Source: Escherichia phage KKE7M
Reading direction: 5' to 3' (one strand)
Length of the DNA stretch: 64,000 nucleotides
Sequence record: PQ356295.1
Shown here: positions 1 to 64,000 of the stretch, one piece after another
How the letters are laid out: every line of letters starts with the position of its first letter
Position numbering within the stretch: position 1 is the stretch's first letter
Position numbers and translations under genes: made by a program
Notes under the pieces: generated by a model
Databases searched by the model: none
What the model saw: the letters and a program-made list of their open reading frames with translations, nothing else
Told to the model about the DNA's origin: nothing

Positions 1-5
1 TAACT

Positions 6-194
6 ATGACATTTATTGAAGAACTAACGAGAATTGCAAACGCACCTAACAGTAGCGAAGATCCTTACTTTATGGTGGATGATTACACTGGTGGTAATAT
101 TGATGATGCCTATGAACTAGGCAGACTACACGGTGAAATTGAAATGGCTAAATGGGTTCTTTCGCAACTGGAGGTTAAAGATGAAACAAACTAA
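6..194 (+). CDS. hypothetical protein (62 aa)
   Basis: ORF from ATG at 6; acidic; 3' end overlaps next gene start. Confidence 0.4.
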   Translation: MTFIEELTRIANAPNSSEDPYFMVDDYTGGNIDDAYELGRLHGEIEMAKWVLSQLEVKDETN

Positions 195-1296
195 TCCTAC
201 ATTATATGGTAAAACTTCTACAGGTAAAATTAAACAGTGGTCAGTCTATACCGAAGGTAGTGTTGTAACTGTTGCTCATGGTCAATTAGGTGGAAAGATT
301 ACTAGCAAATCTTATACAGCAGAACCTAAAAATATTGGTCGCTCAAATGAAACAACAGCAGAAGAACAAGCTGAAATAGAAGCTCTTGCCAAATGGACAA
401 AGCAACTTAAGAATGGGTATTATAAAACAAAAGAGGAAGCTGAAAACCATGTTCCTTCCACACCCATGAAATGTCAGGATTATAAAGATTATGCTGATCG
501 TGTTTTGTTCCCAGGTTATGCACAATATAAATTGAATGGCCTACGTTCAATGATTAACATGCAAGGTGAATGTTTATCTAAAGCTGGGGAGGTATATAAA
601 CTTCCACCTCACTGGAAAGAAATTCCAACCTTCATTAAAGAAGTAGTTGGTCATCCTCTTGACGGTGAAGTTTTTGCTGGCTTGGGTGTCCTTAGCCTTC
701 AACAAATTAATAGTGCGTGGAAAAAGCATAATGCTAACACTCCGCTTCTTAAATACTATGTATATGATGTTCCTGTGCCATCTGTACCATTTGAGAAGAG
801 GGTTCAAGTTTTAGCTGCTCTAAAAGAAGTTGTTGAAGATAAAGGTTTAGATGAACTTATTTGTGTAGTACATACAGAATACATTGAAAACCAAGAGCAG
901 TTTGATGAATTCTATGCAAAGGCTCTACGTGAAAAAGCGGAAGGTGTGGTGTATCGTAACGCACAAGGTGTTTACGAGTTTGATAAACGTTCTTATGATG
1001 TTATTAAACGTAAACCACGGCAGACTCTTGAAGTTAAGGTAGTCAGTGCAAAACGTGATAAAAATGGTGACGGGGTATTGACAGGCGAGATGGAAAATGG
1101 TAAAGTAGTCGAATTCCTGATGCGTAAGGATTCAGATGAAACCATTAACTATCGTAAAGAAGAAAATGCTTTGACACTTATTGGTCAATTTGTTGAAATT
1201 GAGTACGAAGAATTTTCAGACGAAGGTATTCCTACCAAGCCTGTTGGGGTACGTGTACGTAAGATGATTCCAGGTACTTGGGAACCAGCAGAGTAA
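181..1296 (+). CDS. ATP-dependent DNA ligase-like nucleotidyltransferase (372 aa)
   Basis: ATG 181 after GGAGGT; KLNGLR lysine motif, EGVVYR and KRKP segments resembling ligase motifs I, IV, V; size like small phage ligases. Confidence 0.55.
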   Translation: MKQTNPTLYGKTSTGKIKQWSVYTEGSVVTVAHGQLGGKITSKSYTAEPKNIGRSNETTAEEQAEIEALAKWTKQLKNGYYKTKEEAENHVPSTPMKCQDYKDYADRVLFPGYAQYKLNGLRSMINMQGECLSKAGEVYKLPPHWKEIPTFIKEVVGHPLDGEVFAGLGVLSLQQINSAWKKHNANTPLLKYYVYDVPVPSVPFEKRVQVLAALKEVVEDKGLDELICVVHTEYIENQEQFDEFYAKALREKAEGVVYRNAQGVYEFDKRSYDVIKRKPRQTLEVKVVSAKRDKNGDGVLTGEMENGKVVEFLMRKDSDETINYRKEENALTLIGQFVEIEYEEFSDEGIPTKPVGVRVRKMIPGTWEPAE

Positions 1297-1305
1297 GAGG
1301 TAAAT

Positions 1306-1485
1306 ATGGTATTAGCAACAGTTCTTATGATGTTAATTGCTATTGCAATTATAATGTTAGCCTCGTTTCCAGTGGACAAATGGTACTGCAATTTTTGTAG
1401 ATTTGTTGTTTTCCTCTGTGCTGGGGCGTATATGGGCGAATCGGTAGTTCGCATTAGTGTTTTGTTAGAACAATATTTTAAATAA
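1306..1485 (+). CDS. small hydrophobic protein (59 aa)
   Basis: ATG 1306 after AAGAGG; hydrophobic N-terminal half; below ORF-track size cutoff. Confidence 0.35.
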   Translation: MVLATVLMMLIAIAIIMLASFPVDKWYCNFCRFVVFLCAGAYMGESVVRISVLLEQYFK

Positions 1486-1494
1486 GGAGAAACA

Positions 1495-2217
1495 ATGATC
1501 GAGAATTTTTTCAAACAAGTAAAAGTGGACAATAGCTTCTTTATCAAAGCTGCCGATCAAATTGTTGCTTGGAATGCTAAGGCACGTGGTGGAGTAACTC
1601 CAGAGTTTACTCAAGAGATGTTTGAAGCTCAACTTTCTTTTGTACGAGAAGAACTTAAAGAGTTCCAAGCAGCAGCACAGGAAAATGATCACGTTGAATT
1701 ACTTGATGCAGCAGCAGATATTTTTGTGGTAGCATCCTACCTGGCGTTTATGTTCTTTGGTAAAGAAGGTGTTGATAAAGCTCTGGAAATGCCGACAGGA
1801 GATGTTCTGGCAGAAAACATCTACGATGTTATCATTGAATTTGATAAAATGGTAGAAAATGACTTGCAATTTGCCCTAATGTCTCTTACACTTACACGTA
1901 TGGCACGAGATACTTTGGTACGTTCTGTTTATAACGAGAAGAAGGTTATGCGTGAAGTGTTGAATAGCAATGAGTCCAAGTATCCTACCAAGAAGCAACT
2001 CCTGGCTATTTGGGAAACTAAGGATATTATTGAAGCTCTTGAAAAAGAATGTGATGCTATCGAGATGCGAAGCAAAGATCGTGCAGAAGGTTCTTATACT
2101 GGGGTACACGCTGTATATAACGAAGTTCAAAAGGTGTATGTATTCTTTGATGACAAAGGTAAAATTATGAAACCATCTACCTTTGTTAAACCTAATATCG
2201 CAGCAATCATTGCTTAA
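1495..2217 (+). CDS. hypothetical protein, possibly MazG-like NTP pyrophosphohydrolase (240 aa)
   Basis: RBS AAGGAG; acidic helical segment EELKEF...ELLDAAADIFVV weakly like all-alpha NTP-PPases. Confidence 0.3.
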   Translation: MIENFFKQVKVDNSFFIKAADQIVAWNAKARGGVTPEFTQEMFEAQLSFVREELKEFQAAAQENDHVELLDAAADIFVVASYLAFMFFGKEGVDKALEMPTGDVLAENIYDVIIEFDKMVENDLQFALMSLTLTRMARDTLVRSVYNEKKVMREVLNSNESKYPTKKQLLAIWETKDIIEALEKECDAIEMRSKDRAEGSYTGVHAVYNEVQKVYVFFDDKGKIMKPSTFVKPNIAAIIA

Positions 2218-2223
2218 GAAATA

Positions 2224-2244
2224 AAGCCCCTTCGGGGGCTTATT
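2224..2244 (+). terminator. stem-loop AAGCCCC-TTCG-GGGGCTT after preceding gene
   Basis: GC hairpin with short T tract. Confidence 0.45.
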
Positions 2245-2253
2245 GGAGGTATT

Positions 2254-2532
2254 ATGTTAACAGCAGAAGATATCTTTAAACACGGTTTGCGTCAGGTGAT
2301 CAAATCCTTGAAGAATGCAGGTATTGAAGATATCACACAGGAAATTGTTGGTTTAGAAAAAGAAGGTAAGAGAACAGAATTTAAGTTTTACACAGAAGAA
2401 CAGTGGTTGAGTAACCCGCAAAACAAAGCTAATGAGGCTGTTAGTCTGTTTGGTAAATCTTATAAAGGATTTAAATATCCTGATCATATTGTCGAATATG
2501 ATGGTGTAAAATATTTTGTAGTTGTTATTTGA
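2254..2532 (+). CDS. hypothetical protein (92 aa)
   Basis: ORF with GGAGG RBS. Confidence 0.5.
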   Translation: MLTAEDIFKHGLRQVIKSLKNAGIEDITQEIVGLEKEGKRTEFKFYTEEQWLSNPQNKANEAVSLFGKSYKGFKYPDHIVEYDGVKYFVVVI

Positions 2533-2542
2533 GGAGAAAACT

Positions 2543-3427
2543 ATGTTTGCTAAAAATTTCAAATCTTGCGTAACCCTGATTTCTGGTGATGGCCTGTCTA
2601 TTTCAGCACTGAACACAGTAACAGACAAACCGCTGGATTTTGTTGTGGCACAGGGGCAACAAGCACATACCATTGGTCTTGTTCGTTTTGAAGATGATGG
2701 TTCCTATGTAAAAGTGTTCTCTGGTTTAGAGGTTATTAAAGTAGGGCAATCTGTTAAGAAAGTTAACAAGAAGAAAGTTAAACGCATTCTTAATGAAAAA
2801 CTCCAGGAGATGGAACAAGAGTTTATTGCTGCAAATCCTACTAAAGAATTCTTCTTGGATAAAGAAAGTAAAAAAGCAATTGAGGCTGATATCGTGTTTT
2901 CTCTGCTTCCAGAAACAGAGGCAGATGATTTCTACAACTATGTTGTTGTAGACACTGAAAACAGTATTACCTATGTTCTTAATGGTTCTAAGAAAATTAG
3001 TGAAGATATTGCTGTATTTCTTCGTGAGGTGTTGGGTACTTTCCCAGTTCTGCCGTTTAGTGTACACGAAGAAGCCATTATTAAAGGTTTTGATACCATC
3101 TTAGAAGAACATGAGGCTGAACGACTGACCCTGGGTAATTATATTAAACTTGAAGATTCTGAAGGTGTGGTTGTATGGAGTAAAGAGTCCCTTTATGAAT
3201 CTCGTGCAGTAGAACTTATGGAAGATGGTAAGCACGTTGTTGCCATTGGCCTGGAATATGACGGTTTCGTTAACTTTATTGTCGATAAAGAATTTAAGTT
3301 GAGTGGTATTAAATTCCCTAAATACTTTAACGATGAAGAAGGATCTTTTGAAGCATCTGTCCTTCTGTGCTTTAATGAAATCCGTGGTATTATGCAAGAC
3401 CTTATCAAGTCAACTATTCAAAAATAA
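2543..3427 (+). CDS. RdgC-like recombination-associated protein (294 aa)
   Basis: ATG 2543 after GAGGAG; MFAKNFK N-terminus and LLP...VVDTEN...LREVLGTFPVLPF segment resemble RdgC. Confidence 0.5.
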   Translation: MFAKNFKSCVTLISGDGLSISALNTVTDKPLDFVVAQGQQAHTIGLVRFEDDGSYVKVFSGLEVIKVGQSVKKVNKKKVKRILNEKLQEMEQEFIAANPTKEFFLDKESKKAIEADIVFSLLPETEADDFYNYVVVDTENSITYVLNGSKKISEDIAVFLREVLGTFPVLPFSVHEEAIIKGFDTILEEHEAERLTLGNYIKLEDSEGVVVWSKESLYESRAVELMEDGKHVVAIGLEYDGFVNFIVDKEFKLSGIKFPKYFNDEEGSFEASVLLCFNEIRGIMQDLIKSTIQK

Positions 3428-3430
3428 TAC

Positions 3431-3488
3431 TTGACTTACTAATTTAATATGTGTTAATATGCCTACCTACTTAGTTAGGTGGGCTTTT
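3431..3488 (+). promoter_or_regulatory. sigma70-like promoter (TTGACT-N17/18-TAATAT) followed by stem-loop GCCTACCTA/TAGGTGGGC and T tract
   Basis: Read directly; lies between genes ending 3427 and starting 3502. Confidence 0.45.
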
Positions 3489-3501
3489 AAGGAGACACAC
3501 C

Positions 3502-3714
3502 ATGAAAAAACTTCTTGTCGGTTTACTTTTAGTAATCAGTTCTTATTCTTATGCTGGTCAAATAACTTTAATTAATTCTGGAGAACAAGTTTCTGGAAGT
3601 ACAAAATACTGTTTTTACTCTAACGGTATGTACGACAAGGTTATAGAGGTTTCTGCAAGTCGTCAGTGTCCCTACACACGAACATTCTCAACAGAGAGTT
3701 CAGATGATGAATAG
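3502..3714 (+). CDS. small secreted protein with signal peptide (70 aa)
   Basis: N-terminus MKKLLVGLLLVISSYSYAGQ is signal-peptide-like; GGAG RBS. Confidence 0.55.
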   Translation: MKKLLVGLLLVISSYSYAGQITLINSGEQVSGSTKYCFYSNGMYDKVIEVSASRQCPYTRTFSTESSDDE

Positions 3715-3722
3715 GAGGTAAT

Positions 3723-4841
3723 ATTAGCGGTTACATTTTAATCCAACCGGAAGACCTGCACAAATATGTTGACGAGAACACAATTCTTGCAATAGACTAC
3801 GATCAAGTGGCGTTCCAAGCGTCTTCAGCTTTAGAGCAAAGAAAAATCCACGCTGTACATAAGGCTTCCGGTAATGTAAAAGAGTTTGAAACAAGAACAG
3901 ATTTTTGGGGTAAGTCTTCAAAAAATATTGGAGGATGGTTAGGAGCACTTAACGCGCAACGCGAAGCTGCTGGTAAGAAGTTGTTCTCTAGAGAAGATTT
4001 TGAAATAAAAGATGTTCAAATAGTTCCAGATAATATTTCTTTTACGTTTCAAGCTGCAAAGACAAAAATAACCCAGATGATGGATCACCTAAAACTTCAA
4101 AAGTATTGCGGTGTCATCGGGGTAGGAAAAACCTTCCGGCATTCTTTCAAAATGCCAAAAGAATATAAATCAGAACGATCAGATTTAAGACCAATCCATT
4201 TATCAGATACTAAAGATTATCTAGTTGAAAAACATAACGGTGACGTTGTTACTGGTATTGAGGCAGATGATGCTTTAGAAATCTATGGGTATGCAGGGTA
4301 TAAAGCCTACAAGGAAACTGGTAAGTTTTCTCATATTGTAGCGTCTATCGACAAAGATAGCTTGCACACACCAAGTTTACTCTTTAACTTTTATAAAGAG
4401 GATGGTGTTTATAAAAATCCTTGTATTATTCTGATTGATGAATCTATCGGCGATATCTGGATCGTAGAAAAAGGTAAGAAAAAAGAAATTAAGGGCTGGG
4501 GTAGTTACTGGTTAGCTTATCAAATGCTAATGGGCGATAAGACAGATAGTATTCGACCTTACCAAGATTTCGATGTTAAGTTTGGAGATATTACTTGCTT
4601 TAATCTTATTTCCAAATGTAAAACACAGGCTGAACTTTTTCAGACAGTTAAAGATCAGTATTATGAATGGTTCCCAGATGGCGTTAAATTTACTTCTTGG
4701 GATGGTGAAGAAGTAGAGATGACAACTGACGAATGGATAGAGACAATTTTTCAGTTGGTATATATGAAACGTTGGGCGAATGATGAAACAACTTTTGAAA
4801 GTATGCTACAAGCATATATTTCAGAGCAGGAGGAACATTGA
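3723..4841 (+). CDS. rnh: FEN-family 5'-3' exonuclease / RNase H (T4 rnh or T5 D15-like)
   Basis: GIEADD, SIDKD, GDKTDSI acidic motifs; conserved N-terminal ILAIDYDQ lies upstream of the first GTG (3807), so start is probably non-canonical ATT at 3723 after AGGAGG. Confidence 0.55.
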   Translation: MSGYILIQPEDLHKYVDENTILAIDYDQVAFQASSALEQRKIHAVHKASGNVKEFETRTDFWGKSSKNIGGWLGALNAQREAAGKKLFSREDFEIKDVQIVPDNISFTFQAAKTKITQMMDHLKLQKYCGVIGVGKTFRHSFKMPKEYKSERSDLRPIHLSDTKDYLVEKHNGDVVTGIEADDALEIYGYAGYKAYKETGKFSHIVASIDKDSLHTPSLLFNFYKEDGVYKNPCIILIDESIGDIWIVEKGKKKEIKGWGSYWLAYQMLMGDKTDSIRPYQDFDVKFGDITCFNLISKCKTQAELFQTVKDQYYEWFPDGVKFTSWDGEEVEMTTDEWIETIFQLVYMKRWANDETTFESMLQAYISEQEEH

Positions 4842-5800
4842 GTAAATTAACAGACGAACAGAAAGCCTTGATTGTATCTATGAAAGCACAAGGTTACTCT
4901 TCGCGTAAGATTGCACAAGAGGTGTTGGGAAGTTCTACTAAGAAGAGCACAGTAAATGATTACTTAGCTCGTGTAAATTCACCACATCGCGGTGCTCCGC
5001 AAGACAAAGGTGGGCCAGTAATTAAAATTATTGACGTAGAGACAGCACCGGAGATTGTGTATAGCTTCTCACGTTTCAAAGCCTTTATTTCACCTGAACA
5101 AGTTATTCGTCGAGGTTACTTGCTTTCCTATTCATCTGCTGACTTAGAAACAGGAGAAGTAGAAGGTAAGAACCTTAGCAATTACCCTCTGTTTGACATA
5201 GATCATACCGATGATTGGGAATTATGTCAAGATCTGTGGCACTTGCTTGACGATGCAGATATTGTGATCGCGCATAACGGTATTAAGTTTGATAAGGCTT
5301 ATATTAACCAACGTTTTGCTTTTCACGGTATGGAGCCACCATCACACTATGTTGTAATTGATACACTCAAGGCAGCTAAGAAGCAGTTTGCACTACCTTC
5401 TAATGCGCTTAAAGAAATGTGTTTGTATTTTGATACAGAAAACTTTAAACTTGACAATGAAGGTTTTCCTTTGTGGAAAGCATGTTGTGAAGGAGACAGA
5501 CACGCCTTCTTCCGTATGCAAACATACAACGATGGTGATGTTGTTTCTCTTAGAGATCTTTACATCAAACTTCGTGCGTGGATTCCACAACATCCTAACG
5601 TATCTGCATTCTATGACGATGAAAAACTTCGTTGTCCTCGTTGCGGTAAAGAGCACCTTGAAGTTGTTCCTGGTAAGGTTTACACAACAGCGGTTAGTAC
5701 ATTCCAAGTGCTAAGATGCACATCATGTAATAGCCTGTCTCGTGGACGTGTTAATTTGCGTAGCAAAGAGAAGCGTGTAAACACTGTTATTGGAATTTAA
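4838..5800 (+). CDS. DEDD-type 3'-5' exonuclease with N-terminal HTH and C-terminal zinc ribbon (320 aa)
   Basis: TTG start after GGAGGA; IDVETAP, IAHNGIKFD, YNDGD exo motifs; CPRCG...CTSCNS. Confidence 0.6.
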   Translation: MSKLTDEQKALIVSMKAQGYSSRKIAQEVLGSSTKKSTVNDYLARVNSPHRGAPQDKGGPVIKIIDVETAPEIVYSFSRFKAFISPEQVIRRGYLLSYSSADLETGEVEGKNLSNYPLFDIDHTDDWELCQDLWHLLDDADIVIAHNGIKFDKAYINQRFAFHGMEPPSHYVVIDTLKAAKKQFALPSNALKEMCLYFDTENFKLDNEGFPLWKACCEGDRHAFFRMQTYNDGDVVSLRDLYIKLRAWIPQHPNVSAFYDDEKLRCPRCGKEHLEVVPGKVYTTAVSTFQVLRCTSCNSLSRGRVNLRSKEKRVNTVIGI

Positions 5801-5803
5801 TAA

Positions 5804-5829
5804 AAAGGGGCGGAAGCCCCTTTATTTTT
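5804..5829 (+). terminator. rho-independent terminator
   Basis: GGGGC-GGAA-GCCCC hairpin followed by TTTATTTTT. Confidence 0.65.
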
Positions 5830-5838
5830 GGAGGATTT

Positions 5839-6240
5839 ATGACTACAGCACTGGATATTCAAATTGATGGTGATCACTACAAACGTATGCGTATGCAACC
5901 TTTGGAACTTGCATATCTAATTGGTGCAACTCCTTGTTTCACTAAGTTAGCTAAGTATGCTTGTCGAAACAAAGGTGATCGTGTGATCAACCTAAACAAA
6001 GCGATTCACGTTATTCATATTGAAAAAGAATTGAGTGATAAGTATTACAATATGTTGTATGAAGCCTACCCTAATCTAAAAAACCCTGTAAAAATTGAGT
6101 TAGCTAATCAGCTAATTGATTTATACACAGACGATGATCTTGTTCGTAAGGCTTTAAAAGCAATGTATAAAGGTAAGTACATTGAAGCAGCAGATGCTAT
6201 TGAACAATTGAAGGAGAGTGTAGATGGCTTCTCACGGTAA
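5839..6240 (+). CDS. DUF3310-like protein (133 aa)
   Basis: GDHY...QP...KYACR.KG...NLNKAIHVI pattern recalled from DUF3310 phage proteins. Confidence 0.45.
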   Translation: MTTALDIQIDGDHYKRMRMQPLELAYLIGATPCFTKLAKYACRNKGDRVINLNKAIHVIHIEKELSDKYYNMLYEAYPNLKNPVKIELANQLIDLYTDDDLVRKALKAMYKGKYIEAADAIEQLKESVDGFSR

Positions 6241-6418
6241 ACAATACGGAGAGGGTGAAGTATATAAAATATACAATAAACGTGGAGATAAACTCCTATA
6301 TACAATCACAATCCCAGAAAACATGTGTAAGGCTGGTTTAGACCGTATGCTTTTCTTTAAGTATAACATTCCACCCGGAGATTATGTAGCTAAAAAGGTG
6401 AGCACTATTGGAAAATAA
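6224..6418 (+). CDS. hypothetical protein (64 aa)
   Basis: ATG overlapping upstream stop; short. Confidence 0.3.
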   Translation: MASHGKQYGEGEVYKIYNKRGDKLLYTITIPENMCKAGLDRMLFFKYNIPPGDYVAKKVSTIGK

Positions 6419-6983
6419 AGAACCTAAAGTTATTTGGGGAGATGGAACACCTTGGAAAACTCAAGCAGCCTTTTATACATATTTAAGGGGTTGCTTAAGG
6501 AAAGCATGGGTGAGACACCCGAATAAGATAAAAAAGATCCAATCTGTACGATTTAAAGCCGATAGGTTGGATAAAGATGGCAATGTAGTTTTAGATAAGA
6601 AAACAGGCAAACCGAAACAGGTTTGGAATTGTAAATGTGAATTGTGTGGACATACAGGAGGTATGAAAGACTTTCAAGTAGACCATATTAATGCAGCAGG
6701 TACATTAACCTGTTATGAAGATATCCCAAGTTTTGTTTTACGCCTATTGTATGTAACAGAAGACGACCTGCGTGTAGTTTGTAAGCAGTGTAACGCTATC
6801 CTGGCTTATGCTGACAAGCACGATATGACATTCAGGGAAGCAAAAGCGGAGAAAGAAGCGATAGCTTTATGCCAGTCTAAAAAGGATAAAAATTGGCTAA
6901 CGAAGCGCGGAATTTCACCAGAAAGTACAATAACTAAGCGAAGAAAACAGATAGTAAAAATTCTTCTTGACGAAGAGAAATAA
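6408..6983 (+). CDS. HNH endonuclease-like protein (191 aa)
   Basis: TTG start after AAGGTG; CKCELCGH...VDHIN...CKQCN zinc-finger HNH pattern. Confidence 0.5.
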   Translation: MENKEPKVIWGDGTPWKTQAAFYTYLRGCLRKAWVRHPNKIKKIQSVRFKADRLDKDGNVVLDKKTGKPKQVWNCKCELCGHTGGMKDFQVDHINAAGTLTCYEDIPSFVLRLLYVTEDDLRVVCKQCNAILAYADKHDMTFREAKAEKEAIALCQSKKDKNWLTKRGISPESTITKRRKQIVKILLDEEK

Positions 6984-7028
6984 TAAAGTATTATCGCTCC
7001 CACAAATGGGAGCGTTAGAGGAGAAAAT

Positions 7029-7592
7029 ATGGCTAAACTTTATTTCCGATATAGTCCAATGAACAGTGGTAAAAGCACACATCTGCTACAAACAGCTTGG
7101 AACTATAAAGAAAGAAATATGAAAGTTCTTCTTTTAACTTCAGCTTTAGATACCAGATCTGGTTGTGCTATTGCTTCTAGGATAGGTATTAAAGAGGAAG
7201 CAAAACCAGTTAAAACAAAAGAAGATATGCTGGAAATTTATACACAGCTTAAAGAAAATCCAGTAGATGCAGTATTTGTGGACGAATCACAATTCCTAAC
7301 TAAAGATATGGTTGACATTCTTGGAGATGTGGTAGATAATTACGATATTCCTGTATTCTGCTATGGACTTAAAACAGATTTTGCTACAGAATTGTTTGAA
7401 GGTTCTGAACGGCTATTAGCCATAGCAGATTCAATTACAGAATTGAAAAGCATTTGTAAATGTGGAAGAAAAGCTATTTTCAATGCTAGACTTATCGACT
7501 CTAAAGAACAGATTGTTATTGGGGGAGAAGACATTTACGAAACAATGTGTAGAAAATGTTATAACAGGAGAAATAATGCGTCTAGTATGTGA
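7029..7592 (+). CDS. tdk: thymidine kinase
   Basis: P-loop SPMNSGKST, VFVDESQF, C-terminal zinc ribbon CKCG...CRKC; typical Tdk length. Confidence 0.9.
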   Translation: MAKLYFRYSPMNSGKSTHLLQTAWNYKERNMKVLLLTSALDTRSGCAIASRIGIKEEAKPVKTKEDMLEIYTQLKENPVDAVFVDESQFLTKDMVDILGDVVDNYDIPVFCYGLKTDFATELFEGSERLLAIADSITELKSICKCGRKAIFNARLIDSKEQIVIGGEDIYETMCRKCYNRRNNASSM

Positions 7593-8166
7593 TTGGGATT
7601 TAGTAATAGCTCCTGCGGATATAGAATGGTTAAATTGGTTAAATGCGGTAAGTAGATCTAATATCAAATTTGATAAGACACATAAAACTGTGCATTATGA
7701 TATTACGAAATATTTCCCTGATTTTAAAAAGCAATTTGGTGTAGATCCTTACTCTTTTTGGGATAACCAACATCTATATGATACTATGGGCGTAGTACCT
7801 AATAGTACAGATGTTGTTCATCGTATAATTGCAAATGGAGCTAATATATCTATAGCAAGCCACACTAAGGGTGGACACCTTAGTTCTAAATATAGACACG
7901 TAACACGGTCTTTAGATAAAGTGGATTTTAGTAGAACATCTGGTAATGGTTTTTTCGCAACAAAAGAAAAATACTTATTACCTTGCGACGTAACTATTGA
8001 TGATAGGGCTGAAAATCTTGTCCTATTTCCAGATGAAACGTTGAAAATATATTTCAACACTATTTACGAAGATCCGTACTTGGAAGAGTTAAAGAAACTT
8101 CCTAATGTAATTATCACTGGTTTAGATAATCAGTGGGAAGAAATTGAAAGTATTTTACTACCTTAA
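7576..8166 (+). CDS. HAD-family 5'(3')-deoxyribonucleotidase (NT5C-like)
   Basis: ATG 7576 overlapping tdk stop; N-terminal DWDLV (DxDxV) HAD motif. Confidence 0.5.
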   Translation: MRLVCDWDLVIAPADIEWLNWLNAVSRSNIKFDKTHKTVHYDITKYFPDFKKQFGVDPYSFWDNQHLYDTMGVVPNSTDVVHRIIANGANISIASHTKGGHLSSKYRHVTRSLDKVDFSRTSGNGFFATKEKYLLPCDVTIDDRAENLVLFPDETLKIYFNTIYEDPYLEELKKLPNVIITGLDNQWEEIESILLP

Positions 8167-8175
8167 GGAGAAATA

Positions 8176-9147
8176 ATGGCAGATTCTATTTCAGCAAAAA
8201 TTATTGCACACTCTCAAACATCTGAAGGTAAGGATATTGTTACCTTTGAACTTGAATATCCTCGAATCATTCACTCTGAATTGATGACGCATCGTTTGTT
8301 TTCTCGTAATGCTGCATCAAGTCGAGCTATCCCTGTTAAAACTCTAATTGAAATGGTACGGCAATCTCCAGCACGTCCTTATCGTTTTGGTGCTAACCAA
8401 CCAGGTATGCAAGATAAAGGCACAGATCACGATGCCCTAATTGATGCAGGTTACACTGCAAAAGAATGGTGGGACTTGGCTGCACTAAGTGCTGCACGTT
8501 TTGCAGAAGAGTTTGCCCTTGCTGGTTATCATAAACAGGTTGCAAACCGATTACTAGAACCATTCCAGCGTATGAAGACTGTAGTAACCACTACAGAGTT
8601 AGAAAACTTCTTGTGGTTGCGCGTAGATGCTGATGCAGATCCTACTATTGAGGCTCTTGCTAAAGAAATTAAAAAACTGTATGAATCTTCTGAACCATAT
8701 CTTCTTTTCCCAGGGGAGTGGCATACACCTTACGTTAATCGTGATCGAGATCCAGAAACTGGTATGATCCGTTATTTCTTGGGTGAAACCTTCTCCAACG
8801 AGAAAATGTTGACAGAAGACGAAGCAAAAGCTATTTCAGCTTCTTGTTGCGCTCAGGTAAGTTATCGTAAGTTGAATGATACTAAAGATAAAGCATTGGA
8901 TATCTATTCTCGTTTGCTGTCTGGACAAAAGGTACATGCATCTCCGTTTGAACACCAGGCAACGCCAATGAAAGAAATGGATTTGTCAGGATTAAAACAA
9001 CAGAAAGGTGGTATTAATATTCCTCCGTTCCCTTCCTCTTGGGAAGAAGGTATTACACATATGGATCGTAAACATCGTTTGTGGAGTGGAAACTTCTGCG
9101 GTTGGATTCAACATCGTCAACTTTTGACTAACCATACAAAATGGTGA
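8176..9147 (+). CDS. thyX: flavin-dependent thymidylate synthase ThyX
   Basis: ELMTHRLFSRNAASSR (ThyX RHR-x7-S-like motif) and HASPFEH. Confidence 0.7.
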   Translation: MADSISAKIIAHSQTSEGKDIVTFELEYPRIIHSELMTHRLFSRNAASSRAIPVKTLIEMVRQSPARPYRFGANQPGMQDKGTDHDALIDAGYTAKEWWDLAALSAARFAEEFALAGYHKQVANRLLEPFQRMKTVVTTTELENFLWLRVDADADPTIEALAKEIKKLYESSEPYLLFPGEWHTPYVNRDRDPETGMIRYFLGETFSNEKMLTEDEAKAISASCCAQVSYRKLNDTKDKALDIYSRLLSGQKVHASPFEHQATPMKEMDLSGLKQQKGGINIPPFPSSWEEGITHMDRKHRLWSGNFCGWIQHRQLLTNHTKW

Positions 9148-9164
9148 TCAACTTAAAATTATAG

Positions 9165-9223
9165 TTGACTTTTAATTGAGATTCGTGTAGTATAGGCTAA
9201 CGTTAGGAGAGCTATGCTCTCCT
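9165..9223 (+). promoter_or_regulatory. sigma70-like promoter TTGACT-N17-TAGTAT followed by perfect 8-bp stem AGGAGAGC/GCTCTCCT
   Basis: Read directly upstream of gene starting 9245. Confidence 0.45.
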
Positions 9224-9244
9224 TAAAAGAGAGAAGGAGAATTT

Positions 9245-9655
9245 ATGTCACTAATTAATACAACCATTTGGGCGACCGTAAGTATGTCTACCATTAAGGC
9301 TACACCGATCTGGAAAGAAATGGCTAAAAAGCACGGAGGAAAAATTCCTCACGAATATCATAACACTACATTGCGAGCAGCATTAGTAATGCTTGGTATG
9401 TCTACCGATGGACATTATACAGTAGAACGTGGTGTTAATATTCGTAGTAACAACAATCGACGTGTGGTGTTTGCAAATACTACATTGTATACTTTCCCAG
9501 TTCGACAGGACTATAAATATAAGCGAATCTATCAAGGTGTAGATATTTTGCACTTTGGAGAAGAAGATTTTACAGGTTGGGGTAGCTCTCATATCAAAAT
9601 GGAAGACTTCGGAAATGAACATGATCCATCACGAGATGATGATTCTGAATTCTAA
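9245..9655 (+). CDS. hypothetical protein (136 aa)
   Basis: ORF with GAAGGAG RBS. Confidence 0.5.
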   Translation: MSLINTTIWATVSMSTIKATPIWKEMAKKHGGKIPHEYHNTTLRAALVMLGMSTDGHYTVERGVNIRSNNNRRVVFANTTLYTFPVRQDYKYKRIYQGVDILHFGEEDFTGWGSSHIKMEDFGNEHDPSRDDDSEF

Positions 9656-9916
9656 TTGAGAGGCCAAATGACAGAAAGTAATAAATATGAAGGCTGTGAA
9701 ATTGAAGTCTATTTTGATGAAACATTAGGTTGCAATGTAACAGTTATCCTTGATACATCTAAAAGATTATCCCCAAAAAGACAAGAAGCAGACCGCAAAG
9801 CAAAGGCAAAAGGTTTTGAAGGTATAGATCATTTTGAAGGTTTTCTATACGCAAATGGCTTATATAATGAGATGCGTGGCGGTTATGATGTAGATGTTCT
9901 AAACATGCACAATTAA
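9656..9916 (+). CDS. hypothetical protein (86 aa)
   Basis: ORF abutting upstream stop. Confidence 0.45.
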   Translation: MRGQMTESNKYEGCEIEVYFDETLGCNVTVILDTSKRLSPKRQEADRKAKAKGFEGIDHFEGFLYANGLYNEMRGGYDVDVLNMHN

Positions 9917-9927
9917 TAGGAGAGGAA

Positions 9928-12189
9928 GTGACTCAGTATCTAAGCAAATCTATCCGTTATGTAACAAAAACAAACGGCAAGAAAGAAGAATTTAATCCAG
10001 AAAAACTTCGTAAATGGTCAGAGTTTGCTGCTGGTAAATTAAATTGGTCTGAAATTGAACTCGAAGCTGTTAAACGTTGTTACGACGGTGTGCCTACTCG
10101 TGATTTACATAAAGCTATGATAGCAGCATGTATTGATAAGAAAGATCAGGCATATAGTGATATGGCAGGTCGGTTACTTCTTGGTATGATTTATAAACAG
10201 GCTCATGGGGGATATCATAATATCCCCTCCCTCCTGGATTTCTACAATATGTCTGTAAGTAAAGGCTATTGGGGAAAAATGGATTATACAGAAGAAGAAA
10301 TTATTGAGATTGGTAAAATTGTCGATCACGATAAAAACCTAACTTATGGTTATTCCGTACTGCGCCAGATGGTTGATAAGTATCTTGTGAAAGATGCGAT
10401 CAATGATGTTGTTTTTGAATCACCACAGTTTTTATTCATTGGTGTAGCAATGAAGGTAATGGAAATTCAACCAAAAGATCGCAGAGTAGAAGACATTAAA
10501 CGTCTATATACCTACGTAAGTGATCTCAAGATTAATTTACCATCGCCTTATTTAACAACTTTGCGTACTAAGATTAAAGGTAGTGCTTCTTGTTGTCTGT
10601 TTAGAGCAGATGATACAGCAGAATCTTTAGCAATTGCTAACTATCTTGCGCATGAATATACATTGAATAATGCAGGTATTGGTGTTAACCTCCAAACCCG
10701 TGCTACAGGACAAGGTGTTAAGAACAACCGTATCGTTCACGGTGGTCTTTTACCATACCTGAAATGGATGGAGACAAGTGTTGGAGCATCAAAACAAGCA
10801 AGTCGTGGTGGAAGTGCAACAGTAACGTTTACAATATTAGAACCTGATTTTGAAGATCTGGTACGTTTGAAAAACCCAACTACTGTTAGTGAAAAACGAG
10901 TAGATAAACTTGATTACTCTATCGTAGTAAACAATGCTTTCCTGCGTCGTGCAGCAAAAGGTAAAGATTGGATGCTAGTCAGTTATGACGAAGCACCAGA
11001 ACTCTATGAGGCGCTTTATAAAAGCGAGGAAGAGTTTGAAGAAGTATATGAAAAAGTTAGTCGCAAACGAATTAAGAAGAAGTTTGTAAAAGCACGAGAT
11101 CTTCTGGCAGAAATTATTACACAAAGAGCAGAGACAGGACGTATTTATATGTTCTTTGCGGATAATGCTAATAAGCATACTCCGTTTAAGGATGTTATTT
11201 ACCAGTCAAACTTGTGCCAAGAAATTTTCTTACCTACGAAAGCATTTCACAATATGACTGATCTTTTCACAGGTGAGAATACAGAAGATCAAGAATTGGC
11301 ATTATGCTTCCTGTCTTCTATTGTAGCTGGTCGTGTTACACCAGAAGAATATGAAGATGTTGCATATTATACCGTTCTGACTATTGATAATGTTATTGAA
11401 ACAATGCAGTATCCGTTTAAACATAACGAAATCACTGCTAAAGCACGTAGGTCTATCGGTGTAGGTATTACAAACCTTGCACATTATCTGGCAAGTAATT
11501 TTGTTACTTATTCAGATCCTTACGGCAAAAAACTAATTCATGAATTAGCAGAAAGACATTATTATTGGTTAGCAAGAGCTTCTCTTCGTTTGGCAAAAGA
11601 GAAAGGTAATGCAGAATGGATGCATAAAACCAAATGGCCTGGAGGATGGTTGCCTATTGACACCTACGCTAAAGCTGTAGACGATATTGGCAATTTTAAA
11701 CTTAAAATGGATTGGGAAGGTTTACGACAAGATATCATTGCACAGGGCGGTATCCGAAATAGTGTATTAGCAGCTATTGCTCCAAATGAGTCCAGTAGTC
11801 TTGTAAGTAATACGACTAACTCTGTGTATCCTGTACGTGATACTATAGTTTATAAACAAAGCCAAAAGGGTAATGTTCTGTTTATTGTGCCAGACTACGA
11901 TAAACTAAAAGATATTTACCAATCGGCTTGGGATACACCAGATAAAGATATGGCTGAAGCATATGGACTGTTGACTAAATTCTTAGATCAAGGTGCATCA
12001 TGTGATAAGTGGATTGACTATTCTAAGATGGAAGGTGGTCGTTTATCCATTAAATCAGAAATGCAATATATTCTTCAGTTTGCAAAACTTGGTGGTAAAT
12101 CTTTGTACTATCTAAATAGCAGAACAAAATCGGCAACCTCACTCGCTCAAGAGGATGAAGAATCCGGTTGTGAGGCTTGTAAGATGTAA
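9928..12189 (+). CDS. nrdA: ribonucleotide reductase class Ia large subunit
   Basis: 753 aa; GTG start after AGGAGAGG; NLCQEI active-site motif, C-terminal CEACKM tail. Confidence 0.9.
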   Translation: MTQYLSKSIRYVTKTNGKKEEFNPEKLRKWSEFAAGKLNWSEIELEAVKRCYDGVPTRDLHKAMIAACIDKKDQAYSDMAGRLLLGMIYKQAHGGYHNIPSLLDFYNMSVSKGYWGKMDYTEEEIIEIGKIVDHDKNLTYGYSVLRQMVDKYLVKDAINDVVFESPQFLFIGVAMKVMEIQPKDRRVEDIKRLYTYVSDLKINLPSPYLTTLRTKIKGSASCCLFRADDTAESLAIANYLAHEYTLNNAGIGVNLQTRATGQGVKNNRIVHGGLLPYLKWMETSVGASKQASRGGSATVTFTILEPDFEDLVRLKNPTTVSEKRVDKLDYSIVVNNAFLRRAAKGKDWMLVSYDEAPELYEALYKSEEEFEEVYEKVSRKRIKKKFVKARDLLAEIITQRAETGRIYMFFADNANKHTPFKDVIYQSNLCQEIFLPTKAFHNMTDLFTGENTEDQELALCFLSSIVAGRVTPEEYEDVAYYTVLTIDNVIETMQYPFKHNEITAKARRSIGVGITNLAHYLASNFVTYSDPYGKKLIHELAERHYYWLARASLRLAKEKGNAEWMHKTKWPGGWLPIDTYAKAVDDIGNFKLKMDWEGLRQDIIAQGGIRNSVLAAIAPNESSSLVSNTTNSVYPVRDTIVYKQSQKGNVLFIVPDYDKLKDIYQSAWDTPDKDMAEAYGLLTKFLDQGASCDKWIDYSKMEGGRLSIKSEMQYILQFAKLGGKSLYYLNSRTKSATSLAQEDEESGCEACKM

Positions 12190-12196
12190 TGAAACT

Positions 12197-12219
12197 AGGG
12201 GGCTTTGTCCCCCTTTCTT
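12197..12219 (+). terminator. stem-loop AGGGGGC-TTTG-TCCCCCT plus TTTCTT
   Basis: Read directly after nrdA. Confidence 0.5.
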
Positions 12220-12229
12220 AAGGAGGAAT

Positions 12230-12565
12230 ATGCCTACATTAGTTGTATTACCTGGGGCAACACCACAAAGACGCTGGGGAAATTATACACTGGTAGATAG
12301 TAAAGATTTTACATTCGATTGGTGTTGTCATTATATTGCAGGTTTTCAATTTTCCAGTGTTGAAATATGGGCTTCCAATGATCCCATAGCTACCTGGTAT
12401 GCTTTAACCAGAGCAAGGTATGAGGGAGAGGTTACTATATTACTCACAAAGAGTGTATGGGACGCATTAGAGAAGGCTTACCTAGAGGATGGTATGGAGA
12501 GAGAACACATTGATACAATAAAAGCAATGTGTGATATTGTGGAGGATTTAAATGGCAGCAATTAA
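12230..12565 (+). CDS. hypothetical protein between nrdA and nrdB (111 aa)
   Basis: ATG 12230 after AGGAGG. Confidence 0.45.
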   Translation: MPTLVVLPGATPQRRWGNYTLVDSKDFTFDWCCHYIAGFQFSSVEIWASNDPIATWYALTRARYEGEVTILLTKSVWDALEKAYLEDGMEREHIDTIKAMCDIVEDLNGSN

Positions 12566-13637
12566 CTTATACAACGACACTTACAAAGAAGGTTTCTACC
12601 CTGTATTTTTGGGAGAACAGTTAGGTATTTTTGATTCTATTAATGTAACATACCCAGAAATGCATCGTCTGTACAAACTACAAAAACAGCAAGATTGGGA
12701 TGAAAACGAAGTAAACTTAGATCAGACACGAAAAGATTTCGTAGCTTGTTCTAAAAGCAACTATGATGTTATGATCAAAAACCTATCCTTCCAATGGGAA
12801 AATGATTCACTTGCTAAATCAATCATCACTTTGTTTGCACCATTTTTAAGCAACAATGAAGCATGTGCAATGATGATGAAGCAATCAGAAATGGAAGTTT
12901 TACACGCTTTGACATATTCTGAAATTATTCGTCAGTGTATCCCTAATCCAAATGAAGTTATCGATCAGATTATGGAGAACGAAAGAATCTTCCAGAGGAT
13001 GGGTATAGTTGAAGAGATAATGAGTGATCTGGCAGAGGCAGGACATAAATATGCTCTAGGTCTGATTGAGAAGGATGATAACCTTCGTCTACTGATTCTG
13101 AAAGGAATGATTGCACTTATCGGTCTGGAAGGCATTCAATTCATATCATCTTTTGCTGCAACATTTGCCTTAGCAGAGCAGCAACTGTTTGTAGGTGCAG
13201 CTAAACTCATTCAAAAAATTATGTTGGATGAACTATTGCACGTTAAAATGGATTATGCTATTATTGATGCACTGCTGAAAGATCCTGTCTGGAGAAAAGT
13301 ATACGAAGATAATATCGACGTTCTGACAGAAATTCTTGACACGGTAGTTGGACAAGAGGAAGATTGGTGTGACTATCTGTTTAGTGAAGGAAGGATTATC
13401 GTTGGTGGTAACGCAGAGTTGTTCAAACTTTGGGTTTACTTCAATGCTGCGCCTATCTATCGCAGACTGAAAATGAAACACAAATTCCGTGCACCGAAGA
13501 AAAGTCCACTACCTTGGATGGATGTTTGGTTAAATCCAGACCAAATTCAAGCAGCAGCACAAGAGATCCAAATTACAGCTTACAAACTGAATTCAGCAAA
13601 TAAAGATGTAAGTGATGACGAGGAGTTAGACTTCTAA
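12552..13637 (+). CDS. nrdB: ribonucleotide reductase small subunit
   Basis: 361 aa; EMEVLHALTYSE and LEGIQFISSFA diiron-site motifs. Confidence 0.85.
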   Translation: MAAINLYNDTYKEGFYPVFLGEQLGIFDSINVTYPEMHRLYKLQKQQDWDENEVNLDQTRKDFVACSKSNYDVMIKNLSFQWENDSLAKSIITLFAPFLSNNEACAMMMKQSEMEVLHALTYSEIIRQCIPNPNEVIDQIMENERIFQRMGIVEEIMSDLAEAGHKYALGLIEKDDNLRLLILKGMIALIGLEGIQFISSFAATFALAEQQLFVGAAKLIQKIMLDELLHVKMDYAIIDALLKDPVWRKVYEDNIDVLTEILDTVVGQEEDWCDYLFSEGRIIVGGNAELFKLWVYFNAAPIYRRLKMKHKFRAPKKSPLPWMDVWLNPDQIQAAAQEIQITAYKLNSANKDVSDDEELDF

Positions 13638-13855
13638 TGAAACTACTTTGTGTTGGATTAATTTCTGACTTCAAAGACGTTTTCGAAAAGGGAGCCTCTT
13701 ATGAGGCTTCCGAATTACAGAATGGTTTCTGTGATGTTTACGGCAAACGTTTAAAAAAGAATGGTGATCATTGGCTAGGAGTTATGTCTTGCGGTCATAT
13801 TATAGTTAATGGTGTAGCCAAGTTTGAAATTATCAAAGGAGAAAAAGATGATTGA
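13637..13855 (+). CDS. hypothetical protein (72 aa)
   Basis: ORF overlapping nrdB stop. Confidence 0.4.
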   Translation: MKLLCVGLISDFKDVFEKGASYEASELQNGFCDVYGKRLKKNGDHWLGVMSCGHIIVNGVAKFEIIKGEKDD

Positions 13856-14030
13856 TTTTGTTGATGTAGATATTAATTCTGACTTAACAGAAGATGAAGG
13901 TGGTGCTTTTGTGTGTTCAGATGGAGAGAAATGTTTTACTCTGATGGTAGAAACTTATGATGGTATCACAGAAATTCTGTTAACAGAGAATGAGTTAAAA
14001 CAGATGTTAGAAAAGATTGAGGAGCTTTAA
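13848..14030 (+). CDS. hypothetical acidic protein (60 aa)
   Basis: ATG 13848 after AAAGGAG. Confidence 0.4.
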   Translation: MIDFVDVDINSDLTEDEGGAFVCSDGEKCFTLMVETYDGITEILLTENELKQMLEKIEEL

Positions 14031-14032
14031 TA

Positions 14033-14179
14033 ATGGACGATGTAAGTATTTGTCCTATCTGCGGCGGCACTGGGAATTTTATTGTTAGTATGGAACAATT
14101 TATTCCTTGTTGGAATTGTAACGGCTTAGGTTTCGTTCATACAGAAGAAAAAGAAGAGGAGGAAGATAGTGGGAGTTGA
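14033..14179 (+). CDS. small zinc-ribbon protein (48 aa)
   Basis: CPICGG...CWNCNG double CxxC; below ORF-track cutoff. Confidence 0.4.
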   Translation: MDDVSICPICGGTGNFIVSMEQFIPCWNCNGLGFVHTEEKEEEEDSGS

Positions 14180-14495
14180 TATTGCATGGCGTATGTTACA
14201 GGGTGCACCTTTTAATAAATGGGAAGAGGCTGTAGGAGAAGATCCTAAAATTGAAGAAGAATTTGGTGGAGATTTGAACTGGTTCTTACAAGAAGGTCTT
14301 GATTTAAGTCGTATCTCTCCTTTCTATGATGCTGATGAATCTTATTGCATATATGGCATTTATTTAGAAGGTGGCGAAGGAAGTATAGCTGTAGATCTTG
14401 AGCAACTAAATAAGAATGCAAAAGAAGCCTATGCACAACTTCTTGAAAAATATAACATTGAAACGGAAACTATTATTTCTCAACACGTTTGGTAA
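14169..14495 (+). CDS. hypothetical protein (108 aa)
   Basis: GTG start after GAGGAGG. Confidence 0.45.
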   Translation: MGVDIAWRMLQGAPFNKWEEAVGEDPKIEEEFGGDLNWFLQEGLDLSRISPFYDADESYCIYGIYLEGGEGSIAVDLEQLNKNAKEAYAQLLEKYNIETETIISQHVW

Positions 14496-14508
14496 GGAGG
14501 ATAGTAGA

Positions 14509-14706
14509 ATGATGCTAGATCAACTGATCAATGCTCCTCGCGTAACAGTAAGTCCAAAAACATTTGCATCACTTTTAGAAGATGCTAGAGAGGTTTATAA
14601 CTTTACTGAAGAAGAGCTTCCTGTTCCTGTTAAAAAAGGTTCCAGATGGTTATTTTATGAAGGTATTGTTTTTACTGAAGGGAATAATTGGAAGGAGACT
14701 AAATGA
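14509..14706 (+). CDS. hypothetical protein (65 aa)
   Basis: ATG 14509 after AAGGAGG. Confidence 0.4.
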   Translation: MMLDQLINAPRVTVSPKTFASLLEDAREVYNFTEEELPVPVKKGSRWLFYEGIVFTEGNNWKETK

Positions 14707-15692
14707 AATACTTAGTAACAGGTGGTTTAGGCTTTATTGGAAGTGCGGTAGTTCGTTTCCTGGCTAAAAACACTAAGAATGATATTTACGTTATAGATAA
14801 ATGGGGTTACGCTTCAGACCCTAGAAATTTATCAGAAACACCTAATGTAAAGTTTTGTCGTGTTGACTTGACAAATGCTCAGTTAACTGCTAAGATTGTG
14901 GCAGATGTTAATCCAGATTATATAATGCATCTTGCAGCAGAAAGTCACGTAGATAATTCAATAGCATCACCGAGTGTTTTTATAAATTCAAATATTGTTG
15001 GAACATTTAATCTTCTAGAAGCTGTTCGTTTAATGGGAGATAAATCAAATCTTAAAATGTTTCATCATATTTCAACAGATGAAGTGTATGGTGATATGGA
15101 AGAAGGGGATTATCCGTTTACAGAACAGAATCCTTATAAGCCAAGTAGTCCATATGCTGCATCTAAGGCAGCAAGCGATCATTTGGTAAGAGCGTGGCAT
15201 CGTACTTATGGTATTCCAACAGTTATAACAAATTGTTCAAATAATTTTGGAGCGTATCATCATCCAGAAAAACTAATACCTAAAACGATAACAAATATCT
15301 TGATGCATAAACCAATCCCTGTTTATGGCAATGGTCTTCAAGTAAGAGATTGGTTATACGTTGACGATCACGCAGAAGCATTACACCTAGTAGTAACTAA
15401 AGGCAAATCTGGAGAAACATATAATATTGGGAGCAGAAACCCTAGAACTAATATTGATGTAATCTATATGATTTGTGATTATATGGATGCGGTGTATCCA
15501 TCTGAAACAGATGCTTGTAGCCTCATTGAGATGGTTACAGATAGACCTGGACATGATTTAAGATACGAAGTGAATCCTTATAAGATTGAAAAGGAATTAG
15601 GGTGGAAAGCTAAAGGCACATTTGAAGAAAAACTTTATTCAACCATTGATTGGTATGTAGATAACAAAGAGTGGTGGGAAAATAAAGTTTAA
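14703..15692 (+). CDS. rmlB: dTDP-glucose 4,6-dehydratase
   Basis: TGGLGFIGS Rossmann motif, YAASKAASD catalytic Yxxx[10 protein letters not shown]. Confidence 0.9.
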
Positions 15693-15700
15693 GGAGGAGT

Positions 15701-16570
15701 ATGAAAGGTATTATCTTAGCAGGTGGTAGTGGAACAAGACTTTACCCAGTTACTAAAGGGGTTAGTAAACAACTATTACCAATTTATGATAAGCCTATGA
15801 TTTATTATCCACTCTCTGTCCTAATGCTTTCTGGAATTAGGGAAATACTAATAATTACAACACCAGAAGATCAAATTAATTTTGTAAATCTTTTAGGTGA
15901 TGGTTCTTCTTTTGGTATTTCCCTACAGTATGCAATACAGGATAGCCCAAGAGGTTTAGCAGAAGCGTTTATTATTGGTGAGAACTTTATTGGTGAAGAT
16001 TCTGTAGCACTTGTGCTAGGTGATAATTTATTCTTTGGTCAGAGTTTTGGTAGCATTTTAGATTCTGCTAAAGAACATATTGAAAAGAATGGTGGAGCTA
16101 ATATTTTTGGGTATCACGTAAATGATCCTGAAAGATTTGGTGTTGTTGAGTTTGATTCTGAAGGTACAGTGGTGAGTATTGAAGAAAAACCAAAAGCACC
16201 AAAAAGCAACTATGCAGTTACAGGCTTGTACTTTTACGATAATTCTGTTATACAGAAAGCTAAAAGCGTTAAACCTTCTGCTAGAGGGGAGTTAGAGATT
16301 ACAGATATAAATGAGATGTACTGGAAAGAAAAGACTTTACGTGTCTGTAAACTAGGAAGAGGTTTCACTTGGTTGGATACAGGAACACATGAAAGTCTTA
16401 TGGAAGCATCTCAATTTGTTCATGCAATAGAGAAGCAACAAGGTATGAAGGTTGCATGCCTAGAAGAGATTGCTTTTAAAAATGAATGGATTACTTTAGA
16501 TTCTGTAAAAAGTTCTGGAGAGGTTTTAAGTAAAACAGACTACGGTAAGTATTTACTTAAATTAAAATAA
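15701..16570 (+). CDS. rmlA: glucose-1-phosphate thymidylyltransferase
   Basis: [16 protein letters not shown] and [18 protein letters not shown] signature. Confidence 0.9.
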
Positions 16571-16581
16571 AGGGGAATTAA

Positions 16582-17136
16582 ATGATTCAAGCAACAAAAA
16601 TCGAAGACTTGTTGATCATTCAACCTGACGTTTATGGAGATGAACGTGGCTTTTTCTTAGAAAGTTTTAATCAGGCTTTATATGATCAATACATAGGTAA
16701 ACAAAACTTTGTCCAAGATAACCATTCACGTTCTATCAGAGGAGTTCTACGTGGGCTTCATTTTCAAAAGAAAAACCCACAAGGGAAGTTAGTACGTTGT
16801 GTTCGTGGTGAAGTTTATGATGTTGCTGTAGATATTAGGGTTGGTAGTCCAACATTTGGAGAATGGGTAGGTGTTCTCTTATCTGAAAAGAATAAAACAC
16901 AATTTTGGATTCCTCCTGGTTTCGCTCATGGCTTTGTTGTGATTAGCGATATTGCTGATTTTGAATACAAATGTACAGAATATTACGATCCGACTTCAGA
17001 GTGTAGTCTTGCGTGGAATGATCCAGATATCAATATAGATTGGGGTTTTGATTTAATCTTTAATGATATTAATTTTAAACCTATCTTGTCACAAAAAGAT
17101 CAGGAAGCCAAAACACTAAAGGAGATCATATTTTGA
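16582..17136 (+). CDS. rmlC: dTDP-4-dehydrorhamnose 3,5-epimerase
   Basis: 184 aa; RGLHFQ and FVQDNHS cupin motifs. Confidence 0.85.
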   Translation: MIQATKIEDLLIIQPDVYGDERGFFLESFNQALYDQYIGKQNFVQDNHSRSIRGVLRGLHFQKKNPQGKLVRCVRGEVYDVAVDIRVGSPTFGEWVGVLLSEKNKTQFWIPPGFAHGFVVISDIADFEYKCTEYYDPTSECSLAWNDPDINIDWGFDLIFNDINFKPILSQKDQEAKTLKEIIF

Positions 17137-17963
17137 CAAAATTTTTAGTCTTTGGTTCAAAAGGTCAATTAGGACAGTCTTTGGCAAAAGTTGCGCCAGA
17201 AGATGTTATTTTGATTGAAGCAAGTGATGTAGACATTACCAACTTTAAAGATGTTATGGATAGTCTTGTACAACATATGCCTGATGTTGTTGTGAATTGT
17301 GCGGCTTACACGGCAGTAGATAAAGCGGAAGAAGATGTTAACACCTGTATAAATGTTAATGCATACGGTGCAACAAACATTGCCAAAGCATGTAATGATT
17401 TACTGATACAGTTTGTACATATTTCAACAGATTATGTTTTTGATGGGAATGTTGCTGGCACAGAAGATAGTAAAACAAACCCCTTGAACATCTACGGTTA
17501 CAGTAAACAATTAGGTGAAACTTTAGTACAAACAGTTTGTCCTACAGCACTTATTATCAGAACAGCTTCTGTTTATAGTGAATTTGGACATAACTTTTTG
17601 AAAACTATGTTGGAACGCTACAACGGTGGTCAAAAAGAATTTAATGTAGTGTGTGATCATTTATCATGTCCTACTTATGCACCTGATCTTGCAGAAACAA
17701 TTTTTAAACTTGTAAAAGATGGTGTAAATAGTAAAATTGTACACTATGCAGGTGCAGATTATATTTCTTGGTATGATTTTGCACGAAAGATATTTCTTGT
17801 TATAGATTTATCTGTTACAGTTAATCCTGTATCTGCTTCAACCTATAATTCAAAAGCAGTCAGACCAGCAACATCTTATTTAAAAACAGATCCTACTTTA
17901 AATCCGCGAAGTGTTGATAGCGGTATTGTAAGAACTTTAACTATACTTTTAAACAAGGAGTGA
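17133..17963 (+). CDS. rmlD: dTDP-4-dehydrorhamnose reductase
   Basis: TTG start overlapping rmlC stop; FGSKGQLGQ Rossmann motif; operon context. Confidence 0.85.
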   Translation: MTKFLVFGSKGQLGQSLAKVAPEDVILIEASDVDITNFKDVMDSLVQHMPDVVVNCAAYTAVDKAEEDVNTCINVNAYGATNIAKACNDLLIQFVHISTDYVFDGNVAGTEDSKTNPLNIYGYSKQLGETLVQTVCPTALIIRTASVYSEFGHNFLKTMLERYNGGQKEFNVVCDHLSCPTYAPDLAETIFKLVKDGVNSKIVHYAGADYISWYDFARKIFLVIDLSVTVNPVSASTYNSKAVRPATSYLKTDPTLNPRSVDSGIVRTLTILLNKE

Positions 17964-17965
17964 AA

Positions 17966-18226
17966 ATGAATTTTATTATCTACGGTAAACCAAATTGTCC
18001 TTTCTGCACTAACGCTAAGATTCTACTGGAACAGCGTGAACAGGATTTTAAATACCTTACCTTAGATGAAGACTATTCTTTAGATCAGATTCAGAATCTG
18101 GTTTTAGAGAAAACAGGTGTTCTACCACGCACATTTCCTCAGATTTTTGTGGAAGATGGTGAACAGCTAACCCACGTAGGAGGTTTTTCTGAACTACGTG
18201 AATTCATGGCTCAGATTGCGGAGTAA
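17966..18226 (+). CDS. glutaredoxin/thioredoxin-fold protein (NrdC/NrdH-like)
   Basis: CPFC active site in IYGKPNCPFCTNAK; ~87 aa. Confidence 0.8.
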   Translation: MNFIIYGKPNCPFCTNAKILLEQREQDFKYLTLDEDYSLDQIQNLVLEKTGVLPRTFPQIFVEDGEQLTHVGGFSELREFMAQIAE

Positions 18227-18230
18227 CAAT

Positions 18231-18374
18231 ATGAAAGGTAAACAGAAACGTAAGATCTTTTCTCGTGCTTTGGCAACAGAGCTTAAGTCCCAAACTAAAA
18301 AGACGAAGCCTAAACGTGAAATGTCTCCTGAACACCTACTGTTTCAAGAGCTAGATCATGGGGAGGGCGACTAA
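18231..18374 (+). CDS. small basic protein (47 aa)
   Basis: ATG 18231; Lys/Arg-rich; short. Confidence 0.3.
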   Translation: MKGKQKRKIFSRALATELKSQTKKTKPKREMSPEHLLFQELDHGEGD

Positions 18375-18386
18375 TATAAGGAAAAC

Positions 18387-18887
18387 ATGGCTAAAGTAGT
18401 TGATGTGTTTGATATGTTACGTTTTGATGAAGGACTAAAGCTAACTGTATACACTGATACCGAAGGGTATTGGACAGTTGGTATTGGACACCTTCTGACA
18501 AAACTCAAAGATAAAGCAGAAGCTATACGCATTCTTGATAACTTAGTAGGTAGAAAAACCAATGGGGTTATTACTGAAGCGGAGGCTAGAAAAATCTTTG
18601 AGGGTGACGTAAAGAAAGCGATACAACAAATCCATTCAAGTACCATATTATCTCCTATTTACGATAAAGTAAGTCCTAATCGTAAAATGGCTATTATCAA
18701 TATGGTATTTCAAATGGGGTTGAAAGGTGCAGAATCTTTCAAAAATAGCTTGACTTTAGTGAGTAATTCATATTATACTCAAGCCTCTATAAATTTACGT
18801 AAAAGTAAATGGTATCGCCAAACGCCTAATCGCGCAGAGCGTGTAATTCAGGTGCTTAAAACTGGAACATTAGACGCTTATAACTAA
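18387..18887 (+). CDS. e: T4-type lysozyme (endolysin)
   Basis: Near-collinear match to T4 lysozyme recalled from memory: MLRFDEGLKLTVYTDTEGYWTVGIGHLLTK ... INMVFQMG ... WYRQTPNRAERVI. Confidence 0.95.
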   Translation: MAKVVDVFDMLRFDEGLKLTVYTDTEGYWTVGIGHLLTKLKDKAEAIRILDNLVGRKTNGVITEAEARKIFEGDVKKAIQQIHSSTILSPIYDKVSPNRKMAIINMVFQMGLKGAESFKNSLTLVSNSYYTQASINLRKSKWYRQTPNRAERVIQVLKTGTLDAYN

Positions 18888-18890
18888 ACA

Positions 18891-18910
18891 AAGGGGCGAA
18901 AGCCCCTTTT
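18891..18910 (+). terminator. rho-independent terminator
   Basis: AAAGGGGC-GAA-AGCCCCTTTT. Confidence 0.6.
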
Positions 18911-18925
18911 ATAAGGAGTGCAAAC

Positions 18926-19678
18926 ATGGGAAATAAAACCGCAAAGGCTCGTCGTCAATCAGCAGCCAATGATGACAAACGTGCCAGTCGTTATGCGGCT
19001 AAAGCAGTAGGAAATGATGATTACCGTCTTGATGAATTTACCCCTATTGGGAATCAAGAAGCTATTGTAAGAAGCATGGTTTGGAATGACTTAACCATTG
19101 TTAATGCCCCAGCAGGAACAGGAAAAACAACAACAGCACTATGGAAAGCATTGCAAATGCTTAAAGCTGGTGACTTCAGAAAGTTGATTTTCCTTAAAAA
19201 CCCGACAGAAGTAGGTGATGATCAAATTGGTTTCTTATCTGGAGATAAGACTGATAAACTAGCAGCACACTATGAATCAACTAAAAGAATTTTCCAACAG
19301 TTTATGACTGCAAATAAATTGGAAAACGATATTGCAAGTGGCAAAATTGAACTTAATATTCCAAACTATGCACTAGGTGCTACGTGGGATAACAGCATTA
19401 TTCTTATTGATGAAGTTCAACTTATGTCACCAAATACAGTAAAACTTCTCCTTGAGCGAGCAGGTCTTAATACACGTATTGTCATTATGGGCGATGTTAA
19501 TCAAACATATGCAATTAAACGAAGAGCTAATGGGTTAGGTGATTTGTTAGATCGTGTTGTTCCTATTAACGAAGAAGGAGAAAGGGAAGCTATTGTAGAT
19601 TTTATTGGTTATGTTGAAATGACAACTGCTGATAACCAACGTTCCCGTTTGTCTCAGTTCATCACGGAAGTATATTAA
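18926..19678 (+). CDS. phoH: PhoH-like ATPase
   Basis: Walker A NAPAGTGKTTTA, Walker B ILIDEVQ. Confidence 0.9.
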   Translation: MGNKTAKARRQSAANDDKRASRYAAKAVGNDDYRLDEFTPIGNQEAIVRSMVWNDLTIVNAPAGTGKTTTALWKALQMLKAGDFRKLIFLKNPTEVGDDQIGFLSGDKTDKLAAHYESTKRIFQQFMTANKLENDIASGKIELNIPNYALGATWDNSIILIDEVQLMSPNTVKLLLERAGLNTRIVIMGDVNQTYAIKRRANGLGDLLDRVVPINEEGEREAIVDFIGYVEMTTADNQRSRLSQFITEVY

Positions 19679-19714
19679 TAATTACAAGGCAAGGATGCCT
19701 ATTATGGAGGTTAA

Positions 19715-20206
19715 ATGACGCTAATTGAGATTGATCGCAATGGTATTGATGAATGCTATCAAGCTGGCTTAGTTAAGCCGAATGAGTTTAGACAGATTTA
19801 TATTGACAAGATTGAAAAAGAAATATCTCTTCGTTTAGAGAACATGACAACTTTGCAAAAAGTTCAGATGTTTTTTAGTTGGTTGAAAGGGGAGGATTGG
19901 CTAACTAAATATTACCAGGAATTATCTGATAGTCAAGAAGGCTTGTTTGAGTGTATAATAAATGTAGCTGGGTCTAATTCAGAATTACTCCTGATCGATG
20001 AAGAAGATTGTAAACTTCTTTTTCTTAGCAGCATCTTTCACAAGAAATCTATGTTAGTAAGAAATTGCAGTGATTTACTAAATCATCCACTAACAAGAAC
20101 TAATAAAATTCTTGTGGATAAAGAAACACTAAGAGCTATTGATTACCTCCGTAAATATGTAAGCGGTGGTAAAGCAGTCCTTAAAACACTACAGGAGGAA
20201 GTATAA
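19715..20206 (+). CDS. hypothetical protein (163 aa)
   Basis: ORF; stop overlaps next start. Confidence 0.5.
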   Translation: MTLIEIDRNGIDECYQAGLVKPNEFRQIYIDKIEKEISLRLENMTTLQKVQMFFSWLKGEDWLTKYYQELSDSQEGLFECIINVAGSNSELLLIDEEDCKLLFLSSIFHKKSMLVRNCSDLLNHPLTRTNKILVDKETLRAIDYLRKYVSGGKAVLKTLQEEV

Positions 20207-20859
20207 TGACAACAATTATTGCAACACGTAACAAAATTCTGTCTGACGGTAAGGTAACAGTAGGTAGTCGTGTAGACACTTTAAATTTCAAGAAAGTGCG
20301 TAAAATTGGGGACTACCTTGTTGGTGGTGCAGGACGTCTGTCTTCTATCCTGACTTTCTTTTCTTGGTTTGAACAAAACTTACAATGCCAGGCAGCACAA
20401 GAGACAATCCCAGGTTTGGTGATCCAGTCAGATCCCGATAAAGAAGATGAAGAGTTTGTGGCATTGGTTGTTCACCCAGACGGTAAAATTTATATGCACG
20501 AGGGTAATAATCCAACTCGAGCATATCCTTTAACTGAAGATTATTATGCAGTTGGTAGTGGGGCAGATTTTGCTTTAGCAGCTTTAGATGCTGGGGCAAC
20601 CCCGGAAGAAGCGATGGAAGTTGCAAAACTACGAGATGCTTTTTCAGGTGGTGAAACTTTTGTCGAAGAGATCGAAGAACAACTGGAGTTAACAGCGGAA
20701 GATATTCTGAACTTCAGCAAGGAGCAACTAATTAGTATGCTGTTGACTGGTGATCCTGATAGTGATGAAGCTGAAAGTATTTTAGCAGAAATGAAAGAAT
20801 CACAAGAAAAAGTATTGACAGTCTCTGAAAAACTTGATAAAGTATCCTCTGATAATTAA
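20206..20859 (+). CDS. HslV-like Ntn-hydrolase peptidase with acidic C-terminal tail (217 aa)
   Basis: N-terminal MTTII (Thr after Met), GGAGRLSS and YAVGSGADFALAALDAGAT glycine-rich segments like HslV. Confidence 0.45.
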   Translation: MTTIIATRNKILSDGKVTVGSRVDTLNFKKVRKIGDYLVGGAGRLSSILTFFSWFEQNLQCQAAQETIPGLVIQSDPDKEDEEFVALVVHPDGKIYMHEGNNPTRAYPLTEDYYAVGSGADFALAALDAGATPEEAMEVAKLRDAFSGGETFVEEIEEQLELTAEDILNFSKEQLISMLLTGDPDSDEAESILAEMKESQEKVLTVSEKLDKVSSDN

Positions 20860-20868
20860 TCTATCATA

Positions 20869-20888
20869 AACCCCCTCAAGGGGGTTAT
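20869..20888 (+). terminator. stem-loop AACCCCC-TCAA-GGGGGTT
   Basis: Read directly; weak T tract. Confidence 0.4.
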
Positions 20889-20899
20889 TAGGAGGAGAT

Positions 20900-21328
20900 A
20901 TGTTACCAGTACCTGTAATATTTGTAGAAAAAGCCTACTACTCTTTAGAACAAAACTGTAAAAGAGCTAAAAATTTTATTGAAAGTTTAGCAGAACAACG
21001 TTACACTGTATCTAAAAAGGGATGGTTTAGAAATTCACAATATTTAGTCAACCCTTTCGGAGAAGTTCGTGTGTTGTACGGCAACACAGAAAACATCTTA
21101 GAAAGAATGTTAGAACTAGATAGGATCTCCTCCTGTGATTATCAACTGTTGAAATTTTACGATGTGTCAGAAAACATTAAAAACTTTCTTGACGATTTGT
21201 CTAAACGAAAAACAGAAGAAGATACAATACCAGTATCTATGGAAGAATTAACGTTCTTAAGAGATATTATGGTTTTTGAAGAAAACCCTGAAATTACAAA
21301 AGAGGAGATTTTAAGTAGTGGCAAATAA
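20900..21328 (+). CDS. hypothetical protein (142 aa)
   Basis: ORF with AGGAGG RBS. Confidence 0.5.
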   Translation: MLPVPVIFVEKAYYSLEQNCKRAKNFIESLAEQRYTVSKKGWFRNSQYLVNPFGEVRVLYGNTENILERMLELDRISSCDYQLLKFYDVSENIKNFLDDLSKRKTEEDTIPVSMEELTFLRDIMVFEENPEITKEEILSSGK

Positions 21329-21827
21329 GTATGATCGTCCACCAACTGATTACTATCCTACTCCACAAAAATGTATAAATGCATTATTTAGTGTAATAGA
21401 TTTTAATAACCTTAAAGAAGAAGGTTTTATTTTTGCAGAACCGTGTAAAGGCGCTGCTGCTGCAATTTATCAACATTTTCCAGAAGGATCAGAATATTGT
21501 GAGTTAGAAGAAGGGAAGGATTATTTTAACCACGAATGGCATACTAAGCCGGATATTATAATCACAAATCCACCATTCAGACTTGCACTTGAGTTCTTGC
21601 AAAAGAGCTTAAAAGAAGCAGACGTTTGCATATACTTGTTGCGTCTTGGGTTCCTAGAGTCTATTAAACGAAGGGAATTCCATAAACAGAATCCACCAAC
21701 AAATTTGATTGTTCTCTCTGAACGACCATCTTTTGTTGCAGGTGGCACTGACAAGACAGCATATGCTTGGTACGTCTACGACCCAAAAAACAGGCTGGGT
21801 TTAACTCAACCTTTCTATTTTGTTTAA
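21318..21827 (+). CDS. minimal SAM-dependent methyltransferase-like protein (169 aa)
   Basis: YYPTP...FAEPCKGAAAA...DIIITNPPF resembles gamma-class amino-MTase motifs X, I, IV; no target-recognition domain. Confidence 0.4.
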   Translation: MANKYDRPPTDYYPTPQKCINALFSVIDFNNLKEEGFIFAEPCKGAAAAIYQHFPEGSEYCELEEGKDYFNHEWHTKPDIIITNPPFRLALEFLQKSLKEADVCIYLLRLGFLESIKRREFHKQNPPTNLIVLSERPSFVAGGTDKTAYAWYVYDPKNRLGLTQPFYFV

Positions 21828-21840
21828 GAGGAGCATTTTT

Positions 21841-22071
21841 ATGACCGAGAAATTTATTGTTACTATGGAACTCACCTTTGATGAAGAAGATTTTGATCTT
21901 CACGTATCAACTAAAGCAGATAACATTCACACAACACAGAGTGTTGCAATCGCTATGTTCTTTAAACAAGCAATTGCAAAACAAGCTGAAGTGTGTGCTG
22001 GTTTAGCTGTAGAGTATGCAGAAGTTGTCAAGGTTCTTGAAAATGCTCGTAACAACGATTGGGAAGAATAA
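21841..22071 (+). CDS. hypothetical protein (76 aa)
   Basis: ATG 21841 after AGAGGAG. Confidence 0.4.
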   Translation: MTEKFIVTMELTFDEEDFDLHVSTKADNIHTTQSVAIAMFFKQAIAKQAEVCAGLAVEYAEVVKVLENARNNDWEE

Positions 22072-22274
22072 TGGCATACAATTACTATCTGGTATATTTT
22101 AACGAAACTAAGAAAAAAGACACAGGGACTAATGTTTATGCGGAATCCGAAGAACACGCAAAAGCTATTGGTTCAGTGCTTCTTTCTAGAATAGCAGGTG
22201 AAGAAATTCCTGTAGAAGCTATCTTTGCAGAAGTTGATCCTGGTATTCAAGAAGATGATATTACCACTACTTAA
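22071..22274 (+). CDS. hypothetical protein (67 aa)
   Basis: ATG 22071 overlapping upstream stop. Confidence 0.4.
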   Translation: MAYNYYLVYFNETKKKDTGTNVYAESEEHAKAIGSVLLSRIAGEEIPVEAIFAEVDPGIQEDDITTT

Positions 22275-22331
22275 CTGTTGACTTTAACGTTAAGGTAGTG
22301 CATACTTCCTGTAACAGAACAGGAGGGTATT

Positions 22332-22994
22332 ATGAAGTTTGTACTGTATCATCGACTTTCTAAGAAGAAACAACAAGGCAACCAGTATGGTATAGAATCA
22401 CAGGAAGCAGATATCCAACGCTTCCTGGATTCACAAGAAAATTATACTATTGTAGGTAGCTTTGCAGAGTTTTATTCTGGTAAAGGCGATTGGAAGCAAC
22501 GTAGAGAGCTTGTAAAAGCTGTTAATCTTTGCAAAGAAACAGGTGCTACACTTGTTGTTGCTAAGGTTGACCGTCTTGGACGTAACACAGCTTCTGTTGC
22601 AACCTTGTTAGAGATGATTAATGTACGAATAGCAACGATGCCCTCCGCTGAAAATATGATAATAAATATTTTAGCAGTTCTGGCAGAAGAAGAGGCTCGT
22701 GCAATATCGGATCGTGTTAAGAAGAGCCTTAAGGTAGCAAAAGCGAAGGGAACGCTTCTTGGTGCAGCAAACCCTAAATACAAAAGAACAGATTATACGA
22801 AAACGGAAGAAGCAAAACGCTCAAAAGAGTTTGCGCTTTCTTTAAAAGATTCTTTAGTTGCATACAGGGCTTGTAAAACGCCATATATGACGATTGCAAA
22901 GCATCTGAATGAATCAGGAAAGAGAACTATTCGTGGGAGTTTGTTCGATGCCAAAGCGGTACAACGTCTTTGTGCAAAATTGAATATTAAATAA
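22332..22994 (+). CDS. small serine recombinase (resolvase/invertase family)
   Basis: YHRLSKKKQQ...ESQ catalytic Ser region, LVVAKVDRLGRN motif, C-terminal HTH-like segment. Confidence 0.65.
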   Translation: MKFVLYHRLSKKKQQGNQYGIESQEADIQRFLDSQENYTIVGSFAEFYSGKGDWKQRRELVKAVNLCKETGATLVVAKVDRLGRNTASVATLLEMINVRIATMPSAENMIINILAVLAEEEARAISDRVKKSLKVAKAKGTLLGAANPKYKRTDYTKTEEAKRSKEFALSLKDSLVAYRACKTPYMTIAKHLNESGKRTIRGSLFDAKAVQRLCAKLNIK

Positions 22995-23003
22995 GGAGGA
23001 AAC

Positions 23004-23207
23004 ATGGCAGTTCAATCTTTTGAGGAGACTGTTAAAAAACAATTCCTATCGAAGCGAGCGATGGTTGAATTTTTGCATTTTCTCGAAGTAGATAGGGTAC
23101 TTATTGAGACTACACCAGATGGTAACTGGCAAGTCTCGTATATTGCCACCAGGCATATCGTAGACAGTACGAAAGAAGAAATTTCGGAAGTTACGGTTGC
23201 TAGTTAA
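23004..23207 (+). CDS. hypothetical protein (67 aa)
   Basis: ORF with AAGGAGG RBS. Confidence 0.4.
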   Translation: MAVQSFEETVKKQFLSKRAMVEFLHFLEVDRVLIETTPDGNWQVSYIATRHIVDSTKEEISEVTVAS

Positions 23208-23218
23208 AGGAGTTAAAT

Positions 23219-23791
23219 ATGCGTTTAGCTTTTAACGGGAAGATAAGCACAGCAAACATATTATCAGCAATAGGATTATTAGGTAAAAAATTCACACCTT
23301 TCAGTTTACCCGTTTGTGTAGATTTTGATCATGTATTTGATATTAATAATCCTTCACGTTGTATCGCCAGAAGTAATATTGATAACCCAAGTGAAAATCT
23401 GTTTTATATTACTAAACCATCCCAAGCAATTTTGAATCAATGGGAAGCAGGTCTGATTAAACCAGGTAAATATTTTGCATTACTACCTTGTAAATCATTG
23501 GCTATAGAGGACAGTCTAAACTATGCAAACAATCTTATTGTTACAGCATTCATTGTCTCAGAAAAAGAAGAAACTGCGGCACTTGCAAACACTGTTAAAT
23601 CTTTGTATGATTCTTTGGGTGTTACTTACACTACATTCGTTTGTGAAGATATTCCTCATTGCGTTGAATTTGTAGTAAATGGTGTAACTGTATGTCGTGT
23701 AGAAACAACGCAAGATGAGGACGTTTTTATTACTGTAGCCGATGTAATATCTGAACCTGTGTTTAGTTACGCAGTTTCATTAACACATTAA
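23219..23791 (+). CDS. hypothetical protein (190 aa)
   Basis: ORF with AAGGAG RBS. Confidence 0.5.
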   Translation: MRLAFNGKISTANILSAIGLLGKKFTPFSLPVCVDFDHVFDINNPSRCIARSNIDNPSENLFYITKPSQAILNQWEAGLIKPGKYFALLPCKSLAIEDSLNYANNLIVTAFIVSEKEETAALANTVKSLYDSLGVTYTTFVCEDIPHCVEFVVNGVTVCRVETTQDEDVFITVADVISEPVFSYAVSLTH

Positions 23792-23801
23792 GGAGAAGGG
23801 G

Positions 23802-24128
23802 ATGAAAATAACGACAGAACAGGCTTTAATAGACAAAGGAAGGGAAATCTTAGAAAGTCATTTGGAGGATATTCAAAGGACTCCAGGGTATCTCGGCTGG
23901 CGTATACAAGAAGCCGTCGATTTTCTACCCCGAAAAAATAAAGAGATTGAGGTAAGATCTCTATTCCTCCTTGTTAAAGTAGATGGTGACGCTATATACA
24001 AAGATGTAGCGTCTCACATTGAACAAATAGAAGAAAAAGCCTACAAAGAATTTGCAGATCTTGTTGTAGAACATAATATAGAAGGTAAAGTTAATATCTT
24101 TATACTTATGGATTTTGAGGAGAATTGA
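23802..24128 (+). CDS. hypothetical protein (108 aa)
   Basis: ORF with AGGAGAAGG RBS. Confidence 0.5.
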   Translation: MKITTEQALIDKGREILESHLEDIQRTPGYLGWRIQEAVDFLPRKNKEIEVRSLFLLVKVDGDAIYKDVASHIEQIEEKAYKEFADLVVEHNIEGKVNIFILMDFEEN

Positions 24129-24871
24129 TGCTAGTATATCAAGAAATTAGTGTAAAAGATGATCAAGACCTGTTTATTATTGGTGATTTACATGGTTGCT
24201 TTGATTTGTACCAGAAAGGTGTTAATACTTTAGGTATCCGAGATCAAGATGTTGTTGTATCTTTAGGAGATCTTACAGATCGCGGCAAGCAGAATTTTCG
24301 TTGTACCGTTGAATTCACCAGAAAGCTAAATCGCTATGGTATTCGTGGAAATCACGAAGATATGATGATTAAAGGGTTGCTAGAAGGTGATAGACGATAT
24401 TACGAATGTTGGTTTCAGAACGGAGGCCATACAGTTCTAAATGAGTGTGGAGAAGAAGGTGCAACTGCTCTTGCTTTGATGCTAGAAGACTTACCTGTTG
24501 TACTTGTTGTCAATTATCGTAATATGAAACTAGGCTTTATTCACGGAGGATATCCTTCAGTTTTGGAACATCTGCCAGTGACGGAAGTTTTGCCATTTTG
24601 TTCGAATATGAATAAAGAACAAGTATCTCGATTCACAGAATCTTTAATGTGGGATCGTGATATGATAGATTGCGCCCTTGAAGGGATTCTTCTTCCTAGA
24701 GTTTCAGGAGTAGATTATGTATTTCACGGGCATTCTTATGTTCCTAAACCTGTGATTAGCAGTAATAGGGTATATATGGATACAGGATCTTGCTTCAATG
24801 GTAATTTAACCTTTGCATATTTTGATGATTCAAATACGTTACAATTTTATTCTACTTTAGAGGAGGACTAA
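24128..24871 (+). CDS. Ser/Thr protein phosphatase (calcineurin-like metallophosphoesterase)
   Basis: GDLHGC, GDLTDRG, GNHE motifs. Confidence 0.85.
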   Translation: MLVYQEISVKDDQDLFIIGDLHGCFDLYQKGVNTLGIRDQDVVVSLGDLTDRGKQNFRCTVEFTRKLNRYGIRGNHEDMMIKGLLEGDRRYYECWFQNGGHTVLNECGEEGATALALMLEDLPVVLVVNYRNMKLGFIHGGYPSVLEHLPVTEVLPFCSNMNKEQVSRFTESLMWDRDMIDCALEGILLPRVSGVDYVFHGHSYVPKPVISSNRVYMDTGSCFNGNLTFAYFDDSNTLQFYSTLEED

Positions 24872-25191
24872 TGTATAAAGTCACAATTAAAGAGACGGTA
24901 GGGAATATTACGAAAGAAACTACTATTGAAACAGAAGATGTTGAGTTAGTCAAAGAGCTTTTATTTCCAAAACCAGAAATAAAAGATAATGACGAACAGT
25001 TGGATGAAGATAATGAGACAGCAAGGGATAAATGGAAGAAACAACTAGCGGAGATTTGGAAAAAGCCTCAAGTAACGCCTCCATTTGATCCTCGTACACC
25101 TTATAATCCCTGGGAAATTGGAAGCCCTTGGTATACGTATCCTATTACTCCAATTGTTACTCCTAATATTATTCCCAATATTACTTGTTAA
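24871..25191 (+). CDS. hypothetical protein with Pro-rich C-terminus (106 aa)
   Basis: ORF overlapping upstream stop. Confidence 0.4.
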   Translation: MYKVTIKETVGNITKETTIETEDVELVKELLFPKPEIKDNDEQLDEDNETARDKWKKQLAEIWKKPQVTPPFDPRTPYNPWEIGSPWYTYPITPIVTPNIIPNITC

Positions 25192-25201
25192 GGAGAAAAC
25201 C

Positions 25202-25780
25202 ATGAGCGATTTATTCTACACAGGTGTTGGTAGCAGAGACATTACAGACGAAGAATGGGACACTATGGTAGCTGTTGCAAAATGGTTATCTACATGGTTC
25301 ATTTTGCGATCTGGTAAAGCAGAAGGTGCAGATTCCGCATTTGAATGCGGGGTATATGATAGTGGAAACAATACAAAGAAAGAAATATACATTCCTTGGC
25401 CTTCGTTTAAAGGTAATGAGATAGAGGGAGAGGTTATTGTTCTTGACAGACCCGATAGTGTAAACTATGCTCTAACTTTGCAATATGCAAAAGAATTGCA
25501 TCCAGCTTGGGACAGATTATCTCAAGGTGCTAAAAAATTACATCAAAGAAATATCCACCAAGTTCTTGGCAGAGATCTTGAGAATCCAAAACCATCTTGT
25601 TTTCTTTTAGCTTGTGCAAATACAGATAAGAATGGAGATCCTTTAGGTGGTACAAGAACAGCTTGGATGTTGGCTAAAAAGTTTAATGTTCCTTGTTTTA
25701 ATATTCGAGGTAAAAGTAAAAAACAAATCTTCGAATTTATTAAACCTATTTTAGAGGAGAATGGTCTTGTCCAGAAATAA
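25202..25780 (+). CDS. Rossmann-fold LOG/DprA (SLOG)-like protein (192 aa)
   Basis: ATG 25202 after AAGGAG; GVGSRD and PLGGTRTAWMLA (PGGxGT-like) motifs. Confidence 0.4.
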   Translation: MSDLFYTGVGSRDITDEEWDTMVAVAKWLSTWFILRSGKAEGADSAFECGVYDSGNNTKKEIYIPWPSFKGNEIEGEVIVLDRPDSVNYALTLQYAKELHPAWDRLSQGAKKLHQRNIHQVLGRDLENPKPSCFLLACANTDKNGDPLGGTRTAWMLAKKFNVPCFNIRGKSKKQIFEFIKPILEENGLVQK

Positions 25781-26285
25781 TATAAGTGTCATTAAAGATA
25801 GCTTTATTGATGTAACAAACGATATTGTACCTACAATACAATATATAGTTGAGGCACAAGGTTTAAACTTCATACGTGATAAAGTTAAGATTGTTTTTCA
25901 TAACACTCCAGGTTTTGTAATAGTAGGTTCAACAGAAACGATGTATCCTACAGATCTGATCACTTTAGACAAAAACTTAACACAAGAAGAAGTAGAAATT
26001 CTTAACCTCTATTGGTTAGGTTTTAAAAGATATGAGGATACAGCTTTATCCCGAATGTCAACTATTTTAGCTAATATTCTGGTGCGGAAAATTTCTAAAA
26101 TATGGGATGAAGAAAACCCAGATGAAATAATTTTACACTTTGCTAAACCGGAAGACGGGGCATATGATATAGACACATCTGAAATGGCTTATGGGTTTAT
26201 TATTTCTGGTAATGTATTACAGATGGAATCTTTATTGTATGTTGAGACAGTAAAACACAATAACAATTACGAGGAGGTTGTATGA
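25761..26285 (+). CDS. hypothetical protein (174 aa)
   Basis: ORF. Confidence 0.5.
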   Translation: MVLSRNNISVIKDSFIDVTNDIVPTIQYIVEAQGLNFIRDKVKIVFHNTPGFVIVGSTETMYPTDLITLDKNLTQEEVEILNLYWLGFKRYEDTALSRMSTILANILVRKISKIWDEENPDEIILHFAKPEDGAYDIDTSEMAYGFIISGNVLQMESLLYVETVKHNNNYEEVV

Positions 26286-26539
26286 AAGGTTTAGAGTTTA
26301 ACTTTGTAGATGCGTGGGAAGGATGGGATGAACTAGGAGTAGGGGATTTATGTTTTTATGATGTTACCTTGAAGGAAGAATACAAACATCTAGCTCCTAG
26401 TGAAGATTGCGATGTGATTCTATCTATTCTATTAAGTCAGTCTATAGTGCAATTCGATTTCTTAAAAGGTAGTGAATGTATTGAAAGTAAAGCATTCCGT
26501 TTGGAAGTTTCTCTTGGTGAAGAAATTCCTGTAGAATAA
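26282..26539 (+). CDS. hypothetical protein (85 aa)
   Basis: ORF overlapping upstream stop. Confidence 0.45.
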   Translation: MKGLEFNFVDAWEGWDELGVGDLCFYDVTLKEEYKHLAPSEDCDVILSILLSQSIVQFDFLKGSECIESKAFRLEVSLGEEIPVE

Positions 26540-26541
26540 TA

Positions 26542-26565
26542 TAAACCCGCTTCGGCGGGTTTTTT
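26542..26565 (+). terminator. rho-independent terminator (AAACCCGC-TTCG-GCGGGTTTTTTG)
   Basis: Perfect hairpin with T tract; same hairpin family recurs at 31648 and 58113. Confidence 0.7.
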
Positions 26566-26594
26566 GTTGACAACACCAGTTTTTTCGAATAAAC
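26566..26594 (+). promoter_or_regulatory. sigma70-like promoter TTGACA-N17-TAAACT
   Basis: Immediately after terminator, upstream of gene at 26622. Confidence 0.5.
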
Positions 26595-26621
26595 TACAGA
26601 AAAACAGAAGAGGAGATTAGC

Positions 26622-27035
26622 ATGTACTATAGTGACTATTTTGTAAACCCAACAAAAGAACAACTTCAATCGGCAGTGGATAAGATGCAGATTGTAGTTA
26701 AAGAATGTGAGAAAATAAGAAAACAACTACAAGAAGAAACTGTTGTTGTTAATAAATGGTTTGGTCTTAGAAAGAAGGTTGTTAGTAAACACAATATCAT
26801 CCTTGAAAAAGCAAAAACGACAGGGACTAGTTACGCCTTACAAGGCTTGTTGCTAAATTACATTGATATAGAACAACATTCTCTTCTGCACTGTTGGCTT
26901 CACAGTCCTAGTATTGAGGATCTCTTGTTCTGGTTGTCGTGTGAATCTGTACTTTTAAACGAAAATGAGGCTTACCGTTTAAACTTCTGCCTTAAGGCAG
27001 AGTTACCAGCTAGTGTTAAGGAGAAGAAGCAATAA
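26622..27035 (+). CDS. hypothetical protein (137 aa)
   Basis: ORF with GAGGAG RBS. Confidence 0.5.
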   Translation: MYYSDYFVNPTKEQLQSAVDKMQIVVKECEKIRKQLQEETVVVNKWFGLRKKVVSKHNIILEKAKTTGTSYALQGLLLNYIDIEQHSLLHCWLHSPSIEDLLFWLSCESVLLNENEAYRLNFCLKAELPASVKEKKQ

Positions 27036-28024
27036 TGAAAGTTTTAAGTCTTTTTGATGGTATGTCAGGAGGAATGCTTGCACTAAAAAGCGCAGGTATT
27101 GAAGTAGATAAGTATTATGCCTCAGAATTGGACAAATTTGCCATAGCTGAAAGCCAAGCCAATTTTCCAGATATTATTCAATTAGGTGATGTTACAAAAT
27201 GGAGAGAATGGGATATCCCGTGGGGAGAAATTGATCTTTTGTTAGGTGGTAGCCCGTGCCAAGGCTTCTCTTCTTCTGGTAAGGGTTTGAACTTTCAAGA
27301 TCCGCGATCTAAACTGTTCTTTGAATATGTTGAAATTCTTGAACATATTAAAAAGTTTAACCCTAATGTTAAGTTCATGCTTGAAAACGTTAAGATGAAG
27401 GTGGAGTGGGAAAACGTGATCACAAGTTACTTAGGTGTTGATCCCGTATTCATTAACTCCGCAGATTTCACGGCACAGAATAGGCAACGTTTATACTGGT
27501 GCAATTGGGAAATAAAACCTTGGGATATTACCAATGAAGTGTTGCAAGATATCATTGAAGATGATAGTATCGTAGACAGAGATAAGGCTTATTGCATAGA
27601 TGCAAATTATGCCAAAGGTGGTAATATAGAACAGTATTTTGAAAAGAGTCGCAGACAACTGGTTTTTTATCCGGCAGCAATATATGGGCGTAGAATTAAT
27701 GAAAATGGCAAACGTAGTACATCTAAAACTGATCGTTTGGTACATTGTTTGGAAGTTCAGGACAGTGAAAAAACTCGTTGCCTCACGACTGTGCCTAAAG
27801 ACGTACTACTAGCTTACATTCCACCTGGAAGATATCTAGATGCCTTTGAAAAATTGAGTGAAGGCGTACATTATAGAAAGTTAACGGTTAAAGAGTGTTG
27901 CCGCTTACAAGGTGTTCCAGATGATTACTTTAAAGTGAGTAGTAACACACAAGCATATAAGATGTTAGGCAATGGTTGGACTATACCTGTCATTGCGCAT
28001 ATTCTTAAATCTATGGAGGAATAA
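27035..28024 (+). CDS. DNA cytosine-5 methyltransferase
   Basis: LSLFDGMSGG (motif I), GGSPCQGFS (PCQ motif IV), ENV (motif VI), C-terminal LGNGWTIPVI. Confidence 0.85.
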   Translation: MKVLSLFDGMSGGMLALKSAGIEVDKYYASELDKFAIAESQANFPDIIQLGDVTKWREWDIPWGEIDLLLGGSPCQGFSSSGKGLNFQDPRSKLFFEYVEILEHIKKFNPNVKFMLENVKMKVEWENVITSYLGVDPVFINSADFTAQNRQRLYWCNWEIKPWDITNEVLQDIIEDDSIVDRDKAYCIDANYAKGGNIEQYFEKSRRQLVFYPAAIYGRRINENGKRSTSKTDRLVHCLEVQDSEKTRCLTTVPKDVLLAYIPPGRYLDAFEKLSEGVHYRKLTVKECCRLQGVPDDYFKVSSNTQAYKMLGNGWTIPVIAHILKSMEE

Positions 28025-28147
28025 TGGAAACATTGTGGAAAGGCTGGAAGACTGCTCTGATAGCTTTTATAATTCCATTAACTTTTCTTGGTTGGTGTTT
28101 TTGGGAATTTATCTTTTGGGTAATTTCCCATATACATTGGGGGTAAT

Positions 28148-28759
28148 ATGACTCAAAAAGTTGCATATCAAGTAGATCGTGAAGATGGTGAAGGTAGCGT
28201 TGTAGTTTTTGATACACATGGTCTTGCAGCAAGACGCAGAGGCGCTTGTCTATTGGACATTGGTGGTGAAGATGAATACTGCACTGTACGTAGAGTAAAA
28301 GAATTTGATCAATACGCTGAAAAAGGTTTTGTACCTGCAAAAGCACTATTAGAAGCTGGATGGTGGATACCTAGTGCACATGATTATGATATTTTGGAAT
28401 CAGATACAGACGAGTTTAACAGTGAAAATTTTGTTTTCTCTCTGGATGAAAAATGCGTTTGGAAAGATTGGGATGAAATGGAACGCCATGCTTATTTTAT
28501 AAACGAAGCATTAGATCGTAAAACTTGGTTTGAAAATACAGTTAAAGCAGCGTATCCTCAATTTACTTTTACAGAGTTTTGGGGTGGCCCACACCATATT
28601 ACTCATGTGGCATACTTCGAGTTCCCAGGCTCACGCTATAAAGGTACTGTCTACTGGGATTGGGACGAGGACAAAGAACCTTCTGCTCAAGACTTCCGTT
28701 GCTATGTTTGTCAAGGTGATCAAGAAGCCCTTGACAAGTACCTTAAAAGTCTGGTATAA
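28148..28759 (+). CDS. hypothetical protein (203 aa)
   Basis: ORF. Confidence 0.5.
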   Translation: MTQKVAYQVDREDGEGSVVVFDTHGLAARRRGACLLDIGGEDEYCTVRRVKEFDQYAEKGFVPAKALLEAGWWIPSAHDYDILESDTDEFNSENFVFSLDEKCVWKDWDEMERHAYFINEALDRKTWFENTVKAAYPQFTFTEFWGGPHHITHVAYFEFPGSRYKGTVYWDWDEDKEPSAQDFRCYVCQGDQEALDKYLKSLV

Positions 28760-28775
28760 TCCGTAAAACTTAACC

Positions 28776-28800
28776 AAAGCCCCAAGCAGGGGCTTTATTT
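28776..28800 (+). terminator. rho-independent terminator
   Basis: AAAGCCCC-AAGCA-GGGGCTTTATTT. Confidence 0.6.
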
Positions 28801-28813
28801 GTCTGGAGGATAT

Positions 28814-29347
28814 ATGGGTTTTGATGACATGTTATTATATGAGGAGGCTTGTGTGAAAGAAGCTATGGCTTTACCAGTTTTATCTATTGATATTACAACA
28901 GTAGACACTTTTTCAGATTGTGAAACGTGTGGATCGTATTCATCTATTGTACATGAAGTCAGTGGGGATTTAGGCACTTACGAAGATGGAGATTATGCAA
29001 GTTGTTTAGGTGATAATCGAGATGGTGAAGTGGCGAATGTTGCAAACTGGATCGCTTCTAAGTTAAAAGAAAGAAATCGTCCGTTCCCTAATCTTCTTAC
29101 ACCAGAATCTATGCTTAAAGCTGAACAAGAGATGGATGACTATGGTTATAAAGTAGATTATGACTATAATGATCCTACTTATAAAAAATTGAGTGACAAG
29201 TATTGGGAACTAGCTAATGCTTATGATAAATACTACTCTACAGAAAACATTGTTAAATTATTTTTAGATTTTGGAGTAGAAATTAATTGGGATTTCGAAG
29301 AGGAAGAGCGTTACGATGCATCTTATTGGGAGGACGAGGGTGAATGA
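28814..29347 (+). CDS. hypothetical acidic protein (177 aa)
   Basis: ATG 28814 after GGAGGA. Confidence 0.5.
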   Translation: MGFDDMLLYEEACVKEAMALPVLSIDITTVDTFSDCETCGSYSSIVHEVSGDLGTYEDGDYASCLGDNRDGEVANVANWIASKLKERNRPFPNLLTPESMLKAEQEMDDYGYKVDYDYNDPTYKKLSDKYWELANAYDKYYSTENIVKLFLDFGVEINWDFEEEERYDASYWEDEGE

Positions 29348-30084
29348 TAGAACGAAAACCCTTACCAGATAGAGATTACTTGTTATCAAGGTTTAGTGTG
29401 GAGAATGGTCGTCTTGTTTGGAAACCTAAACCTTCTACAACAAAAGAGAACAAAAGGTGGAATAGCAGATACGCAGGGAAGATTGCAGGGACTATTGATA
29501 AAGTTGGTTACTCTCATGTCAAAATAGATGGTATTGTATATTTGGAGCACAGAATTTGTTTTAAAATGTATCATAATTACTGTCCAGATGTTATAGACCA
29601 TGACGACGGCAATAAACTTAATAATGCGGAAAGTAATTTATTGGATAGTAACTATTTATTAAATAATAACAATAGACACGTAGATGGGTTAGAAGGTATT
29701 TATGAAAAGGATGGTGTTTTTCTTTGGGTTATAAACTACAACCAAGAAACTTTCTCTGTTTCAGGTTTCAAAACTAAAGAGGAAGCTACTGTAGCTAGAG
29801 CTTTAGCAAAACAAGAAATTTTGAAAGGATCTTATATCAAAAAAGAAAAGAAGCGTATAGATAACACTTCAGGATTAAGTTGTGTGTTTGTGGCAACAAG
29901 AGAGAGAACATTCTTTTTCAAGTTTGTGTTTGACAAGACCGCTTATTGCAAATATGGTTTCAACGATCCAGAGAGATGTGCTATAGCTCTGGAGAAGTTA
30001 AGGTTGAAGGTGATGAAAGAAAAATATAAACCTGCAAATAAAAGCATTTGCGAAAAATATAAGGAGGAGATTTATGCCGCGTAG
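29344..30084 (+). CDS. HNH endonuclease-like protein (HNH_3-type, 246 aa)
   Basis: GYSHVKIDG...LEHRI...VIDHDDGNKLNNAESNL pattern. Confidence 0.5.
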   Translation: MIERKPLPDRDYLLSRFSVENGRLVWKPKPSTTKENKRWNSRYAGKIAGTIDKVGYSHVKIDGIVYLEHRICFKMYHNYCPDVIDHDDGNKLNNAESNLLDSNYLLNNNNRHVDGLEGIYEKDGVFLWVINYNQETFSVSGFKTKEEATVARALAKQEILKGSYIKKEKKRIDNTSGLSCVFVATRERTFFFKFVFDKTAYCKYGFNDPERCAIALEKLRLKVMKEKYKPANKSICEKYKEEIYAA

Positions 30085-30889
30085 AGTCATATTCATAACT
30101 GGCGCAGGACTATCTGTGGATAGCGGTATCCCAGCTTTTAGAACAGATACTTCTTCAGGGGAGGCGTTATGGTCTTCTTATGATCTTTCTGAGGTCTGTG
30201 ACATTTTCAACTTCCGTGATGGTTATCAGCAAGAACAAGGTGTTCTTGATGCTATGGGTGGTTTAGATGCGGAAGGATATAACCTCTACCGTAAAACTCA
30301 CGACTTTTACAATAAACGTCGCGTGGAATTAGCGAAAGTTGACCCGAATCCAGCACATCTTCAGATTGGAGAATGGTTCAAAAAATATGGCCCAGAACGA
30401 ATTCTTAACATTACTACTAACGTGGATGACCTCCTTGAACGAGCAGGAGTAAATAGGGAAGAAGTGCTACATGTGCACGGTTTTCTTCCTGAAATTACTT
30501 TTCAAAGAAAAGCTGGACAACCTACAATTGTAAAAGATGTTGGTTATCAAGCCATAGATGTAGATGACTACCATTATGTAAAACCTAATGTAATTTTCTT
30601 TGGAGAAGCTGCTCCACTTTACACAGATATGTATCATATTCTTGATACACTAACGGCTCAAGATATGGTTGTAGTAGTAGGATGTTCAAACCAAGTTATC
30701 AATTTTAATTGGGAATTATTCCCTGCACTTAATATGGGTACAAAAATGATCGTTGTTAACCCAGGAATTAATTACGAAGAAACTCTTCTTTACGAAGATA
30801 GAGGAGTCTTTGTTTATCGAGAAAAGGCCGCAGATGCTTTTAGCAATCCTGCTTTCATAAAAATGATAGAAGATCATTTGACTAAATAA
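30074..30889 (+). CDS. SIR2-family (sirtuin-like) protein lacking zinc-binding cysteines
   Basis: GAGLSVDSGIPAFR, NPAH, TTNVDDLLERAG, HVHG, VIFFGE, VVVGCS, VVNPGIN match sirtuin motifs; no CxxC...CxxC module. Confidence 0.75.
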   Translation: MPRRVIFITGAGLSVDSGIPAFRTDTSSGEALWSSYDLSEVCDIFNFRDGYQQEQGVLDAMGGLDAEGYNLYRKTHDFYNKRRVELAKVDPNPAHLQIGEWFKKYGPERILNITTNVDDLLERAGVNREEVLHVHGFLPEITFQRKAGQPTIVKDVGYQAIDVDDYHYVKPNVIFFGEAAPLYTDMYHILDTLTAQDMVVVVGCSNQVINFNWELFPALNMGTKMIVVNPGINYEETLLYEDRGVFVYREKAADAFSNPAFIKMIEDHLTK

Positions 30890-30896
30890 CTTAACC

Positions 30897-30920
30897 AAGG
30901 GGGCGAAAGCCCCTTTTCTT
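30897..30920 (+). terminator. rho-independent terminator
   Basis: AAGGGGGC-GAA-AGCCCCTTTTCTT. Confidence 0.65.
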
Positions 30921-30933
30921 ATAGGAGAATATT

Positions 30934-31191
30934 ATGACCACAGAACAAATCGTTAAAGACCATTTTATGATGCACTACGTTTATTACTTCAATAATAATC
31001 AGCAGAAAGGTGAGGGATTTTGTTATCTATCCGCACAACAAGGTTTTGGTATCCGTCAAGCAGATATTAACGGGGCAGTAGCTGGGATTACAAAAGGCTT
31101 GGTTGCAAACCTTAAAGATAATGTTGTTGTTGTCCCAACGTGCATTTCTTATCTCTCAACCTGTCCTGAAGAAGATTTTATGCATTCCTAA
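30934..31191 (+). CDS. hypothetical protein (85 aa)
   Basis: ORF with AGGAGA RBS. Confidence 0.45.
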   Translation: MTTEQIVKDHFMMHYVYYFNNNQQKGEGFCYLSAQQGFGIRQADINGAVAGITKGLVANLKDNVVVVPTCISYLSTCPEEDFMHS

Positions 31192-31257
31192 AACCTCCTG
31201 TAACGCATTCTAACGCACTTTTTATTTTAGTAATACGTTTCCCTACCTTATGCAAAC

Positions 31258-31293
31258 AAAAGCCCCTAGAAGCGATTCTAGGGGCTTTATTTT
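31258..31293. terminator. bidirectional terminator at convergence of plus and minus gene blocks
   Basis: AGCCCCTAGAA-GCG-ATTCTAGGGGCT hairpin flanked by A and T tracts. Confidence 0.65.
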
Positions 31294-31366
31294 AGTCTTC
31301 TGTAAAATATCCTATGACAACAATGATAAAGATGATTAACACTACAATACTCTCTAATAAAGTCAT

Positions 31367-31588
31367 CTATAGATCTCGTTCATATAGTTCAATTATCAAT
31401 TCATCCTCTGCTGTTATCGTACCAATTTGCCAAGTGTGAAGATAAACCTCTGTATAAGAGTGTATCTTACTATCTAACAAGCACAGCCACGTATTGTTGC
31501 TTACCTTTTCTTGAATATGAACCTTAACCACGAAAGGGTGAGGGTTATCTACTAAGAAACCAATACTACCTTCTACAACTACAGACAT
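31367..31588 (-). CDS. hypothetical protein (73 aa)
   Basis: ORF, minus strand. Confidence 0.45.
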   Translation of the reverse strand: MSVVVEGSIGFLVDNPHPFVVKVHIQEKVSNNTWLCLLDSKIHSYTEVYLHTWQIGTITAEDELIIELYERDL

Positions 31589-31647
31589 AATACCTCCTAT
31601 TGTTTATGCTAAAAGTGTTTATAACATATAAAGAGCATATATACAAG

Positions 31648-31667
31648 AAAACCCGCCGAAGCGGGTT
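31648..31667 (-). terminator. terminator hairpin AAACCCGC-CGAA-GCGGGTTT
   Basis: Downstream of minus gene ending 31674; T tract on minus strand. Confidence 0.55.
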
Positions 31668-31673
31668 TATGCG

Positions 31674-31997
31674 TCATACAATGTGTTTTGTTTTAACGTG
31701 CGAAGATTTAAAAATCTTGTTATGTAATGAAATACGATTATCACGGAACACATAATAGTTAGCAACATCTGGTTTATCAACACAGAGTGTAGCCACAACT
31801 TTCATAGGTATAGATACATTCTCACGAAGAGTAACACTACCTTTCAAACGTTCAGATGAAATGTGAATCAAACCTTCTTTTTCATCAATGATGACTTCTT
31901 TAACATTTTTGAAATTATAACAAGAGTTATCAATATAAGACACCCTTGCTTTTGTTTGCTTCTGTTTAGGACGAGAACCAGTGTTTATTTTTTGCAT
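31674..31997 (-). CDS. hypothetical protein (107 aa)
   Basis: ORF, minus strand. Confidence 0.5.
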   Translation of the reverse strand: MQKINTGSRPKQKQTKARVSYIDNSCYNFKNVKEVIIDEKEGLIHISSERLKGSVTLRENVSIPMKVVATLCVDKPDVANYYVFRDNRISLHNKIFKSSHVKTKHIV

Positions 31998-32005
31998 AGT
32001 TTTCC

Positions 32006-32293
32006 TTATTTGCTTTCACGAGCAAAATAATAATTTTCATATTCATTACGTGTAACGATTTCTGGATGATCAGGTTCACCGTAACTAAGTTTAACTTCAG
32101 GATACACTTTGGTGTTGAATAGACACGTAACACCTCTCATATAATATCCTGTAGGACTTAAAACAACATCATCTTCACTTACACTTGAGAATTTTATTTC
32201 ACCATTAGTATCTTTGACGACAATAAGAGCATGTTCAGGCCAATCAAGATTCTCTTCTTTTAGTTTTTCATAAACTTCTTGTACTAGTTCCAT
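32006..32293 (-). CDS. hypothetical protein (95 aa)
   Basis: ORF with GGAGG RBS. Confidence 0.5.
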   Translation of the reverse strand: MELVQEVYEKLKEENLDWPEHALIVVKDTNGEIKFSSVSEDDVVLSPTGYYMRGVTCLFNTKVYPEVKLSYGEPDHPEIVTRNEYENYYFARESK

Positions 32294-32302
32294 ATTGCCT
32301 CC

Positions 32303-32476
32303 TCAGATTACAAATTTTTCTTCTTCTGGTTTCTCGTAGTTGGGAGAATAAACGTGGGATGGATTAAAACCTTTAAAGCTACCTCGCCCTTTTCGTGGAC
32401 AATTGAACGTCTTAGCTTGGTGATCACCAAAAGATTTACCACAATGTACACATTTATAATTGGTATCTTTGAACAT
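32303..32476 (-). CDS. small zinc-finger protein (57 aa)
   Basis: CVHCGK...CPRKGRG; AGGAGAG RBS; preferred over overlapping 65-aa track ORF in another frame. Confidence 0.4.
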   Translation of the reverse strand: MFKDTNYKCVHCGKSFGDHQAKTFNCPRKGRGSFKGFNPSHVYSPNYEKPEEEKFVI

Positions 32477-32632
32477 TTTACTCTCCTTTGAAAGATAGGC
32501 TGCACAATAGTACAGCCTTTTAGAAAATTAGTGTTTAAATTTTTCGATTACTTCGTCAACTTTAGCGATGATAACATCCTGATACTTGTGACCAAAATAA
32601 CCAACAACAACACCAACAATAAACGTCATCAT

Positions 32633-33232
32633 TTACTTCTCCTTTTTAACTATAATGGCTTCTTCATTCAGAGTAAACAGCAAGGAAGATGTATCACCAA
32701 CACACCTTGCACCTGGAATGAGTTCTAAAATTTTAGAGGATATAGCAATAGTAGTGTCATCCAGTACGTATTCCCCAGGTAACAATCTTAATGTTATTGG
32801 AAAATCTACAGATGCCAGACCAGAGAACATCCCATCATTCAGAAGAATAACTTCTAAACCGCTATCTTCTTGTTGTGCATTATGCACTTTTTCAGGTAAG
32901 AAGTCAATACATTGATTTAAAATTTCTACATCTAATTCTACACCAGTCCTAGCCTTATAAACTCTAGCCAAATCTATGATCCGAGAATCAATGCTGGCGT
33001 AAGGAGATTCCAAGTGTTTTGGGTCAATAGGAGCAACGCGTAATTTACTATCGAGAGATATCCACGTTACAATCCACATTTCACCAACCCCAGGTTGATC
33101 TCGCGCAGTAAGGAATTCTACTAATGCTCCAGGATTAGGCATTATGTAATCTTGTGTGATCAACATGTTCTTTACTCGCAAAAGCATTCCTGGCTTTAGC
33201 AAGCCCTTCTCACCACTCCAATATTCTTTCAT
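32633..33232 (-). CDS. hypothetical protein (199 aa)
   Basis: Start refined to internal ATG with GGAG RBS. Confidence 0.5.
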   Translation of the reverse strand: MKEYWSGEKGLLKPGMLLRVKNMLITQDYIMPNPGALVEFLTARDQPGVGEMWIVTWISLDSKLRVAPIDPKHLESPYASIDSRIIDLARVYKARTGVELDVEILNQCIDFLPEKVHNAQQEDSGLEVILLNDGMFSGLASVDFPITLRLLPGEYVLDDTTIAISSKILELIPGARCVGDTSSLLFTLNEEAIIVKKEK

Positions 33233-33245
33233 TTTTACTCCTGAT

Positions 33246-33518
33246 TTAATGTCGTAGTTCACTAAACTTACAAACAAAGTGAACGTTAAGAAAAGTTAGT
33301 TTTCGATCTGGTGTAAACTCTGTTACTGTTTTATACACCTGTGCAATACCGAACCTGTTGACAGCAGGTACTGACAATTGGCTTATACACTTTATAGCTG
33401 ATAGTTTTGCCTCTTCTTCAGATGCAAAATAAGTAAACATACCTTCTTCGTCAACTATAATTTCTTGTGTAACGCAATCTACAAAACAAAAGAAAACGTT
33501 AGGTAATTTTTCCGACAT
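33246..33518 (-). CDS. hypothetical protein (90 aa)
   Basis: Start refined to MSEKLPN. Confidence 0.45.
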   Translation of the reverse strand: MSEKLPNVFFCFVDCVTQEIIVDEEGMFTYFASEEEAKLSAIKCISQLSVPAVNRFGIAQVYKTVTEFTPDRKLTFLNVHFVCKFSELRH

Positions 33519-33519
33519 A

Positions 33520-33732
33520 TTAGTTGTTCCTGTACTTAGAGAACAAAGTATTGACCAACCAATCAGCAAACAGTAGTCCAAGTGTACCAATACCGTAACC
33601 AATAAGCATAATGTAAGGCACGGCTTTATTTTCATTACCTGTCATTACTTCAGGAAAAATCAAAAATACGATACCGTTACCAACGATAATCCAGAACATA
33701 AGAAACACAAAAATACGAAGCAACATTGTCAT
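33520..33732 (-). CDS. small membrane protein, two predicted TM helices (70 aa)
   Basis: Hydrophobic stretches FVFLMFWIIVG and LIGYGIGTLGLLF. Confidence 0.5.
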   Translation of the reverse strand: MTMLLRIFVFLMFWIIVGNGIVFLIFPEVMTGNENKAVPYIMLIGYGIGTLGLLFADWLVNTLFSKYRNN

Positions 33733-33733
33733 A

Positions 33734-33916
33734 TTATTCTTCCTCCTTCACTTCTTCAACTTTACGAAGCATACGTTTATCAAATGTAGCTTTCTGTAGT
33801 TGCTCATTAACATCAAACCACACTACTTCGCAAGTATCATAAGTAGATACCATTACAGTCATTAACATTTCTTCACTGGCAAGACGTACAATATCACCTG
33901 TTTTAATATTTACCAT
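33734..33916 (-). CDS. hypothetical protein (60 aa)
   Basis: ORF abutting neighbours. Confidence 0.4.
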   Translation of the reverse strand: MVNIKTGDIVRLASEEMLMTVMVSTYDTCEVVWFDVNEQLQKATFDKRMLRKVEEVKEEE

Positions 33917-34320
33917 AACTCCTCCAGAAGTTTACCAAGTTTAGTTTTAAATTCATTATCCCACGCTGTGCTAACTATGTCAAGATTACCTTGTGAATTA
34001 CGTTTTGTCTCTAAATAGTAACCACCACGCTCATAGCGATGTTTTATATGCTCGATCAGACGTTCTTTATCACTCTTAGATAAATAATCATCAAACTCCC
34101 CATTGAAAAGATCTAAGATTGTTTGTCTATTATCTCCTAATTGAGTGATTCTAAAACTAATCAAACATCCCTGTAAACCTATATCTGTTTGTTTAAGGGA
34201 AAACCCATGACCAAAGCCGCCTGTAACTATAACAAGCGGTTTTCCTGTGATAGAGCTTTTAATAACATCTTGCTTAGGTTCTGCCAAAGATGTTAGAAAC
34301 CCTTTTAACCATTTGAACAT
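33910..34320 (-). CDS. hypothetical protein (136 aa)
   Basis: ORF. Confidence 0.5.
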   Translation of the reverse strand: MFKWLKGFLTSLAEPKQDVIKSSITGKPLVIVTGGFGHGFSLKQTDIGLQGCLISFRITQLGDNRQTILDLFNGEFDDYLSKSDKERLIEHIKHRYERGGYYLETKRNSQGNLDIVSTAWDNEFKTKLGKLLEELW

Positions 34321-34425
34321 AAACTCTCCTATGTGGCGTGGCTTTGCCTAAGCGCCGAAGGCGCGGATCAAATATAAGCTGAATTTATTACGCCCAGGTA
34401 GCCAGGGCGCATAAATATCAGAAAT

Positions 34426-34674
34426 TTACCATCGAATAACTATTCGAGTAAAGTTTTCATCGTAGTGGGATGTTTCTGTATCAATAAAAGTTGAAAAACC
34501 TTCAGCATCCAAGCTAACTTTTACAAAAGTTGGATAAAGCGTGTAGATAGCAACTTCTCTGTCCCCGTCTTTAGCTGCTCTCTCAATATACGCGTAGATA
34601 TTTTGTAAACTCTCCTTTGCTTTGTTAAGTTCTGCGTTTTCTGCCAGTTCTCTCATTTTATCTGCTACAGTCAT
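34426..34674 (-). CDS. hypothetical protein (82 aa)
   Basis: ORF. Confidence 0.45.
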   Translation of the reverse strand: MTVADKMRELAENAELNKAKESLQNIYAYIERAAKDGDREVAIYTLYPTFVKVSLDAEGFSTFIDTETSHYDENFTRIVIRW

Positions 34675-34943
34675 TTGTCAGTATCCTTTTCAATAAAGCC
34701 TGTGGTTTTACAAGGTACACATTCATACATTTGTCCAACATCTGCAACCACCCAACCCATTCCACTGCAATAAGGACATATTGTTTTGTTCTCTTTAGCA
34801 TACACAGCCAGAAGTCTTTCTTCTAGCTTATTGTAATCAGCAAGAAGAACATAATCCCCTTCTGGATCTGGTACAATATCACATTGACCAGCAGCACCTT
34901 GGCTGTACACCTCTAAACCATATCGTGTAACCATTATTCCCAC
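34671..34943 (-). CDS. hypothetical Cys-rich protein (90 aa)
   Basis: CPYCSG...CVPCKTTG zinc-ribbon-like. Confidence 0.45.
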   Translation of the reverse strand: MGIMVTRYGLEVYSQGAAGQCDIVPDPEGDYVLLADYNKLEERLLAVYAKENKTICPYCSGMGWVVADVGQMYECVPCKTTGFIEKDTDK

Positions 34944-35152
34944 TCCGCAATCAGTTTTGGATTTTCTGCACGAGAATAGAATGTTGTAATGTCACCGTAA
35001 GTGTACTCTTGTTCTGACAGCTTTACAAGAGAGATCATTTCACGATCTGGAGTACCAGAGATCCAATCAAATACAGCAACACCTCGTGGTGTTACATAGA
35101 AACCAGATGTATTACCCGTAAACTTATCTTTTGCTTTATATAATTTGTACAC
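34934..35152 (-). CDS. hypothetical protein (72 aa)
   Basis: GTG start after GAGGAG. Confidence 0.45.
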   Translation of the reverse strand: MYKLYKAKDKFTGNTSGFYVTPRGVAVFDWISGTPDREMISLVKLSEQEYTYGDITTFYSRAENPKLIAEWE

Positions 35153-35209
35153 TTTCTACTCCTCATAGATAAAATCTATTAAAAACCTGCTATCAATCAG
35201 TATAAACAG

Positions 35210-35310
35210 TTTTACTTTTCGTAAAAAACATGCTACCCTAATCTTATATACCGAGCGATAGCGAGGTAGAGAATATTCCATGTTATACATGGAAAGAGTA
35301 TATGTAATGT
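35210..35310 (+). repeat. conserved noncoding element, copy A (promoter-like TTTACT-N17-TACCCT plus GAGCGATAGCGAG)
   Basis: Shares 18-mer AAAAACATGCTACCCTAA and extended similarity with 63039-63150. Confidence 0.5.
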
Positions 35311-35359
35311 TACTAACTCTATAACTAACTATATACTCTTTATATCTTACTTACTACTC

Positions 35360-35623
35360 TTATTGCAGTTCAAAGATATCCCCATCTCCATCATATCCAT
35401 ACTCTAACTCTCCTGTATCATATAATACAATAAAGTCTGTATCATCTTCAATAAAAGATTTAGCATAATCTACTAACTCTTCATTATCTTCATAACCTTC
35501 CAGGTACTCAATACGACCATTGATACACTTAGCTGCAACAATTCCTGGGCCATTGCTTGGAGTCCACTCACTGTATACTCGCATCCCTAATTCTTTAATC
35601 ATTGTTTGTCTCCTCATAATCAA
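35360..35623 (-). CDS. hypothetical acidic protein (87 aa)
   Basis: ORF. Confidence 0.45.
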   Translation of the reverse strand: MIMRRQTMIKELGMRVYSEWTPSNGPGIVAAKCINGRIEYLEGYEDNEELVDYAKSFIEDDTDFIVLYDTGELEYGYDGDGDIFELQ

Positions 35624-35819
35624 TGTAATTGTAACACTTATTCTTTAAGAAATCTTCTGCTTGTTTATTGTGTTTTAGAATGGTGCACTTCTCTATATTG
35701 TGTTCTACATTATTATGTAGCTTGTATAAGTTAGATGCACCATACAGAATACCAATTAACAAAAGCAAAAAGATTGCTGTTGATAACAAAAATTGTTGCA
35801 ACTTGTTTACAGACTTCAT
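35595..35819 (-). CDS. small membrane protein (74 aa)
   Basis: Hydrophobic segment LLSTAIFLLLLIGILYG. Confidence 0.45.
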   Translation of the reverse strand: MKSVNKLQQFLLSTAIFLLLLIGILYGASNLYKLHNNVEHNIEKCTILKHNKQAEDFLKNKCYNYIDYEETNND

Positions 35820-35872
35820 AAACCCTCCTTATCGTTAGTACATACTGATACTAACAAGAAGTTAAGATCGTG

Positions 35873-36046
35873 TCAACATCTTTGTGTTAATTTTATCCAC
35901 TGTTCACATTCCTCTTTTGTGTCATACTCTACAGGCTTCCCTGTATCATTTCCACAACCATCTCCGAACGTAGCCCACCAGGAGAATAGAAAACAAGTTT
36001 CTCTTACTCTCCACTTATTGGCATAGGGTACAACATAATAACTCAT
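35873..36046 (-). CDS. small Cys-rich protein (57 aa)
   Basis: ATG overlapping upstream stop (ATGA); below ORF-track cutoff. Confidence 0.3.
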   Translation of the reverse strand: MSYYVVPYANKWRVRETCFLFSWWATFGDGCGNDTGKPVEYDTKEECEQWIKLTQRC

Positions 36047-36294
36047 AAGATTGTGATCCTTAGCTCATTTTCTAAGGTATGTCTCACACACTCTTTGAAA
36101 TTGTTATCAATATACACCACACGTACTCCATGAGGTGTGTCTTTACATTCAAACACATTATATACAGTATCAGATAAGACATGTTGTACGTTTACTTGTC
36201 CAATGCCATCTTTAACCACAACCATTACTTTCAGTAAACTTGTATGGTTTTTAACTTCATCTTCTACGTATGCTACAACATCTTTGATATTCAT
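36043..36294 (-). CDS. hypothetical protein (83 aa)
   Basis: ORF. Confidence 0.45.
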   Translation of the reverse strand: MNIKDVVAYVEDEVKNHTSLLKVMVVVKDGIGQVNVQHVLSDTVYNVFECKDTPHGVRVVYIDNNFKECVRHTLENELRITIL

Positions 36295-36590
36295 GGTTTC
36301 TCCTGTTTAAGTACGATATAAGATTGACGAGATTTCCATCGCCCTATCTTAACAAGGCAAATAATGCCTCTCTTTAACAAATATTTCATATCTTCGTCAT
36401 AAGCTGTTTGCAATTGCCACTTACTGTTAACAGGAAGCGAACCATGTACCCTTAAATGAGCTAACAAATACTTTCTTCGCTCTTTTCCATAAGGCAGGTA
36501 TTGCCATTCTTTCTTTGATACAGGTTCATGTACTTTGCGATGCCAGTAAGTAAGGTGTCTTCTTTTATGTAAACCCCTATTCCTTACCAT
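36291..36590 (-). CDS. hypothetical basic protein (99 aa)
   Basis: Arg/Lys/His-rich. Confidence 0.45.
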   Translation of the reverse strand: MVRNRGLHKRRHLTYWHRKVHEPVSKKEWQYLPYGKERRKYLLAHLRVHGSLPVNSKWQLQTAYDEDMKYLLKRGIICLVKIGRWKSRQSYIVLKQEKP

Positions 36591-36829
36591 TATACCTCTA
36601 CCTCCGTTACCCCAGGATCTCTAGTCCAGGTGTAGTAGAGCATACCATCTTCTTTCAGTGCAATGCGATCACTTTCGTCTCGAAGATATAGGTCACAAAC
36701 CACACGCAGTTGCGGATCTGATCCTAGTAGTTCGGAAACAATAAAGTCATCACCACTCATACGAGCAACAATCACTGCATATTGACCAGTATCTTCATCA
36801 AAAATTGGTTGTCCGATGTTTAATTGCAT
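36590..36829 (-). CDS. hypothetical protein (79 aa)
   Basis: ORF. Confidence 0.45.
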   Translation of the reverse strand: MQLNIGQPIFDEDTGQYAVIVARMSGDDFIVSELLGSDPQLRVVCDLYLRDESDRIALKEDGMLYYTWTRDPGVTEVEV

Positions 36830-37016
36830 TGTGTTGTCTCCTTATTCAGTACGTTGTTTTGTGCTGCGCACCAGCACTCATAAAAACCTTGGGTTAATGG
36901 CATAGTGTAGTTTCCAGAAGGATCTCTTTCGAGATCCCCCATCTGCATAACAACCACTACCTAAGAACCATTTTTCAAAATCGGATAAATCATCCCAATC
37001 TACACTATGTTTCATA

Positions 37017-37508
37017 TTATACAGTCTTATACCCGACAATAGCAACCTGATTCGTAGGCTTCCAACGACCAATAATCTCACCAGAAATCTCTGTGCTACT
37101 GTTTATGTATTGGTAATGGGTATCATCATGATTAACCCACGCCATAATGTCAAGGGTAGGGGTTTTCACGTGTACCAGTAGTGTAGCCCATTCTGGGGCT
37201 TCTTTAATATCCACAGAATCTTGCCAATCTTCTTCGATGTGCCAAGTAGGTTCACCATCAACATCTGTAACGAAGAAACGAGCTTTCATACGTTTAAAGA
37301 ACATTGGTGTATACCCATGATCGCACTCTGGGATAAAATCATCCATCGTCTCGTCATAGGTGAAATATTGTCCATCTTTGTAATGAAAAGATGCACAAAA
37401 CAGTTCATTACGAGCAGGAACATGCCATACAGCTACAAAACTACGACCATGTGGATAATGTTTAACCTCTTGCATAGTTTTCTCCTTATTTTTATTCAAA
37501 AGAATCAA
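37017..37508 (-). CDS. hypothetical protein (163 aa)
   Basis: ORF. Confidence 0.5.
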   Translation of the reverse strand: MILLNKNKEKTMQEVKHYPHGRSFVAVWHVPARNELFCASFHYKDGQYFTYDETMDDFIPECDHGYTPMFFKRMKARFFVTDVDGEPTWHIEEDWQDSVDIKEAPEWATLLVHVKTPTLDIMAWVNHDDTHYQYINSSTEISGEIIGRWKPTNQVAIVGYKTV

Positions 37509-37836
37509 TTCGATTTTGTTCTATGTCAATTGCAGCATCTAGGATAAGTTTTAATGCTTCAAATTGCAAGTGTTCTTCTAAAGAGAAGACATATAAAACA
37601 ACGGATTCCAAGTAAGACAGCACCCCAAGACTAAGAGTTGCAATTTCTACTCCTGCATCGGAGAAGCCTGTTTGCAAAACTTCTTTGAAGAAACGTTGTT
37701 TATCAACAATAGCAGATAAAATAAGCGTTTTACGCTCCTCTGCTGATCGTACTGTGCAGTATATGTTGCTAAAAGAGTCCAGCCACATTTTGATCATACC
37801 TTGTCGGTACATAAGGATTTCAATATCAGCCAACAT
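37492..37836 (-). CDS. hypothetical protein (114 aa)
   Basis: Start refined to ATG with GAGGAG RBS. Confidence 0.45.
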   Translation of the reverse strand: MLADIEILMYRQGMIKMWLDSFSNIYCTVRSAEERKTLILSAIVDKQRFFKEVLQTGFSDAGVEIATLSLGVLSYLESVVLYVFSLEEHLQFEALKLILDAAIDIEQNRIDSFE

Positions 37837-37837
37837 A

Positions 37838-38005
37838 TTATTTCTCCTCTGGAGAGAGATTCGAATTGATTTGATAGTAAAAATCAAAATCCTTGTGTTG
37901 ATTGCACCATTCTTGAGCTTCTTTAAACGACGCAAATTGCATAGTGAATGTTGCCATCCACGTGTTCATATTTTTATTGAACTTGTCGATAAAAAATGTT
38001 TGCAT
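37838..38005 (-). CDS. hypothetical protein (55 aa)
   Basis: ATG with GGGAGG RBS. Confidence 0.35.
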   Translation of the reverse strand: MQTFFIDKFNKNMNTWMATFTMQFASFKEAQEWCNQHKDFDFYYQINSNLSPEEK

Positions 38006-38238
38006 TATTCCTCCCATTTTATCCAAAGGCAGTATTCTGGAACATAAACCTCTTTCCCTTTGTTATTCACAAAGGTGTACTCCACAAATTCTGCTTTATA
38101 TGTTTTGTTATATTCCTGTGCTGCTGGCACAGGACATTTTGTAATGCGCGTTTCAGTCCAACGGCGGTGTATAACCGCCTTGTTCTTTGGATCAAACGGA
38201 TGTATAAAGTGTGTTTTACTCATGTGCCATTTCCACAA
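38005..38238 (-). CDS. hypothetical protein (77 aa)
   Basis: ORF. Confidence 0.45.
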   Translation of the reverse strand: MWKWHMSKTHFIHPFDPKNKAVIHRRWTETRITKCPVPAAQEYNKTYKAEFVEYTFVNNKGKEVYVPEYCLWIKWEE

Positions 38239-38620
38239 GATTTTTAATCATAGTTTCTCGACAGAGATTCCACATATCTGAAGCAACCATAGAGGCATAT
38301 TCATCGGGGTTGGATTCTGGTAAAATCTCTTTGACTGCTTCTGGTGTCGGATTGCACATAGCAGGTAGTGCTTTAAGTGCATCTTCAATAGAGAGCTTCT
38401 TACCTTCACTGTAAATAATCTCGTAATCATAGTCATTTACATCTTCCGAAATATCCCGATCCAGGTAACGTACAGTGGAGTTATGCATTTTGTTCATAGA
38501 TTCACTAACACCAGCACCACAAAGCTGTGCAACTTCTTTAGAGATACAGTCACAAATAACAACTTCGTAAGGCTTTCCACCATAATACTGCGCATTATAT
38601 TTGATTTTAACAGACCACAT
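38216..38620 (-). CDS. hypothetical protein (134 aa)
   Basis: ORF. Confidence 0.5.
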   Translation of the reverse strand: MWSVKIKYNAQYYGGKPYEVVICDCISKEVAQLCGAGVSESMNKMHNSTVRYLDRDISEDVNDYDYEIIYSEGKKLSIEDALKALPAMCNPTPEAVKEILPESNPDEYASMVASDMWNLCRETMIKNLVEMAHE

Positions 38621-38630
38621 ATTACTCTCC

Positions 38631-39317
38631 TTATTTAACGTGTTTTAGCAATTCAATGTTAGCAGAATAGTTTTCACCACAATTAGTAACGCTCAACAGT
38701 GACCATTTACAAGAGAATACACCTTTTAGATGATCTGGAATACACATCAACGGAACATAAACTGTTTCTGAATCTTCTGTTTGCTCTGTTTTGTTAACAT
38801 TGCAACAAAATGGCAATACATCATCATGAATCATTTTACATTCACTCAAATTGTCTAACATATGTGAAACTTGTTCTGAAGTTTCAAACATTTCTGCTTC
38901 ACAAGCCAGTGCACCAACCACTTGATAAGCCTCTCCACACAAATCTTCTAGTTCTAAAATACGTTCAGACATAGTTTCGATGATTGCTGATCGTGCTTTC
39001 ACTTTAGTTTCTGCTTCTTTAATTTTATTCTCAAGTTCGGCAATGTACTTCAGTAGTGCACTAACAACATCTTGAGTATTTTCTTGATCATCTTGGGAAA
39101 TTTTTACCAAAGAAGAAGCTGCTTTGCAGCGCACTTTAGGCTCTACGTAGCCAAAAGTCATATTTTCCGAAGAAGATTGTTGTGAAAACCAGTGTTTGTT
39201 CGAAGAAAACACAGGTTCATCTTCAAACCAGAACACATCCCCAGTAATATCACGAGCCATGAAGTTTGCATTATCTGGAACTTCGTAACGATGCCCTTCA
39301 AACATAATCTCTTTCAT
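38631..39317 (-). CDS. hypothetical protein with coiled-coil segment (228 aa)
   Basis: Heptad-like LLKYIAELENKIKEAETKVKAR. Confidence 0.5.
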   Translation of the reverse strand: MKEIMFEGHRYEVPDNANFMARDITGDVFWFEDEPVFSSNKHWFSQQSSSENMTFGYVEPKVRCKAASSLVKISQDDQENTQDVVSALLKYIAELENKIKEAETKVKARSAIIETMSERILELEDLCGEAYQVVGALACEAEMFETSEQVSHMLDNLSECKMIHDDVLPFCCNVNKTEQTEDSETVYVPLMCIPDHLKGVFSCKWSLLSVTNCGENYSANIELLKHVK

Positions 39318-39901
39318 TACACATCCTCCATTTGGAACATCTCTTTGTGGTTAGAATAGATCTGTTTGAAAATCTTGTCAAGGCGTTCATATGATTCTTT
39401 ATGCTCTTGTTTCCATCCGTGATTTCGGATTTTATCTGCCAGGTCATAAACCTCGCATAAAACTTTGGCAAAGTTGGTATTATTTATAGCACAAGCCTCA
39501 AAACCTTGAACTAAACCCTCTACATCGTACCACGTATAGTCAGAGTCACTAGGAGGCTTTCCTGCATCGGCTAAACGTTGCCTTACCCATTCAATACGTT
39601 TTTCATTCAAATGGCACTTACCTTCTCTGCACTCTTGTTCTAATTCTTCTTTAGATTCATTGAATGGGTGAAGGACAGGAAGTTCTGCTTTTTGCAATTG
39701 CTCCAGGTATTCACCTACAATGCGCATAGCTTCACTGTGTGTACACTTTCTGCCTGTGTGCCAGTAACGGAAGATACTTTCTGTTAAACAGATGTTTTTA
39801 CTAAACATCGCATTGTCTTTAACATTCGATCTAGTAACCCAGTCTATATAATATACATAAAACTGCAATAATTCATAACTGCTTGGTATAATTTTACTCA
39901 T
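39317..39901 (-). CDS. hypothetical protein, paralog family member 1 (194 aa)
   Basis: Shares SxYxLLxFY, LHPFN, HLNEKRIEWV motifs with 40525-40893 and 42821-43186. Confidence 0.5.
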   Translation of the reverse strand: MSKIIPSSYELLQFYVYYIDWVTRSNVKDNAMFSKNICLTESIFRYWHTGRKCTHSEAMRIVGEYLEQLQKAELPVLHPFNESKEELEQECREGKCHLNEKRIEWVRQRLADAGKPPSDSDYTWYDVEGLVQGFEACAINNTNFAKVLCEVYDLADKIRNHGWKQEHKESYERLDKIFKQIYSNHKEMFQMEDV

Positions 39902-39910
39902 GACTTCTCC

Positions 39911-40078
39911 TTAGTTGTGCAAAATGTTATCGATCAGTATGACTAGTAGTACGAGGATAGAAGGGAGCAGGAATAGAAATCTTAACATTATGTGATGCGT
40001 GTGAGAAGCGGCTTTAGCTCCAGCCGCCAATAAGCCTACTAGTCCTACAATAAAGAGGAGTTGTTCAGGGACACCCAT
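39911..40078 (-). CDS. small membrane protein (55 aa)
   Basis: Hydrophobic; below ORF-track cutoff. Confidence 0.3.
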   Translation of the reverse strand: MGVPEQLLFIVGLVGLLAAGAKAASHTHHIMLRFLFLLPSILVLLVILIDNILHN

Positions 40079-40079
40079 A

Positions 40080-40304
40080 TTATGGAACACTTGGATACTC
40101 CGTAAGTTTAGCTAACAGTTGAATATGTGGACACGTAAATTGTTGTCCTGGATAGCGTGAGCTAATATCCTCCAGTAAAGCGATCACAGCATTGTGCAAT
40201 GCTTCGTAATCTTCATAATACACCATTTCTCCATTAGGATCTTCAACAATATCGCAGTGACAAGCGTGAGCAGTACACGCATCCCATTCCAGACGTTTTA
40301 CCAT
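40080..40304 (-). CDS. hypothetical Cys/His-rich protein (74 aa)
   Basis: CTAHACHCD motif. Confidence 0.45.
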   Translation of the reverse strand: MVKRLEWDACTAHACHCDIVEDPNGEMVYYEDYEALHNAVIALLEDISSRYPGQQFTCPHIQLLAKLTEYPSVP

Positions 40305-40313
40305 AAATCCTCC

Positions 40314-40532
40314 TTACTTATACATTTGATATGATACATAACGATTGCAATCAAGTGCGAGAAACTTTTCAGCATCCCTTTGATGCTTGAACACAATACA
40401 CTGTTCTTTTTTAGCTTCACTTTCACGAGCTTCTCTTGCCATATAATCACCTAAACGAACGATATTAGAGAACAATACGTATGCAAGAATAAGACAAACA
40501 GTAATTGCACAGAAAATTTTAAACTTAACCAT
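40314..40532 (-). CDS. small membrane protein (72 aa)
   Basis: Start refined to ATG with GGAGGG RBS. Confidence 0.45.
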   Translation of the reverse strand: MVKFKIFCAITVCLILAYVLFSNIVRLGDYMAREARESEAKKEQCIVFKHQRDAEKFLALDCNRYVSYQMYK

Positions 40533-40893
40533 TGTATCCCTCCATATCACGAATACGATCAATCACCCATTGTACACGTTCTTTGTTAAGGTGTGCAGTG
40601 CCTAGCTCTGTTTCCGTAAAGTAATGTGAGAAATCTGTATTAAATGGATGTAAATGGTTCAAACCCGCTTTCTTAAACTGTTCCTTCATTTCCTCTCGTA
40701 CAGAGGATTGGAGTTTTGATACATTTTCAACATCTTTTATCCAAGCGATGTTATATAAGAAGTCTACAAGACACGTGCAAAGACCATAGTGCTTTTTGCT
40801 AAAGTTTGTATCTTCTTGTTCCAACCACCACTCATAAAATTGTAGCAAATAGGGGCTGCTTTTCATGTTACACACTTTATTATTCTCTTGCAT
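40525..40893 (-). CDS. hypothetical protein, paralog family member 2 (122 aa)
   Basis: SPYLLQFYEWW, GLCTCL, LHPFN, HLNKERVQWVIDRI. Confidence 0.5.
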   Translation of the reverse strand: MQENNKVCNMKSSPYLLQFYEWWLEQEDTNFSKKHYGLCTCLVDFLYNIAWIKDVENVSKLQSSVREEMKEQFKKAGLNHLHPFNTDFSHYFTETELGTAHLNKERVQWVIDRIRDMEGYNG

Positions 40894-40902
40894 GGCTTCT
40901 CC

Positions 40903-41202
40903 TTAATGCCAGTCTACGATCACTGAATCTACAAAACCCTCTTTGGTGTTTAAAGCATACACCTTACTAAGTCCACGCTCTCGTAGTGCTTCCATAGCAA
41001 GATCAATCAAATCAACTTGGCGTTTCCTTGCTTGTTCATTTGTCGGGTAGTCATCCAAACCGAAAACAGATGGTTTAAATGCTTTGGAGTATTTACCAGT
41101 CTTAGCCTGATCATAACAGTCCTGAATGACTTCATCAATAGGAAACCACAAGCCTTCTCCACTTTGTTTTGCAATACAACGCAGTTTTTCTGTAACAGTC
41201 AT
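40903..41202 (-). CDS. hypothetical protein (99 aa)
   Basis: ORF. Confidence 0.45.
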   Translation of the reverse strand: MTVTEKLRCIAKQSGEGLWFPIDEVIQDCYDQAKTGKYSKAFKPSVFGLDDYPTNEQARKRQVDLIDLAMEALRERGLSKVYALNTKEGFVDSVIVDWH

Positions 41203-41420
41203 TCTTCCTCTCCTTTCAATTTACACTCAAAGATACCATTCTTAATGTTATCTGTCAAATAAAGGCTATCTTCTATCTCTTCTTTTGTATACACATAAGC
41301 CTCCTTTTCCACGTCAGTCAGACCTTGCATCGGAGCTAGTAGCCACCAGCCCCGCCAGTCAAACATAGGAGACTTATCAGATACACGAAGAATGTATCTG
41401 TCATTACACATATTATACAA
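41199..41420 (-). CDS. hypothetical protein (73 aa)
   Basis: ORF. Confidence 0.45.
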   Translation of the reverse strand: MYNMCNDRYILRVSDKSPMFDWRGWWLLAPMQGLTDVEKEAYVYTKEEIEDSLYLTDNIKNGIFECKLKGEEE

Positions 41421-41865
41421 TGTTCACATGAACATCTGCAACACCAATAAGAGAATAGACTTCAACTACACTCTGTGTACGATCCAGCTTGTAACGTTTT
41501 GCCTCTTTTTCAACTTCCTCACGGTAGATGGTTTCCACGATTGGAACTCCATCCACTACAAGCAGGTATTTCTCTTCATGCTTACTTTTTGGTGCTTCTT
41601 CTAATACCTCTACAAAGTATTCAAACTCACTCTCTACAAGCAATGTGTAACACTGAAGAAAATCTCCTTCATTTTGAGTGATAATTTCTTGCTCTCCTGC
41701 TAAGGATTGCAAAGAAGTGACACCATACCAGTCATCAATATCTAATACACGAAAATAGGAATCACCTAAGAAAGAAGCAATCCTGCTATTGAACTCAGAC
41801 ACATTAGCAAACTTACGGATATAAGATTCGTTCTTAAAACGATACACTTTACCAATTTCAAACAT
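41413..41865 (-). CDS. hypothetical protein (150 aa)
   Basis: ORF. Confidence 0.5.
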   Translation of the reverse strand: MFEIGKVYRFKNESYIRKFANVSEFNSRIASFLGDSYFRVLDIDDWYGVTSLQSLAGEQEIITQNEGDFLQCYTLLVESEFEYFVEVLEEAPKSKHEEKYLLVVDGVPIVETIYREEVEKEAKRYKLDRTQSVVEVYSLIGVADVHVNIV

Positions 41866-41876
41866 TACACAACTCC

Positions 41877-42059
41877 TTATTGTTCAATAGTAAAAGGAAT
41901 GATTTCACCATAACTGTGTTGCATTTGCATGGCATCCACTTCTGCTTCTGCGCGTTGTGCTAGTTCTAATGTTGCACAGATCTTGTAAGGGACAGTGCTG
42001 CATTGGTTCCAGTCTAGGGTATTCTTTGTTACTAAGTACACAGTAGTTTGTTTATCCAT
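41877..42059 (-). CDS. hypothetical protein (60 aa)
   Basis: ORF. Confidence 0.4.
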   Translation of the reverse strand: MDKQTTVYLVTKNTLDWNQCSTVPYKICATLELAQRAEAEVDAMQMQHSYGEIIPFTIEQ

Positions 42060-42074
42060 CTTCTTTTCCTCTCT

Positions 42075-42335
42075 TTAAACAGTATATTCGTGTGGAAGGA
42101 AAACATAGTCTTCTCCTTCAACAACATCAACTACTTCCCAATTCCAGCCAGGTACTTGGCTCATTGTCTTGAATGACACATAAGCAACTCCGCTGTAAGC
42201 TATATCGGCATCCAATATAAGAGGGAAAGCAACGTGTGTCAACCCCAGATAGCCACAATTATTCTCGATACACACCCTAATGCTTTTCATGTTATGCTCC
42301 ATTAAAGACGGGGCGTGTAGCGTTACGTTCATCAT
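42075..42335 (-). CDS. hypothetical protein (86 aa)
   Basis: ORF. Confidence 0.45.
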   Translation of the reverse strand: MMNVTLHAPSLMEHNMKSIRVCIENNCGYLGLTHVAFPLILDADIAYSGVAYVSFKTMSQVPGWNWEVVDVVEGEDYVFLPHEYTV

Positions 42336-42750
42336 TCACTGTAATAAGGTTTTTCATAACCATAACACCCTGAATATAGCCTAGCCAACGATGGCGTTTG
42401 GTTTCAGACATACCATTACACCCATCCTGAATTTCATTCAACATCCACAGCAAGTGGGAAGCACCTGTTTCACTAGTATCTGGATCTTCTACAGAACTAA
42501 GAATCGTTTCATAGCGTTCACAAATTTCTGGGTAGAATTCATAATCCTGTAGTACATCTCGCATTTCTTGAATGAAGTGACGAGCAATAGGTTTTCCACG
42601 AAAATATTCATTGAGGAAATCAATAACACACATCTCACTGCCTGTCACCACGGAAGGCTTTCCTATGTTAAATTGAACACTCACACCGCATTCTTTTACA
42701 AGATTATGTACACGCTCCGTGTTAGCAAGATACAAAGATACAGTTTTCAT
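42292..42750 (-). CDS. hypothetical protein (152 aa)
   Basis: ORF. Confidence 0.5.
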   Translation of the reverse strand: MKTVSLYLANTERVHNLVKECGVSVQFNIGKPSVVTGSEMCVIDFLNEYFRGKPIARHFIQEMRDVLQDYEFYPEICERYETILSSVEDPDTSETGASHLLWMLNEIQDGCNGMSETKRHRWLGYIQGVMVMKNLITVNDERNATRPVFNGA

Positions 42751-42820
42751 TTACACCTCTCATTAGTAGTTTGTTATGCGCGATATTGTATATCTTATGG
42801 AACACAGTGTACAGACATTT

Positions 42821-43186
42821 CTATTCAATGCAAGCATTATTTGCATCTTCGATTCTGTCTTTCACCCACTGCAATCTCTTTGGGTTGGTATGGCAAGAAT
42901 GTGTCTTACCTTCATCTTCATAACACAGAAGATCATAATTAAAGGGTAGGAAGGAGGATAGCCCAGCACACGTGAATTGCAGTTTCATCTCTTCCAGTGT
43001 TTTACTACGAACCATCTTGAAATATTCTATATCTTCTTCCGTAGGTTTTTTCTTTGACATAGTGGTTGCCAGGTAATCCATAAGGCAATTACACAAACCA
43101 ACATTCTCACGATGCATTGAGGAATGATCTTCCATCCATGCTTTGTAAAATTCTAACAGCAGAGGACTGCTAAGAGGAACACACAT
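42821..43186 (-). CDS. hypothetical protein, paralog family member 3 (121 aa)
   Basis: Start refined (AAGGAG RBS); SPLLLEFYKAW, GLCNCL, LPFN, RLQWVKDRI. Confidence 0.5.
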   Translation of the reverse strand: MCVPLSSPLLLEFYKAWMEDHSSMHRENVGLCNCLMDYLATTMSKKKPTEEDIEYFKMVRSKTLEEMKLQFTCAGLSSFLPFNYDLLCYEDEGKTHSCHTNPKRLQWVKDRIEDANNACIE

Positions 43187-43546
43187 ATCAGACTCCTTTA
43201 TAAATTTACGTTTCATGCTACACATCATACAGCGTCTTTTCATCTATTACAAGAACAGCAACCTAGAAACATCATTAATAGAGGAATTAGTATAGGATTT
43301 CCCTATCAATTATTCTATATATACCTAATATTTTTAACACACCCCTTTGTACATAATATAGACAAATAAATATCTATGCCACAAAAATTTTCCGGTATAC
43401 CCGATTTATTTCGACACACCCCCTTTTCATAAGCGTAAAGCCAATAATATCAATAACTTGCCGCAAAATACTGCTCGCTTGCGAGAGGTGCTTAACGCGA
43501 TTTTTAGCGCCCCCGATTTCTGCCGACCGTCCCCCTCAAATATCAA

Positions 43547-43561
43547 TGAGAATTATTATCA
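43547..43561. promoter_or_regulatory. Fur-box-like 7-1-7 palindrome TGAGAATTATTATCA
   Basis: 14/15 match to TGATAAT-N-ATTATCA. Confidence 0.45.
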
Positions 43562-43741
43562 TTTGCATTATCATTCAATGACTTATAAGACTTTTGATTA
43601 TTTTCTGAGCAAGAAAGGCACTACTCACAACAAAACAGATAAATTATAAGTAAATCAATGACTTGGCAAGTCTAAACATCTATATACACCTTGCCAAATG
43701 AAATGATCCTGCGTGAAATAGTGCTACCCGTGGAAGATAGC

Positions 43742-43756
43742 TGATAATGATTATCA
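43742..43756. promoter_or_regulatory. Fur-box-like palindrome TGATAATGATTATCA (perfect 7-1-7 match), with TATACT -10-like hexamer 14 bp downstream
   Basis: Exact match to Fur 7-1-7 consensus TGATAAT-N-ATTATCA. Confidence 0.55.
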
Positions 43757-44279
43757 TTTGCATATTTTCTATACTATAAAACTACCTAAAAATCAAGATA
43801 ATTCTGATTTATTGCGCTTTTAAGAGAATAGGCTCAACAAATAGGCTATAACTATGCTCAACAAATGATAGGTTATATGGGGCAATAGTATGAAAAACCA
43901 TCTATTCAGATATAAATAATTTTGCGCAATAATGGTGATATTTTTCTTGACAAGAAAGATTTCTTTGTGTTCACATAGCGTCCCCTGGAAGGTGGCGCAT
44001 TATGATCATCAATGTCATTGTTCACGATGTTTATTATTGAATAGCTTATTATATGTAGCTTATATTATAGCCAATGTTCCAAACATTAGCTAATAATAAC
44101 GCACCGCAACAATGTAAGGGATACAATATACCATGTATATTGTTGCGCTTGCAATTGTTGCAAGCTACATAAGCACAAATAATAACTATCGGTGATGGTT
44201 ATTATGTGGGGTGTGTAGTTGCGTTATTATTAGCCGCCTATGTGTCCGGCATAGGCTGCTAATGATACGCTTGCTAATT

Positions 44280-44640
44280 ATATTTCTTGTTATAATTATT
44301 GTATGAAATGATTACGGTATGAAATGATTATTTAGGTAATAGATAGTAAGGTAAAGATTAGATCATAAATAGATAGGATATTAATTATTTAGTAATGTTA
44401 CTAACAATTTAATAGTTACTTTGTGCAACAATTCGATAGATTATAGTTATAGTTTTAAAGGTTAGATAGATTATATTTAGCTTGGTAATGATTTATATTA
44501 GTTATTGTTGTTTAATATAAGGTTATCAATGAGATAGTAACAGTAAGTTATAAATAAAGGTGAAATAATTAGCTTTAATTTAGTTAGATAACTTATTATT
44601 TTATAGGTTAGATGGTCATAAGTTAAGAATGATTATCATT
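44280..44640. repeat. AT-rich iteron-like repeat block (TAGATAG repeats, 14-bp direct repeat GTATGAAATGATTA x2)
   Basis: Read directly; ORF-free. Confidence 0.5.
44624..44638. promoter_or_regulatory. Fur-box-like palindrome TAAGAATGATTATCA
   Basis: 13/15 match to 7-1-7 consensus. Confidence 0.4.
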
Positions 44641-44681
44641 ATTGCATTATGCAGTTTATTGCATAAATAATCAGCTATAAA

Positions 44682-44696
44682 TGAGAATGATTATTA
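44682..44696. promoter_or_regulatory. Fur-box-like palindrome TGAGAATGATTATTA
   Basis: 13/15 match to 7-1-7 consensus. Confidence 0.4.
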
Positions 44697-44903
44697 TTTA
44701 AGAGGAAAGACAAGAAAAAGGCTGTTTTTGCCAGATAGTTACATGGAGAAATTAAAAATAAGCGGTCTAAAACACGTTGTAAGCGCCTTATGATCTTCAT
44801 GGTATGGTTGTTCATCTGCTCCTTGATTAGCTCGATACCGCGATCTATTCACTTTTTTCGGTGAACGTTTTTGATAGGTAAAAGCTATCATCTTTATTTA
44901 GGT

Positions 44904-44930
44904 AAAAAGAAAGGGCGCTTTGTGCGCCCT
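44904..44930 (-). terminator. terminator hairpin GGGCGC-TTTGT-GCGCCC with flanking A/T tracts
   Basis: Downstream of minus gene ending 44946; same hairpin family at 46082 and 50473. Confidence 0.55.
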
Positions 44931-44945
44931 GGTGTGAAATGTTAT

Positions 44946-45329
44946 TTACTGATAAGCTGGATCGTTTGTTATATCAATCCAATGAGCTAAATTAATTTTA
45001 TTTTTTGCTTTCATTTTCTCGATCAAACGTTCGGCTAATGTCTCGGAACGAATATAAACATGCTCGCTAAAATCTTGCCCCGTTTCCTCGTCGATCATCT
45101 CGCGATATTCAATTTTCCCGATAAACGCATGATTCAGCGCATAAGTTTTACCCGTGTACCAGTTGTGCAAATGAATCTCACATTTATAATCATCGCTATA
45201 ACCTTCGGTTGTTCTAACTTCAACCAGATCGCCTTTAAACACTGATAAGCACCACATAGGATCACGATCTACAGCGCCGTTAAAGTCTTTACCGTTTACA
45301 GTAGCCGCCAGGTTGATGATATTGCTCAT
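44946..45329 (-). CDS. hypothetical protein (127 aa)
   Basis: Start refined to MSNIINL with GAGGAA RBS. Confidence 0.5.
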   Translation of the reverse strand: MSNIINLAATVNGKDFNGAVDRDPMWCLSVFKGDLVEVRTTEGYSDDYKCEIHLHNWYTGKTYALNHAFIGKIEYREMIDEETGQDFSEHVYIRSETLAERLIEKMKAKNKINLAHWIDITNDPAYQ

Positions 45330-45416
45330 GGTGATTCCTCGTTTACCGTTTAAAATGATTTGCCCTACGTGATAAATAATAATGTAAGCGCGATCCGGTG
45401 TCAATAAGAAAGTTAA

Positions 45417-45653
45417 TTATTTTGCATAATCAATAACAGCGCAGATTTTATCATTTACATCTTGTAAATCAAAAGCATAGGCGATCTTACCTTGCAATTT
45501 CCCACGGGTGAAACAGATACGATAAACGCCGTTTTTACTATCCTCTTCTGATTTTAGTATTTTTGCAACCGTTGCAATTAACAGATCATCAGAGTAAGCG
45601 ATAAAGCCACCACGTAAAATAGGTGATTTTTTGAGGATCATGACTTCTTTCAT
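45417..45653 (-). CDS. hypothetical protein (78 aa)
   Basis: ORF; promoter TTGACC-N17-TAATAT upstream (rc of 45702-45730). Confidence 0.45.
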   Translation of the reverse strand: MKEVMILKKSPILRGGFIAYSDDLLIATVAKILKSEEDSKNGVYRICFTRGKLQGKIAYAFDLQDVNDKICAVIDYAK

Positions 45654-46074
45654 TTTCTTTTTCCTGTTTTCGTTTTGGGTATGTTCTACCCTCTAAAAAC
45701 AATATTAAACTGCTATGATTTATCGGTCAATAGATGAGATTGTAAAGATTTGATAGTTTATTCCTTTGATGTTTTGTTGTTTGATAGTTATTAGCTATCA
45801 ATATATAGCGGGATCTTCCGGTGATTATCTTCCCCTGTCCCCAGGTGCCGCCCGTTCCATAATAATAATCAAAAGCAGGGTAAAAGGCAAGATAAAAAGC
45901 AAATTATTTCCTATGTGCTTTAAACGCTCTAAACAGCTTTATAACAGCTTTTTCATCCTGGTAAGGGGATTAATCATCCCTACCTTGTTTAAGCGGTTAC
46001 AGTCGGTTTTAGATGGTTTTACGCCACCTTTACGCCTATTCTTTACGTGTTGTTTCCATCGTGAAAAAAGAATA

Positions 46075-46107
46075 CAAAAAAGGGCGCTTAGTGCGCCCCT
46101 TTCTTTT
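46075..46107. terminator. bidirectional terminator hairpin GGGCGC-TTAGT-GCGCCC
   Basis: A tract before and T-rich tract after. Confidence 0.55.
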
Positions 46108-46115
46108 ACCGTGTA

Positions 46116-46505
46116 TTAATATTCGTTATAATACATCGCTAATTTTTCATCAAAAGCCGATTGACGATCAGCATACTCCCAAAACATTTCCTGATCCTGT
46201 TGGTCATCTTCATCCATCATGTTAAACTGTGCTACTTCCTGGTAAGTGATCGCCATATTATAACGATAGGTGATCTCTTCTGCGATGTTTTCCGGTAAAG
46301 ATGATTCTACACTGTCTAACAGCATATTTAACATCATTTCAGCCGCTTTTTCATCATTATCAAAGCAGTAAGCAGACCATGCCGCATGATGCTTATTCTT
46401 CATCTTTGCAATCAAGCCATTGACTAAAAAAGGCGCTACGTTGTTAACGATACCCTGTAAAGATTGGAATTTTTCAACGTTAGAAACAGAAACCAGGTTG
46501 CGCAT
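46116..46505 (-). CDS. hypothetical protein (129 aa)
   Basis: Start refined; track start ATG lies inside the 5' stem-loop. Confidence 0.5.
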   Translation of the reverse strand: MRNLVSVSNVEKFQSLQGIVNNVAPFLVNGLIAKMKNKHHAAWSAYCFDNDEKAAEMMLNMLLDSVESSLPENIAEEITYRYNMAITYQEVAQFNMMDEDDQQDQEMFWEYADRQSAFDEKLAMYYNEY

Positions 46506-46528
46506 AGTATTTACCTTTTTGATTACCT

Positions 46529-46587
46529 GGCGGGAAACCATTTCCCGCCTACGTGGTAAATAATACCATACTGGGGATCGGTGTCAA
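46529..46587 (-). promoter_or_regulatory. promoter plus 5' stem-loop cassette (TTGACA-N16-TATTAT then GGCGGGAAATGGTTTCCCGCC)
   Basis: Read directly; hairpin 46529-46549. Confidence 0.55.
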
Positions 46588-46593
46588 TACTTT

Positions 46594-46980
46594 TTATTCA
46601 ATATAAATCAAATTATCTTCACCAATGTAAGCATGCACCGATGGCATTAATTTAGCGGCATTTGTTAGGCGGTTCGCCGTGTTAGTGGTGTATATTTCAG
46701 GGCGATCCCAAAAGCCTACGCCGTGACCGTTACGGGTAAAATGTAAATCATTCCCGATCTGGTTTGCTGTAGCGCCGTCGCTCATTGCCTCAGAGATAGC
46801 TGCAACATTGGCATTACAAAAGGCGGTCACATCGCTGGTAATACGTTTCAGGGCGCTAGAAGAAAAATCATAATCGTCTAGATTCTCAATATATTCCCCA
46901 TTGTGATCCGTCGCTGGTTCGGCAAAAATAAAGGCTTCTTTATAGCCGTTGATCATTTCGTTAATGATTTCTGTTTTCAT
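46594..46980 (-). CDS. hypothetical protein (128 aa)
   Basis: ORF. Confidence 0.5.
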   Translation of the reverse strand: MKTEIINEMINGYKEAFIFAEPATDHNGEYIENLDDYDFSSSALKRITSDVTAFCNANVAAISEAMSDGATANQIGNDLHFTRNGHGVGFWDRPEIYTTNTANRLTNAAKLMPSVHAYIGEDNLIYIE

Positions 46981-47192
46981 GCTGTACGCTCAACAATAAT
47001 AATGGTTTGCGGGATCTCGTTTTCTACTACTATCAAGGCTTTTTTCTGCGTGATAGATATCTTTACCCGCTTCAGCGTGGCGGTAAAGTCTTTCATTTCG
47101 TCACGTGGTGTTTTAGTGCAATACCAGATCTCAGGTTTACCTATTTGCAAGCCGCGTAAAAATTCCGTTTTACCTGTCTTATTCGTGATCAT
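46977..47192 (-). CDS. hypothetical protein (71 aa)
   Basis: Start refined to ATG with AAGGTG RBS. Confidence 0.45.
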   Translation of the reverse strand: MITNKTGKTEFLRGLQIGKPEIWYCTKTPRDEMKDFTATLKRVKISITQKKALIVVENEIPQTIIIVERTA

Positions 47193-47202
47193 TTGTTTCA
47201 CC

Positions 47203-47307
47203 TTATCCAATACCGTGGGAAGATAGGATCATGTTAGCCATAGTTGCAATCACTCCAACCGATAACGCCAGGCCCACTATTACAACCGTGAAAATTTTCT
47301 CTAACAT
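47203..47307 (-). CDS. small hydrophobic peptide (34 aa)
   Basis: Preceded by promoter/stem-loop cassette; short. Confidence 0.3.
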   Translation of the reverse strand: MLEKIFTVVIVGLALSVGVIATMANMILSSHGIG

Positions 47308-47325
47308 GATGCTACCCTCATTAGT

Positions 47326-47387
47326 GGGCGTTGCCTTATTGCCCCGCCCTATGTGATACATATTATCAGCTTATTAGCCGTTGTCAA
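47326..47387 (-). promoter_or_regulatory. promoter plus stem-loop cassette (variant hairpin GGGCG...CGCCC)
   Basis: TTGACA (rc of 47382-47387) and CCTATGTGATACAT box. Confidence 0.45.
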
Positions 47388-47492
47388 TTACTTTTTTAAA
47401 CTTCTTTCAAAGAGAAGATCATCGATCTCAGAAACAATAAGCGTTATCAAAGGAATAATAACCGCCGCGCACATCATGGTAAGAATAATCAT
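47388..47492 (-). CDS. small hydrophobic peptide (34 aa)
   Basis: MIILTMMCAAVIIPLITLIV...; preceded by cassette at 47511. Confidence 0.3.
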   Translation of the reverse strand: MIILTMMCAAVIIPLITLIVSEIDDLLFERSLKK

Positions 47493-47510
47493 TTTAGTTC
47501 TCTCTATTCT

Positions 47511-47570
47511 GGCGGGAAACCATTTCCCGCCCTACGTGGTACACTTTACCAGATAACCGCATATTGTCAA
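47511..47570 (-). promoter_or_regulatory. promoter plus stem-loop cassette (GGCGGGAAATGGTTTCCCGCC)
   Basis: Hairpin 47511-47531; TTGACA rc at 47565-47570. Confidence 0.55.
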
Positions 47571-47571
47571 A

Positions 47572-47766
47572 CTATTTTTTACAAGGGATCAGTAAACTTC
47601 TCGCTACTGCTTCACGAAAACCTTTACTTTTTATTAGATCTATTGTTGCAGGGTGACAAGTAAAAGCCTTTGACCATTTTTGATCACCTGGTTTACGGGC
47701 GAAAATGTATACTTCCCCGTCAATTTCATCCCAACGAGTATTGCTTGTTAGTTTTTTAAGCGCCAT
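47572..47766 (-). CDS. hypothetical protein (64 aa)
   Basis: Start refined to MALKKLTS. Confidence 0.45.
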   Translation of the reverse strand: MALKKLTSNTRWDEIDGEVYIFARKPGDQKWSKAFTCHPATIDLIKSKGFREAVARSLLIPCKK

Positions 47767-47789
47767 GATGATTTCTCTTTTAGTTGTGA

Positions 47790-47845
47790 GCGGCACTATT
47801 GCCGCCCTACGCAATACATTCTACCCTATTTATAATTGTTGTCAA
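47790..47845 (-). promoter_or_regulatory. promoter plus stem-loop cassette (GCGGCAATAGTGCCGC variant)
   Basis: TTGACA-N16-TAGAAT then hairpin. Confidence 0.5.
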
Positions 47846-47846
47846 A

Positions 47847-48116
47847 CTATTTTTTCAAGCTCGCCCAGTCAAAACACGGCGGGATCTCGTTAAAACTTGT
47901 GCCCTGTAAAGCACATAATTTTTTAGCAATAGCCGCCGTGACCTGGCGCTGTACGCGCGGATCTGCTACTGATTGGAGAAAGTAGGCGGCTTTATATGTG
48001 ATCATGCTTTCGCCTGTTTCCTTGTTAACATGATGCACTATTTTAGCCTTATCATCTTTTACCAGGGTGTAACCGGATTCGATGGCCTTGATTGCAACGT
48101 CCAATGATATTTTCAT
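47847..48116 (-). CDS. hypothetical protein (89 aa)
   Basis: ORF. Confidence 0.45.
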   Translation of the reverse strand: MKISLDVAIKAIESGYTLVKDDKAKIVHHVNKETGESMITYKAAYFLQSVADPRVQRQVTAAIAKKLCALQGTSFNEIPPCFDWASLKK

Positions 48117-48162
48117 GATTTATCTCTTTATTGATGGCGGGGAATACTCCCCGCCTTATTAA

Positions 48163-48333
48163 TTACTCTTCATCGTCGCCGTTGTAGTATTCAATGCCGT
48201 TTTCATCGGTTACGGTAATATTAACGCCACCGATAGCAACACGATCACGGGCAAACGTCATGGCTTCATTTAAATCTTCAGACCAAAAAATATTGTGACC
48301 TTTGCGCGATACGTAAAACATAGTCGGGATCAT
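48163..48333 (-). CDS. hypothetical protein (56 aa)
   Basis: Below cutoff; preceded by cassette at 48357. Confidence 0.35.
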   Translation of the reverse strand: MIPTMFYVSRKGHNIFWSEDLNEAMTFARDRVAIGGVNITVTDENGIEYYNGDDEE

Positions 48334-48356
48334 GATTTGTTTCTCTTCTGCTGTGA

Positions 48357-48416
48357 GCGGGAAACCATTTCCCGCCCTATGTGATAAACTTTACTACGTT
48401 GTTTGCCTACTGTCAA
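48357..48416 (-). promoter_or_regulatory. promoter plus stem-loop cassette
   Basis: Hairpin GCGGGAAACCATTTCCCGC 48357-48375; TTGACA rc 48411-48416. Confidence 0.55.
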
Positions 48417-48417
48417 A

Positions 48418-48702
48418 TTATTTTTTAATGTTTTGCCCTACAAAATTGATCACATCTTTAAGCTGTTTCTCAGTCATGATCGTGCCTGGTAGTTCCTCTT
48501 TGATTTCTTGCGGTAAATAGATATTACCGCGCCAGGTTAATAAACAACCGTTTTGATCTTCGCAGATAGAATAAGAGAAGATCCACTCATTATCATTCTC
48601 AAGCTCCCAAAAGCACAAAAAATCTTCTTTCCCTAAGTTTTCAACGGTTAAGCATAAGCCGCGACGTGCTGCATAGTTGGAAAGTGCTTTTGTGATCTTC
48701 AT
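48418..48702 (-). CDS. hypothetical protein (94 aa)
   Basis: ORF. Confidence 0.45.
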   Translation of the reverse strand: MKITKALSNYAARRGLCLTVENLGKEDFLCFWELENDNEWIFSYSICEDQNGCLLTWRGNIYLPQEIKEELPGTIMTEKQLKDVINFVGQNIKK

Positions 48703-48721
48703 ATCTTATCTCTTCTGTTAA

Positions 48722-48784
48722 GGCGGGAAAACCATTTCCCCGCTCTATGAGATACAATATACCCCTTATCAGGTGTGCTGTCAA
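48722..48784 (-). promoter_or_regulatory. promoter plus stem-loop cassette
   Basis: Hairpin 48722-48743; TTGACA rc 48779-48784. Confidence 0.5.
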
Positions 48785-49108
48785 TCAATAATCTTTAATA
48801 TTTTCCACATTTACAAAAGTGTGTTTATTTTCTAAGTTTTCGCCGTACCATTGCCCAATGTTGATTTCTGCGGTGCGCAACCAGGACATGCCGCGTTCTA
48901 TCTTTTTGCTTGCAATGTCGATCCGGCTTTTACATAGTGCTTTCGCTTGCAATGTAAAAACACTATTGCCCTGTAATGCTTCCAGGTCATCATGTGCAAG
49001 GCGATACTCTTTAAAGCCTGATTCTATCATTTCAATAGCATCAAGTAAACGCGCGCGATGATAGAAAAAATCAGAGTTATCCAAATAAACACCGATCACA
49101 GATTTCAT
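48785..49108 (-). CDS. hypothetical protein (107 aa)
   Basis: Start refined to MKSVIGVYL. Confidence 0.45.
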   Translation of the reverse strand: MKSVIGVYLDNSDFFYHRARLLDAIEMIESGFKEYRLAHDDLEALQGNSVFTLQAKALCKSRIDIASKKIERGMSWLRTAEINIGQWYGENLENKHTFVNVENIKDY

Positions 49109-49437
49109 AATTTTACCCTTTTGTTTGCGGCCTTTGCCGTTTTCAAGATATAGTTTAAAGCATAACAAAAAATTGTCAAGCCTTTAAAGCGTACAACTAT
49201 AAAACCTATTAAAACACAATGTATAACAACATGGCTATAGTAGCAATACAACATAAAGCCATGCTTGTTTTCCTTCCTTCCTCGTATGCTGGATTTATTA
49301 CGCTATATTGTACGGGAATAATTTTCATGCTGTTTCCTTAATGTCTTAAAACGTGGTTTACAATAGAAACAAGTATACAGAAGAAAAAAGATCCTGACAA
49401 TAAGATCCCGAAAAATAAATGTAAATAGGGCATGGTT

Positions 49438-49740
49438 TTACTCCTTAAAAAAATCATTGACAATTAAACTGATAACGCCCAGCACCAGATCACCAGGTAG
49501 CGCCGCGCTTTCGTTGTTGCTTGTTTGCACTTCCTCACTAGTACCAGCATGATAGATTGCATGGTAAGCAATAGTATAATAACCTTTCGTTATTTCTTTA
49601 AGATTAATGATTAGCACGTTATTTGTTTCATCTTGAAACAATTTAGCGGTGATAGTATTGTTTTCTTTTACACTATCGACTTTTATTGATGGATCATTTA
49701 CACCAGAAAAAAGAAAAAACGTTTTAGCTATGCCGTTCAT
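49438..49740 (-). CDS. hypothetical protein (100 aa)
   Basis: ORF with GGAG RBS. Confidence 0.45.
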   Translation of the reverse strand: MNGIAKTFFLFSGVNDPSIKVDSVKENNTITAKLFQDETNNVLIINLKEITKGYYTIAYHAIYHAGTSEEVQTSNNESAALPGDLVLGVISLIVNDFFKE

Positions 49741-49787
49741 GTAGTTCTCCTTTGTTGTGTGTATCTTATAACGTGCTTTCTATGTTG

Positions 49788-50189
49788 TCAATCTTTTATT
49801 TCGGTGCATTTTGCTAGGGTATACGTTGCAAGTGCTGACACTAGTTTTTCATTGTTACGATCTGCGGCTGTACTGTGTACTTTTTGGATACTTTTTAACC
49901 ACGGTGTAAAATTTTGAGTAGTGAGCACACTGGTAATAATTTCACATGGCACGTTTTCATTTAAGCCATTAACAATAGATTTATCTATTTTTGCCGTTAA
50001 TTGTGTAACAGCACCATAAGCGATCATGTGTGAATCCTCCATGATTTCATCGGGGATCGCATTATTAATGATCATGACGTTTTCCATTGCATCAACGGCG
50101 CTTAATTCTGCTACTGTGGAGGATATCGCCGCGTGAGATGTTCCAACCATGCCAAAAGAGATTAAACCAGCGATCAATAATTTTTTCAT
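49788..50189 (-). CDS. secreted/periplasmic protein with signal peptide (133 aa)
   Basis: MKKLLIAGLISFGMVGTSHA signal-like N-terminus. Confidence 0.5.
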   Translation of the reverse strand: MKKLLIAGLISFGMVGTSHAAISSTVAELSAVDAMENVMIINNAIPDEIMEDSHMIAYGAVTQLTAKIDKSIVNGLNENVPCEIITSVLTTQNFTPWLKSIQKVHSTAADRNNEKLVSALATYTLAKCTEIKD

Positions 50190-50197
50190 TTCTTGCC

Positions 50198-50440
50198 TCA
50201 TATATGTTTTATTGAGATTATATTGTCACTATATACAACGTTTTTCAACGTGTCAATAAAAATTTTATTGTCTTCAATCCCCAGGATCACGCCGCTAGTT
50301 ATAAAGCCATATTGATCACGATATCTGGCGCATAACCTTTGCCCCTGGGCTAGTGCCTTGCTTATTTCGTCTAATTTCATTTTTAAAGCTCCTGTAAAGC
50401 CGTCTAACGTTGATTTATAGGCTTGCCCTGGCGTTACCAT
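50198..50440 (-). CDS. hypothetical protein (80 aa)
   Basis: ORF. Confidence 0.45.
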   Translation of the reverse strand: MVTPGQAYKSTLDGFTGALKMKLDEISKALAQGQRLCARYRDQYGFITSGVILGIEDNKIFIDTLKNVVYSDNIISIKHI

Positions 50441-50472
50441 TGCCTATGGGTAACAAGCCTCTATATAAGCTA

Positions 50473-50497
50473 AAAGGGCGCTTATTGCGCCCTTTTT
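50473..50497. terminator. terminator hairpin AAAGGGCGC-TTATT-GCGCCCTTTTT
   Basis: Perfect hairpin with T tract. Confidence 0.6.
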
Positions 50498-50498
50498 G

Positions 50499-50636
50499 TT
50501 ATTCGTTCCAGTGTCTTTTTGTGCTGCGATCTCTTTTTGTTTTGTTCCGCTTATCGCCTTTCTTGGTAATCTCTTCGTTCCAATTTTTACGCGCCTTGCT
50601 GCGGTTGAATTTTTCGATCTGCTGTGATGCGTTCAT
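50499..50636 (-). CDS. small highly basic protein (45 aa)
   Basis: Lys/Arg-rich; short. Confidence 0.3.
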   Translation of the reverse strand: MNASQQIEKFNRSKARKNWNEEITKKGDKRNKTKRDRSTKRHWNE

Positions 50637-50651
50637 GTTTTTTCCTCTTAA

Positions 50652-51011
50652 TTACGCAACGTTATGCTGTTTTGCCAGGGTTACAATCATGCTTGCAATA
50701 TATAACCAATAATTTTCCCTCTCACGGGTAACGGTTGTTTCTTTGCTTGTTTCTTTTATGTACTTCCATTCAATTAACAAGTGATCGATCTCGTTATAAT
50801 CAAAAGCAATATTGACTTCTGACGGTAAACCTTGTAACCATGAGGCTATTGCCTTGATCACGTTATAATTGTAACGTTTTTGATTATCGGGATACCAGTA
50901 TTCAGAGTTAAAACGGCGCATCAGTTCGGTGATCTTTTCTTTTTCGGTTGTAGTACCATCAAAAGAAATAGCCGACACAATGTAAGTTTTAATTGCTTTT
51001 ACTGATTTCAT
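50652..51011 (-). CDS. hypothetical protein (119 aa)
   Basis: ORF. Confidence 0.5.
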   Translation of the reverse strand: MKSVKAIKTYIVSAISFDGTTTEKEKITELMRRFNSEYWYPDNQKRYNYNVIKAIASWLQGLPSEVNIAFDYNEIDHLLIEWKYIKETSKETTVTRERENYWLYIASMIVTLAKQHNVA

Positions 51012-51031
51012 AATCTTATCTCTTTATTGAT

Positions 51032-51090
51032 GGCGGGAAACCATTTCCCGCCGTTGTTGTTACTTTACTTATAAATGATGCTACTGTCAA
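51032..51090 (-). promoter_or_regulatory. promoter plus stem-loop cassette
   Basis: Hairpin GGCGGGAAACCATTTCCCGCC 51032-51052; TTGACA-N17-TAAAGT. Confidence 0.55.
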
Positions 51091-51097
51091 GCGAATA

Positions 51098-51268
51098 TTA
51101 TTTATTTTTTAACGTTAATGTTCCCAGCTTATCAGCGTGACGCAGACCAGGAAAGATCCATTTTCCTGATTCATCTTTCACCGGGGCTTTAAGCGTAGCG
51201 CCCAGGTTGGCGGCGTTAACTTTACGTGCAACGTTGCGAGCGGCTTCACGGGTGGCGAAAGTGATCAT
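51098..51268 (-). CDS. hypothetical protein (56 aa)
   Basis: Below cutoff; preceded by cassette at 51292. Confidence 0.35.
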   Translation of the reverse strand: MITFATREAARNVARKVNAANLGATLKAPVKDESGKWIFPGLRHADKLGTLTLKNK

Positions 51269-51291
51269 GATGTTTCCTCTTCTCTTTGTTA

Positions 51292-51354
51292 GGCGGTGGG
51301 CTATTCCACCGCCTTAATGAATATAATTTACTTTATTGATGGCCCTGGAGTCAA
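51292..51354 (-). promoter_or_regulatory. promoter plus stem-loop cassette (hairpin GGCGGTGG...CCACCGCC)
   Basis: TTGACT-N18-TAAATT then hairpin. Confidence 0.5.
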
Positions 51355-51372
51355 GGCCATCTAAAAATAAAT

Positions 51373-51714
51373 TTACTCGTTTTCTTCCAGCTCTGAAAGA
51401 TCTTCTTTCACTTCTTCGAGCTCTGTCTGCAATTCTTGGTACTCTTCATCGTCCTCAATATCCAGGCTGCCGATGTAGTCGCTAAATCCGCAGCGGTAAG
51501 CGATAGGATCTAACTCCTTGAGGATACGCGACGGAAGAAAAGAAATGTCTCCGATCATAATTTCGCCGTAGATCTCGTCTAACCATTCATCATAGTTTTC
51601 GTCGTACTTGTCCTCGTCGATTTCAAAGTTATCGATCTTGTTCTCAAGGTCTGCGATCTGTTTTTTCAGCGCGGCGATCTGCATAGCTTTTTCTGCGGCG
51701 GTCATAGTAGTCAT
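51373..51714 (-). CDS. hypothetical acidic coiled-coil protein (113 aa)
   Basis: ORF. Confidence 0.5.
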   Translation of the reverse strand: MTTMTAAEKAMQIAALKKQIADLENKIDNFEIDEDKYDENYDEWLDEIYGEIMIGDISFLPSRILKELDPIAYRCGFSDYIGSLDIEDDEEYQELQTELEEVKEDLSELEENE

Positions 51715-51739
51715 GGTGTTTTCTCCTTTTGTGTATTCT

Positions 51740-51793
51740 GGGAAGTTTTCCCGTTTACGTGTTTAAGTATATCGATTTTAGTTATCTTGTCAA
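51740..51793 (-). promoter_or_regulatory. promoter plus short stem-loop (GGGAA-GTT-TTCCC)
   Basis: TTGACA rc at 51788-51793. Confidence 0.4.
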
Positions 51794-51801
51794 TATTATT
51801 T

Positions 51802-52029
51802 TTAGTTTAACTGATCCAGGCACAACAAGCGATCAACATTTAGATCGGTTAGGCTAATCGTTGGCACTTGGTAGGCTTCGATGTACTCAACGCTCGACCA
51901 TTGCCCAAAGTTAGCGACCGCCCAGCTATTCAAGGAGGAGTGAAGATCATCCCCTTTCTTCTCGGTGATAACTGCTACTACCTGGGATATTCCAACCGTG
52001 CCGGATACGCGAACAATAACGATAGCCAT
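51802..52029 (-). CDS. hypothetical protein (75 aa)
   Basis: ORF. Confidence 0.45.
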   Translation of the reverse strand: MAIVIVRVSGTVGISQVVAVITEKKGDDLHSSLNSWAVANFGQWSSVEYIEAYQVPTISLTDLNVDRLLCLDQLN

Positions 52030-52051
52030 AATGTTAACCTTTCTTTGATTT

Positions 52052-52111
52052 GGCGGGAAACCATTTCCCGCCCTATGCGATAAACTATACCAGATTAAAA
52101 AACGTTGTCAA
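52052..52111 (-). promoter_or_regulatory. promoter plus stem-loop cassette
   Basis: TTGACA-N16-TATAGT then GGCGGGAAATGGTTTCCCGCC. Confidence 0.55.
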
Positions 52112-52120
52112 CTGCTTTTA

Positions 52121-52360
52121 TTACATTCCTACCATAGCGGCGCGGATACTGGTTTTACTGAATTTATAGCCATCTGGCGTAGTATTTTGGCCCATTTCGT
52201 TAAGTAGTGACATCATTTCACGCGCGGCGTTATCTTTATTGTTGTTCACGGCTATAAATTCTTTTGCCATATTATAAAAACCTGGATCGTTATTAATCCA
52301 AAGGCTTACATTCCAATGAGTTTTATTTTTGTGACCGTTGTACATTTTAGATTTAGCCAT
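52121..52360 (-). CDS. hypothetical protein (79 aa)
   Basis: ORF. Confidence 0.45.
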   Translation of the reverse strand: MAKSKMYNGHKNKTHWNVSLWINNDPGFYNMAKEFIAVNNNKDNAAREMMSLLNEMGQNTTPDGYKFSKTSIRAAMVGM

Positions 52361-52384
52361 GATGTTAATCTCTTTTTCAGTGAG

Positions 52385-52442
52385 GCGGGAACTATTCCCG
52401 CTCTCGATATAAGTATTATATGCTTTTTATTCGTGCTGTCAA
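52385..52442 (-). promoter_or_regulatory. promoter plus stem-loop cassette
   Basis: TTGACA-N16-TATAAT (perfect -10) then GCGGGAATAGTTCCCGC. Confidence 0.55.
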
Positions 52443-52448
52443 TGCTTT

Positions 52449-52814
52449 TTATAAATCTTTTTTGCGTTTAACATCGCTTGCATGACTGTATACAGCGATC
52501 CCATTGTCACGGCAAAAACGGGAAAGGTAAGCATAATTTGAAAAGTCTTTACCTTCCAGGTTGATAACCTTGCTAAACTCTTCCAGGGCAACGGTATCAA
52601 AATGATCACCATAACCATATTGAAACGGAACGTTAACGACTTCAATCAGTTTACCGCCGATCTCAACGTCAACCATCAAAGAGAAATAAGTATTACCATA
52701 CGACTTTTGAAACCAGCGACGGGCGCTAATATGTACCGCTTCAATGCTGGATAGCTCAATTTTAGCAGTGTTAGCCAGGGTAGCATAAGCAGAAACATTG
52801 ATATTTTTAGCCAT
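52449..52814 (-). CDS. hypothetical protein (121 aa)
   Basis: ORF. Confidence 0.5.
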   Translation of the reverse strand: MAKNINVSAYATLANTAKIELSSIEAVHISARRWFQKSYGNTYFSLMVDVEIGGKLIEVVNVPFQYGYGDHFDTVALEEFSKVINLEGKDFSNYAYLSRFCRDNGIAVYSHASDVKRKKDL

Positions 52815-52909
52815 AGTCTTTAATCTCTTTTGATTAGTTAGGAGTATTCCCGATAAAAGTTATTATGCTTGTGCTATCGTTCGTTGTCAATAGCACAAGA
52901 CTAAAACTT

Positions 52910-53089
52910 TTAACGATAATCATCATAGGCTTTATTGACCTGGCGAATATAGCATTCAAAAGCTAGATCAATAGATTTATATTCACGGATATAATCACCA
53001 TAGGAAACCACATACATTTCTATAGCTTCCTCATATGCCAGGATGATAGAATCTAAACCTACGATCTCAGTCTTTGCAATAATAGCCAT
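52910..53089 (-). CDS. hypothetical protein (59 aa)
   Basis: Below cutoff; own promoter TTGACA (rc 53149-53154) and TATAAT. Confidence 0.35.
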   Translation of the reverse strand: MAIIAKTEIVGLDSIILAYEEAIEMYVVSYGDYIREYKSIDLAFECYIRQVNKAYDDYR

Positions 53090-53176
53090 GCTTTTATTCC
53101 TTAGTAATGTTTCAATCTATATAAGCATTATAGCTTACTGATTTCAGGTGTCAAGTGATTTTTTATTTCACCTTAT

Positions 53177-53232
53177 GGGGCGTTGCCCCGCTTTATGTGG
53201 TACATATTACGGGGCTTATTTGCATATGTCAA
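53177..53232 (-). promoter_or_regulatory. promoter plus stem-loop cassette (GGGGC-GTT-GCCCC)
   Basis: TTGACA rc 53227-53232. Confidence 0.45.
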
Positions 53233-53235
53233 GCC

Positions 53236-53790
53236 TTACACAATGCAATTTTCATAATTTTTTAGGGCTTGTCTTTTTTCCTCTTCTGTCGGCATGTATG
53301 GCTGGATCTCTTCCTCTTCCAGAGTAGGCATGATTTCTTCCTCTTCCTCCTGGTCGCCCTGGTCTTCCTCTTGCGCTATGGTAACAAGTTTATTGATCTT
53401 CTCCTGGGCTTTAATCAATTTTGCATCTAGCACCATTTTAGCGGTGTTGTATACAGTCCAGGCCATGCGCTTTTCTTCGTATGCCTTATCTAGTGCGGCT
53501 AATTTAGCGGGATACTCTTCCAACACCTTAAAAGCCGGATCAATGTTGTACAAGGGATTATTTTTAGCGTCATCGCTTGGATCTGCGGCGCTTGCAATGT
53601 CAGCGTTACCATTCGCCAGCCATCCAGGACGAACGGATCGCGTCCTGGTGTTGCCGTTGCTCTTTGCCGCTCGATTTCCTATCTGCTCCCCGCTATACCC
53701 TACCATGTGATCGATCATGTCATCTGGTATTATGCGCGGATCATTTGCGTCATGCTTTACCCAGGACTGGATCACATATTCACGCCCCAT
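53236..53790 (-). CDS. hypothetical protein with acidic C-terminal tail (184 aa)
   Basis: ORF. Confidence 0.5.
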   Translation of the reverse strand: MGREYVIQSWVKHDANDPRIIPDDMIDHMVGYSGEQIGNRAAKSNGNTRTRSVRPGWLANGNADIASAADPSDDAKNNPLYNIDPAFKVLEEYPAKLAALDKAYEEKRMAWTVYNTAKMVLDAKLIKAQEKINKLVTIAQEEDQGDQEEEEEIMPTLEEEEIQPYMPTEEEKRQALKNYENCIV

Positions 53791-53791
53791 G

Positions 53792-54052
53792 CTAGTTCGC
53801 CTCTTCTGTTAGTAGTTTACATACCTTAAACATGCTTGCAGCGTCTTTTGACGGTAGCCAGCCTATTCGATACACTCCAGGATCTGGATTAGTTACATCA
53901 GTCAGTTGCGCGTTGCGATGATTAAAAATAGTGTAACCGCCGCCAGCACGGGGATAAACATTATCTTTAAACCTGATAGCGTATCTCGCCAGGTCGAACG
54001 TTGTAGCATGTTCAAAAGCGATCACATTATCAAAAACTTTTAGAAAAAACAA
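53792..54052 (-). CDS. hypothetical protein (86 aa)
   Basis: TTG start after GGGGAGGA. Confidence 0.45.
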   Translation of the reverse strand: MFFLKVFDNVIAFEHATTFDLARYAIRFKDNVYPRAGGGYTIFNHRNAQLTDVTNPDPGVYRIGWLPSKDAASMFKVCKLLTEEAN

Positions 54053-54220
54053 GATTATCCTCCCCAGCGTTTAAAGCCCGTTGCACGGTTATTTTTTAGC
54101 TCTCGTTTTAGTCTCTTGCAACGGTTTACAAGTGCAAACCGTGCCGGAGTCGTAACAGTAGCGCCGTTTTTGGTATGAATACTCATTACATATTGTTTCA
54201 TAAAGTTTTATCCTATATAA

Positions 54221-54273
54221 GCGGGAACAATTCCCGCTTTAAGATAGCTTATCAGGTTTTAGTGCAATGTCAA
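54221..54273 (-). promoter_or_regulatory. promoter plus stem-loop cassette
   Basis: Hairpin GCGGGAACAATTCCCGC 54221-54237; TTGACA rc 54268-54273. Confidence 0.5.
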
Positions 54274-54279
54274 CCGTTT

Positions 54280-54642
54280 TTATTCGTAAATTTTACCGCT
54301 TTCTACCCATACCATAACACGGCGCATGTTATCCCATGCATCTTGTTGCAGATTTAAGGCATGCAATTCTTCCGTGGTGCTCATACCTAGAACGGGCTTG
54401 CTATATGTTACAAAGAGATCGCCAGCATATTCATAAGCCAGGGTAAGATCACATTGAATCATCTTTTTAATCATAGCATCAAGCATCATATTAGCGGCAT
54501 GTTGATCACGTTTCAGCGGTAACGTTGCGATCTGTGTGCGATAGCTTTCGATCCGTGCATCCACTGCATCACGCGAAAGGTTTTTCACGTCATCGCGGAA
54601 AGATACCAGATTAAACATGATAGTATTGATTTGCTTGCTCAT
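54280..54642 (-). CDS. hypothetical protein (120 aa)
   Basis: ORF. Confidence 0.5.
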   Translation of the reverse strand: MSKQINTIMFNLVSFRDDVKNLSRDAVDARIESYRTQIATLPLKRDQHAANMMLDAMIKKMIQCDLTLAYEYAGDLFVTYSKPVLGMSTTEELHALNLQQDAWDNMRRVMVWVESGKIYE

Positions 54643-54664
54643 TGTGTTACCCTTTCTTTGATTT

Positions 54665-54724
54665 GGCGGGAAACCATTTCCCGCCTTATGTGGTATATAT
54701 TACCAGATTATTTTTCAGTGTCAA
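54665..54724 (-). promoter_or_regulatory. promoter plus stem-loop cassette
   Basis: Hairpin 54665-54685; TTGACA rc 54719-54724. Confidence 0.55.
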
Positions 54725-54727
54725 GCC

Positions 54728-55000
54728 TTAAAACAAAAATGCTATATCTTGCGCTTTTAGTGTAGTGTCGATCATTTTCGGGCTTTTATAATCGACAAAG
54801 CGCGCGGTTTTTTCAATAACGAAGCCGAGGTAATCTTGTTTATTGAAATCACATTCTTTTTTAAATGTTTCCCGTGCCACTGTGATCGCTGCGTCCAGGG
54901 ATAAACGTCCATCAATATTGATGTTAGCGAAAGATCCGCCACCGCGCATAGGTTTACCAGTGATACCCTTTACGATCATTGATGCGCTATATGATGCCAT
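54728..55000 (-). CDS. hypothetical protein (90 aa)
   Basis: ORF. Confidence 0.45.
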   Translation of the reverse strand: MASYSASMIVKGITGKPMRGGGSFANINIDGRLSLDAAITVARETFKKECDFNKQDYLGFVIEKTARFVDYKSPKMIDTTLKAQDIAFLF

Positions 55001-55024
55001 GATTATTTCTCTCTTCTGTTATGA

Positions 55025-55080
55025 GCGGCACTATTGCCGCCCTATGTGATACATCTTATCAGATTAAAAAACGTTGTCAA
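55025..55080 (-). promoter_or_regulatory. promoter plus stem-loop cassette
   Basis: TTGACA-N16-TAAGAT then GCGGCAATAGTGCCGC. Confidence 0.5.
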
Positions 55081-55089
55081 GAATATTTT

Positions 55090-55185
55090 TTAGAAAATAA
55101 CAACCGCTACTACAATCCAAAATGGAACGGCTAGAATGATAGCGTTAATCGTTCCAACCGTCAAGCTGTTTTCTTTCTTGATCAT
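55090..55185 (-). CDS. small membrane peptide (31 aa)
   Basis: Hydrophobic; strong promoter TTGACG-N17-TATTAT upstream; short. Confidence 0.3.
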   Translation of the reverse strand: MIKKENSLTVGTINAIILAVPFWIVVAVVIF

Positions 55186-55451
55186 CGTTATCAACCTTTT
55201 ATAAGTAATGTTATTGTGACGGTGGATTGTGGAGATCCTCACCTTTGCCCGTCCTGCATTGCACCCGCCTTTTATTTATTGTCGTTGTGCCTTGCCCCCC
55301 TCGACAAGATGAATAATATGTTATTACCCTGGTAACGTCAACCATTTTTTTAATCTTTTTTCATTTCTTTTTTGCTTGCTATCTATAAAGGAAACGGCTA
55401 TTATCTTTCTACCGCGCCAACCAGGGCGCACATCAAAGAAAGGGCGATACC

Positions 55452-55718
55452 ATGACAAATACTCCTTTACATCTCATGCACTCATTGGGCTGGCAAGGCG
55501 GCACGGTGCACCAGGTAGCAAGCGCAACGGGCTTAAAGGTTGAAACCGTTCTCAACCTGGGCGATCATAAGGTGGAAGAGATAGATCATTTTGATACGTT
55601 CGCAAATGGTTATCTATGGGCTTGCAGTGGCGGCGGGGAAAGCAAGATCCCACCAGGGGCGCGGGGCGACATGTATTTTTGGTTAGGTGTCCTATCCTGG
55701 CAAGAAAACAAAAAATAA
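55452..55718 (+). CDS. hypothetical protein (88 aa)
   Basis: ORF; promoter-like TTGCTA-N17-TATTAT upstream. Confidence 0.45.
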   Translation: MTNTPLHLMHSLGWQGGTVHQVASATGLKVETVLNLGDHKVEEIDHFDTFANGYLWACSGGGESKIPPGARGDMYFWLGVLSWQENKK

Positions 55719-55721
55719 TCT

Positions 55722-55750
55722 TGACAAGCCCAGGGATCGGGCTTATACTG
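55722..55750 (+). promoter_or_regulatory. sigma70-like promoter TTGACA-N17-TATACT
   Basis: Points into ORF-free Fur-box/repeat region. Confidence 0.4.
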
Positions 55751-55981
55751 TTTTACATACAGAAGAGGAAGCGCCACCCCCACGGCGTAAAGGCGGGGCT
55801 AACATACCAGGGGGGCACTGGTTGGAAGGTTGATCGCCGGTAGCTCGTCTAAAATAAATTTGTAAAGAAATGTAAAGATAAAAATAATCGCTTGCTTTTG
55901 TTGTTGGTTATGCTATTCTTATTGTATGGCGAGGGGACACGGGAGCGCGAGACAAACACCACCCCTGCGCGTTATTCTCTA

Positions 55982-56000
55982 AATGAGAAAAATTCTCATT
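55982..56000. promoter_or_regulatory. palindrome AATGAGAA-AAA-TTCTCATT
   Basis: Perfect inverted repeat related to adjacent Fur-box-like sites. Confidence 0.4.
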
Positions 56001-56024
56001 TGCTAACGATTCTCATTCTCTTAC

Positions 56025-56039
56025 TGAGAATGATTATCA
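56025..56039. promoter_or_regulatory. Fur-box-like palindrome TGAGAATGATTATCA
   Basis: 14/15 match to 7-1-7 consensus. Confidence 0.5.
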
Positions 56040-56053
56040 CTTACATAATTAAA

Positions 56054-56068
56054 TGATAATGATTCTCA
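56054..56068. promoter_or_regulatory. Fur-box-like palindrome TGATAATGATTCTCA
   Basis: 14/15 match. Confidence 0.5.
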
Positions 56069-56076
56069 TTTACAAA

Positions 56077-56091
56077 TGAGAATGATTATCA
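56077..56091. promoter_or_regulatory. Fur-box-like palindrome TGAGAATGATTATCA
   Basis: 14/15 match. Confidence 0.5.
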
Positions 56092-56116
56092 TACGCACAC
56101 CTATAAAAACACGAAA

Positions 56117-56320
56117 TTGAACTTTTCATTTTTGATTTTTCTACGGAAAAAGGCAAAAAAACTTTAAATAAACTGGGGAATTTTTAAAAAATTGAAGTTT
56201 TCATTTTCAAAATCTGGATAGAAATACATACAAAAACTTTAAATAATTTTGACCAAACTTGAACTTTTCATTTTCTAAATTTGTACCCAAAAATCTGTAA
56301 AAACTTTAAATAATTTTGTA
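56117..56320. repeat. three tandem ~67-77 bp repeat units, each with boxes TTGAA(C/G)TTTTCATTTT and AAAAACTTTAAATAA
   Basis: Box 1 at 56117, 56192, 56259; box 2 at 56154, 56231, 56300. Confidence 0.6.
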
Positions 56321-56532
56321 CTTTTTATAAAAATGATTTTACTGTTCTGTTATAAGTAGTAGTTAAGAGATAGTATGTCTTTTAAAGATCAGATACCATA
56401 GTCCAACAAACAAATTAAATACTTTATTAACAGGGTATAGAATACTACTTACTCTGGATATATTATTCAGAGGGTGAATTTCCGTACATGAAACCCACAC
56501 CCCTTTTTATAAAAATAAAAATTTTCAAAATA

Positions 56533-57084
56533 TCAGGAAATATCAGATTGTGCTTTTAGATAAACAGCAAGGTCTGTATGCCATTTTCCTAAAAGATTTT
56601 GTCCTTTCCAACAATCCTTATTTTCCACGTCACGATCCCACATCCCCATTTTGATACCATAAATAGAATCATAAGGGCTTGCCTCTACGAACTCCTTATC
56701 TGCGTAAGCGATAAGTTTATTTTTGAGATCTTCATTTTGTGTGTATTTAAGATACAAACCACGCTTGACAATCTTCTCCCGTAAAGAAGCCCAAGTATCT
56801 TCATCGTAATCTTTAACTAATCTACCTAGTCGCTTATAATATGCCTGTTCTTTTTCTCCTGTATATCTTAGATCTCCGGTTAAAATAGAAGATGCAATGT
56901 TGTAATCATAAAACAAACATGCTTTTCTCCACATCATATATTGTTCCACACAAGTAAATTCAACAGAACTTGTAATAGAATTATTATACTTGGGTGCTAA
57001 AGGTTCAATAAAAGATGATAGATACCAGTTGCTAAATTCATCTTTTGCTGAAAAGAAGAACACATACTTATCAGTAATCCGCAT
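56533..57084 (-). CDS. NADAR (YbiA-like) family protein
   Basis: VFFFSAKDEFSNW and CVEQYMMWRKACLF match YbiA FYS...FSNF and SEHYFQAQKF; NLLGKWHTDLAVYL C-terminal match. Confidence 0.65.
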   Translation of the reverse strand: MRITDKYVFFFSAKDEFSNWYLSSFIEPLAPKYNNSITSSVEFTCVEQYMMWRKACLFYDYNIASSILTGDLRYTGEKEQAYYKRLGRLVKDYDEDTWASLREKIVKRGLYLKYTQNEDLKNKLIAYADKEFVEASPYDSIYGIKMGMWDRDVENKDCWKGQNLLGKWHTDLAVYLKAQSDIS

Positions 57085-58074
57085 TTACATCTCCTTACTG
57101 TATACTAATTTGCCACCATATTGTGTAATAATTTTTTGAAGATTTTCCAAATCAGAAACACTTACTGTTTCTGTATAACCGTCTTTCAACTCTCTTTCCG
57201 TTAAAATACCAGTTTTTAATTTTTTCTTTATAGCTCTTTCAGCAGCCTTACATTGTTTTACTGTGCTAAAATCATATAAACAAATACGCTCCATAGGAAA
57301 CATATTACGGCTATTTTGAATTTTTAATCGTCTATCACTATCTTTAGCTATACCAAACTTAAGAGCAACTATAATATTATCATCCTTAACAATATTAATA
57401 TATAACTGCTGCTGACTATGACCAGCACACATAGGACAACCTCGACCGAGGCTTAATAAATTATGAGCACTCCCTATCTGCTCACCATGCACAAGACAAA
57501 AATATTTAAACTTACCTATAGAAGAGGGTTTGGTAATCCAATCTACCCAGACATACCCTTTCCCTTCTACTTCCTTTTTTACCCTATAGGTGATCTGGTC
57601 TTCTGTATACCGATAGTTCCCACAACGACACGGAATATACCCTCGTTTAAGGTTATCTCCTTCAGAGTAAAATTTACCATCACAAACACCTGCTTGAACA
57701 TATTCATCATGAGAGCAAACAGGACATTCAACCATCCAGATAATATTCCTACATCCTTTACCCCGTGTTCCTGTGTTAGTGAAGATAGTGCCTTCCTTAA
57801 ATTCCCCTGTAGAAAAGAAATCTGCAATATGTTGATCGTCGGACATTGTTTGTGACTTCCTTATATTCTTCCTCCTACATTGTGGACAACCGCTACCACA
57901 TTTAAAACTGTTAATACTTGTAGTATCCCATTTATAACCACAATGGCACAACAAATCAAGTTTTGTGTGGACCCCTTTCCATTGTCCCGTCCATCCTAAG
58001 ATTTGGATTTGCTTACTCTCTGCTATTGGTATACACTCTTCTTTATATTGTTCCCATGATTTTGGTGCTGCCAT
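57085..58074 (-). CDS. T5orf172 (GIY-YIG-like) domain protein with N-terminal zinc-ribbon repeats (329 aa)
   Basis: Repeated CxxC pairs; C-terminal LYINIVKDDNIIVALKFGIAKDSDRRLKIQN resembles T5orf172 domain. Confidence 0.45.
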   Translation of the reverse strand: MAAPKSWEQYKEECIPIAESKQIQILGWTGQWKGVHTKLDLLCHCGYKWDTTSINSFKCGSGCPQCRRKNIRKSQTMSDDQHIADFFSTGEFKEGTIFTNTGTRGKGCRNIIWMVECPVCSHDEYVQAGVCDGKFYSEGDNLKRGYIPCRCGNYRYTEDQITYRVKKEVEGKGYVWVDWITKPSSIGKFKYFCLVHGEQIGSAHNLLSLGRGCPMCAGHSQQQLYINIVKDDNIIVALKFGIAKDSDRRLKIQNSRNMFPMERICLYDFSTVKQCKAAERAIKKKLKTGILTERELKDGYTETVSVSDLENLQKIITQYGGKLVYSKEM

Positions 58075-58112
58075 CTACTACTCCTCTTATTAAATCTGGC
58101 ATTAATGCAAGA

Positions 58113-58134
58113 AAACCCGCCGAAGCGGGTTTTT
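58113..58134. terminator. terminator hairpin AAACCCGC-CGAA-GCGGGTTTTT
   Basis: Between AAA+ gene and T5orf172 gene. Confidence 0.55.
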
Positions 58135-58148
58135 ATTTGCTGGCTTAC

Positions 58149-59276
58149 TTAAAACACACTTGCCAAAGTTGCACCATTGGTGATAGTTGGTTCCAGAACA
58201 ATACGGAAAGAATCTTCTGGATCATCACTAAACACAACGATTTTACCGCCTGTGATAAGATCTGCTTTCATTTTTGTCGCATTCAATGGAATTCGAGCAT
58301 CGCCTTCATCATCAAAAACCACGTAAGAGCTATTAGCAAGGGCTTCTTTAGAGTCTGCATCACTTGGAGATGACAAGTACACGTCTAGTGTGCACGAACC
58401 ACCTAAAAAGATTGCAGGTGTAAAGTTATGCCAACTAGATACCCAGCTAACTTTCTGAAGTTTTCCATTAATAACAACGCTGCTGATATCCCATTTATTA
58501 CCACCACCTAAAGAAACGCCCATCATAGAGATGCATTCTTTAAAGGATAAATCAGGGTAGAAATTAAGTTCTTCTACTATACCTTGGATCACATCAAAGG
58601 ACAACTCTAAACTTACATCCCAAAGTCTTTGGAAATTATCAAAGTGTGCTTTGTTATCCAGGTTTTTATCTAAATAGTCAATCATAGTTTCTAGTGAGAT
58701 TTTATCATAATTAAAATTATAAAACACACGACTAGGACGATTTAAAAAGAATTCAGAGATAAAACCACTGTTTTTAGTCAGAATAAACAGTTTATTACCA
58801 CTGCCAGTACCATCTAACAAAGTGAGAAGTGCTTCTTGATCTTGTTTCTTCTCATATACTTTATCAAACTCGTCAAAAATAATCACTGCTTTGTCGGTGA
58901 TCTTGCTAATAAGTTCAATGAAATTAGCATCACTGTAGGCTTGAGTAACCATAATAGTTGGAATACCTTCTTCTACAAGATCACGACTAATGAGTTTGGC
59001 TAACATAGTTTTACCACTACCCTTAGTTCCTGTCAGAAGCAAGCCTGTATTTTTACCTTGTGCACTCCGGCGATGGAATGTACGGATAACGTGATTTGCT
59101 CGTTTTTCTGTTTCACCATACAGAACATCCGGTACACCTGTTAGATTACCACGGCTTAAAAAATAATTGCCAAGGGGATCACGACTAACAGTATAGAATC
59201 CAGGTGGAAGATAGTTAGATTCCACGCCCATATCTTTATTTACACTTACAATATCACCATAAATCGTGTATTTCAT
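58149..59276 (-). CDS. AAA+ / P-loop ATPase (375 aa)
   Basis: Walker A GTKGSGKT, Walker B VIIFDEFD; C-terminal domain unassigned. Confidence 0.6.
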   Translation of the reverse strand: MKYTIYGDIVSVNKDMGVESNYLPPGFYTVSRDPLGNYFLSRGNLTGVPDVLYGETEKRANHVIRTFHRRSAQGKNTGLLLTGTKGSGKTMLAKLISRDLVEEGIPTIMVTQAYSDANFIELISKITDKAVIIFDEFDKVYEKKQDQEALLTLLDGTGSGNKLFILTKNSGFISEFFLNRPSRVFYNFNYDKISLETMIDYLDKNLDNKAHFDNFQRLWDVSLELSFDVIQGIVEELNFYPDLSFKECISMMGVSLGGGNKWDISSVVINGKLQKVSWVSSWHNFTPAIFLGGSCTLDVYLSSPSDADSKEALANSSYVVFDDEGDARIPLNATKMKADLITGGKIVVFSDDPEDSFRIVLEPTITNGATLASVF

Positions 59277-59287
59277 TTTAACCCCTT

Positions 59288-59725
59288 TTATTTTTGTTGA
59301 GATGAACGAATTAAATCAGCAGCAAATTCAATCAGATACACTTTTGGTGCAATAATGATTTTTAGCCAATCAAAATTCGAAAAGAAAATAACAAATCCTA
59401 AAAAGAAAAAGAAAGCACAGACAACAAGACCAACAATAGGTAAAGCAGATACTTCACCATAACGATCTCGTGACCACAGGCATTCTTTATCTTTAATTGC
59501 TTTTACGATGTTCCGCACAGCAATAAAAGTAATAAACATAAAGCAAATACTAAAAAGTTGCCATAAACCTGCGGATACTGCTTTCCACACTAATAATTGA
59601 TGGATTACTTCTGGAATTTGTTGTTTTCCAAACTCTACAACATCACTCATTGTTTGAATAGTGACGTTAACCATGTTCAGAAGTACATCCGTTGCTTTAT
59701 CTGCGATTACGTTTGTTTTACTCAT
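59288..59725 (-). CDS. membrane protein, two predicted TM helices (145 aa)
   Basis: Hydrophobic segments LWQLFSICFMFITFIAV and LPIVGLVVCAFFFFLGFVIFF. Confidence 0.5.
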   Translation of the reverse strand: MSKTNVIADKATDVLLNMVNVTIQTMSDVVEFGKQQIPEVIHQLLVWKAVSAGLWQLFSICFMFITFIAVRNIVKAIKDKECLWSRDRYGEVSALPIVGLVVCAFFFFLGFVIFFSNFDWLKIIIAPKVYLIEFAADLIRSSQQK

Positions 59726-59739
59726 TCTTTATTCCTCAC

Positions 59740-59913
59740 TTACCTTTTAAGGAAACCAATCATAATGAAGAACCACATCCAGGCAGGAGAGATAATAAAG
59801 CCAAAGAAACCGCAAATAACCGCTTTCTTAATCTCTTCCAGACAACCCACTAGGAAAAGAACGAGTGAGACTACAATCCAAATAGCCATAAATACTGTAA
59901 CAAAGAAACTCAT
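59740..59913 (-). CDS. small membrane protein (57 aa)
   Basis: Hydrophobic; below cutoff. Confidence 0.35.
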   Translation of the reverse strand: MSFFVTVFMAIWIVVSLVLFLVGCLEEIKKAVICGFFGFIISPAWMWFFIMIGFLKR

Positions 59914-59933
59914 ACCTTTCTCCCGTCTGTATT

Positions 59934-60185
59934 TTAAAATTCAACCACCACTTTATCGAGGTGCTCTGCTTCAACTTGATCTAATGTTAACACCTCAACT
60001 AAACCCTTGTCAATACCTAATTTAATAACATCAACATATTGTCCAAACAGATCCTGGATAGATATCTTGTGTTCGACAACAACAACCACTTCATTCCCTT
60101 TTGTGAATTCTCTCCATACACGTCCACATTTGAAAATAAAGTCTGCTTCATCTGCTGTTATCATTTTAGGTTTGATACTTAACAT
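59934..60185 (-). CDS. hypothetical protein (83 aa)
   Basis: ORF. Confidence 0.45.
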   Translation of the reverse strand: MLSIKPKMITADEADFIFKCGRVWREFTKGNEVVVVVEHKISIQDLFGQYVDVIKLGIDKGLVEVLTLDQVEAEHLDKVVVEF

Positions 60186-60736
60186 TATAAAACTCCGTAT
60201 TCCGGCTCAAAATCATATTTTTCACAAATCATGTCCCAGCGTTCGTTACCGAAGCTGCGACCACAAATTGCATCGTAAGCATAATGCTCTGCTAACCATT
60301 TTACAACAGTGTCTACATCATTATCAAGTGGTAATCTGAATTCTTTGCCATAGCGCATACGAAGAACAAATTCACCCCCTTCTTCAAACAAGTGCATATG
60401 GCTTTTTGCATAAGAAGCCAGGTTGAAAAAAGATACCTCTTCCCAGCATTCTTTTTCCACTGCAATCCCGTGATCAACAACTAAAGCACCGATGACGCGA
60501 TACATAATAGGGCTAAACAGTGCGCTTGAGTTAGGCTGATCTTCAACTATAGACCAACCTGTTCCCTGCCAAATTTCATTTTTGAACCATTGTTCCATGT
60601 TATTTCCTTTTTCGTCTACAAGGGATTGGTTACGCATTTCAAACCATTCCCCTTCGCAAAAGTATGTATGTTTAACACGTTTGCCTTTTAACATTGCTTC
60701 TTTGGCTTCTACCCAAGTCAGATCGGTGTTTTGCAT
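60185..60736 (-). CDS. hypothetical protein with DUF2829-like N-terminus (183 aa)
   Basis: Start refined (GAGAGGAG RBS); TWVEAKEAMLKGKRVKH resembles DUF2829 phage proteins. Confidence 0.45.
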   Translation of the reverse strand: MQNTDLTWVEAKEAMLKGKRVKHTYFCEGEWFEMRNQSLVDEKGNNMEQWFKNEIWQGTGWSIVEDQPNSSALFSPIMYRVIGALVVDHGIAVEKECWEEVSFFNLASYAKSHMHLFEEGGEFVLRMRYGKEFRLPLDNDVDTVVKWLAEHYAYDAICGRSFGNERWDMICEKYDFEPEYGVL

Positions 60737-60852
60737 TCGTTTATCTCCTCTCATTTGTGTATGCATTAAGATTAGCACAATAAAACAGTATGTCAATACT
60801 TGATCTGAAATTAGTTTCTGGTACTCTGTGTGTATCGTAACAAAAGAGGTAG

Positions 60853-61146
60853 ATGATGAACATTACTTTAGCAACTAAGAATATTTCTGAAACAATTAAC
60901 GGTTTTGGTGTGATTGTAGCCTTGCACGGTAACAATGAGAAATGGTTGGCTTCTTTTGAAGAGGATCGTCAGCACAACATCATTTTAGATGCTCCTATAA
61001 AAGTTATGCATATTGTTGGTGAAAGCAAAGTGCTCACTTCCTCCCGTTCAAGGGAACAAATTACAAATGAATTAGTAAAACTGCTTGACAATGTTCTTAA
61101 CATGTTTGATGATGCTCCCATCAACACAAAACGTGTCTTAATGTGA
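60853..61146 (+). CDS. hypothetical protein (97 aa)
   Basis: ORF with AGAGG RBS. Confidence 0.45.
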   Translation: MMNITLATKNISETINGFGVIVALHGNNEKWLASFEEDRQHNIILDAPIKVMHIVGESKVLTSSRSREQITNELVKLLDNVLNMFDDAPINTKRVLM

Positions 61147-61158
61147 GAGGAGAACCAA

Positions 61159-61446
61159 ATGTATTATTCACAAGACGAAGTAGCAAACATTAAACTGGCA
61201 GTGGGCGATCTTATTGTGTCACCTAACTACTATTGGGATAACACAGACTTGGTTGAAGTAGTAACCTATGTTGGAGTTGAAGGTATTGTGCTCTACACAC
61301 TAGGTGGAGGTGTTGTTGGGGAAATGGAACGTTATACGACAACGAAGAAACTGGTAAGCTCTTATCACATGTTTTTACACCAAGGTTCGGAAGAGTATAC
61401 AGATTTCTTGTTGAAATTAGATGCAGATCGGGAGAAGGCACGATGA
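61159..61446 (+). CDS. hypothetical protein (95 aa)
   Basis: ORF with GAGGAGAA RBS. Confidence 0.45.
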   Translation: MYYSQDEVANIKLAVGDLIVSPNYYWDNTDLVEVVTYVGVEGIVLYTLGGGVVGEMERYTTTKKLVSSYHMFLHQGSEEYTDFLLKLDADREKAR

Positions 61447-61796
61447 AAATTGTACACGATGAAATTCAATTTGAAGAGAGTGATCTTCTTGATCTGGATG
61501 TGACACTAAGTAAACTGATCTACAATGCACTTTCTGCGTATCGTGCAAAAGTGATAGCCACAAACAATGTTAAAATTCCTAGTGGGTTACTTCGTCGGAT
61601 GTACCCACACGCTAAAGGTGACTATCTACCTTATATGGAAGAACGAGCAGCAGAACACTGGTTAGAAATTCTTGAAAAAATGGAGTCTTCTTTTAAGGAC
61701 TCAACTCCACCAGAAGAAGTTAATGAAAAACAACGGCAAGATCGTTTAGAAGGTCGTATTTTGTTTGCTAAGTATTTTCATAACCTGTGGATGTAA
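61443..61796 (+). CDS. hypothetical protein (117 aa)
   Basis: ORF overlapping upstream stop. Confidence 0.45.
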   Translation: MKIVHDEIQFEESDLLDLDVTLSKLIYNALSAYRAKVIATNNVKIPSGLLRRMYPHAKGDYLPYMEERAAEHWLEILEKMESSFKDSTPPEEVNEKQRQDRLEGRILFAKYFHNLWM

Positions 61797-61808
61797 CAAG
61801 GAGTAAAG

Positions 61809-61964
61809 ATGGTTATCTACAAAAATAAGTTCACTGGCTGTCTGCGTAAATTTATTGACAAAAAAGGGTATGTTTCTGTTGACAATGGTGTTACGTGGGT
61901 GCAAAATGGCACTTCAGAACAACTGATCAGGGCTTTACCTTACTACGAGGAGTCTACAAAATGA
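61809..61964 (+). CDS. hypothetical protein (51 aa)
   Basis: ATG after AAGGAG; below cutoff. Confidence 0.3.
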   Translation: MVIYKNKFTGCLRKFIDKKGYVSVDNGVTWVQNGTSEQLIRALPYYEESTK

Positions 61965-62161
61965 CAGAATGGGTAAAAGTAGAAGATCCATACGATATCC
62001 CACTAGGTGAGTATGTGGTGGTAATGGAAGATGGTGGAAAAGGGTATTGTGAAGTGCATAAAAGTATGTCTGGTAAGATTATTGTGGTGAACCATCATTT
62101 TCACTTTGATTACCCTCCCATTGTGGCATATATGCCTTTACCTAAATATGAAGGGGATTAA
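61961..62161 (+). CDS. hypothetical protein (66 aa)
   Basis: ATG 61961 (ATGA overlap). Confidence 0.4.
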   Translation: MTEWVKVEDPYDIPLGEYVVVMEDGGKGYCEVHKSMSGKIIVVNHHFHFDYPPIVAYMPLPKYEGD

Positions 62162-62304
62162 ATGTTATTCTTTAGACTTAATATTGCTTTTTGTTTGTTT
62201 GCAAATATTGCATTCTGGGTATTGGGTAGTGTAAAATTAGGCTACTTCTTTATTGTACTACAAGCTATTTGTTTAGCTGGTCAAATAATCACTAAGGGGC
62301 GAGT

Positions 62305-62733
62305 ATGACACAACAAATCCAAGACAAGTTTAATGAACTCTATCCAGCAAGCGAAAGCGGCACTCATAACGTGCGTAAATCGCTCTATAACGTCTTTAAA
62401 GCAGGATGGGAGGCTTGCCTTCAGGCTCAAGAGGAACCAGCGTCAGGGACGCGTAACGGCTTTTATATCCCGATTGTTGAAAGTGAGGAAGGATGGGGTA
62501 GCAAACATGATGGTTATATGGTAGGATTCACCATAGAAGATCTTGAAGAACGCCGTAAAGTCTTTGAGGCAGCTAATACAGAAAAGTATGGCTACTATTA
62601 TGAACGACCTGTTCGTTACATTCCTGTTGTGCTTAGTCCTAAAGCTGTTGAAACAATGTCTGCAACAGAAAAAGAAAGGACTCGCCATTGTGTATGGTTT
62701 GATGATATTGACGATTTTCGATTTGGAGAATAA
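62305..62733 (+). CDS. hypothetical protein (142 aa)
   Basis: ORF. Confidence 0.5.
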   Translation: MTQQIQDKFNELYPASESGTHNVRKSLYNVFKAGWEACLQAQEEPASGTRNGFYIPIVESEEGWGSKHDGYMVGFTIEDLEERRKVFEAANTEKYGYYYERPVRYIPVVLSPKAVETMSATEKERTRHCVWFDDIDDFRFGE

Positions 62734-62736
62734 ATT

Positions 62737-63009
62737 ATGAAAAATAAACACCCTTACTATAAATTATTGCATGTACTGCGCCGATTGCGCAATAAACAGA
62801 TTGAAGATTTCCGTCACTTCAAGCGTGATCGTGTGAATCGTCAATGGATGGATCATCGTTTCTTCTCTCTAACTATACGTAAGTTCCGTGAAGAGATTAA
62901 GAAGACAGACCAGGTAATTGCAGGTGCTAAACGTGCAATCTCTATGTCAAAGATCACAGGTGTAAATCATATGTACGACTTCAAAACAGACTCTGTTGTA
63001 CCTATGTAA
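62737..63009 (+). CDS. hypothetical basic protein (90 aa)
   Basis: ORF. Confidence 0.45.
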   Translation: MKNKHPYYKLLHVLRRLRNKQIEDFRHFKRDRVNRQWMDHRFFSLTIRKFREEIKKTDQVIAGAKRAISMSKITGVNHMYDFKTDSVVPM

Positions 63010-63038
63010 AAGTATTTTGTAAAGTTTTGTGGAGAGTA

Positions 63039-63150
63039 TTGACTTTTTCAGAAAAACATGCTACCCTAAACCTGAAAGGTGACGAGCGAAGCGAGTTAGT
63101 ATTCTCTATAGATATTGTTCCTGTCACTCATGGAGGGGCAGGAACAGAGT
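63039..63150 (+). repeat. conserved noncoding element, copy B (TTGACT-N17-TACCCT plus GAGCGAAGCGAG)
   Basis: Same architecture and shared 18-mer as 35210-35310. Confidence 0.5.
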
Positions 63151-63173
63151 ATATTACTGTATAGGAGAATACT

Positions 63174-63440
63174 ATGGATGTTACTACACTAAGGTTTATA
63201 CTTCTCTTCTTACTTATAGTTATAGGATTAATTGTTATACCCTATCTATATGTCTACATGTTATCTTGTAAGTATGGTTATGATCGTATACCATTTTACT
63301 ATTTAATACCTGTCTTAATTATCTATCTATTTCTCTTTTGTAGATATTGCCCTGAATTAGTCCCTGAACACTGGAAGTTAGAACCTGTTGAAGTTTACTA
63401 TTGTGAATGGAAGACAGAATACAGATCTAACAGTAATTAG
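63174..63440 (+). CDS. membrane protein (88 aa)
   Basis: Hydrophobic N-terminal half; GGAGAA RBS. Confidence 0.45.
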   Translation: MDVTTLRFILLFLLIVIGLIVIPYLYVYMLSCKYGYDRIPFYYLIPVLIIYLFLFCRYCPELVPEHWKLEPVEVYYCEWKTEYRSNSN

Positions 63441-63500
63441 TTATTGACTCTATCTACTAAATAATCTAGACTCTATGTAAAATTTACTAAGGAGACTACT

Positions 63501-63665
63501 ATGCAAAACATTTCTATCACTAAAACAAAAAGATCTGTACCTAAACTTACTCACTCTACATATCCTGTTATCATCCGTAAAGGAAAAGAATGGATTAAAG
63601 ATGATCATGGTGGTTATGTAGAAGTGTCAAAGCTGAAAGAAGCAGAAGTTAACTTTGTACGCTAA
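63501..63665 (+). CDS. hypothetical protein (54 aa)
   Basis: ATG after AAGGAG; below cutoff. Confidence 0.3.
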   Translation: MQNISITKTKRSVPKLTHSTYPVIIRKGKEWIKDDHGGYVEVSKLKEAEVNFVR

Positions 63666-63675
63666 GGAGTAGACT

Positions 63676-63957
63676 ATGACTGAAGAATTTAAGCAATGGT
63701 TTGATAAAACCTTCCCACCACATATGTGGCCTAACGAAGAAGAACGTCAAGAAGTGATGATCTACACTTGGCTTGCCTGGCGGGATGGTATCCGTAGCAA
63801 AGAAGCACAGGAAGAGGAACCTATTGCCTACATCTTTAAACATCCAGCAGGTAAGTTGTTTTGGGCTTTAACAGATGAAAGTAATAAAGATCAACACGAT
63901 GTTATTCCTGTGTATACCAAGAGCAATGTAAAGGATCAATCAGATGACAAGGTATAG
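63676..63957 (+). CDS. hypothetical protein (93 aa)
   Basis: ORF with AAGGAG RBS. Confidence 0.45.
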   Translation: MTEEFKQWFDKTFPPHMWPNEEERQEVMIYTWLAWRDGIRSKEAQEEEPIAYIFKHPAGKLFWALTDESNKDQHDVIPVYTKSNVKDQSDDKV

Positions 63958-64000
63958 CATATGGGGTAGAATGGGCGAAGACCATGATTACTATTGCTTG

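Follow-up and report, generated by a model that had tools for sequence, protein, structure and literature searches.

The window, that is the whole 64,000-nucleotide stretch of Escherichia phage KKE7M (PQ356295.1) that was analysed, shows 97–99% identity around copy A of the element described here to phi92, JohannJBalmer and some 50 further genomes of Justusliebigvirus (Stephanstirmvirinae), and by its sequence it is that of a phi92-like myovirus of the genus Justusliebigvirus. Its layout, which was read by mapping onto the annotations of JohannJBalmer and phi92, comprises a plus-strand block of nucleotide-metabolism genes up to ~31.4 kb (in the orientation of the window), a minus-strand cluster of ~70 small early genes running from ~55.0 down to 31.5 kb, two short islands at 55.3–60.7 kb and, from 60.85 kb, a plus-strand operon of more than 35 kb with genes for a helicase, an anaerobic RNR, a primase/helicase and a DNA polymerase. 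Scans for tRNA and tmRNA found none in the window or in L009, an island-bearing contig that is discussed below.

Two copies of a short cassette are found here. Copy A (35.2 kb) is flanked, as an earlier note on this DNA had it, by two minus-strand genes, and lies on the opposite strand in a 207-bp gap between the early genes phi92 gp023 and gp024. Copy B (63.0 kb), which had rightly been placed upstream of a plus-strand gene, is located 2.2 kb inside the long plus-strand replication operon and 107 nt upstream of the ATG at 63174, where a gene for an 88-aa predicted membrane protein begins. The features of the two copies are as follows.

35211..35216, plus: copy A -35 hexamer TTTACT (homologues TTGACT/TTTACT/TTGACA/TTGATT in 44/44 distinct copies)
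35231..35239, plus: copy A extended -10 TGC-TACCCT (TACCCT 35234-35239), 17 bp past the -35; invariant in alignment A2
35246, plus: copy A predicted transcription start, the 7th nt after the -10, placed by promoter geometry
35247..35270, plus: copy A predicted hairpin H1, with TACC/GGTA outer stem, tandem G.A/A.G, GC/GC inner pairs and GAUA loop
35252-35265, plus: copy A box CGAGCGATAGCGAG within H1
35276..35294, plus: copy A predicted hairpin H2, TTCCATGT/ACATGGAA, with compensatory changes in homologues (UUUCAUG/CAUGAAA)
35293..35341, plus: copy A predicted hairpin H3, AAAGAGTATAT/ATATACTCTTT, an 11-bp perfect inverted repeat that includes AGAGTATAT, followed by U-rich ATATCTTACTT
63039..63044, plus: copy B -35 hexamer TTGACT
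63059..63067, plus: copy B extended -10 TGC-TACCCT (TACCCT 63062-63067), spacer 17 nt
63074, plus: copy B predicted transcription start, placed by promoter geometry
63080..63098, plus: copy B predicted hairpin H1, with TGAC/GTTA outer stem, tandem G.A, GC/GC inner pairs and GAA loop
63083-63095, plus: copy B box CGAGCGAAGCGAG within H1
63098..63110, plus: copy B leader segment AGTATTCTCTATA, predicted to pair with the ribosome-binding region 63160-63173; in Justusliebigvirus B copies only
63116..63146, plus: copy B predicted hairpin H2, TGTTCCTGTCACTC/GAGGGGCAGGAACA, followed by AGAGTATAT at 63146-63154
63160..63440, plus: ribosome-binding site TATAGGAGAATACT and 88-aa gene (ATG 63174), whose homologues are preceded by B copies elsewhere

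The motifs on which the earlier note had based its claim of a duplication are present where it had put them. Both copies contain TT(T/G)ACT, a 17-nt spacer, which in copy A ends AAAAACATGC, and TACCCT. The shared exact 18-mer AAAAACATGCTACCCTAA occurs twice in the window, at 35224 and 63052, the chance expectation being 0.09 matches with up to three mismatches. A further shared box, AGAGTATAT, is found at 35295-35303 in A and 63146-63154 in B, and recurs in inverted form within copy A at 35331-35339. The GAGCGA..AGCGAG box is also common to both, but the T/A substitution that had been described between them is not, as GAGCGATAGCGAG in A corresponds to GAGCGAAGCGAG in B through a 1-nt deletion in B. 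When the two loci were aligned, similarity was found to reach far past the 18-mer: the local alignment runs over 35208-35353 in A and 63035-63216 in B with a score of 54, against 20.3±3.0 for shuffles (maximum 33, n=300), and the core from the -35 hexamer through the hairpin is identical at 47 of 64 positions. The tail of A bears a weak likeness to the first ~40 nt of the gene after B, with a score of 27 that 14 out of 1000 shuffled sequences equal or exceed. A may hence have arisen by truncation of a unit that, like B, had a promoter, a leader and a gene, for which the likeness is only suggestive.

Some features of the records themselves are also of note. Small ORFs of 44 aa (35156-35290, minus) and 45 aa (63027-63164, plus) overlap cassettes A and B, and JohannJBalmer bas62_0168 and bas62_0091 and phAPEC8_0059 are hypothetical-protein annotations over cassettes; these ORFs are probably spurious, a matter of practical weight as current annotations place them there. 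The JLBYU50 record (OK272470.1) begins exactly in the copy A intergenic region (positions 1-218), which is ~12 bases longer there (218 vs 206), and this start may correspond to a true terminus of the genome or to an arbitrary choice of the first base in the record. Four or five records that resemble phi92 are labelled 'Campylobacter phage'; among them MG065639, MG065645, MG065656 and MG065689 (host Campylobacter jejuni) are 98–99% identical to E. coli phi92-like phages, and these records are probably mislabelled or contaminated.

Distribution in phages and in an integrative island

Copies A and B are members of a conserved control module of ~100–150 bp, composed of a predicted promoter and an RNA hairpin, in phi92-like E. 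coli phages. The search of a whole genome for further copies, which the earlier note had proposed, brought out a third. A profile built from the first copies collected finds exactly three in the complete JohannJBalmer genome, the third with E 8e-9 and the next match with E 0.8. This copy C (MZ501084.1 136,971-137,046; L024 16772-16847), which has a GCA loop, lies ~2 kb beyond the left edge (position 1) of the window on the strand opposite to A and B, at a divergent junction upstream of the genes for PRPP synthetase (Prs) and NAMPT, a tRNA array and the late genes.

In other genera the cassette is detectable by blastn and its flanks are not, with the B core 79% identical to Phapecoctavirus. The identity of the A core amounts to 85–87% in Klebsiella phages and, in Citrobacter phage Tr1, to 76%. 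The same A, B, C trio is present in phAPEC8 and Tr1, and the three copies occupy conserved positions in several genera of the Stephanstirmvirinae. In diverged contigs A is always antisense, in a 150–200-bp gap between co-directional small genes, B always precedes an 88–90-aa gene on the same strand and C is always found where genes diverge, with a ~71-aa gene and that for Prs after it.

Many diverged copies came from scanning IMG/VR, genomes in GTDB and metagenomes from JGI with sequence patterns, and 44 distinct copies were collected in all. The patterns fixed TGCTACCCTAA and the ends of the box and left the -35 hexamer and the spacing free; invariance at the fixed positions is thus partly circular, and is tested independently only by the copies that came from blastn or nhmmer, namely phAPEC8 A/B/C, FKP3 A/B, Tr1 A/C and JohannJBalmer C. 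The pattern matches L010-L012, L014, L034, L036 and L064 were judged to be chance or unrelated, L034, L036 and L064 being one Chloroflexi locus that adjoins a GTCATTCCGAGCGAAGCGAGGAATC palindromic repeat. At L013 5829-5917, in an 84-kb IMG/VR contig, TGCTACCCTAA is followed by a perfect 7-bp stem enclosing GAGCGAAAGCGA; this site lacks a TTGACT-like -35 and has a terminator upstream, and may be a distant relative or a chance match.

None of the records examined annotates the element. Rfam 15 gives no matches at gathering thresholds over the whole window, and only chance-level ones at E ≤10 around both copies and the island leader. The cassette has no match in 5,426 complete E. coli genomes that would suggest host mimicry, and a literature search on the sequence of the element, or on promoters and transcriptomes of these phages, found nothing relevant.

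Outside the phages the cassette is carried by an island of Enterobacteriaceae, represented by an IMG/VR contig (L009 3248-13165), a metagenome contig that is 99.75% identical to it (L063 1-10006) and a ~80% identical stretch of a 505-kb contig from a Scandinavium MAG (L031 1-7138); L032, with a GAAA loop, is a more distant relative. The island is ~10.5 kb in length and is bounded by a 43-bp direct repeat, one copy of which lies inside tRNA-Leu(CAA). Its cassette, in which the H1 loop is GAA or GUAA, H2 resembles that of A and AGAGTGTAT is present, is located directly 3' of a tyrosine integrase gene and is adjoined downstream by a ~170-nt structured region; in all, 750–900 nt of non-coding DNA follow it, and then a perfect TTGACA-17-TATAAT promoter. 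The genes past this promoter include two without known function, one that is endonuclease VII-like and one for a DUF5906 primase-like protein, and further genes encode an HTH regulator, a resolvase and an Eco29kI restriction-modification system. Nothing but the cassette is shared between the island and the phage collection, in which its 161-aa and 155-aa proteins have no homologues, and this fits a module that is read by a diffusible factor. The island can be interpreted as a satellite-like or defence island that captured, or donated, a phage regulatory module, and it would use the cassette either to sense the phage factor or to titrate or decoy it. The hairpin nature of the box, the third copy, the spread over several genera and the island, and the possible truncation of A had all been overlooked in the earlier note.

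Predicted promoter and hairpin of the cassette

The promoter-like architecture has comparative support, as all 44 distinct copies keep the -35 hexamer and its spacing; promoter activity is predicted from this conservation. The hexamer is TTGACT in 28 copies, TTTACT in 10, TTGACA in five and TTGATT in one, and the spacer between -35 and -10 measures 17 bp in 39/44 and 18 bp in the other five. The extended -10, which is in part fixed by the retrieval patterns, reads TGC-TACCCT in 43 of the 44 and TGG-TACCCT in one, and in every copy TACCCT is followed after 11–16 nt by the box C-GA-GC-(G N1-2 A)-GC-GA-G.

TACCCT had been called atypical for sigma70, and this stands in so far as it matches TATAAT at only 3/6 positions, which is why a simple sigma70 scan calls neither copy A nor copy B. 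It is nevertheless sigma70-compatible: it keeps A-11 and T-7 together with the extended -10 TG, and so makes a plausible though weak sigma70 -10. A C at -13 and a C at -8 are features of sigmaS-preferred promoters, and presumably the cassette -10 looks more like a sigmaS -10. Invariance of TGCTACCCTA in three paralogues and several genera is beyond what RNA polymerase alone should need; at the positions that the retrieval patterns fixed, this invariance is partly circular.

The ordinary early promoters of the same phage read TTGACA-17-TAtAAT and are followed by a G+C-rich hairpin. These constitute a second, much larger class of promoter with 5' hairpin, similar to the PeSL cassettes described below, which serves small early genes on the minus strand at 45,376-55,080 of the window and is laid out as an A-rich tract, TTGACA, 16–17 bp, TAtAAT, ~7 nt and a hairpin such as GGCGGGAAATGGTTTCCCGCC. 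Six of these hairpins (46529-46552, 47511-47534, 48356-48379, 51032-51055, 52052-52075 and 54665-54688) are near-identical, with 0 expected by chance.

A short inverted repeat straddles the predicted start in most copies (35240-35252 and 63068-63083 in the window), in the forms ACCT/AGGT, ACCC/GGGT, AAAC/GTTT and GTAT/ATAC; one half of it is upstream of +1, and hence untranscribed, so the repeat is left unexplained. A minus-strand promoter overlapping copy A (TTTTAC-16-TATACT) was dropped because it is not conserved in FKP3 or other lineages.

The box is the centre of hairpin H1, which begins 1–6 nt past the predicted transcription start. The base 5' of GAGCG is always C, and the box can be written C-GA-GC-[loop]-GC-GA-G, in which a closing C-G pair, a tandem G.A/A.G and two G-C pairs form a core beneath the loop. 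The loops of the 44 distinct copies (GAA in 21, GAUA in 16, GCA in four, GAAA in two and GUAA in one) all fit G(N1-2)A. Outside the core the stem varies in sequence: among 27 copies the adjoining position pairs as CG 15 times and as AU 10 times and stays unpaired twice, and the third outer pair is formed in all but one (UG 13, UA 8, CG 3, AU 1, GU 1). The covariation score for H1 is 0.291, compared with 0.140±0.019 for shuffles, none of which reaches it in 500, and slid partners score no higher than 0.19. RNAfold gives the shape ((((..((...))..)))) for most single sequences, and RNAalifold recovers H1 unaided from the A-type sequences, along with an H2 that shows compensatory change. Within the window H1 is found only inside the cassettes, and a structure-aware model of the hairpin matches only A and B there (E 6e-12 and 2e-9; next E 0.58). 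A K-turn reading of the tandem G.A was rejected as the 3-nt bulge 5' of GA is lacking.

The G.U and G.A pairs are possible on the plus strand only, and in this analysis they are the strongest argument for a plus-strand transcript of the cassettes, even from copy A, which minus-strand genes flank. The reverse complement of copy A folds almost as well as the plus strand, so folding of a single sequence cannot decide the strand.

Leaders and possible mechanisms

Beyond H1 the leaders differ. The predicted RNA of copy A (35246 to ~35345) folds into H1, H2 and a long H3, and then ends in a U-rich stretch (-27.1 kcal/mol, z -3.6 vs shuffles). The stem of H3 has 11 bp and is A+U-rich, and AUAUCUUACUU comes after it. 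An RNA of ~100 nt may end here, and a plus-strand scan calls no terminator at this place; in the related A copies L054, L055 and L062 an H3-like stem, seen by eye, is kept with a changed sequence, AGAGGUAUA/UAUACCUCU. The earlier idea that A would be antisense or drive a small RNA holds on sequence grounds, as A is a stand-alone antisense unit in every lineage checked and has two conserved predicted plus-strand hairpins.

The leader of copy B is predicted to fold with -33.3 kcal/mol (z -3.4 vs shuffles), with AGUAUUCUCUAUA (63098-63110, just past H1) pairing to the ribosome-binding region UAUAGGAGAAUACU (63160-63173). This pairing, which is not conserved in other genera, may act as a translational switch in the modelled fold, and AGAGUAUAU (63146-63154) could compete for AGUAUUCUCUAUA. 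The B copies of Klebsiella phages have instead a long hairpin and then UUUUCUUUU directly before the ribosome-binding site, and they alone have a conserved terminator or attenuator after H1 (hairpin and TTTTCTTTT). The C leaders are 190–250 nt long and very A+T-rich, and have a second promoter-like site inside. A role as Rho-utilisation sites was dismissed, the leaders being without consistent C>G bias.

The interpretation that we favour, though tentatively and at a little less than an even chance, is that the cassette would couple a promoter to a hairpin read by a trans-acting factor, which would probably co-regulate several transcripts. The promoter (-35 TTGACT-like, 17-bp spacer, extended -10 TG and weak TACCCT) would be used by the host RNAP, and the short hairpin of invariant core would start within the first ~10 transcribed nt. 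The factor, most likely phage-encoded, would read the hairpin sequence on the nascent transcript or on the elongating polymerase, and would act in the manner of lambda nut/boxB or, alternatively, control RNA stability. An invariant non-canonical core, a loop that only takes the form G(N)A and the capture of the module by an unrelated element together argue for such a factor rather than for mere stabilisation.

Units A, B and C would be regulated together. B would be an internal promoter and leader within the long operon for replication and nucleotide metabolism, and C would head the Prs/NAMPT-tRNA-late unit; as both lie in or at the heads of units of more than 30 kb, a nut-like role in elongation or antitermination is the most attractive version. 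A stands alone in a small gap, always on the strand opposite to the flanking genes, and its product is thus probably a short, structured RNA without coding function, which would be antisense to the early-gene cluster or would serve as a decoy RNA; alternatively A would start antisense transcription into the early cluster. In its fullest form the scheme has the hairpin as the loading site of a phage-encoded elongation/antitermination or RNA-binding factor that would switch on replication, the Prs/NAMPT-tRNA-late unit and an antisense RNA for early shutdown, with the satellite-like tRNA-Leu island having captured the cassette to sense infection or decoy the factor; all of this together is unlikely. 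A Pfam search of ten neighbouring small proteins, 'putative transcription factors' included, gave nothing significant as a binding protein. The 99-aa early protein phi92 gp019 (36291-36590, minus) has an Arg/His-rich N-terminus, MVRNRGLHKRRHLTYWHRKVH, and no Pfam match. By analogy this N-terminus recalls the arginine-rich RNA-binding motifs of N proteins, and it is only a lead to the hairpin-binding factor.

A simpler view, which appears somewhat unlikely, is that these are ordinary constitutive promoters for the host RNAP, that no factor is involved, that the hairpin only protects from 5'-end-dependent decay and that the copies look alike through duplication and gene conversion. It would fit the placement of the hairpin 1–6 nt from the predicted 5' end, the many early promoters of this phage that also have a 5' hairpin directly downstream and the lineage-specific variants shared by copies in the same genome (L005 B and L006 C share an identical GCCGAGCGAAGCGAGGGGAGATTCT; phAPEC8 A and B share AAAAATATG and a GATA loop). 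For protection alone, however, the three paralogues in different genera would not need to keep a core of 12 nt unchanged, non-Watson-Crick pairs included, and the early-class hairpins vary freely in sequence; nor does it account for the invariant TGCTACCCTA or for the retention of the module by an integrative island. A and the island copy could also be genes for trans-acting base-pairing sRNAs with a 5' seed, such as enterobacterial sRNAs typically conserve, in which case B and C would have only the promoter and 5' end of the ancestor in common. Copy A has a predicted promoter and no ORF, as an sRNA gene would, there is no downstream gene on its strand, and its RNA has three hairpins and a U-rich end; the island cassette is likewise followed by its ~170-nt structured region. 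We nevertheless regard this reading as quite improbable, as the most conserved nucleotides are inside the hairpin rather than single-stranded, the only site in the window that is complementary to the box is the opposite strand of the cassettes themselves, a canonical terminator (G+C-rich stem and U run) is absent, and the 5' end is no different in B and C, which are leaders of mRNAs.

The box might instead act as DNA, either as an ops-like hairpin of the non-template strand, formed early in elongation, that would recruit a NusG/RfaH-like or another factor, or as an operator at +8 to +22 that a DNA-binding regulator would occupy. The GATA form AGCGATAGCGAG matches ops12, GGCGGTAGCGTG, at 9/12 positions, and its C3:G8 pair can close a 4-nt loop into a mini-hairpin as in ops (PMC5995543). 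Like ops sites, the cassettes stand at the front of long operons, and a direct repeat is a second way to read AGCGA(N)AGCGA. The bases read by RfaH are nonetheless lost, with A in place of G5 and no T6 where the loop is GAA or GCA; an A replaces T11 at the pause, and the Rfam JUMPstart model gives no match. The outer pairs covary, with many G.U among them, and extend the hairpin to 19–25 nt, which exceeds a 10–11-nt bubble, and a 12-/13-nt variation in spacing is easier to accommodate in a loop than in a direct repeat of DNA, so that this reading is very doubtful. Least credible is a role for the cassette promoters in priming DNA replication, in the way of T4 oriF/oriG or the T7 primary origin transcripts. 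The A and C leaders are indeed followed by very A+T-rich stretches (GC 0.21–0.31), and C lies at the divergent junction of the two largest co-directional gene blocks, but B has no A+T-rich unwinding region, nothing iteron-like is common to the copies and covariation in the hairpin would be unaccounted for.

Comparison with known systems

The cassette is real, conserved and unannotated, and combines an unusual invariant -10 with an ops/boxB-like RNA hairpin, for a function that we infer. Phages similar to phi92, phAPEC8 and rV5 are widely used as therapy and model phages. As the cassette heads the main non-early units and is antisense in the early cluster, it offers a concrete, testable handle on the regulatory switch of these phages. 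Its presence in an otherwise unrelated island hints at an unrecognised satellite-helper or defence relation with a virulent myovirus, and proof of a dedicated factor, or of a link between satellite and helper, would make the cassette of high interest.

The nut site of lambdoid phages consists of boxA and boxB and is read by the N protein. The cassette resembles it in having a short leader hairpin, with a G(N1-2)A loop that may count as GNRA-like, just past the promoter, in occurring as identical elements on otherwise different leaders and in being present only a few times in each genome, where long transcription units begin. In the sequence of its stem and loop the cassette is, however, unrelated to boxB, alignment A2 shows no conserved single-stranded motif like boxA next to H1, no N-like protein was identified among the neighbouring proteins, which have no family match, downstream terminators are inconsistent and A has no genes to antiterminate into.

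A small antisense RNA within a phage early operon also has precedents in lambda oop and P22 sar. Similar to these, copy A is small, independently promoted, directed against an early operon and located in or next to an intercistronic gap. The oop and sar RNAs have canonical terminators and overlap the coding sequences or ribosome-binding sites of their targets, whereas the structured part of A, ~100 nt in length, is confined to the gap that follows gp023, and its promoter and 5' hairpin recur in two mRNA leaders.

With the ops/JUMPStart element, whose consensus is GGCGGTAGnnTG and in which RfaH reads G5 and T6 with a pause at T11 (PMC5995543), the cassette shares the 9/12 match to ops12, the geometry of a mini-hairpin (GC stem and G..A-closed loop) and a place in the leaders of long operons. 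Unlike in ops, G5, T6 and the pause base T11 are not conserved, and the hairpin, which lies no more than ~10 nt from the start, is extended by covarying pairs that include G.U and indicate RNA.

The promoter-early stem-loop (PeSL) cassettes of T4-type phages were described by Arbiol et al. 2010 (PMC2839356). Their stem-loops, with stems of G/C runs, serve as terminators and have no set position with respect to the promoter, and ~50 copies per genome are found in hyperplastic regions before ORFans (PMC2839356). Both they and the present cassette are repeated intergenic units of ~100 bp with a sigma70-like promoter and a stem-loop, and in both the copies in the same genome look homogenised or recombined. 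In contrast to the PeSLs, the cassette has three copies per genome at fixed, conserved loci, its hairpin is always just past the start and has the invariant non-canonical core CGAGCG..GCGAG, no U run follows the hairpin and the -10 is TACCCT. The PeSL is the nearest kind of element to have been described, and the cassette differs from it in copy number, type of stem and function.

Follow-up and report, generated by a model that had tools for sequence, protein, structure and literature searches.

The 64-kb window analysed here (the whole stretch of DNA studied) belongs to a Justusliebigvirus, a phi92-like E. coli phage, and has 98% identity with phage JohannJBalmer; the latter, at 144,831 bp, is the closest complete relative and was used for the whole-genome copy count. 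A block of small leftward genes starts approximately 300 nt past the left direct terminal repeat, which was located through homology with phi92 and UAB_1, where the termini are annotated (bases 1–1094 of UAB_1 align with window positions 43834–42743 at 96%). Within this block, the sequence-only reading had proposed a three-member paralogous family, and all three open reading frames, here termed A, B, and C, are present where it placed them (Table 1). A and B are core genes of the genus, orthologous to phi92 gp010 and gp006, respectively. C is accessory within the genus and is missing from phi92; it is the first gene past the left terminal repeat, and its equivalent is UAB_1 gp001. B encodes 122 aa and C 121 aa. 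The 3′ end of B runs 8 nt into the next gene, and the genes directly after A have been called Eaa-like or DUF551 by GenBank annotators. No credible Pfam match was obtained for ten neighbouring genes within the window.

Table 1. Features of the A/B/C region (window coordinates).
Feature	Position	Strand	Basis or remark
Gene A	39317-39901	minus	ORF, family HMM
A, linker and C-terminal three-helix module (residues about 113-194)	39317..39565	minus	BLASTP vs ESCO13_00043
A, N-terminal family domain (residues 1-112)	39566..39901	minus	family HMM, BLASTP, AF2
Gene after B	40314-40532		encodes 72-aa protein with hydrophobic N-terminal stretch
Gene B	40525-40893	minus	ORF, family HMM
Gene C	42821-43186	minus	ORF, family HMM
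Shine-Dalgarno AAGGAG, 6 nt upstream of the C ATG	43193..43198	minus	sequence read
Sigma-70-like promoter match (TTGTAA, 17 nt, TATGAT), just upstream of C	43224..43252	minus	consensus match only
Region homologous to the annotated direct terminal repeat (343 bp) of phi92 and UAB_1	43492..43834	.	physical left genome end

The ATG at 43186, which was also the start given for C by the sequence-only reading, is preferred over a longer open reading frame from 43243 because of the spacing of the AAGGAG motif and because two GenBank relatives annotate a 366-nt version of the gene. The promoter match upstream of C carries little weight, since promoter-like sites in the region show no enrichment over shuffled sequence.

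Pairwise and profile alignments bear out the three-member family. By BLASTP, B and C share 40% identity over 115 aa (E = 1e-26) and A and B share 30% over 114 aa (E = 1e-11), while the match between A and C is confined to the C-terminal 47 aa (E = 5e-8). A family HMM built from 141 representatives recovers A, B, and C at E = 4.5e-32, 4e-37, and 2e-34, respectively, and finds exactly three copies both in the 64-kb window and in the whole JohannJBalmer genome (even at E ≤ 1), with no fourth copy in either. The shared motifs do occur in the order originally described, with spellings that differ slightly from those first given: SS(P)xLLxFY, then GLCxCL (in B and C, with NICLTE at this place in A), (L/F)(H/L)PFN, and H(L/T)NxxRxxWVxxR(I/L). 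Orthologue dN/dS values of 0.00–0.20 mark A, B, and C as genuine coding genes under constraint. The probability that the motifs are shared by chance, or that the reading frames are not genes, is practically nil; this is already refuted by the BLASTP (1e-26 to 5e-8) and HMM (1e-32 to 1e-37) E-values, by the dN/dS values, and by hundreds of homologues.

A is evidently a fusion of the family domain with a 75-residue partner, judging from its counterpart in Phapecoctavirus. In ESCO13 the C-terminal module of A is a separate 75-aa gene, ESCO13_00043 (BLASTP with A, E = 8e-7; match to phrog_25020, 1.6e-55), which overlaps ESCO13_00042 as TAATG. In the AF2 model, residues 11–110 of A have block-mean pLDDT values of 86–96; the C-terminal module reaches only 48–69, too uncertain for a fold search.

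The block had been described as an early-gene block that was rapidly evolving. Its first part is plausible by position: a start about 300 nt after the left terminal repeat would suit early expression or a leading place in the genome, provided that this phage has termini like those of phi92 and injects its left end first. No transcriptome bearing on early timing of A, B, or C was found. The first genes of ESCO13 and phiWec181 are likewise two or three tandem family copies; in two myovirus genera, the family domain apparently precedes all other coding sequences. Rapid evolution, by contrast, is contradicted by the low dN/dS values and by protein identities mostly over 90% to other Justusliebigvirus orthologues. 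The comparisons identify A, B, and C as anciently diverged paralogs under purifying selection, with lineages that look to predate the split between Justusliebigvirus and Phapecoctavirus. Presence and absence across relatives, a check that the earlier reading had suggested, separates A and B from C: at ≥80% identity, C has orthologues in 34 phage records, compared with 55 for A and B. Tandem copies number two in EmilieFrey, three in phiWec181, and four in the strabovirus JC221; the second EmilieFrey copy clusters with the Phapecoctavirus type, with the junction within the last ~45 nt of the gene. Copies per genome are four in Bas61 and three in Bas62 (both of the BASEL collection) and two in phi92. 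Rather than fast point substitution, it is evidently the gain, loss, and tandem duplication of copies, along with the exchange of cassettes, that generates variation.

With 781 cluster representatives (50% identity) at E ≤ 1e-3, the family is a large one, and it is essentially restricted to phages. Most members are 100–120 aa, and some have two or three tandem domains. Homologues occur in phages of Escherichia, Salmonella, Klebsiella, Yersinia, Erwinia, and Pectobacterium, and also of Acinetobacter, Xanthomonas, Rhizobium, Burkholderia, Achromobacter, and Delftia. Outside phage genomes, a match was found in one of 72,556 plasmids, a scan of bacterial genome contigs gave a single spurious Bacillus match, and the sole match in an E. 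coli genome search was the unrelated DUF551-type tail of a Salmonella mosaic gene. IMG/VR scans gave only six loci, and a protein search with broad alignment only three proteins; in diverse contigs the neighbours are unannotated small ORFs, apart from one gene of the T4 30.8 family. The sequence-only reading could assign no family. This holds for Pfam, NCBIfam, and PADLOC, where A, B, and C have no score above a curated threshold (a Cas12d match in PADLOC, E = 0.0067 over a fragment, was treated as noise), and a Pfam search with 141 family members gave nothing at E ≤ 1e-3. Placement in PHROGs is nevertheless possible: the full ~105-residue domain of each protein has a significant profile match (E = 1e-139 to 5e-17), with A matching phrog_27059 (1e-139) and phrog_2510 (5e-17), B and C matching phrog_2510 (3e-26 and 1e-22, respectively), and all three matching phrog_6418. 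These three PHROGs are all labelled "unknown function," and a literature search for the PHROG ids, locus tags, and accessions returned no mention of these genes.

A compact all-alpha domain of ~105 residues with six helices is predicted; the AF2 model of B has a pLDDT of 84.8 and a pTM of 0.78. Neither sequences of solved structures searched with the family profiles nor fold comparison of the predicted domain with solved structures gave a match, and a BFVD search returned uncharacterised phage proteins only. The family signature is SS-LxxFYxxW, GLC, EMxxQFxxAGL, PFN, YxxE, and (C)HxNxxRxxWV. B and C carry every signature residue (L16, F19, Y20, W23, G37-L38-C39, E68, Q72, F73, P83-F84, N103, R106, W109, and V110), and A carries all except GLC, having Thr at the Cys position. 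Conservation is 100% for P83 and R106, 99% for C39, Y20, F84, and W109, 93% for Q72, and 91% for E68 and N103, and is only 74% for H101, which has many replacements. The invariant residues look like fold determinants: S13 and N103 may cap helices, E68/Q72 and R106 likely form a polar network, PFN would make a turn, and F19, Y20, W23, F73, F84, and W109 would build an aromatic core. Statistically, the conserved polar residues are lost independently of one another, and so there is no "inactivated" subclass of the kind that a catalytic site would lead one to expect. On the conservation statistics, a metal site or Cys-His catalysis was rejected. A papain-like or other Cys-His hydrolase was rejected because H101 gives way to other residues (Y, R, S, P, L, N, T, F, and more) in 26% of members, A lacks the Cys, and the predicted fold is all-alpha. 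Membership among the HEPN ribonucleases, which have an R-x4-6-H motif in an all-alpha domain of HEPN fold, was likewise rejected.

Our best guess at function is an early protein-binding module. In the preferred reading, to which we give a probability of roughly 40%, the A, B, and C proteins would be soluble, non-enzymatic binding modules made early and acting on a host macromolecule, each paralog having its own target or partner. Binding specificity may lie in residues 43–67, which run from late helix 3 into the first half of helix 4 and are high in entropy and rich in indels, together with helix 5. The A lineage at least would act jointly with the 75-residue helical partner, fused here and translationally coupled in Phapecoctavirus, and new specificities would come about as genes are duplicated in tandem, gained, or lost and as phage genera exchange cassettes, rather than through fast point substitution. 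Of the roles originally suggested for such genes, host takeover and counter-defence are indistinguishable on present evidence.

Against this, the conservation of C39 (139 of 141 sequences) and R106 (141 of 141) among ~35%-identical sequences from alpha-, beta-, and gamma-proteobacterial phages, and the location of conserved polar residues at helix starts and loops of the model, would also suit a small enzyme or a small-molecule-binding domain. Here C39 (at the N-terminus of helix 3), R106 (at the start of helix 6), E68, Q72, and N103 would line a pocket at the meeting point of helix N-termini, which might hold or modify a nucleotide-like or anionic ligand, for instance by sponging an immune signal or by thiol-dependent chemistry, and proteins with two or three tandem domains would suit an oligomeric binding site; we regard this as improbable. 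A nucleic-acid-binding regulator with a helix-turn-helix-like core, controlling early phage or host transcription, is very improbable. That the domain assists the small protein made from the gene directly downstream, as its adaptor or chaperone, instead of being a host-directed factor, seems quite improbable: the separate, overlapping gene for the A module in Phapecoctavirus, the overlap of B with the gene for the 72-aa protein, and the embedding of the domain in Eaa-type mosaics with changing flanking modules argue for it, yet the genes downstream of A, B, and C are mutually unrelated and most family members stand alone, lacking a conserved neighbour.

A dedicated inhibitor of one bacterial defence system, placed first in the genome to act before the remaining DNA is exposed (as with T7 Ocr), would account for C directly following the terminal repeat, for the leading tandem copies in Phapecoctavirus, for the variable presence of C (34 of about 55 genus members), and for copy-number expansion. 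However, A, B, and C are not hyper-acidic (pI 5.4–5.7, net charge −4 to −6; the family is mildly acidic, with a median pI of 5.4), have no structural likeness to solved anti-defence proteins, and belong to a family that plasmids, a common home of general anti-restriction genes, almost wholly lack; moreover, purifying selection on A and B is strong, and both are core to the genus. The phi92-like phages, including the nearest relative Bas62, are "exceptionally susceptible" to restriction-modification (RM) systems (PMC8594841), and both ARMADA II and overexpressed Zorya II act against Bas61 and Bas62 (PMC13463889), which makes a broad anti-restriction role unlikely. An Ocr-like role for A, B, and C is disfavoured, and we hold the dedicated inhibitor to be of low probability.

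A bolder reading, which we consider rather unlikely, is that this family founds an unnamed phage-specific superfamily without a solved structural relative, whose members are "first-in" effectors directed against a conserved proteobacterial host function or a further immune pathway, diversify by tandem "accordion" duplication and inter-genus cassette swapping at a conserved 3′ junction, and are reused as a module in Eaa-type mosaics of temperate phages. The finding itself is real but ordinary and adds no new mechanism. Its value is as well-defined phage "dark matter" (hundreds of clusters in phages of many Proteobacteria, with no Pfam model or solved structural relative) that is experimentally tractable through Bas61 and Bas62 of BASEL, phi92, and relatives that naturally have or lack C. 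Finding a target would annotate hundreds of hypothetical proteins at once, including modules of the long-puzzling Eaa proteins of lambdoid and P22-like prophages.

Among known systems, the sigma-S-binding protein Crl (PF07417, NF008217) has a weak local likeness (FYEWWLEQE vs. FWGWWMELE); its matches are sub-threshold (E = 0.09 in Pfam and 0.013 in NCBIfam, far under the curated cut-offs), and a relationship was rejected at an hhalign probability of 1.9% and with the family domain modelled as all-alpha. T7 Ocr (gp0.3), an anti-restriction DNA mimic, offers a parallel in its small size, its acidity, and its gene, the first one at the presumed leading end of the genome. Unlike Ocr, A, B, and C occur as multiple paralogs with no solved-structure fold match, their modest net charge falls short of the very high negative charge of such a mimic, and the phage group that carries them is highly RM-sensitive rather than protected from type I RM systems (PMC8594841). 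Membership of A, B, and C in PHROGs 2510, 27059, and 6418 is by direct sequence match, but these are automatic clusters without name, function, structure, or Pfam model, which split one domain family and do not register its paralogy, leading position, or fusion.

In Eaa/EaA and DUF551-type mosaics the family domain forms an internal module (P0125, P0127, P0129, and P0147), and in the P22-like phage GE_vB_TR a mosaic gene with the domain lies just upstream of int. Neither A, B, and C nor the mosaic proteins have a hit to Pfam Ead/Ea22 or DUF551, and membership in lambda Ea22/Ead was rejected, since the family profiles and the mosaic P0147 also have no solved-structure match. Lambda Ea22 is reported to have a coiled coil plus a C-terminal domain with an NMR structure, and a pro-lysogenic activity; this activity cannot be transferred to A, B, and C. 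In P22-like and lambdoid phages, the ea (exo-xis/int-proximal) region is likewise an early accessory block with largely unknown functions (PMC7093339, PMC10834534). In contrast to the Eaa mosaics, the setting here is a virulent myovirus whose copies of the domain are free-standing or joined to a different module of 75 aa.

The three minus-strand genes A, B, and C constitute a real paralogous family, as the sequence-only reading had proposed. BLASTP pairs B with C (E = 1e-26, 40% identity), A with B (E = 1e-11, 30% identity), and A with C (E = 5e-8). An HMM of the predicted ~105-residue all-alpha domain common to them, built from 141 representatives of the family, finds exactly three copies across all six frames of the window, and exactly three in the complete genome of Escherichia phage JohannJBalmer (144,831 bp), even at E ≤ 1. 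The motifs quoted in that reading occur in the stated order, apart from minor departures from the exact wording. The short start of C (ATG at 43186) is backed by an AAGGAG placed 6 nt upstream and by the annotation of the gene in two relatives.

Coordinates (window positions) of the paralogous genes and of features near the genome terminus and elsewhere
Feature	Position	Strand	Product or basis
A	39317-39901	minus	194 aa ORF
B	40525-40893	minus	122 aa ORF
C	42821-43186	minus	121 aa ORF
Terminal-repeat homologue	43492-43834		homology to annotated phi92/UAB_1 repeats
Fur-box-like site	43743-43761		consensus match
Fur-box-like site	44625-44643		consensus match
Fur-box-like site	56055-56073		consensus match

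A, B, and C fall within a sizeable phage-specific domain family that has neither a name nor a known function. All three match PHROGs 2510, 27059, and 6418 (unknown function), with no match in Pfam, NCBIfam, or PADLOC, and there are no Pfam hits among the 141 representatives. A profile searched exhaustively against 1.84 billion cluster representatives yields 781 proteins at E ≤ 1e-3. Where a source database names a member of the family, the name is 'hypothetical' or 'uncharacterized'. Most are 100–120 aa in length and some carry two or three tandem domains; the few long members (250–400 aa) are Eaa/DUF551-type mosaic proteins that contain the domain as an internal module, and in the P22-like phage GE_vB_TR the mosaic gene is directly upstream of int. 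Plasmids almost never carry the domain: just one of 72,556 has a match. No paper in the literature searched names the A, B, or C genes.

Across the 5-kb region around A, B, and C, the window is 97.9% identical to JohannJBalmer (Bas62) and 95–98% identical to numerous other members of Justusliebigvirus (phi92-like; Stephanstirmvirinae subfamily), in whose records every gene of the block is a 'hypothetical protein' or bears a speculative label. Four 'Campylobacter phage' records with Campylobacter jejuni as labelled host (A150, MG065639; A145, MG065645; C3, MG065656; A110a, MG065689) share 96% identity with E. coli Justusliebigvirus phages over this region, and on sequence grounds their host label appears doubtful. 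Direct terminal repeats of 343 bp are annotated in phi92 and Salmonella phage UAB_1, and window positions 43834–42743 align with UAB_1 bases 1–1094 (96%); thus, we infer that the physical left end lies at ~43834, followed by the repeat and then by C as the first gene. This end would be the first to enter the cell, with early transcription of the block; sigma-70-like sites show no enrichment relative to shuffles, and no transcriptome for the block was found. Phi92 encodes counterparts of B (gp006) and A (gp010) and lacks C, its first gene being the orthologue of the gene after C in the window; phage alia lacks C too. The ~1.7 kb around the terminus (43244–44900) are AT-rich (GC = 0.34 over 44001–46000) and ORF-poor, with several short direct repeats, and strong terminator-like hairpins (44912–44930 and 46076–46104) flank the AT-rich stretch.

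The E. coli Fur-box consensus is GATAATGATAATCATTATC. The window has four matches to it with at most 3 mismatches, at three sites, vs. 0.06 expected from shuffles. One site (2 mismatches) lies within the terminal-repeat homologue, ~560 nt upstream of C, and belongs to a direct repeat of 37 nt (43532–43568 and 43727–43763; spacing 195 nt). These sites may be early promoters responsive to iron/Fur, or nothing more than AT-rich promoter elements.

The presence or absence of each gene across related phages was determined by tblastn against 50,697 phage records: orthologues of A and of B (at least 90% identity) occur in 55 records each, and those of C (at least 80% identity) in only 34, so that A and B seem to be core genes of the genus and C an accessory one. 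The sequence-only reading had also likened the family to rapidly evolving factors, which is not supported by the dN/dS values between the window and its relatives (A, 0.07–0.12; B, 0.04–0.11; C, 0.00–0.20): all three genes are under strong purifying selection. According to the HMM census, copy number ranges from one in a Skatevirus and two in phi92 (first 9 kb) to four in EmilieFrey (Bas61) and seven within 24 kb of phiWec181 (including a leading tandem of three); in the Phapecoctavirus ESCO13, the first genes are two tandem copies, with at least one further copy. The T4-like Yersinia phage JC221 (Straboviridae; MN508817.1) has four consecutive copies (3323–4667), between DNA ligase and baseplate hub genes. 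A T4 gene 30.8-family ORF is found near the family member on another contig (L020).

In a neighbour-joining tree, the leading Phapecoctavirus copies cluster with B and C, and A occupies a long separate branch. At the C site, EmilieFrey (MZ501063.1, 6104–6840) carries a tandem pair of family genes, of which the second clusters with the Phapecoctavirus type; at the DNA level the body of this second gene is only 33–67% identical to C, rising to 93–100% over the final ~45 nt and the sequence downstream. The identical C-terminal tail QWVKDRIEDANNACIE is common to many paralogs that are otherwise ~35% identical. This pattern bears the mark of cassette exchange, with a conserved 3′ junction in the last ~45 nt of the gene.

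The homologue of the A N-terminal domain in ESCO13 is ESCO13_00042 (108 aa; E = 2e-13), and that of the A C-terminal part is ESCO13_00043 (75 aa, phrog_25020; E = 8e-7); the two genes are adjacent and overlap as TAATG. This Rosetta-stone relation between fused A and the split ESCO13 pair suggests that the domain works together with the small helical partner, fused in A and separate in ESCO13. In a 166-aa metagenomic variant (P0005), the A N-terminal domain is joined to the C-terminus of ORF 37492–37935, which implies a natural deletion of ~1.5 kb, with loss of the A C-terminal module and two Eaa-like genes. Directly downstream of A are two genes (38216–39317; 228 aa and 134 aa), the start of the 228-aa gene sharing 1 nt with the stop codon of A; some GenBank annotators label them Eaa-like, ead/Ea22-like, or DUF551, and neither has a credible Pfam match. 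The 3′ end of B and the start of an unrelated 72-aa gene share 8 nt. The ten neighbouring small proteins of the block (38216–42750) have no credible Pfam match, the sole hit (YkyA, E = 0.0035) being below cut-off, and the whole leading block is uncharacterised.

Among the 141 representatives, P83 and R106 are invariant, C39, Y20, F84, and W109 are ~99% conserved, and Q72, S13, E68, and N103 are conserved at 91–93%; H101 reaches just 74%, with many substitute residue types. The invariant residues probably determine the fold, by capping helices and by forming a buried polar network, a Pro-Phe turn, and an aromatic core, and the high-entropy, indel-rich stretch 43–67 would form a specificity surface. 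A live alternative puts C39 and R106 at the centre of a pocket that binds a ligand or acts in catalysis; the Cys position is Thr in paralog A, and losses of conserved polar residues fit the distribution expected of independent events, thus defining no 'dead-enzyme' subclass.

Most likely, these proteins are soluble binding modules that would be made early and target a host macromolecule, with a different target or partner for each paralog. The family is ordinary phage dark matter of modest interest, yet well delimited and experimentally tractable. The host-takeover or anti-defence role attached to it in the sequence-only reading is a guess. A general anti-restriction role is disfavoured because the charge of the proteins is modest (mildly acidic, median pI 5.4), because they lack similarity to solved anti-defence proteins, because phi92-like phages are 'exceptionally susceptible' to restriction-modification systems (PMC8594841), and because both ARMADA II and overexpressed Zorya II act on Bas61 and Bas62 (PMC13463889). 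The proteins may still have a narrower counter-defence role.

Follow-up and report, generated by a model that had tools for sequence, protein, structure and literature searches.

The non-coding gap at positions 43187-44945 of the window, i.e. the 64,000-nucleotide stretch of Escherichia phage KKE7M (PQ356295.1) analysed here, is very probably the junction of the right and left chromosome ends of a phi92-like phage, with the two terminal-repeat copies merged into one. The phage is a Justusliebigvirus (phi92-like) of the Stephanstirmvirinae, and the core of this identity, i.e. a terminal repeat with two cutting sites, is already known for the phi92-like family. Three further elements appear to be undescribed, and their functions are inferred: a conserved 175-nt multi-hairpin element (S), a C-poor AT-rich tract and Fur-box-like palindromes (F1-F4). 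From left to right the gap contains the following features (top strand, +; bottom strand, -).

43187-43492, bottom strand: leader and putative promoter region preceding the left block, whose first gene has its ATG at 43186
43490-43499: right-terminus motif GCT^TAACGCG, cut between 43492 and 43493, placed by the record ends of relatives
43493-43834: direct terminal repeat of 342 bp, present as one copy, the terminal copies probably having been collapsed or joined in assembly
43547-43561: F1, 7-1-7 palindrome TGAGAATTATTATCA inside the repeat, conserved in Phapecoctavirus
43669-43697, bottom strand: putative sigma-70-like promoter in the repeat (TTGGCA-N17-TAGACT), directed toward the left genes
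43742-43756: F2, palindrome TGATAATGATTATCA inside the repeat, conserved in Phapecoctavirus
43831-43838: left-terminus motif GGCT^CAAC, cut between 43834 and 43835, placed by the record starts of relatives
43835-44043: variable spacer outside the repeat, a hot spot of indels and substitutions with extra copies of the left-terminus motif
44044-44285: cluster of GCTWAT(D)AT repeats, which flanks S and builds its base
44089-44263, top strand: conserved multi-hairpin element S, 175 nt
44147-44165: palindrome GCTTGCAA-N3-TTGCAAGC, with the spacer TTG in KKE7M
44266-44623: AT-rich tract, C-poor on the top strand (~5% C, 17% G, 78% A+T), with a 16-nt tandem repeat and the TAGATAG-like words in it
44624-44638: F3, palindrome TAAGAATGATTATCA
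44659-44688, top strand: promoter-like TTGCAT-N18-GAGAAT with its -10 within F4, of putative function
44675-44815, bottom strand: 46-aa ORF with an AAGGAG ribosome-binding site, annotated in some records, its coding capacity being doubtful
44682-44696: F4, palindrome TGAGAATGATTATTA, with boxes at the same position in Avunavirus Av-05
44750-44900: block B1 with the core TGATTAGCTCGATACCGCGATCTATTCA, the most conserved stretch of the gap
44912-44930, bottom strand: intrinsic terminator directly downstream of the gp30.8-like gene (44946-45329), closing the right-hand gene block

The first-pass annotation had described an AT-rich, ORF-free region starting at 43244 and separating two leftward gene blocks. 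The separation of two blocks of bottom-strand genes by a non-coding gap is confirmed, as is the base composition with a GC content of 31.7% in 43187-44945 versus 37.2% window-wide, falling to 21.8% within 44266-44660; the start has to be moved to 43187, since the left gene begins with its ATG (AAGGAG ribosome-binding site) at 43186. The gap is conserved in every Stephanstirmvirinae genome examined, and its identity is 93-97% compared to more than 45 Justusliebigvirus genomes. Conservation of the gap equals or exceeds that of the flanking genes and conserved islands within it survive between genera, which argues for the gap being under functional constraint. The proteins encoded on either side are small and without known function.

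The stretch 43493-43834 aligns end to end and without large gaps with the 343-bp repeats PHI92_DTR-L (1-343) and PHI92_DTR-R (148270-148612) annotated at both ends of phi92 (NC_023693), the homology covering the full length with the same boundaries and motifs and with gp248/gp30.8-like versus early small genes as flanks. A direct terminal repeat of 342 bp was determined for BME3 by PhageTerm (PMC12210895), and the terminal repeat of Schickermooser was reported as 328 bp (PMC6563267). Both boundaries share a motif conserved across the subfamily, which reads GCT^YAAC on the top strand and GTTR^AGC on the bottom strand. At the right terminus, where the bottom strand of the virion DNA reads ...GCGTTA-3', the motif coincides with the end of the phi92 record and its homologous base with the end of the Schickermooser record, and WPEC1 begins one base off the cut. 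Of 16 relatives with a fetched locus covering the position, all but Wec190, i.e. 15, have the motif. At the left terminus, reading 5'-AGCC... on the bottom strand, the records of phi92, Schickermooser and PD06 start or were opened exactly at the motif (GCT^CAAC in PD06), and the sequence GCTCAACAAAT has a second copy at 43856-43866. The distance between the two motifs is 320-343 bp in most relatives and 411 bp in IMG15. Record ends at these motifs are seen in independently deposited genomes of two genera, an independence that would be incomplete if depositors followed convention and opened some records at the phi92 coordinate, as they may have done. The packaging site considered in the first-pass annotation is thus borne out, as the gap houses both conserved terminus positions along with the direct terminal repeat of the family (PMC12210895, PMC6563267, PMC12695924). 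For the related myovirus rV5 (Kropinski et al. 2013), a large ORF-free grey 'non-coding' box was mapped inside the long leftward early transcription unit and given no function, the phage being described as circularly permuted (PMC3606486). Unlike phi92, the window has just one copy of the repeat, located internally, and the ends of KKE7M are therefore deduced from its relatives; the record would accordingly be a collapsed or permuted representation of the chromosome. The two boundary motifs provide a sequence-only means to orient and open any Stephanstirmvirinae assembly.

The arrangement resembles the T7/T3 junction, which reportedly consists of a short exact repeat with a cut at both boundaries. 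In T7/T3, early promoters for the host RNA polymerase lie near the left end, and a hairpin-forming inverted repeat and pac signals lie on the right-end side. The gap has in common with T7/T3 a short repeat (a few hundred bp) whose ends are defined, promoter-like sites in or beside the repeat pointing toward the early genes, and a strong, conserved hairpin element that precedes the repeat by a few hundred bp on the side of the right end. It differs in belonging to a 146-kb myovirus and in lacking sequence similarity, any cleavage chemistry and any hairpin function being putative here; to our knowledge, no phage RNA polymerase is known for phi92-like myoviruses. We propose a model according to which the terminase would cut the replicative concatemer at two sites 342 bp apart, thereby duplicating the repeat such that both ends of each virion DNA would carry one copy, resulting in T7-type packaging with exact ends. 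After injection, host-type promoters in or just left of the repeat would fire leftward into the small early genes. In the final 1.1 kb of packaged DNA (43835-44945) there would be cis-acting signals instead of genes, i.e. the GCTAAT cluster, the 175-nt element, the ~360-nt AT tract, two further Fur-like boxes that overlap a conserved promoter-like site, and the conserved block. In our preferred reading these right-end elements would mark the concatemer for the terminase and/or prime replication by a hairpin- or R-loop-type mechanism, and host Fur, or a protein of similar specificity, would use the Fur-like palindromes as operators. Phi92-like phages find use in therapy cocktails and serve as models (BASEL collection), and the region offers three testable cis elements, i.e. 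a covarying 175-nt structure, a strand-skewed AT tract and Fur-box-like candidate operators.

On the left-end side, the leader carries three G-rich 25-nt direct repeats resembling GGGGGTGTGTCGAAAT on the bottom strand. The stretch 43296-43345 is conserved across genera and contains a sigma-70-like site (-35 at 43337-43332, -10 at 43314-43309), which we regard as a putative promoter. The candidate promoter within the repeat, with the -35 hexamer TTGACA in phi92 and TTGGCA in KKE7M, falls within an 8-bp inverted repeat (TTGGCAAG...CTTGCCAA) and has no clear conservation in Phapecoctavirus. A promoter scan yielded 18 sites versus 14 expected in shuffled sequences, which is not above the shuffled level, and all promoter assignments made here are therefore putative. 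A literature search gave no usable transcriptome data for Stephanstirmvirinae.

The most structured part of the gap is S. It forms three well-supported helices (44089-44102/44221-44234 as the outer one, 44182-44190/44194-44202 and 44236-44243/44249-44256) and, in its centre, two mutually exclusive foldings around an invariant palindrome. The fold energy is -82.3 kcal/mol (z -8.1) for the top strand and -66.5 kcal/mol (z -6.4) for the bottom strand, and RNAalifold gives -63.2 versus -45.5 for the other strand. S shows 13 compensatory pairs versus 6.9 ± 1.0 in shuffles, all cells being paired. A covariance model of S has a single match in the window and recovers more variants in metagenomes; it finds no second copy, and no counterpart of S in Av-05 or in a T5-like phage. 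The central palindrome lies exactly at 44147-44165, where GCTTGCAA-TTG-TTGCAAGC had been reported. Its arms are identical in all 20 distinct relatives with the exception of one base in inny, only the spacer varying otherwise, and judged from this pattern it is likely a protein-binding site and a candidate for such a role. For the second palindrome reported, which falls within S, the arms GCCTATG/CATAGGC are correct, whereas the spacer is N7 instead of N6 and the start is at 44236 instead of 44237 (44236-44256). The GCTWAT(D)AT motif occurs eight times in the 64-kb window, six times within the gap compared to 0.21 expected at uniform density (~30-fold), and five of these six copies lie within 44044-44285; the motif is also found beside S in other genera.

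S may act as RNA or as single-stranded DNA. Judged by wobble pairs the evidence leans toward the top strand without being unanimous: the three solid helices contain G-T pairs at five positions and no A-C pair, favouring the top strand, whereas a C-A mismatch in one alternative central helix of the phAPEC8 lineage would favour the other strand. S being a non-coding RNA gene on the top strand, antisense to all its neighbours and yielding a regulatory or pre-primer RNA, is possible rather than probable. The top-strand fold outperforms that of the bottom strand both singly and in the alignment, the one-sided changes in the three solid helices all result in G-U and never in A-C, and covariation of a single 5' base with each of its two alternative partners hints at a switch. 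However, hairpins in single-stranded DNA tolerate G-T pairs as well, the phAPEC8 lineage has the C-A mismatch in the alternative helix, and the near-invariant palindrome arms (one base in one phage) resemble a protein site in double-stranded DNA. An intrinsic terminator downstream of S is lacking, the upstream promoter candidates are non-homologous between genera, and S has no match in Rfam even at E values up to 10. The cluster of ncRNA genes envisaged in the first-pass annotation reduces to this one covarying element without tRNA or Rfam family: ARAGORN found no tRNAs or tmRNAs, and Rfam 15 gave no hit at the gathering score window-wide and only chance-level matches in the gap at E up to 10.

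A replication origin, in which S, the palindrome and the GCTAAT repeats would load an initiator or primosome and the AT tract would provide an unwinding or R-loop zone, is conceivable although somewhat improbable. Transcription- or hairpin-primed origins are represented by T4 oriF/oriG, ColE1 RNA II and the ssi signals. The gap resembles these in that an AT-rich stretch, in which G exceeds C on the non-template strand, comes after a structured element; it has no homology to them, and its promoter and initiation point are putative. The origin reading is supported by the strong and covarying structure of S, by the adjoining C-poor AT tract, which is conserved in composition and not in sequence, by the ~30-fold enrichment of the GCTWAT repeats in the gap and by plausible top-strand promoters just upstream of S. 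The AT-rich composition of 44266-44660 (78% A+T) is shared with the sister genus Phapecoctavirus, and despite being unalignable the tract has a low C content (5-12%) in both genera. Of the features expected of an R-loop origin, i.e. a promoter reading into an unwinding element with a G-rich, C-poor non-template strand, the strand skew is present (5% C versus 17% G), but the promoter candidates are not above chance and are non-homologous between genera.

Against an origin, there is no initiator or replication gene nearby, no replication-related family being recognised among the ten flanking proteins, and a scan for the DnaA box TTATCCACA, as proposed earlier, gave no box in the gap at up to one mismatch. 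Conserved iterons at regular spacing are also lacking. What had been described as a 14-bp direct repeat turns out to be a tandem repeat with a 16-nt unit and 2.4 copies (44295-44332), the copy number of which differs among relatives. TAGATAG, proposed as an iteron, occurs three times versus 0.43 expected at uniform window density; this enrichment is weak, the words are not conserved, and in Phapecoctavirus the block either is missing or resists alignment. Compared to iterons defined as at least three similar, conserved 17-22-bp repeats at regular spacing, only short irregular words and the 2.4-copy repeat are present. An iteron-based origin thus fails, because the repeats are not conserved and lack regular spacing. 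GC skew in the window tracks transcription direction, the one exception being a local deviation produced by the C-poor tract, and we rejected origin mapping by GC skew as it follows gene orientation. GC skew following gene orientation was likewise reported for rV5 (PMC3606486). The origin reading is compatible with the terminal-repeat reading and would account for the right-hand 0.9 kb.

The Fur-like sites reported in the first-pass annotation withstand statistical scrutiny. The E. coli Fur box is said to be GATAATGATAATCATTATC with the 7-1-7 core TGATAATNATTATCA. At up to three mismatches, GATAATGATAATCATTATC has four hits in the window versus 0.06 expected, and at least four sites matching at least 14 of 19 positions occur in 0.05% of Markov simulations of the region. 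The boxes in the gap match the 19-bp consensus at 17, 16, 15 and 14 of 19 positions, the best being the 19-mer 43743-43761 at F2 (17/19). The core TGAKAAT-N-ATTMTCA, allowing up to one mismatch, occurs at eight sites in the 64 kb, exclusively in two non-coding gaps, the second locus containing four palindromes at 55984-56091. The phage sites share with the E. coli Fur box the form of 15-nt inverted repeats of equal spacing that are clustered and confined to non-coding DNA. They differ in their consensus, TGAGAAT-N-ATTCTCA/ATTATCA, in which G replaces the T of Fur, and, unlike in Fur operators, one phage site only overlaps a promoter-like -10. This is F4, and the TTGCAT-N18 layout overlapping it is also present in Phapecoctavirus (with GATAAT) and in Avunavirus Av-05; for F1-F3 no convincing overlapping promoter was found.

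Going by motif matches, the palindromes in the gap and at 55984-56091 might be real Fur operators, either repressing early transcription under iron-replete conditions or resulting in titration of Fur by phage DNA, which we regard as rather doubtful. In favour are the matches of 14-17 of 19 positions with four hits where 0.06 are expected, the restriction of the eight 7-1-7 cores to two non-coding regions, the conservation of the box positions in Phapecoctavirus and of two of them in Avunavirus, and the overlap of F4 with the -10 of a conserved promoter-like site; a literature search gave no report of Fur boxes in lytic phages. On the other side, the preference for GAGAAT over GATAAT half-sites suggests that a phage-encoded dimeric protein could own the motif, only one box overlaps a credible promoter, and the boxes in the repeat lie 62-67 bp and 84-86 bp from the cuts in two genera, which would fit an architectural role in packaging as well. 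Binding of Fur to the palindromes, if it occurs, would couple infection to gut iron availability. It is unlikely that the ends of phi92-/rV5-like genomes carry a host-sensing module in which Fur-type operators, located in the repeat and beside the strand-specific, switch-like element (top-strand RNA or single-stranded DNA), gate early transcription and/or replication priming by iron; if true, this would be the first strictly lytic phage tied to the Fur regulon, with the non-coding locus at 56 kb under the same motif.

To the right of F4, B1 has two variable sites in 150 nt, and its primary sequence is conserved across Stephanstirmvirinae and Avunavirus, a conserved fold being absent on both strands. 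We rejected a Fur-regulated small RNA running from TTGCAT-N18-GAGAAT through B1, the stretch 44692-44886 lacking a conserved fold on both strands (-6.9 and -2.9 kcal/mol), and a weak match to PrrF with 18 bits compared to a gathering score of 90 represents chance. The 1.9-kb gap of Avunavirus Av-05 shares its right-hand block and its terminator with that of KKE7M and carries two Fur-like boxes; S is not detected in it by the covariance model.

The gap can also be compared with T5, in which the untranslated Repeat Region 3 (injection stop, iss) lies at a terminal-repeat boundary (Davison, bioRxiv 10.1101/866236). As in that region, 1.2-1.7 kb of untranslated DNA extends across a terminal-repeat boundary, is dense in direct and inverted repeats and palindromes, is more conserved than the neighbouring ORFs and carries boxes for a host DNA-binding protein; these are DnaA boxes in T5 and Fur-like here, and the repeat measures 10 kb in T5 versus 0.34 kb. 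By analogy, the repeat and palindrome block might dock a host DNA-binding protein and thereby pause or order DNA entry, a reading that we consider improbable. Its overall anatomy is as described for T5 (bioRxiv 10.1101/866236). In a 10-kb search, a B1 profile built only from Stephanstirmvirinae matches (E 2e-5) the untranslated region, rich in DnaA boxes, of the T5-like phage OSYSP, and the gap of Av-05 shares ~90 nt at 75% identity with the same region. However, this sequence link is short and weak, the gap has none of the DnaA boxes that T5-like phages carry as eight paired copies, the repeat of 342 bp instead of 10 kb contains no pre-early genes, and the elaborate part lies mostly at the right end of the virion DNA. 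We know of no two-step injection in the phi92-like family.

Genuine very small genes filling the gap, as annotated in VivaForever, 92CQ and similar records with seven to nine 'hypothetical proteins' of 31-46 aa, are highly improbable. The claim that no ORF of at least 60 aa exists is strictly incorrect, as there is a 63-aa top-strand ORF starting with TTG (43458-43649); this ORF is frameshifted in all five close relatives, and a C-run inside it varies in length from five to seven. In support of small genes, automatic annotations place seven to nine CDS in the gap, and the 46-aa ORF has a good ribosome-binding site and is intact in six Justusliebigvirus sequences. However, most of the few nucleotide changes in the latter alter the amino acid, despite conservation of the DNA its frame in Phapecoctavirus and Av-05 has no start codon or contains in-frame stops, and the conservation reaches past the ORF. 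With 11 of the 12 gap ORFs of at least 30 aa being frameshifted or stopped in at least one relative of at least 93% identity, and with the 46-aa ORF not being kept beyond the genus, we rejected small-protein genes by this ORF-integrity test. For annotation, this suggests labelling the gap as a terminal-repeat junction (repeat at 43493-43834, cut motifs GCT^YAAC) and not filling it with tiny hypothetical CDS, unlike in several recent records. Careful annotations, i.e. those of phi92, inny, PATM, phAPEC8, ZCKP1, TSP7, ukendt and the phiWec phages, keep the gap free of CDS.

By sequence comparison, we show the gap, i.e. the stretch between two gene blocks both lying on the minus strand, being the terminal-repeat junction of the phage family with conserved boundary motifs. 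The family's terminal repeat is already documented, so that the junction part is not new, and the packaging site suggested as one role by the first-pass annotation is the correct option. The observation holds, with a main explanation that is usual for the phi92-like family; it is the undescribed conserved elements within the gap that are of interest. In the RefSeq record of phi92, the split lies within this region, and direct terminal repeats are annotated at 1-343 and 148270-148612. Alignment of both phi92 ends places the repeat at window positions 43493-43834 (342 bp, one copy in the window), its C-run having one C fewer than that of phi92. In bottom-strand reading, the left end of the virion DNA starts with 5'-AGCCTA... 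directly after ...TTTGTTG and the right end stops at ...CGCGTTA, directly before AGCACC, so that both cuts fall in GTTR^AGC (top strand GCT^YAAC).

The record ends of Schickermooser (Phapecoctavirus), for which its authors give a terminal repeat of 328 bp (PMC6563267), map to the homologous bases. The PD06 record was opened at GCT^CAAC and the WPEC1 record starts one base off the other (right-terminus) motif. For BME3, a 342-bp repeat was reported by PhageTerm (PMC12210895), and a 2025 paper describes direct terminal repeats at the ends of all Stephanstirmvirinae (PMC12695924). Both motifs are present in nearly all relatives whose fetched locus covers them, metagenomic ones included, in most at a distance of 320-343 bp from each other. 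In several phages, the left-terminus motif, (T/G)GCTCAACA, occurs again in the variable spacer adjoining the repeat (one extra copy in the window, 43856-43866; three in FKP3). These additional copies, located 24-136 bp outside the repeat where indels are most frequent in the gap, may serve as alternative or decoy cut sites or may be traces of drift of the repeat boundary.

The gap region shares 93-97% identity with more than 45 genomes of phi92-like coliphages (Justusliebigvirus, Stephanstirmvirinae), and the sister genus Phapecoctavirus and a few other relatives align patchily at ~70-80% identity. The right flanking gene encodes a T4 gp30.8-like protein corresponding to gp248 of phi92, whose gene is the final one in that record; the left flanking genes match phi92 gp002-gp006 and also phAPEC8 genes in the PATM annotation, the first left gene of the window being divergent from phi92 gp001. 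Four 'Campylobacter phage' records (MG065639, MG065656, MG065645, MG065689; host Campylobacter jejuni) are 94% identical to the region and have genome sizes as in Justusliebigvirus; they are probably E. coli phages that were mislabelled or came in as contaminants. The whole 64-kb window contains no tRNA gene while the family complement is 11-16, so the tRNA cluster lies elsewhere in the genome, outside the window.

Our data show the gap being non-coding DNA under purifying selection. The ORF-free region is a little longer than first described, since the left gene starts at 43186, preceded by an AAGGAG site, resulting in non-coding DNA from 43187 to 44945. The reported AT-richness holds as well (GC 31.7% in the gap vs 37.2% in the window, and 21.8% over 44266-44660). 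The absence of any ORF of 60 aa or more was not strictly correct, as there is one 63-aa TTG ORF, but this is frameshifted in 5/5 close relatives, partly caused by a C-run with a length of 5 to 7. This C-run, at 43510-43514 inside the repeat, varies among close relatives and thereby changes both the repeat length (342-344 bp) and the frame of the gap's only ORF of at least 60 aa. Eleven of the 12 ORFs of at least 30 aa are broken in at least one genome of ≥93% identity; in Phapecoctavirus and Avunavirus Av-05, the surviving 46-aa ORF (44675-44815, minus) lacks its start codon or is interrupted by in-frame stop codons, though the DNA is conserved. Careful annotations (phi92, inny, PATM, phAPEC8, ZCKP1, TSP7, ukendt, phiWec) place no CDS in the gap, and PHANOTATE-style records place 7-9 tiny CDS.

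On the left side, the following putative promoter sites and repeats were found:

43296-43345: block conserved across genera, holding a sigma-70-like site aimed at the first left gene
Upstream of this block: three G-rich 25-nt direct repeats, the third just inside the terminal repeat (43512-43536)
Inside the terminal repeat: sigma-70-like site TTGGCA-N17-TAGACT, reading leftward, with TTGACA in phi92

In the promoter scan, the site count was not above shuffled expectation, and we therefore treat the promoter assignments in and left of the repeat as putative.

The window contains four matches to the E. coli Fur 19-mer consensus at ≤3 mismatches (0.06 expected; best 17/19). Of the shorter 7-1-7 core TGAKAAT-N-ATTMTCA, eight copies are found at ≤1 mismatch, four in the gap, including two inside the repeat which are conserved in Phapecoctavirus, and the other four tightly clustered at 55984-56091 in a second non-coding region, with none elsewhere in the window. 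We consider these palindromes candidate sites for Fur or a phage protein of similar specificity; in our literature search, Fur boxes were not reported for any lytic phage. The second region (55000-56530) is ORF-poor, with four or five Fur-box-like palindromes at 55984-56091, preceded by a near-consensus sigma-70 site TTGACA-N17-TATACT (55721-55749, plus strand) and then a GC-rich stretch, and followed by an AT-rich zone in which direct repeats occur at 56119-56313 (GAACTTTTCATTTT twice, AACTTTAAATAA three times). Neither Rfam nor ARAGORN gave a hit in this second region.

Right of the repeat, we identified a structured multi-hairpin element, element S (44089-44263), folding far better than shuffles (top strand -82.3 kcal/mol, z -8.1; bottom strand -66.5, z -6.4). 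Of the two palindromes claimed previously, the first lies exactly where it had been placed; the second is present with its position corrected to 44236-44256 and a 7-nt loop. We aligned 17 distinct copies from Justusliebigvirus, Phapecoctavirus, Tr1, FKP3, WPEC1 and IMG/VR contigs, resulting in a top-strand consensus fold of -63.2 kcal/mol in which all 51 pairs are intact (bottom strand -45.5); 867/867 cells of the named structure are paired. Two-sided changes occur at 13 pairs, compared to 6.9 +/- 1.0 in shuffles (0/500 reach 13) and 0-5 in slid controls. This covariation is located in three helices:

44089-44102 with 44221-44234: outer helix, covarying
44182-44190 with 44194-44202: 9-bp hairpin, covarying
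44236-44243 with 44249-44256: 8-bp hairpin, covarying

A metagenome scan added five further variants, bringing the 9-bp hairpin to about ten sequence versions. The three helices contain G-T pairs at five positions and A-C at none, a pattern indicating that it is the top strand that folds, either as RNA or as single-stranded DNA. Apart from a single base in phage inny, the arms of the palindrome GCTTGCAA-N3-TTGCAAGC are the same in all copies. The central part can fold in more than one way: the palindrome may form its own hairpin beside a 6-bp helix, or its arms may each pair elsewhere. A 5' base shows covariation with either of its potential partners, and the first alternative has a C-A mismatch in the phAPEC8 lineage. 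GCTWAT(D)AT repeats cluster around the element, 6/8 copies of the 64-kb window lying within the gap. With the covariance model of the element, a single copy was detected in the window and none in the Av-05 or T5-like locus; Rfam contains nothing similar. At 3186-3262 of the Av-05 locus, GCGACACAATAACGC ... GCGTTATTGTGTCGC form an analogous long-range inverted repeat of 15 bp around a TGTAAGG motif and a G-run. It is similar to the outer helix and loop motifs of element S but receives no score from the covariance model. Six metagenome contigs carry the exact palindrome GCTTGCAA-N3-TTGCAAGCTAC yet do not match the model; this may be an unrelated chance match or its use in another context.

The tract between element S and the next Fur-like boxes (300-430 nt) is unalignable between genera, being in both AT-rich with a C-poor top strand (5-12% C), which accounts for a local GC-skew blip. 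The TAGATAG repeats claimed here did not hold, being scarcely enriched and in a block deleted or unalignable in the sister genus; the '14-bp direct repeat' is in fact a 16-nt tandem repeat whose copy number varies. Two Fur-like boxes follow (44624-44638 and 44682-44696) with a predicted promoter-like TTGCAT-N18-GAGAAT, the -10 of which falls within the second box, a layout shared by Phapecoctavirus and Av-05. Conservation within the gap is highest in block B1 (44750-44900), which has 2 variable sites in 150 nt within the genus and is recognisable in Vequintavirinae, with no conserved fold on either strand. On the right, the gap is bounded by the intrinsic terminator that closes the right-hand gene block.

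These features suggest a model according to which the terminase would cut at the two boundary motifs and the repeat would be duplicated as in T7, by analogy with short-repeat phages in general. Early host-type promoters in and beside the repeat would drive the left gene block after injection, and the right-hand 1.1 kb would act as a set of cis signals. For the latter we favour concatemer recognition or processing and/or replication priming, because it precedes the repeat by a few hundred bp on the right-end side, like the hairpin and pac signals of T7, because its strand-specific hairpins contain an invariant palindrome of protein-binding type, and because the adjoining tract is unwinding-prone and strand-skewed. 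A top-strand non-coding RNA, Fur-dependent iron control and a T5-like injection-control region are rival or complementary readings.

The nearest known items are the phi92 terminal repeat itself, the box labelled 'non-coding' in the genome map of rV5 (PMC3606486), junctions of the T7 type and the untranslated iss region of T5. In T5, iss spans 1.2 kb where the terminal repeat has its inner end; it is dense in repeats and palindromes and has eight DnaA boxes (bioRxiv 10.1101/866236), whereas the gap has none. Block B1 of phi92-like and rV5-like gaps shares a short motif with the T5-like phage OSYSP, in an untranslated region that is rich in DnaA boxes and probably is the T5 'iss' Repeat Region 3. 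This ATCGATTTTAAGCGGCCTAAA-like motif of ~40-90 nt forms an inverted pair at 950-1600 of the OSYSP locus, with counterparts at 3501-3597 of the Av-05 locus and 44750-44800 of the window; nhmmer detects it in OSYSP with E 2e-5 (10-kb search), and blastn of the OSYSP region against Av-05 gives 75% identity over 90 nt.
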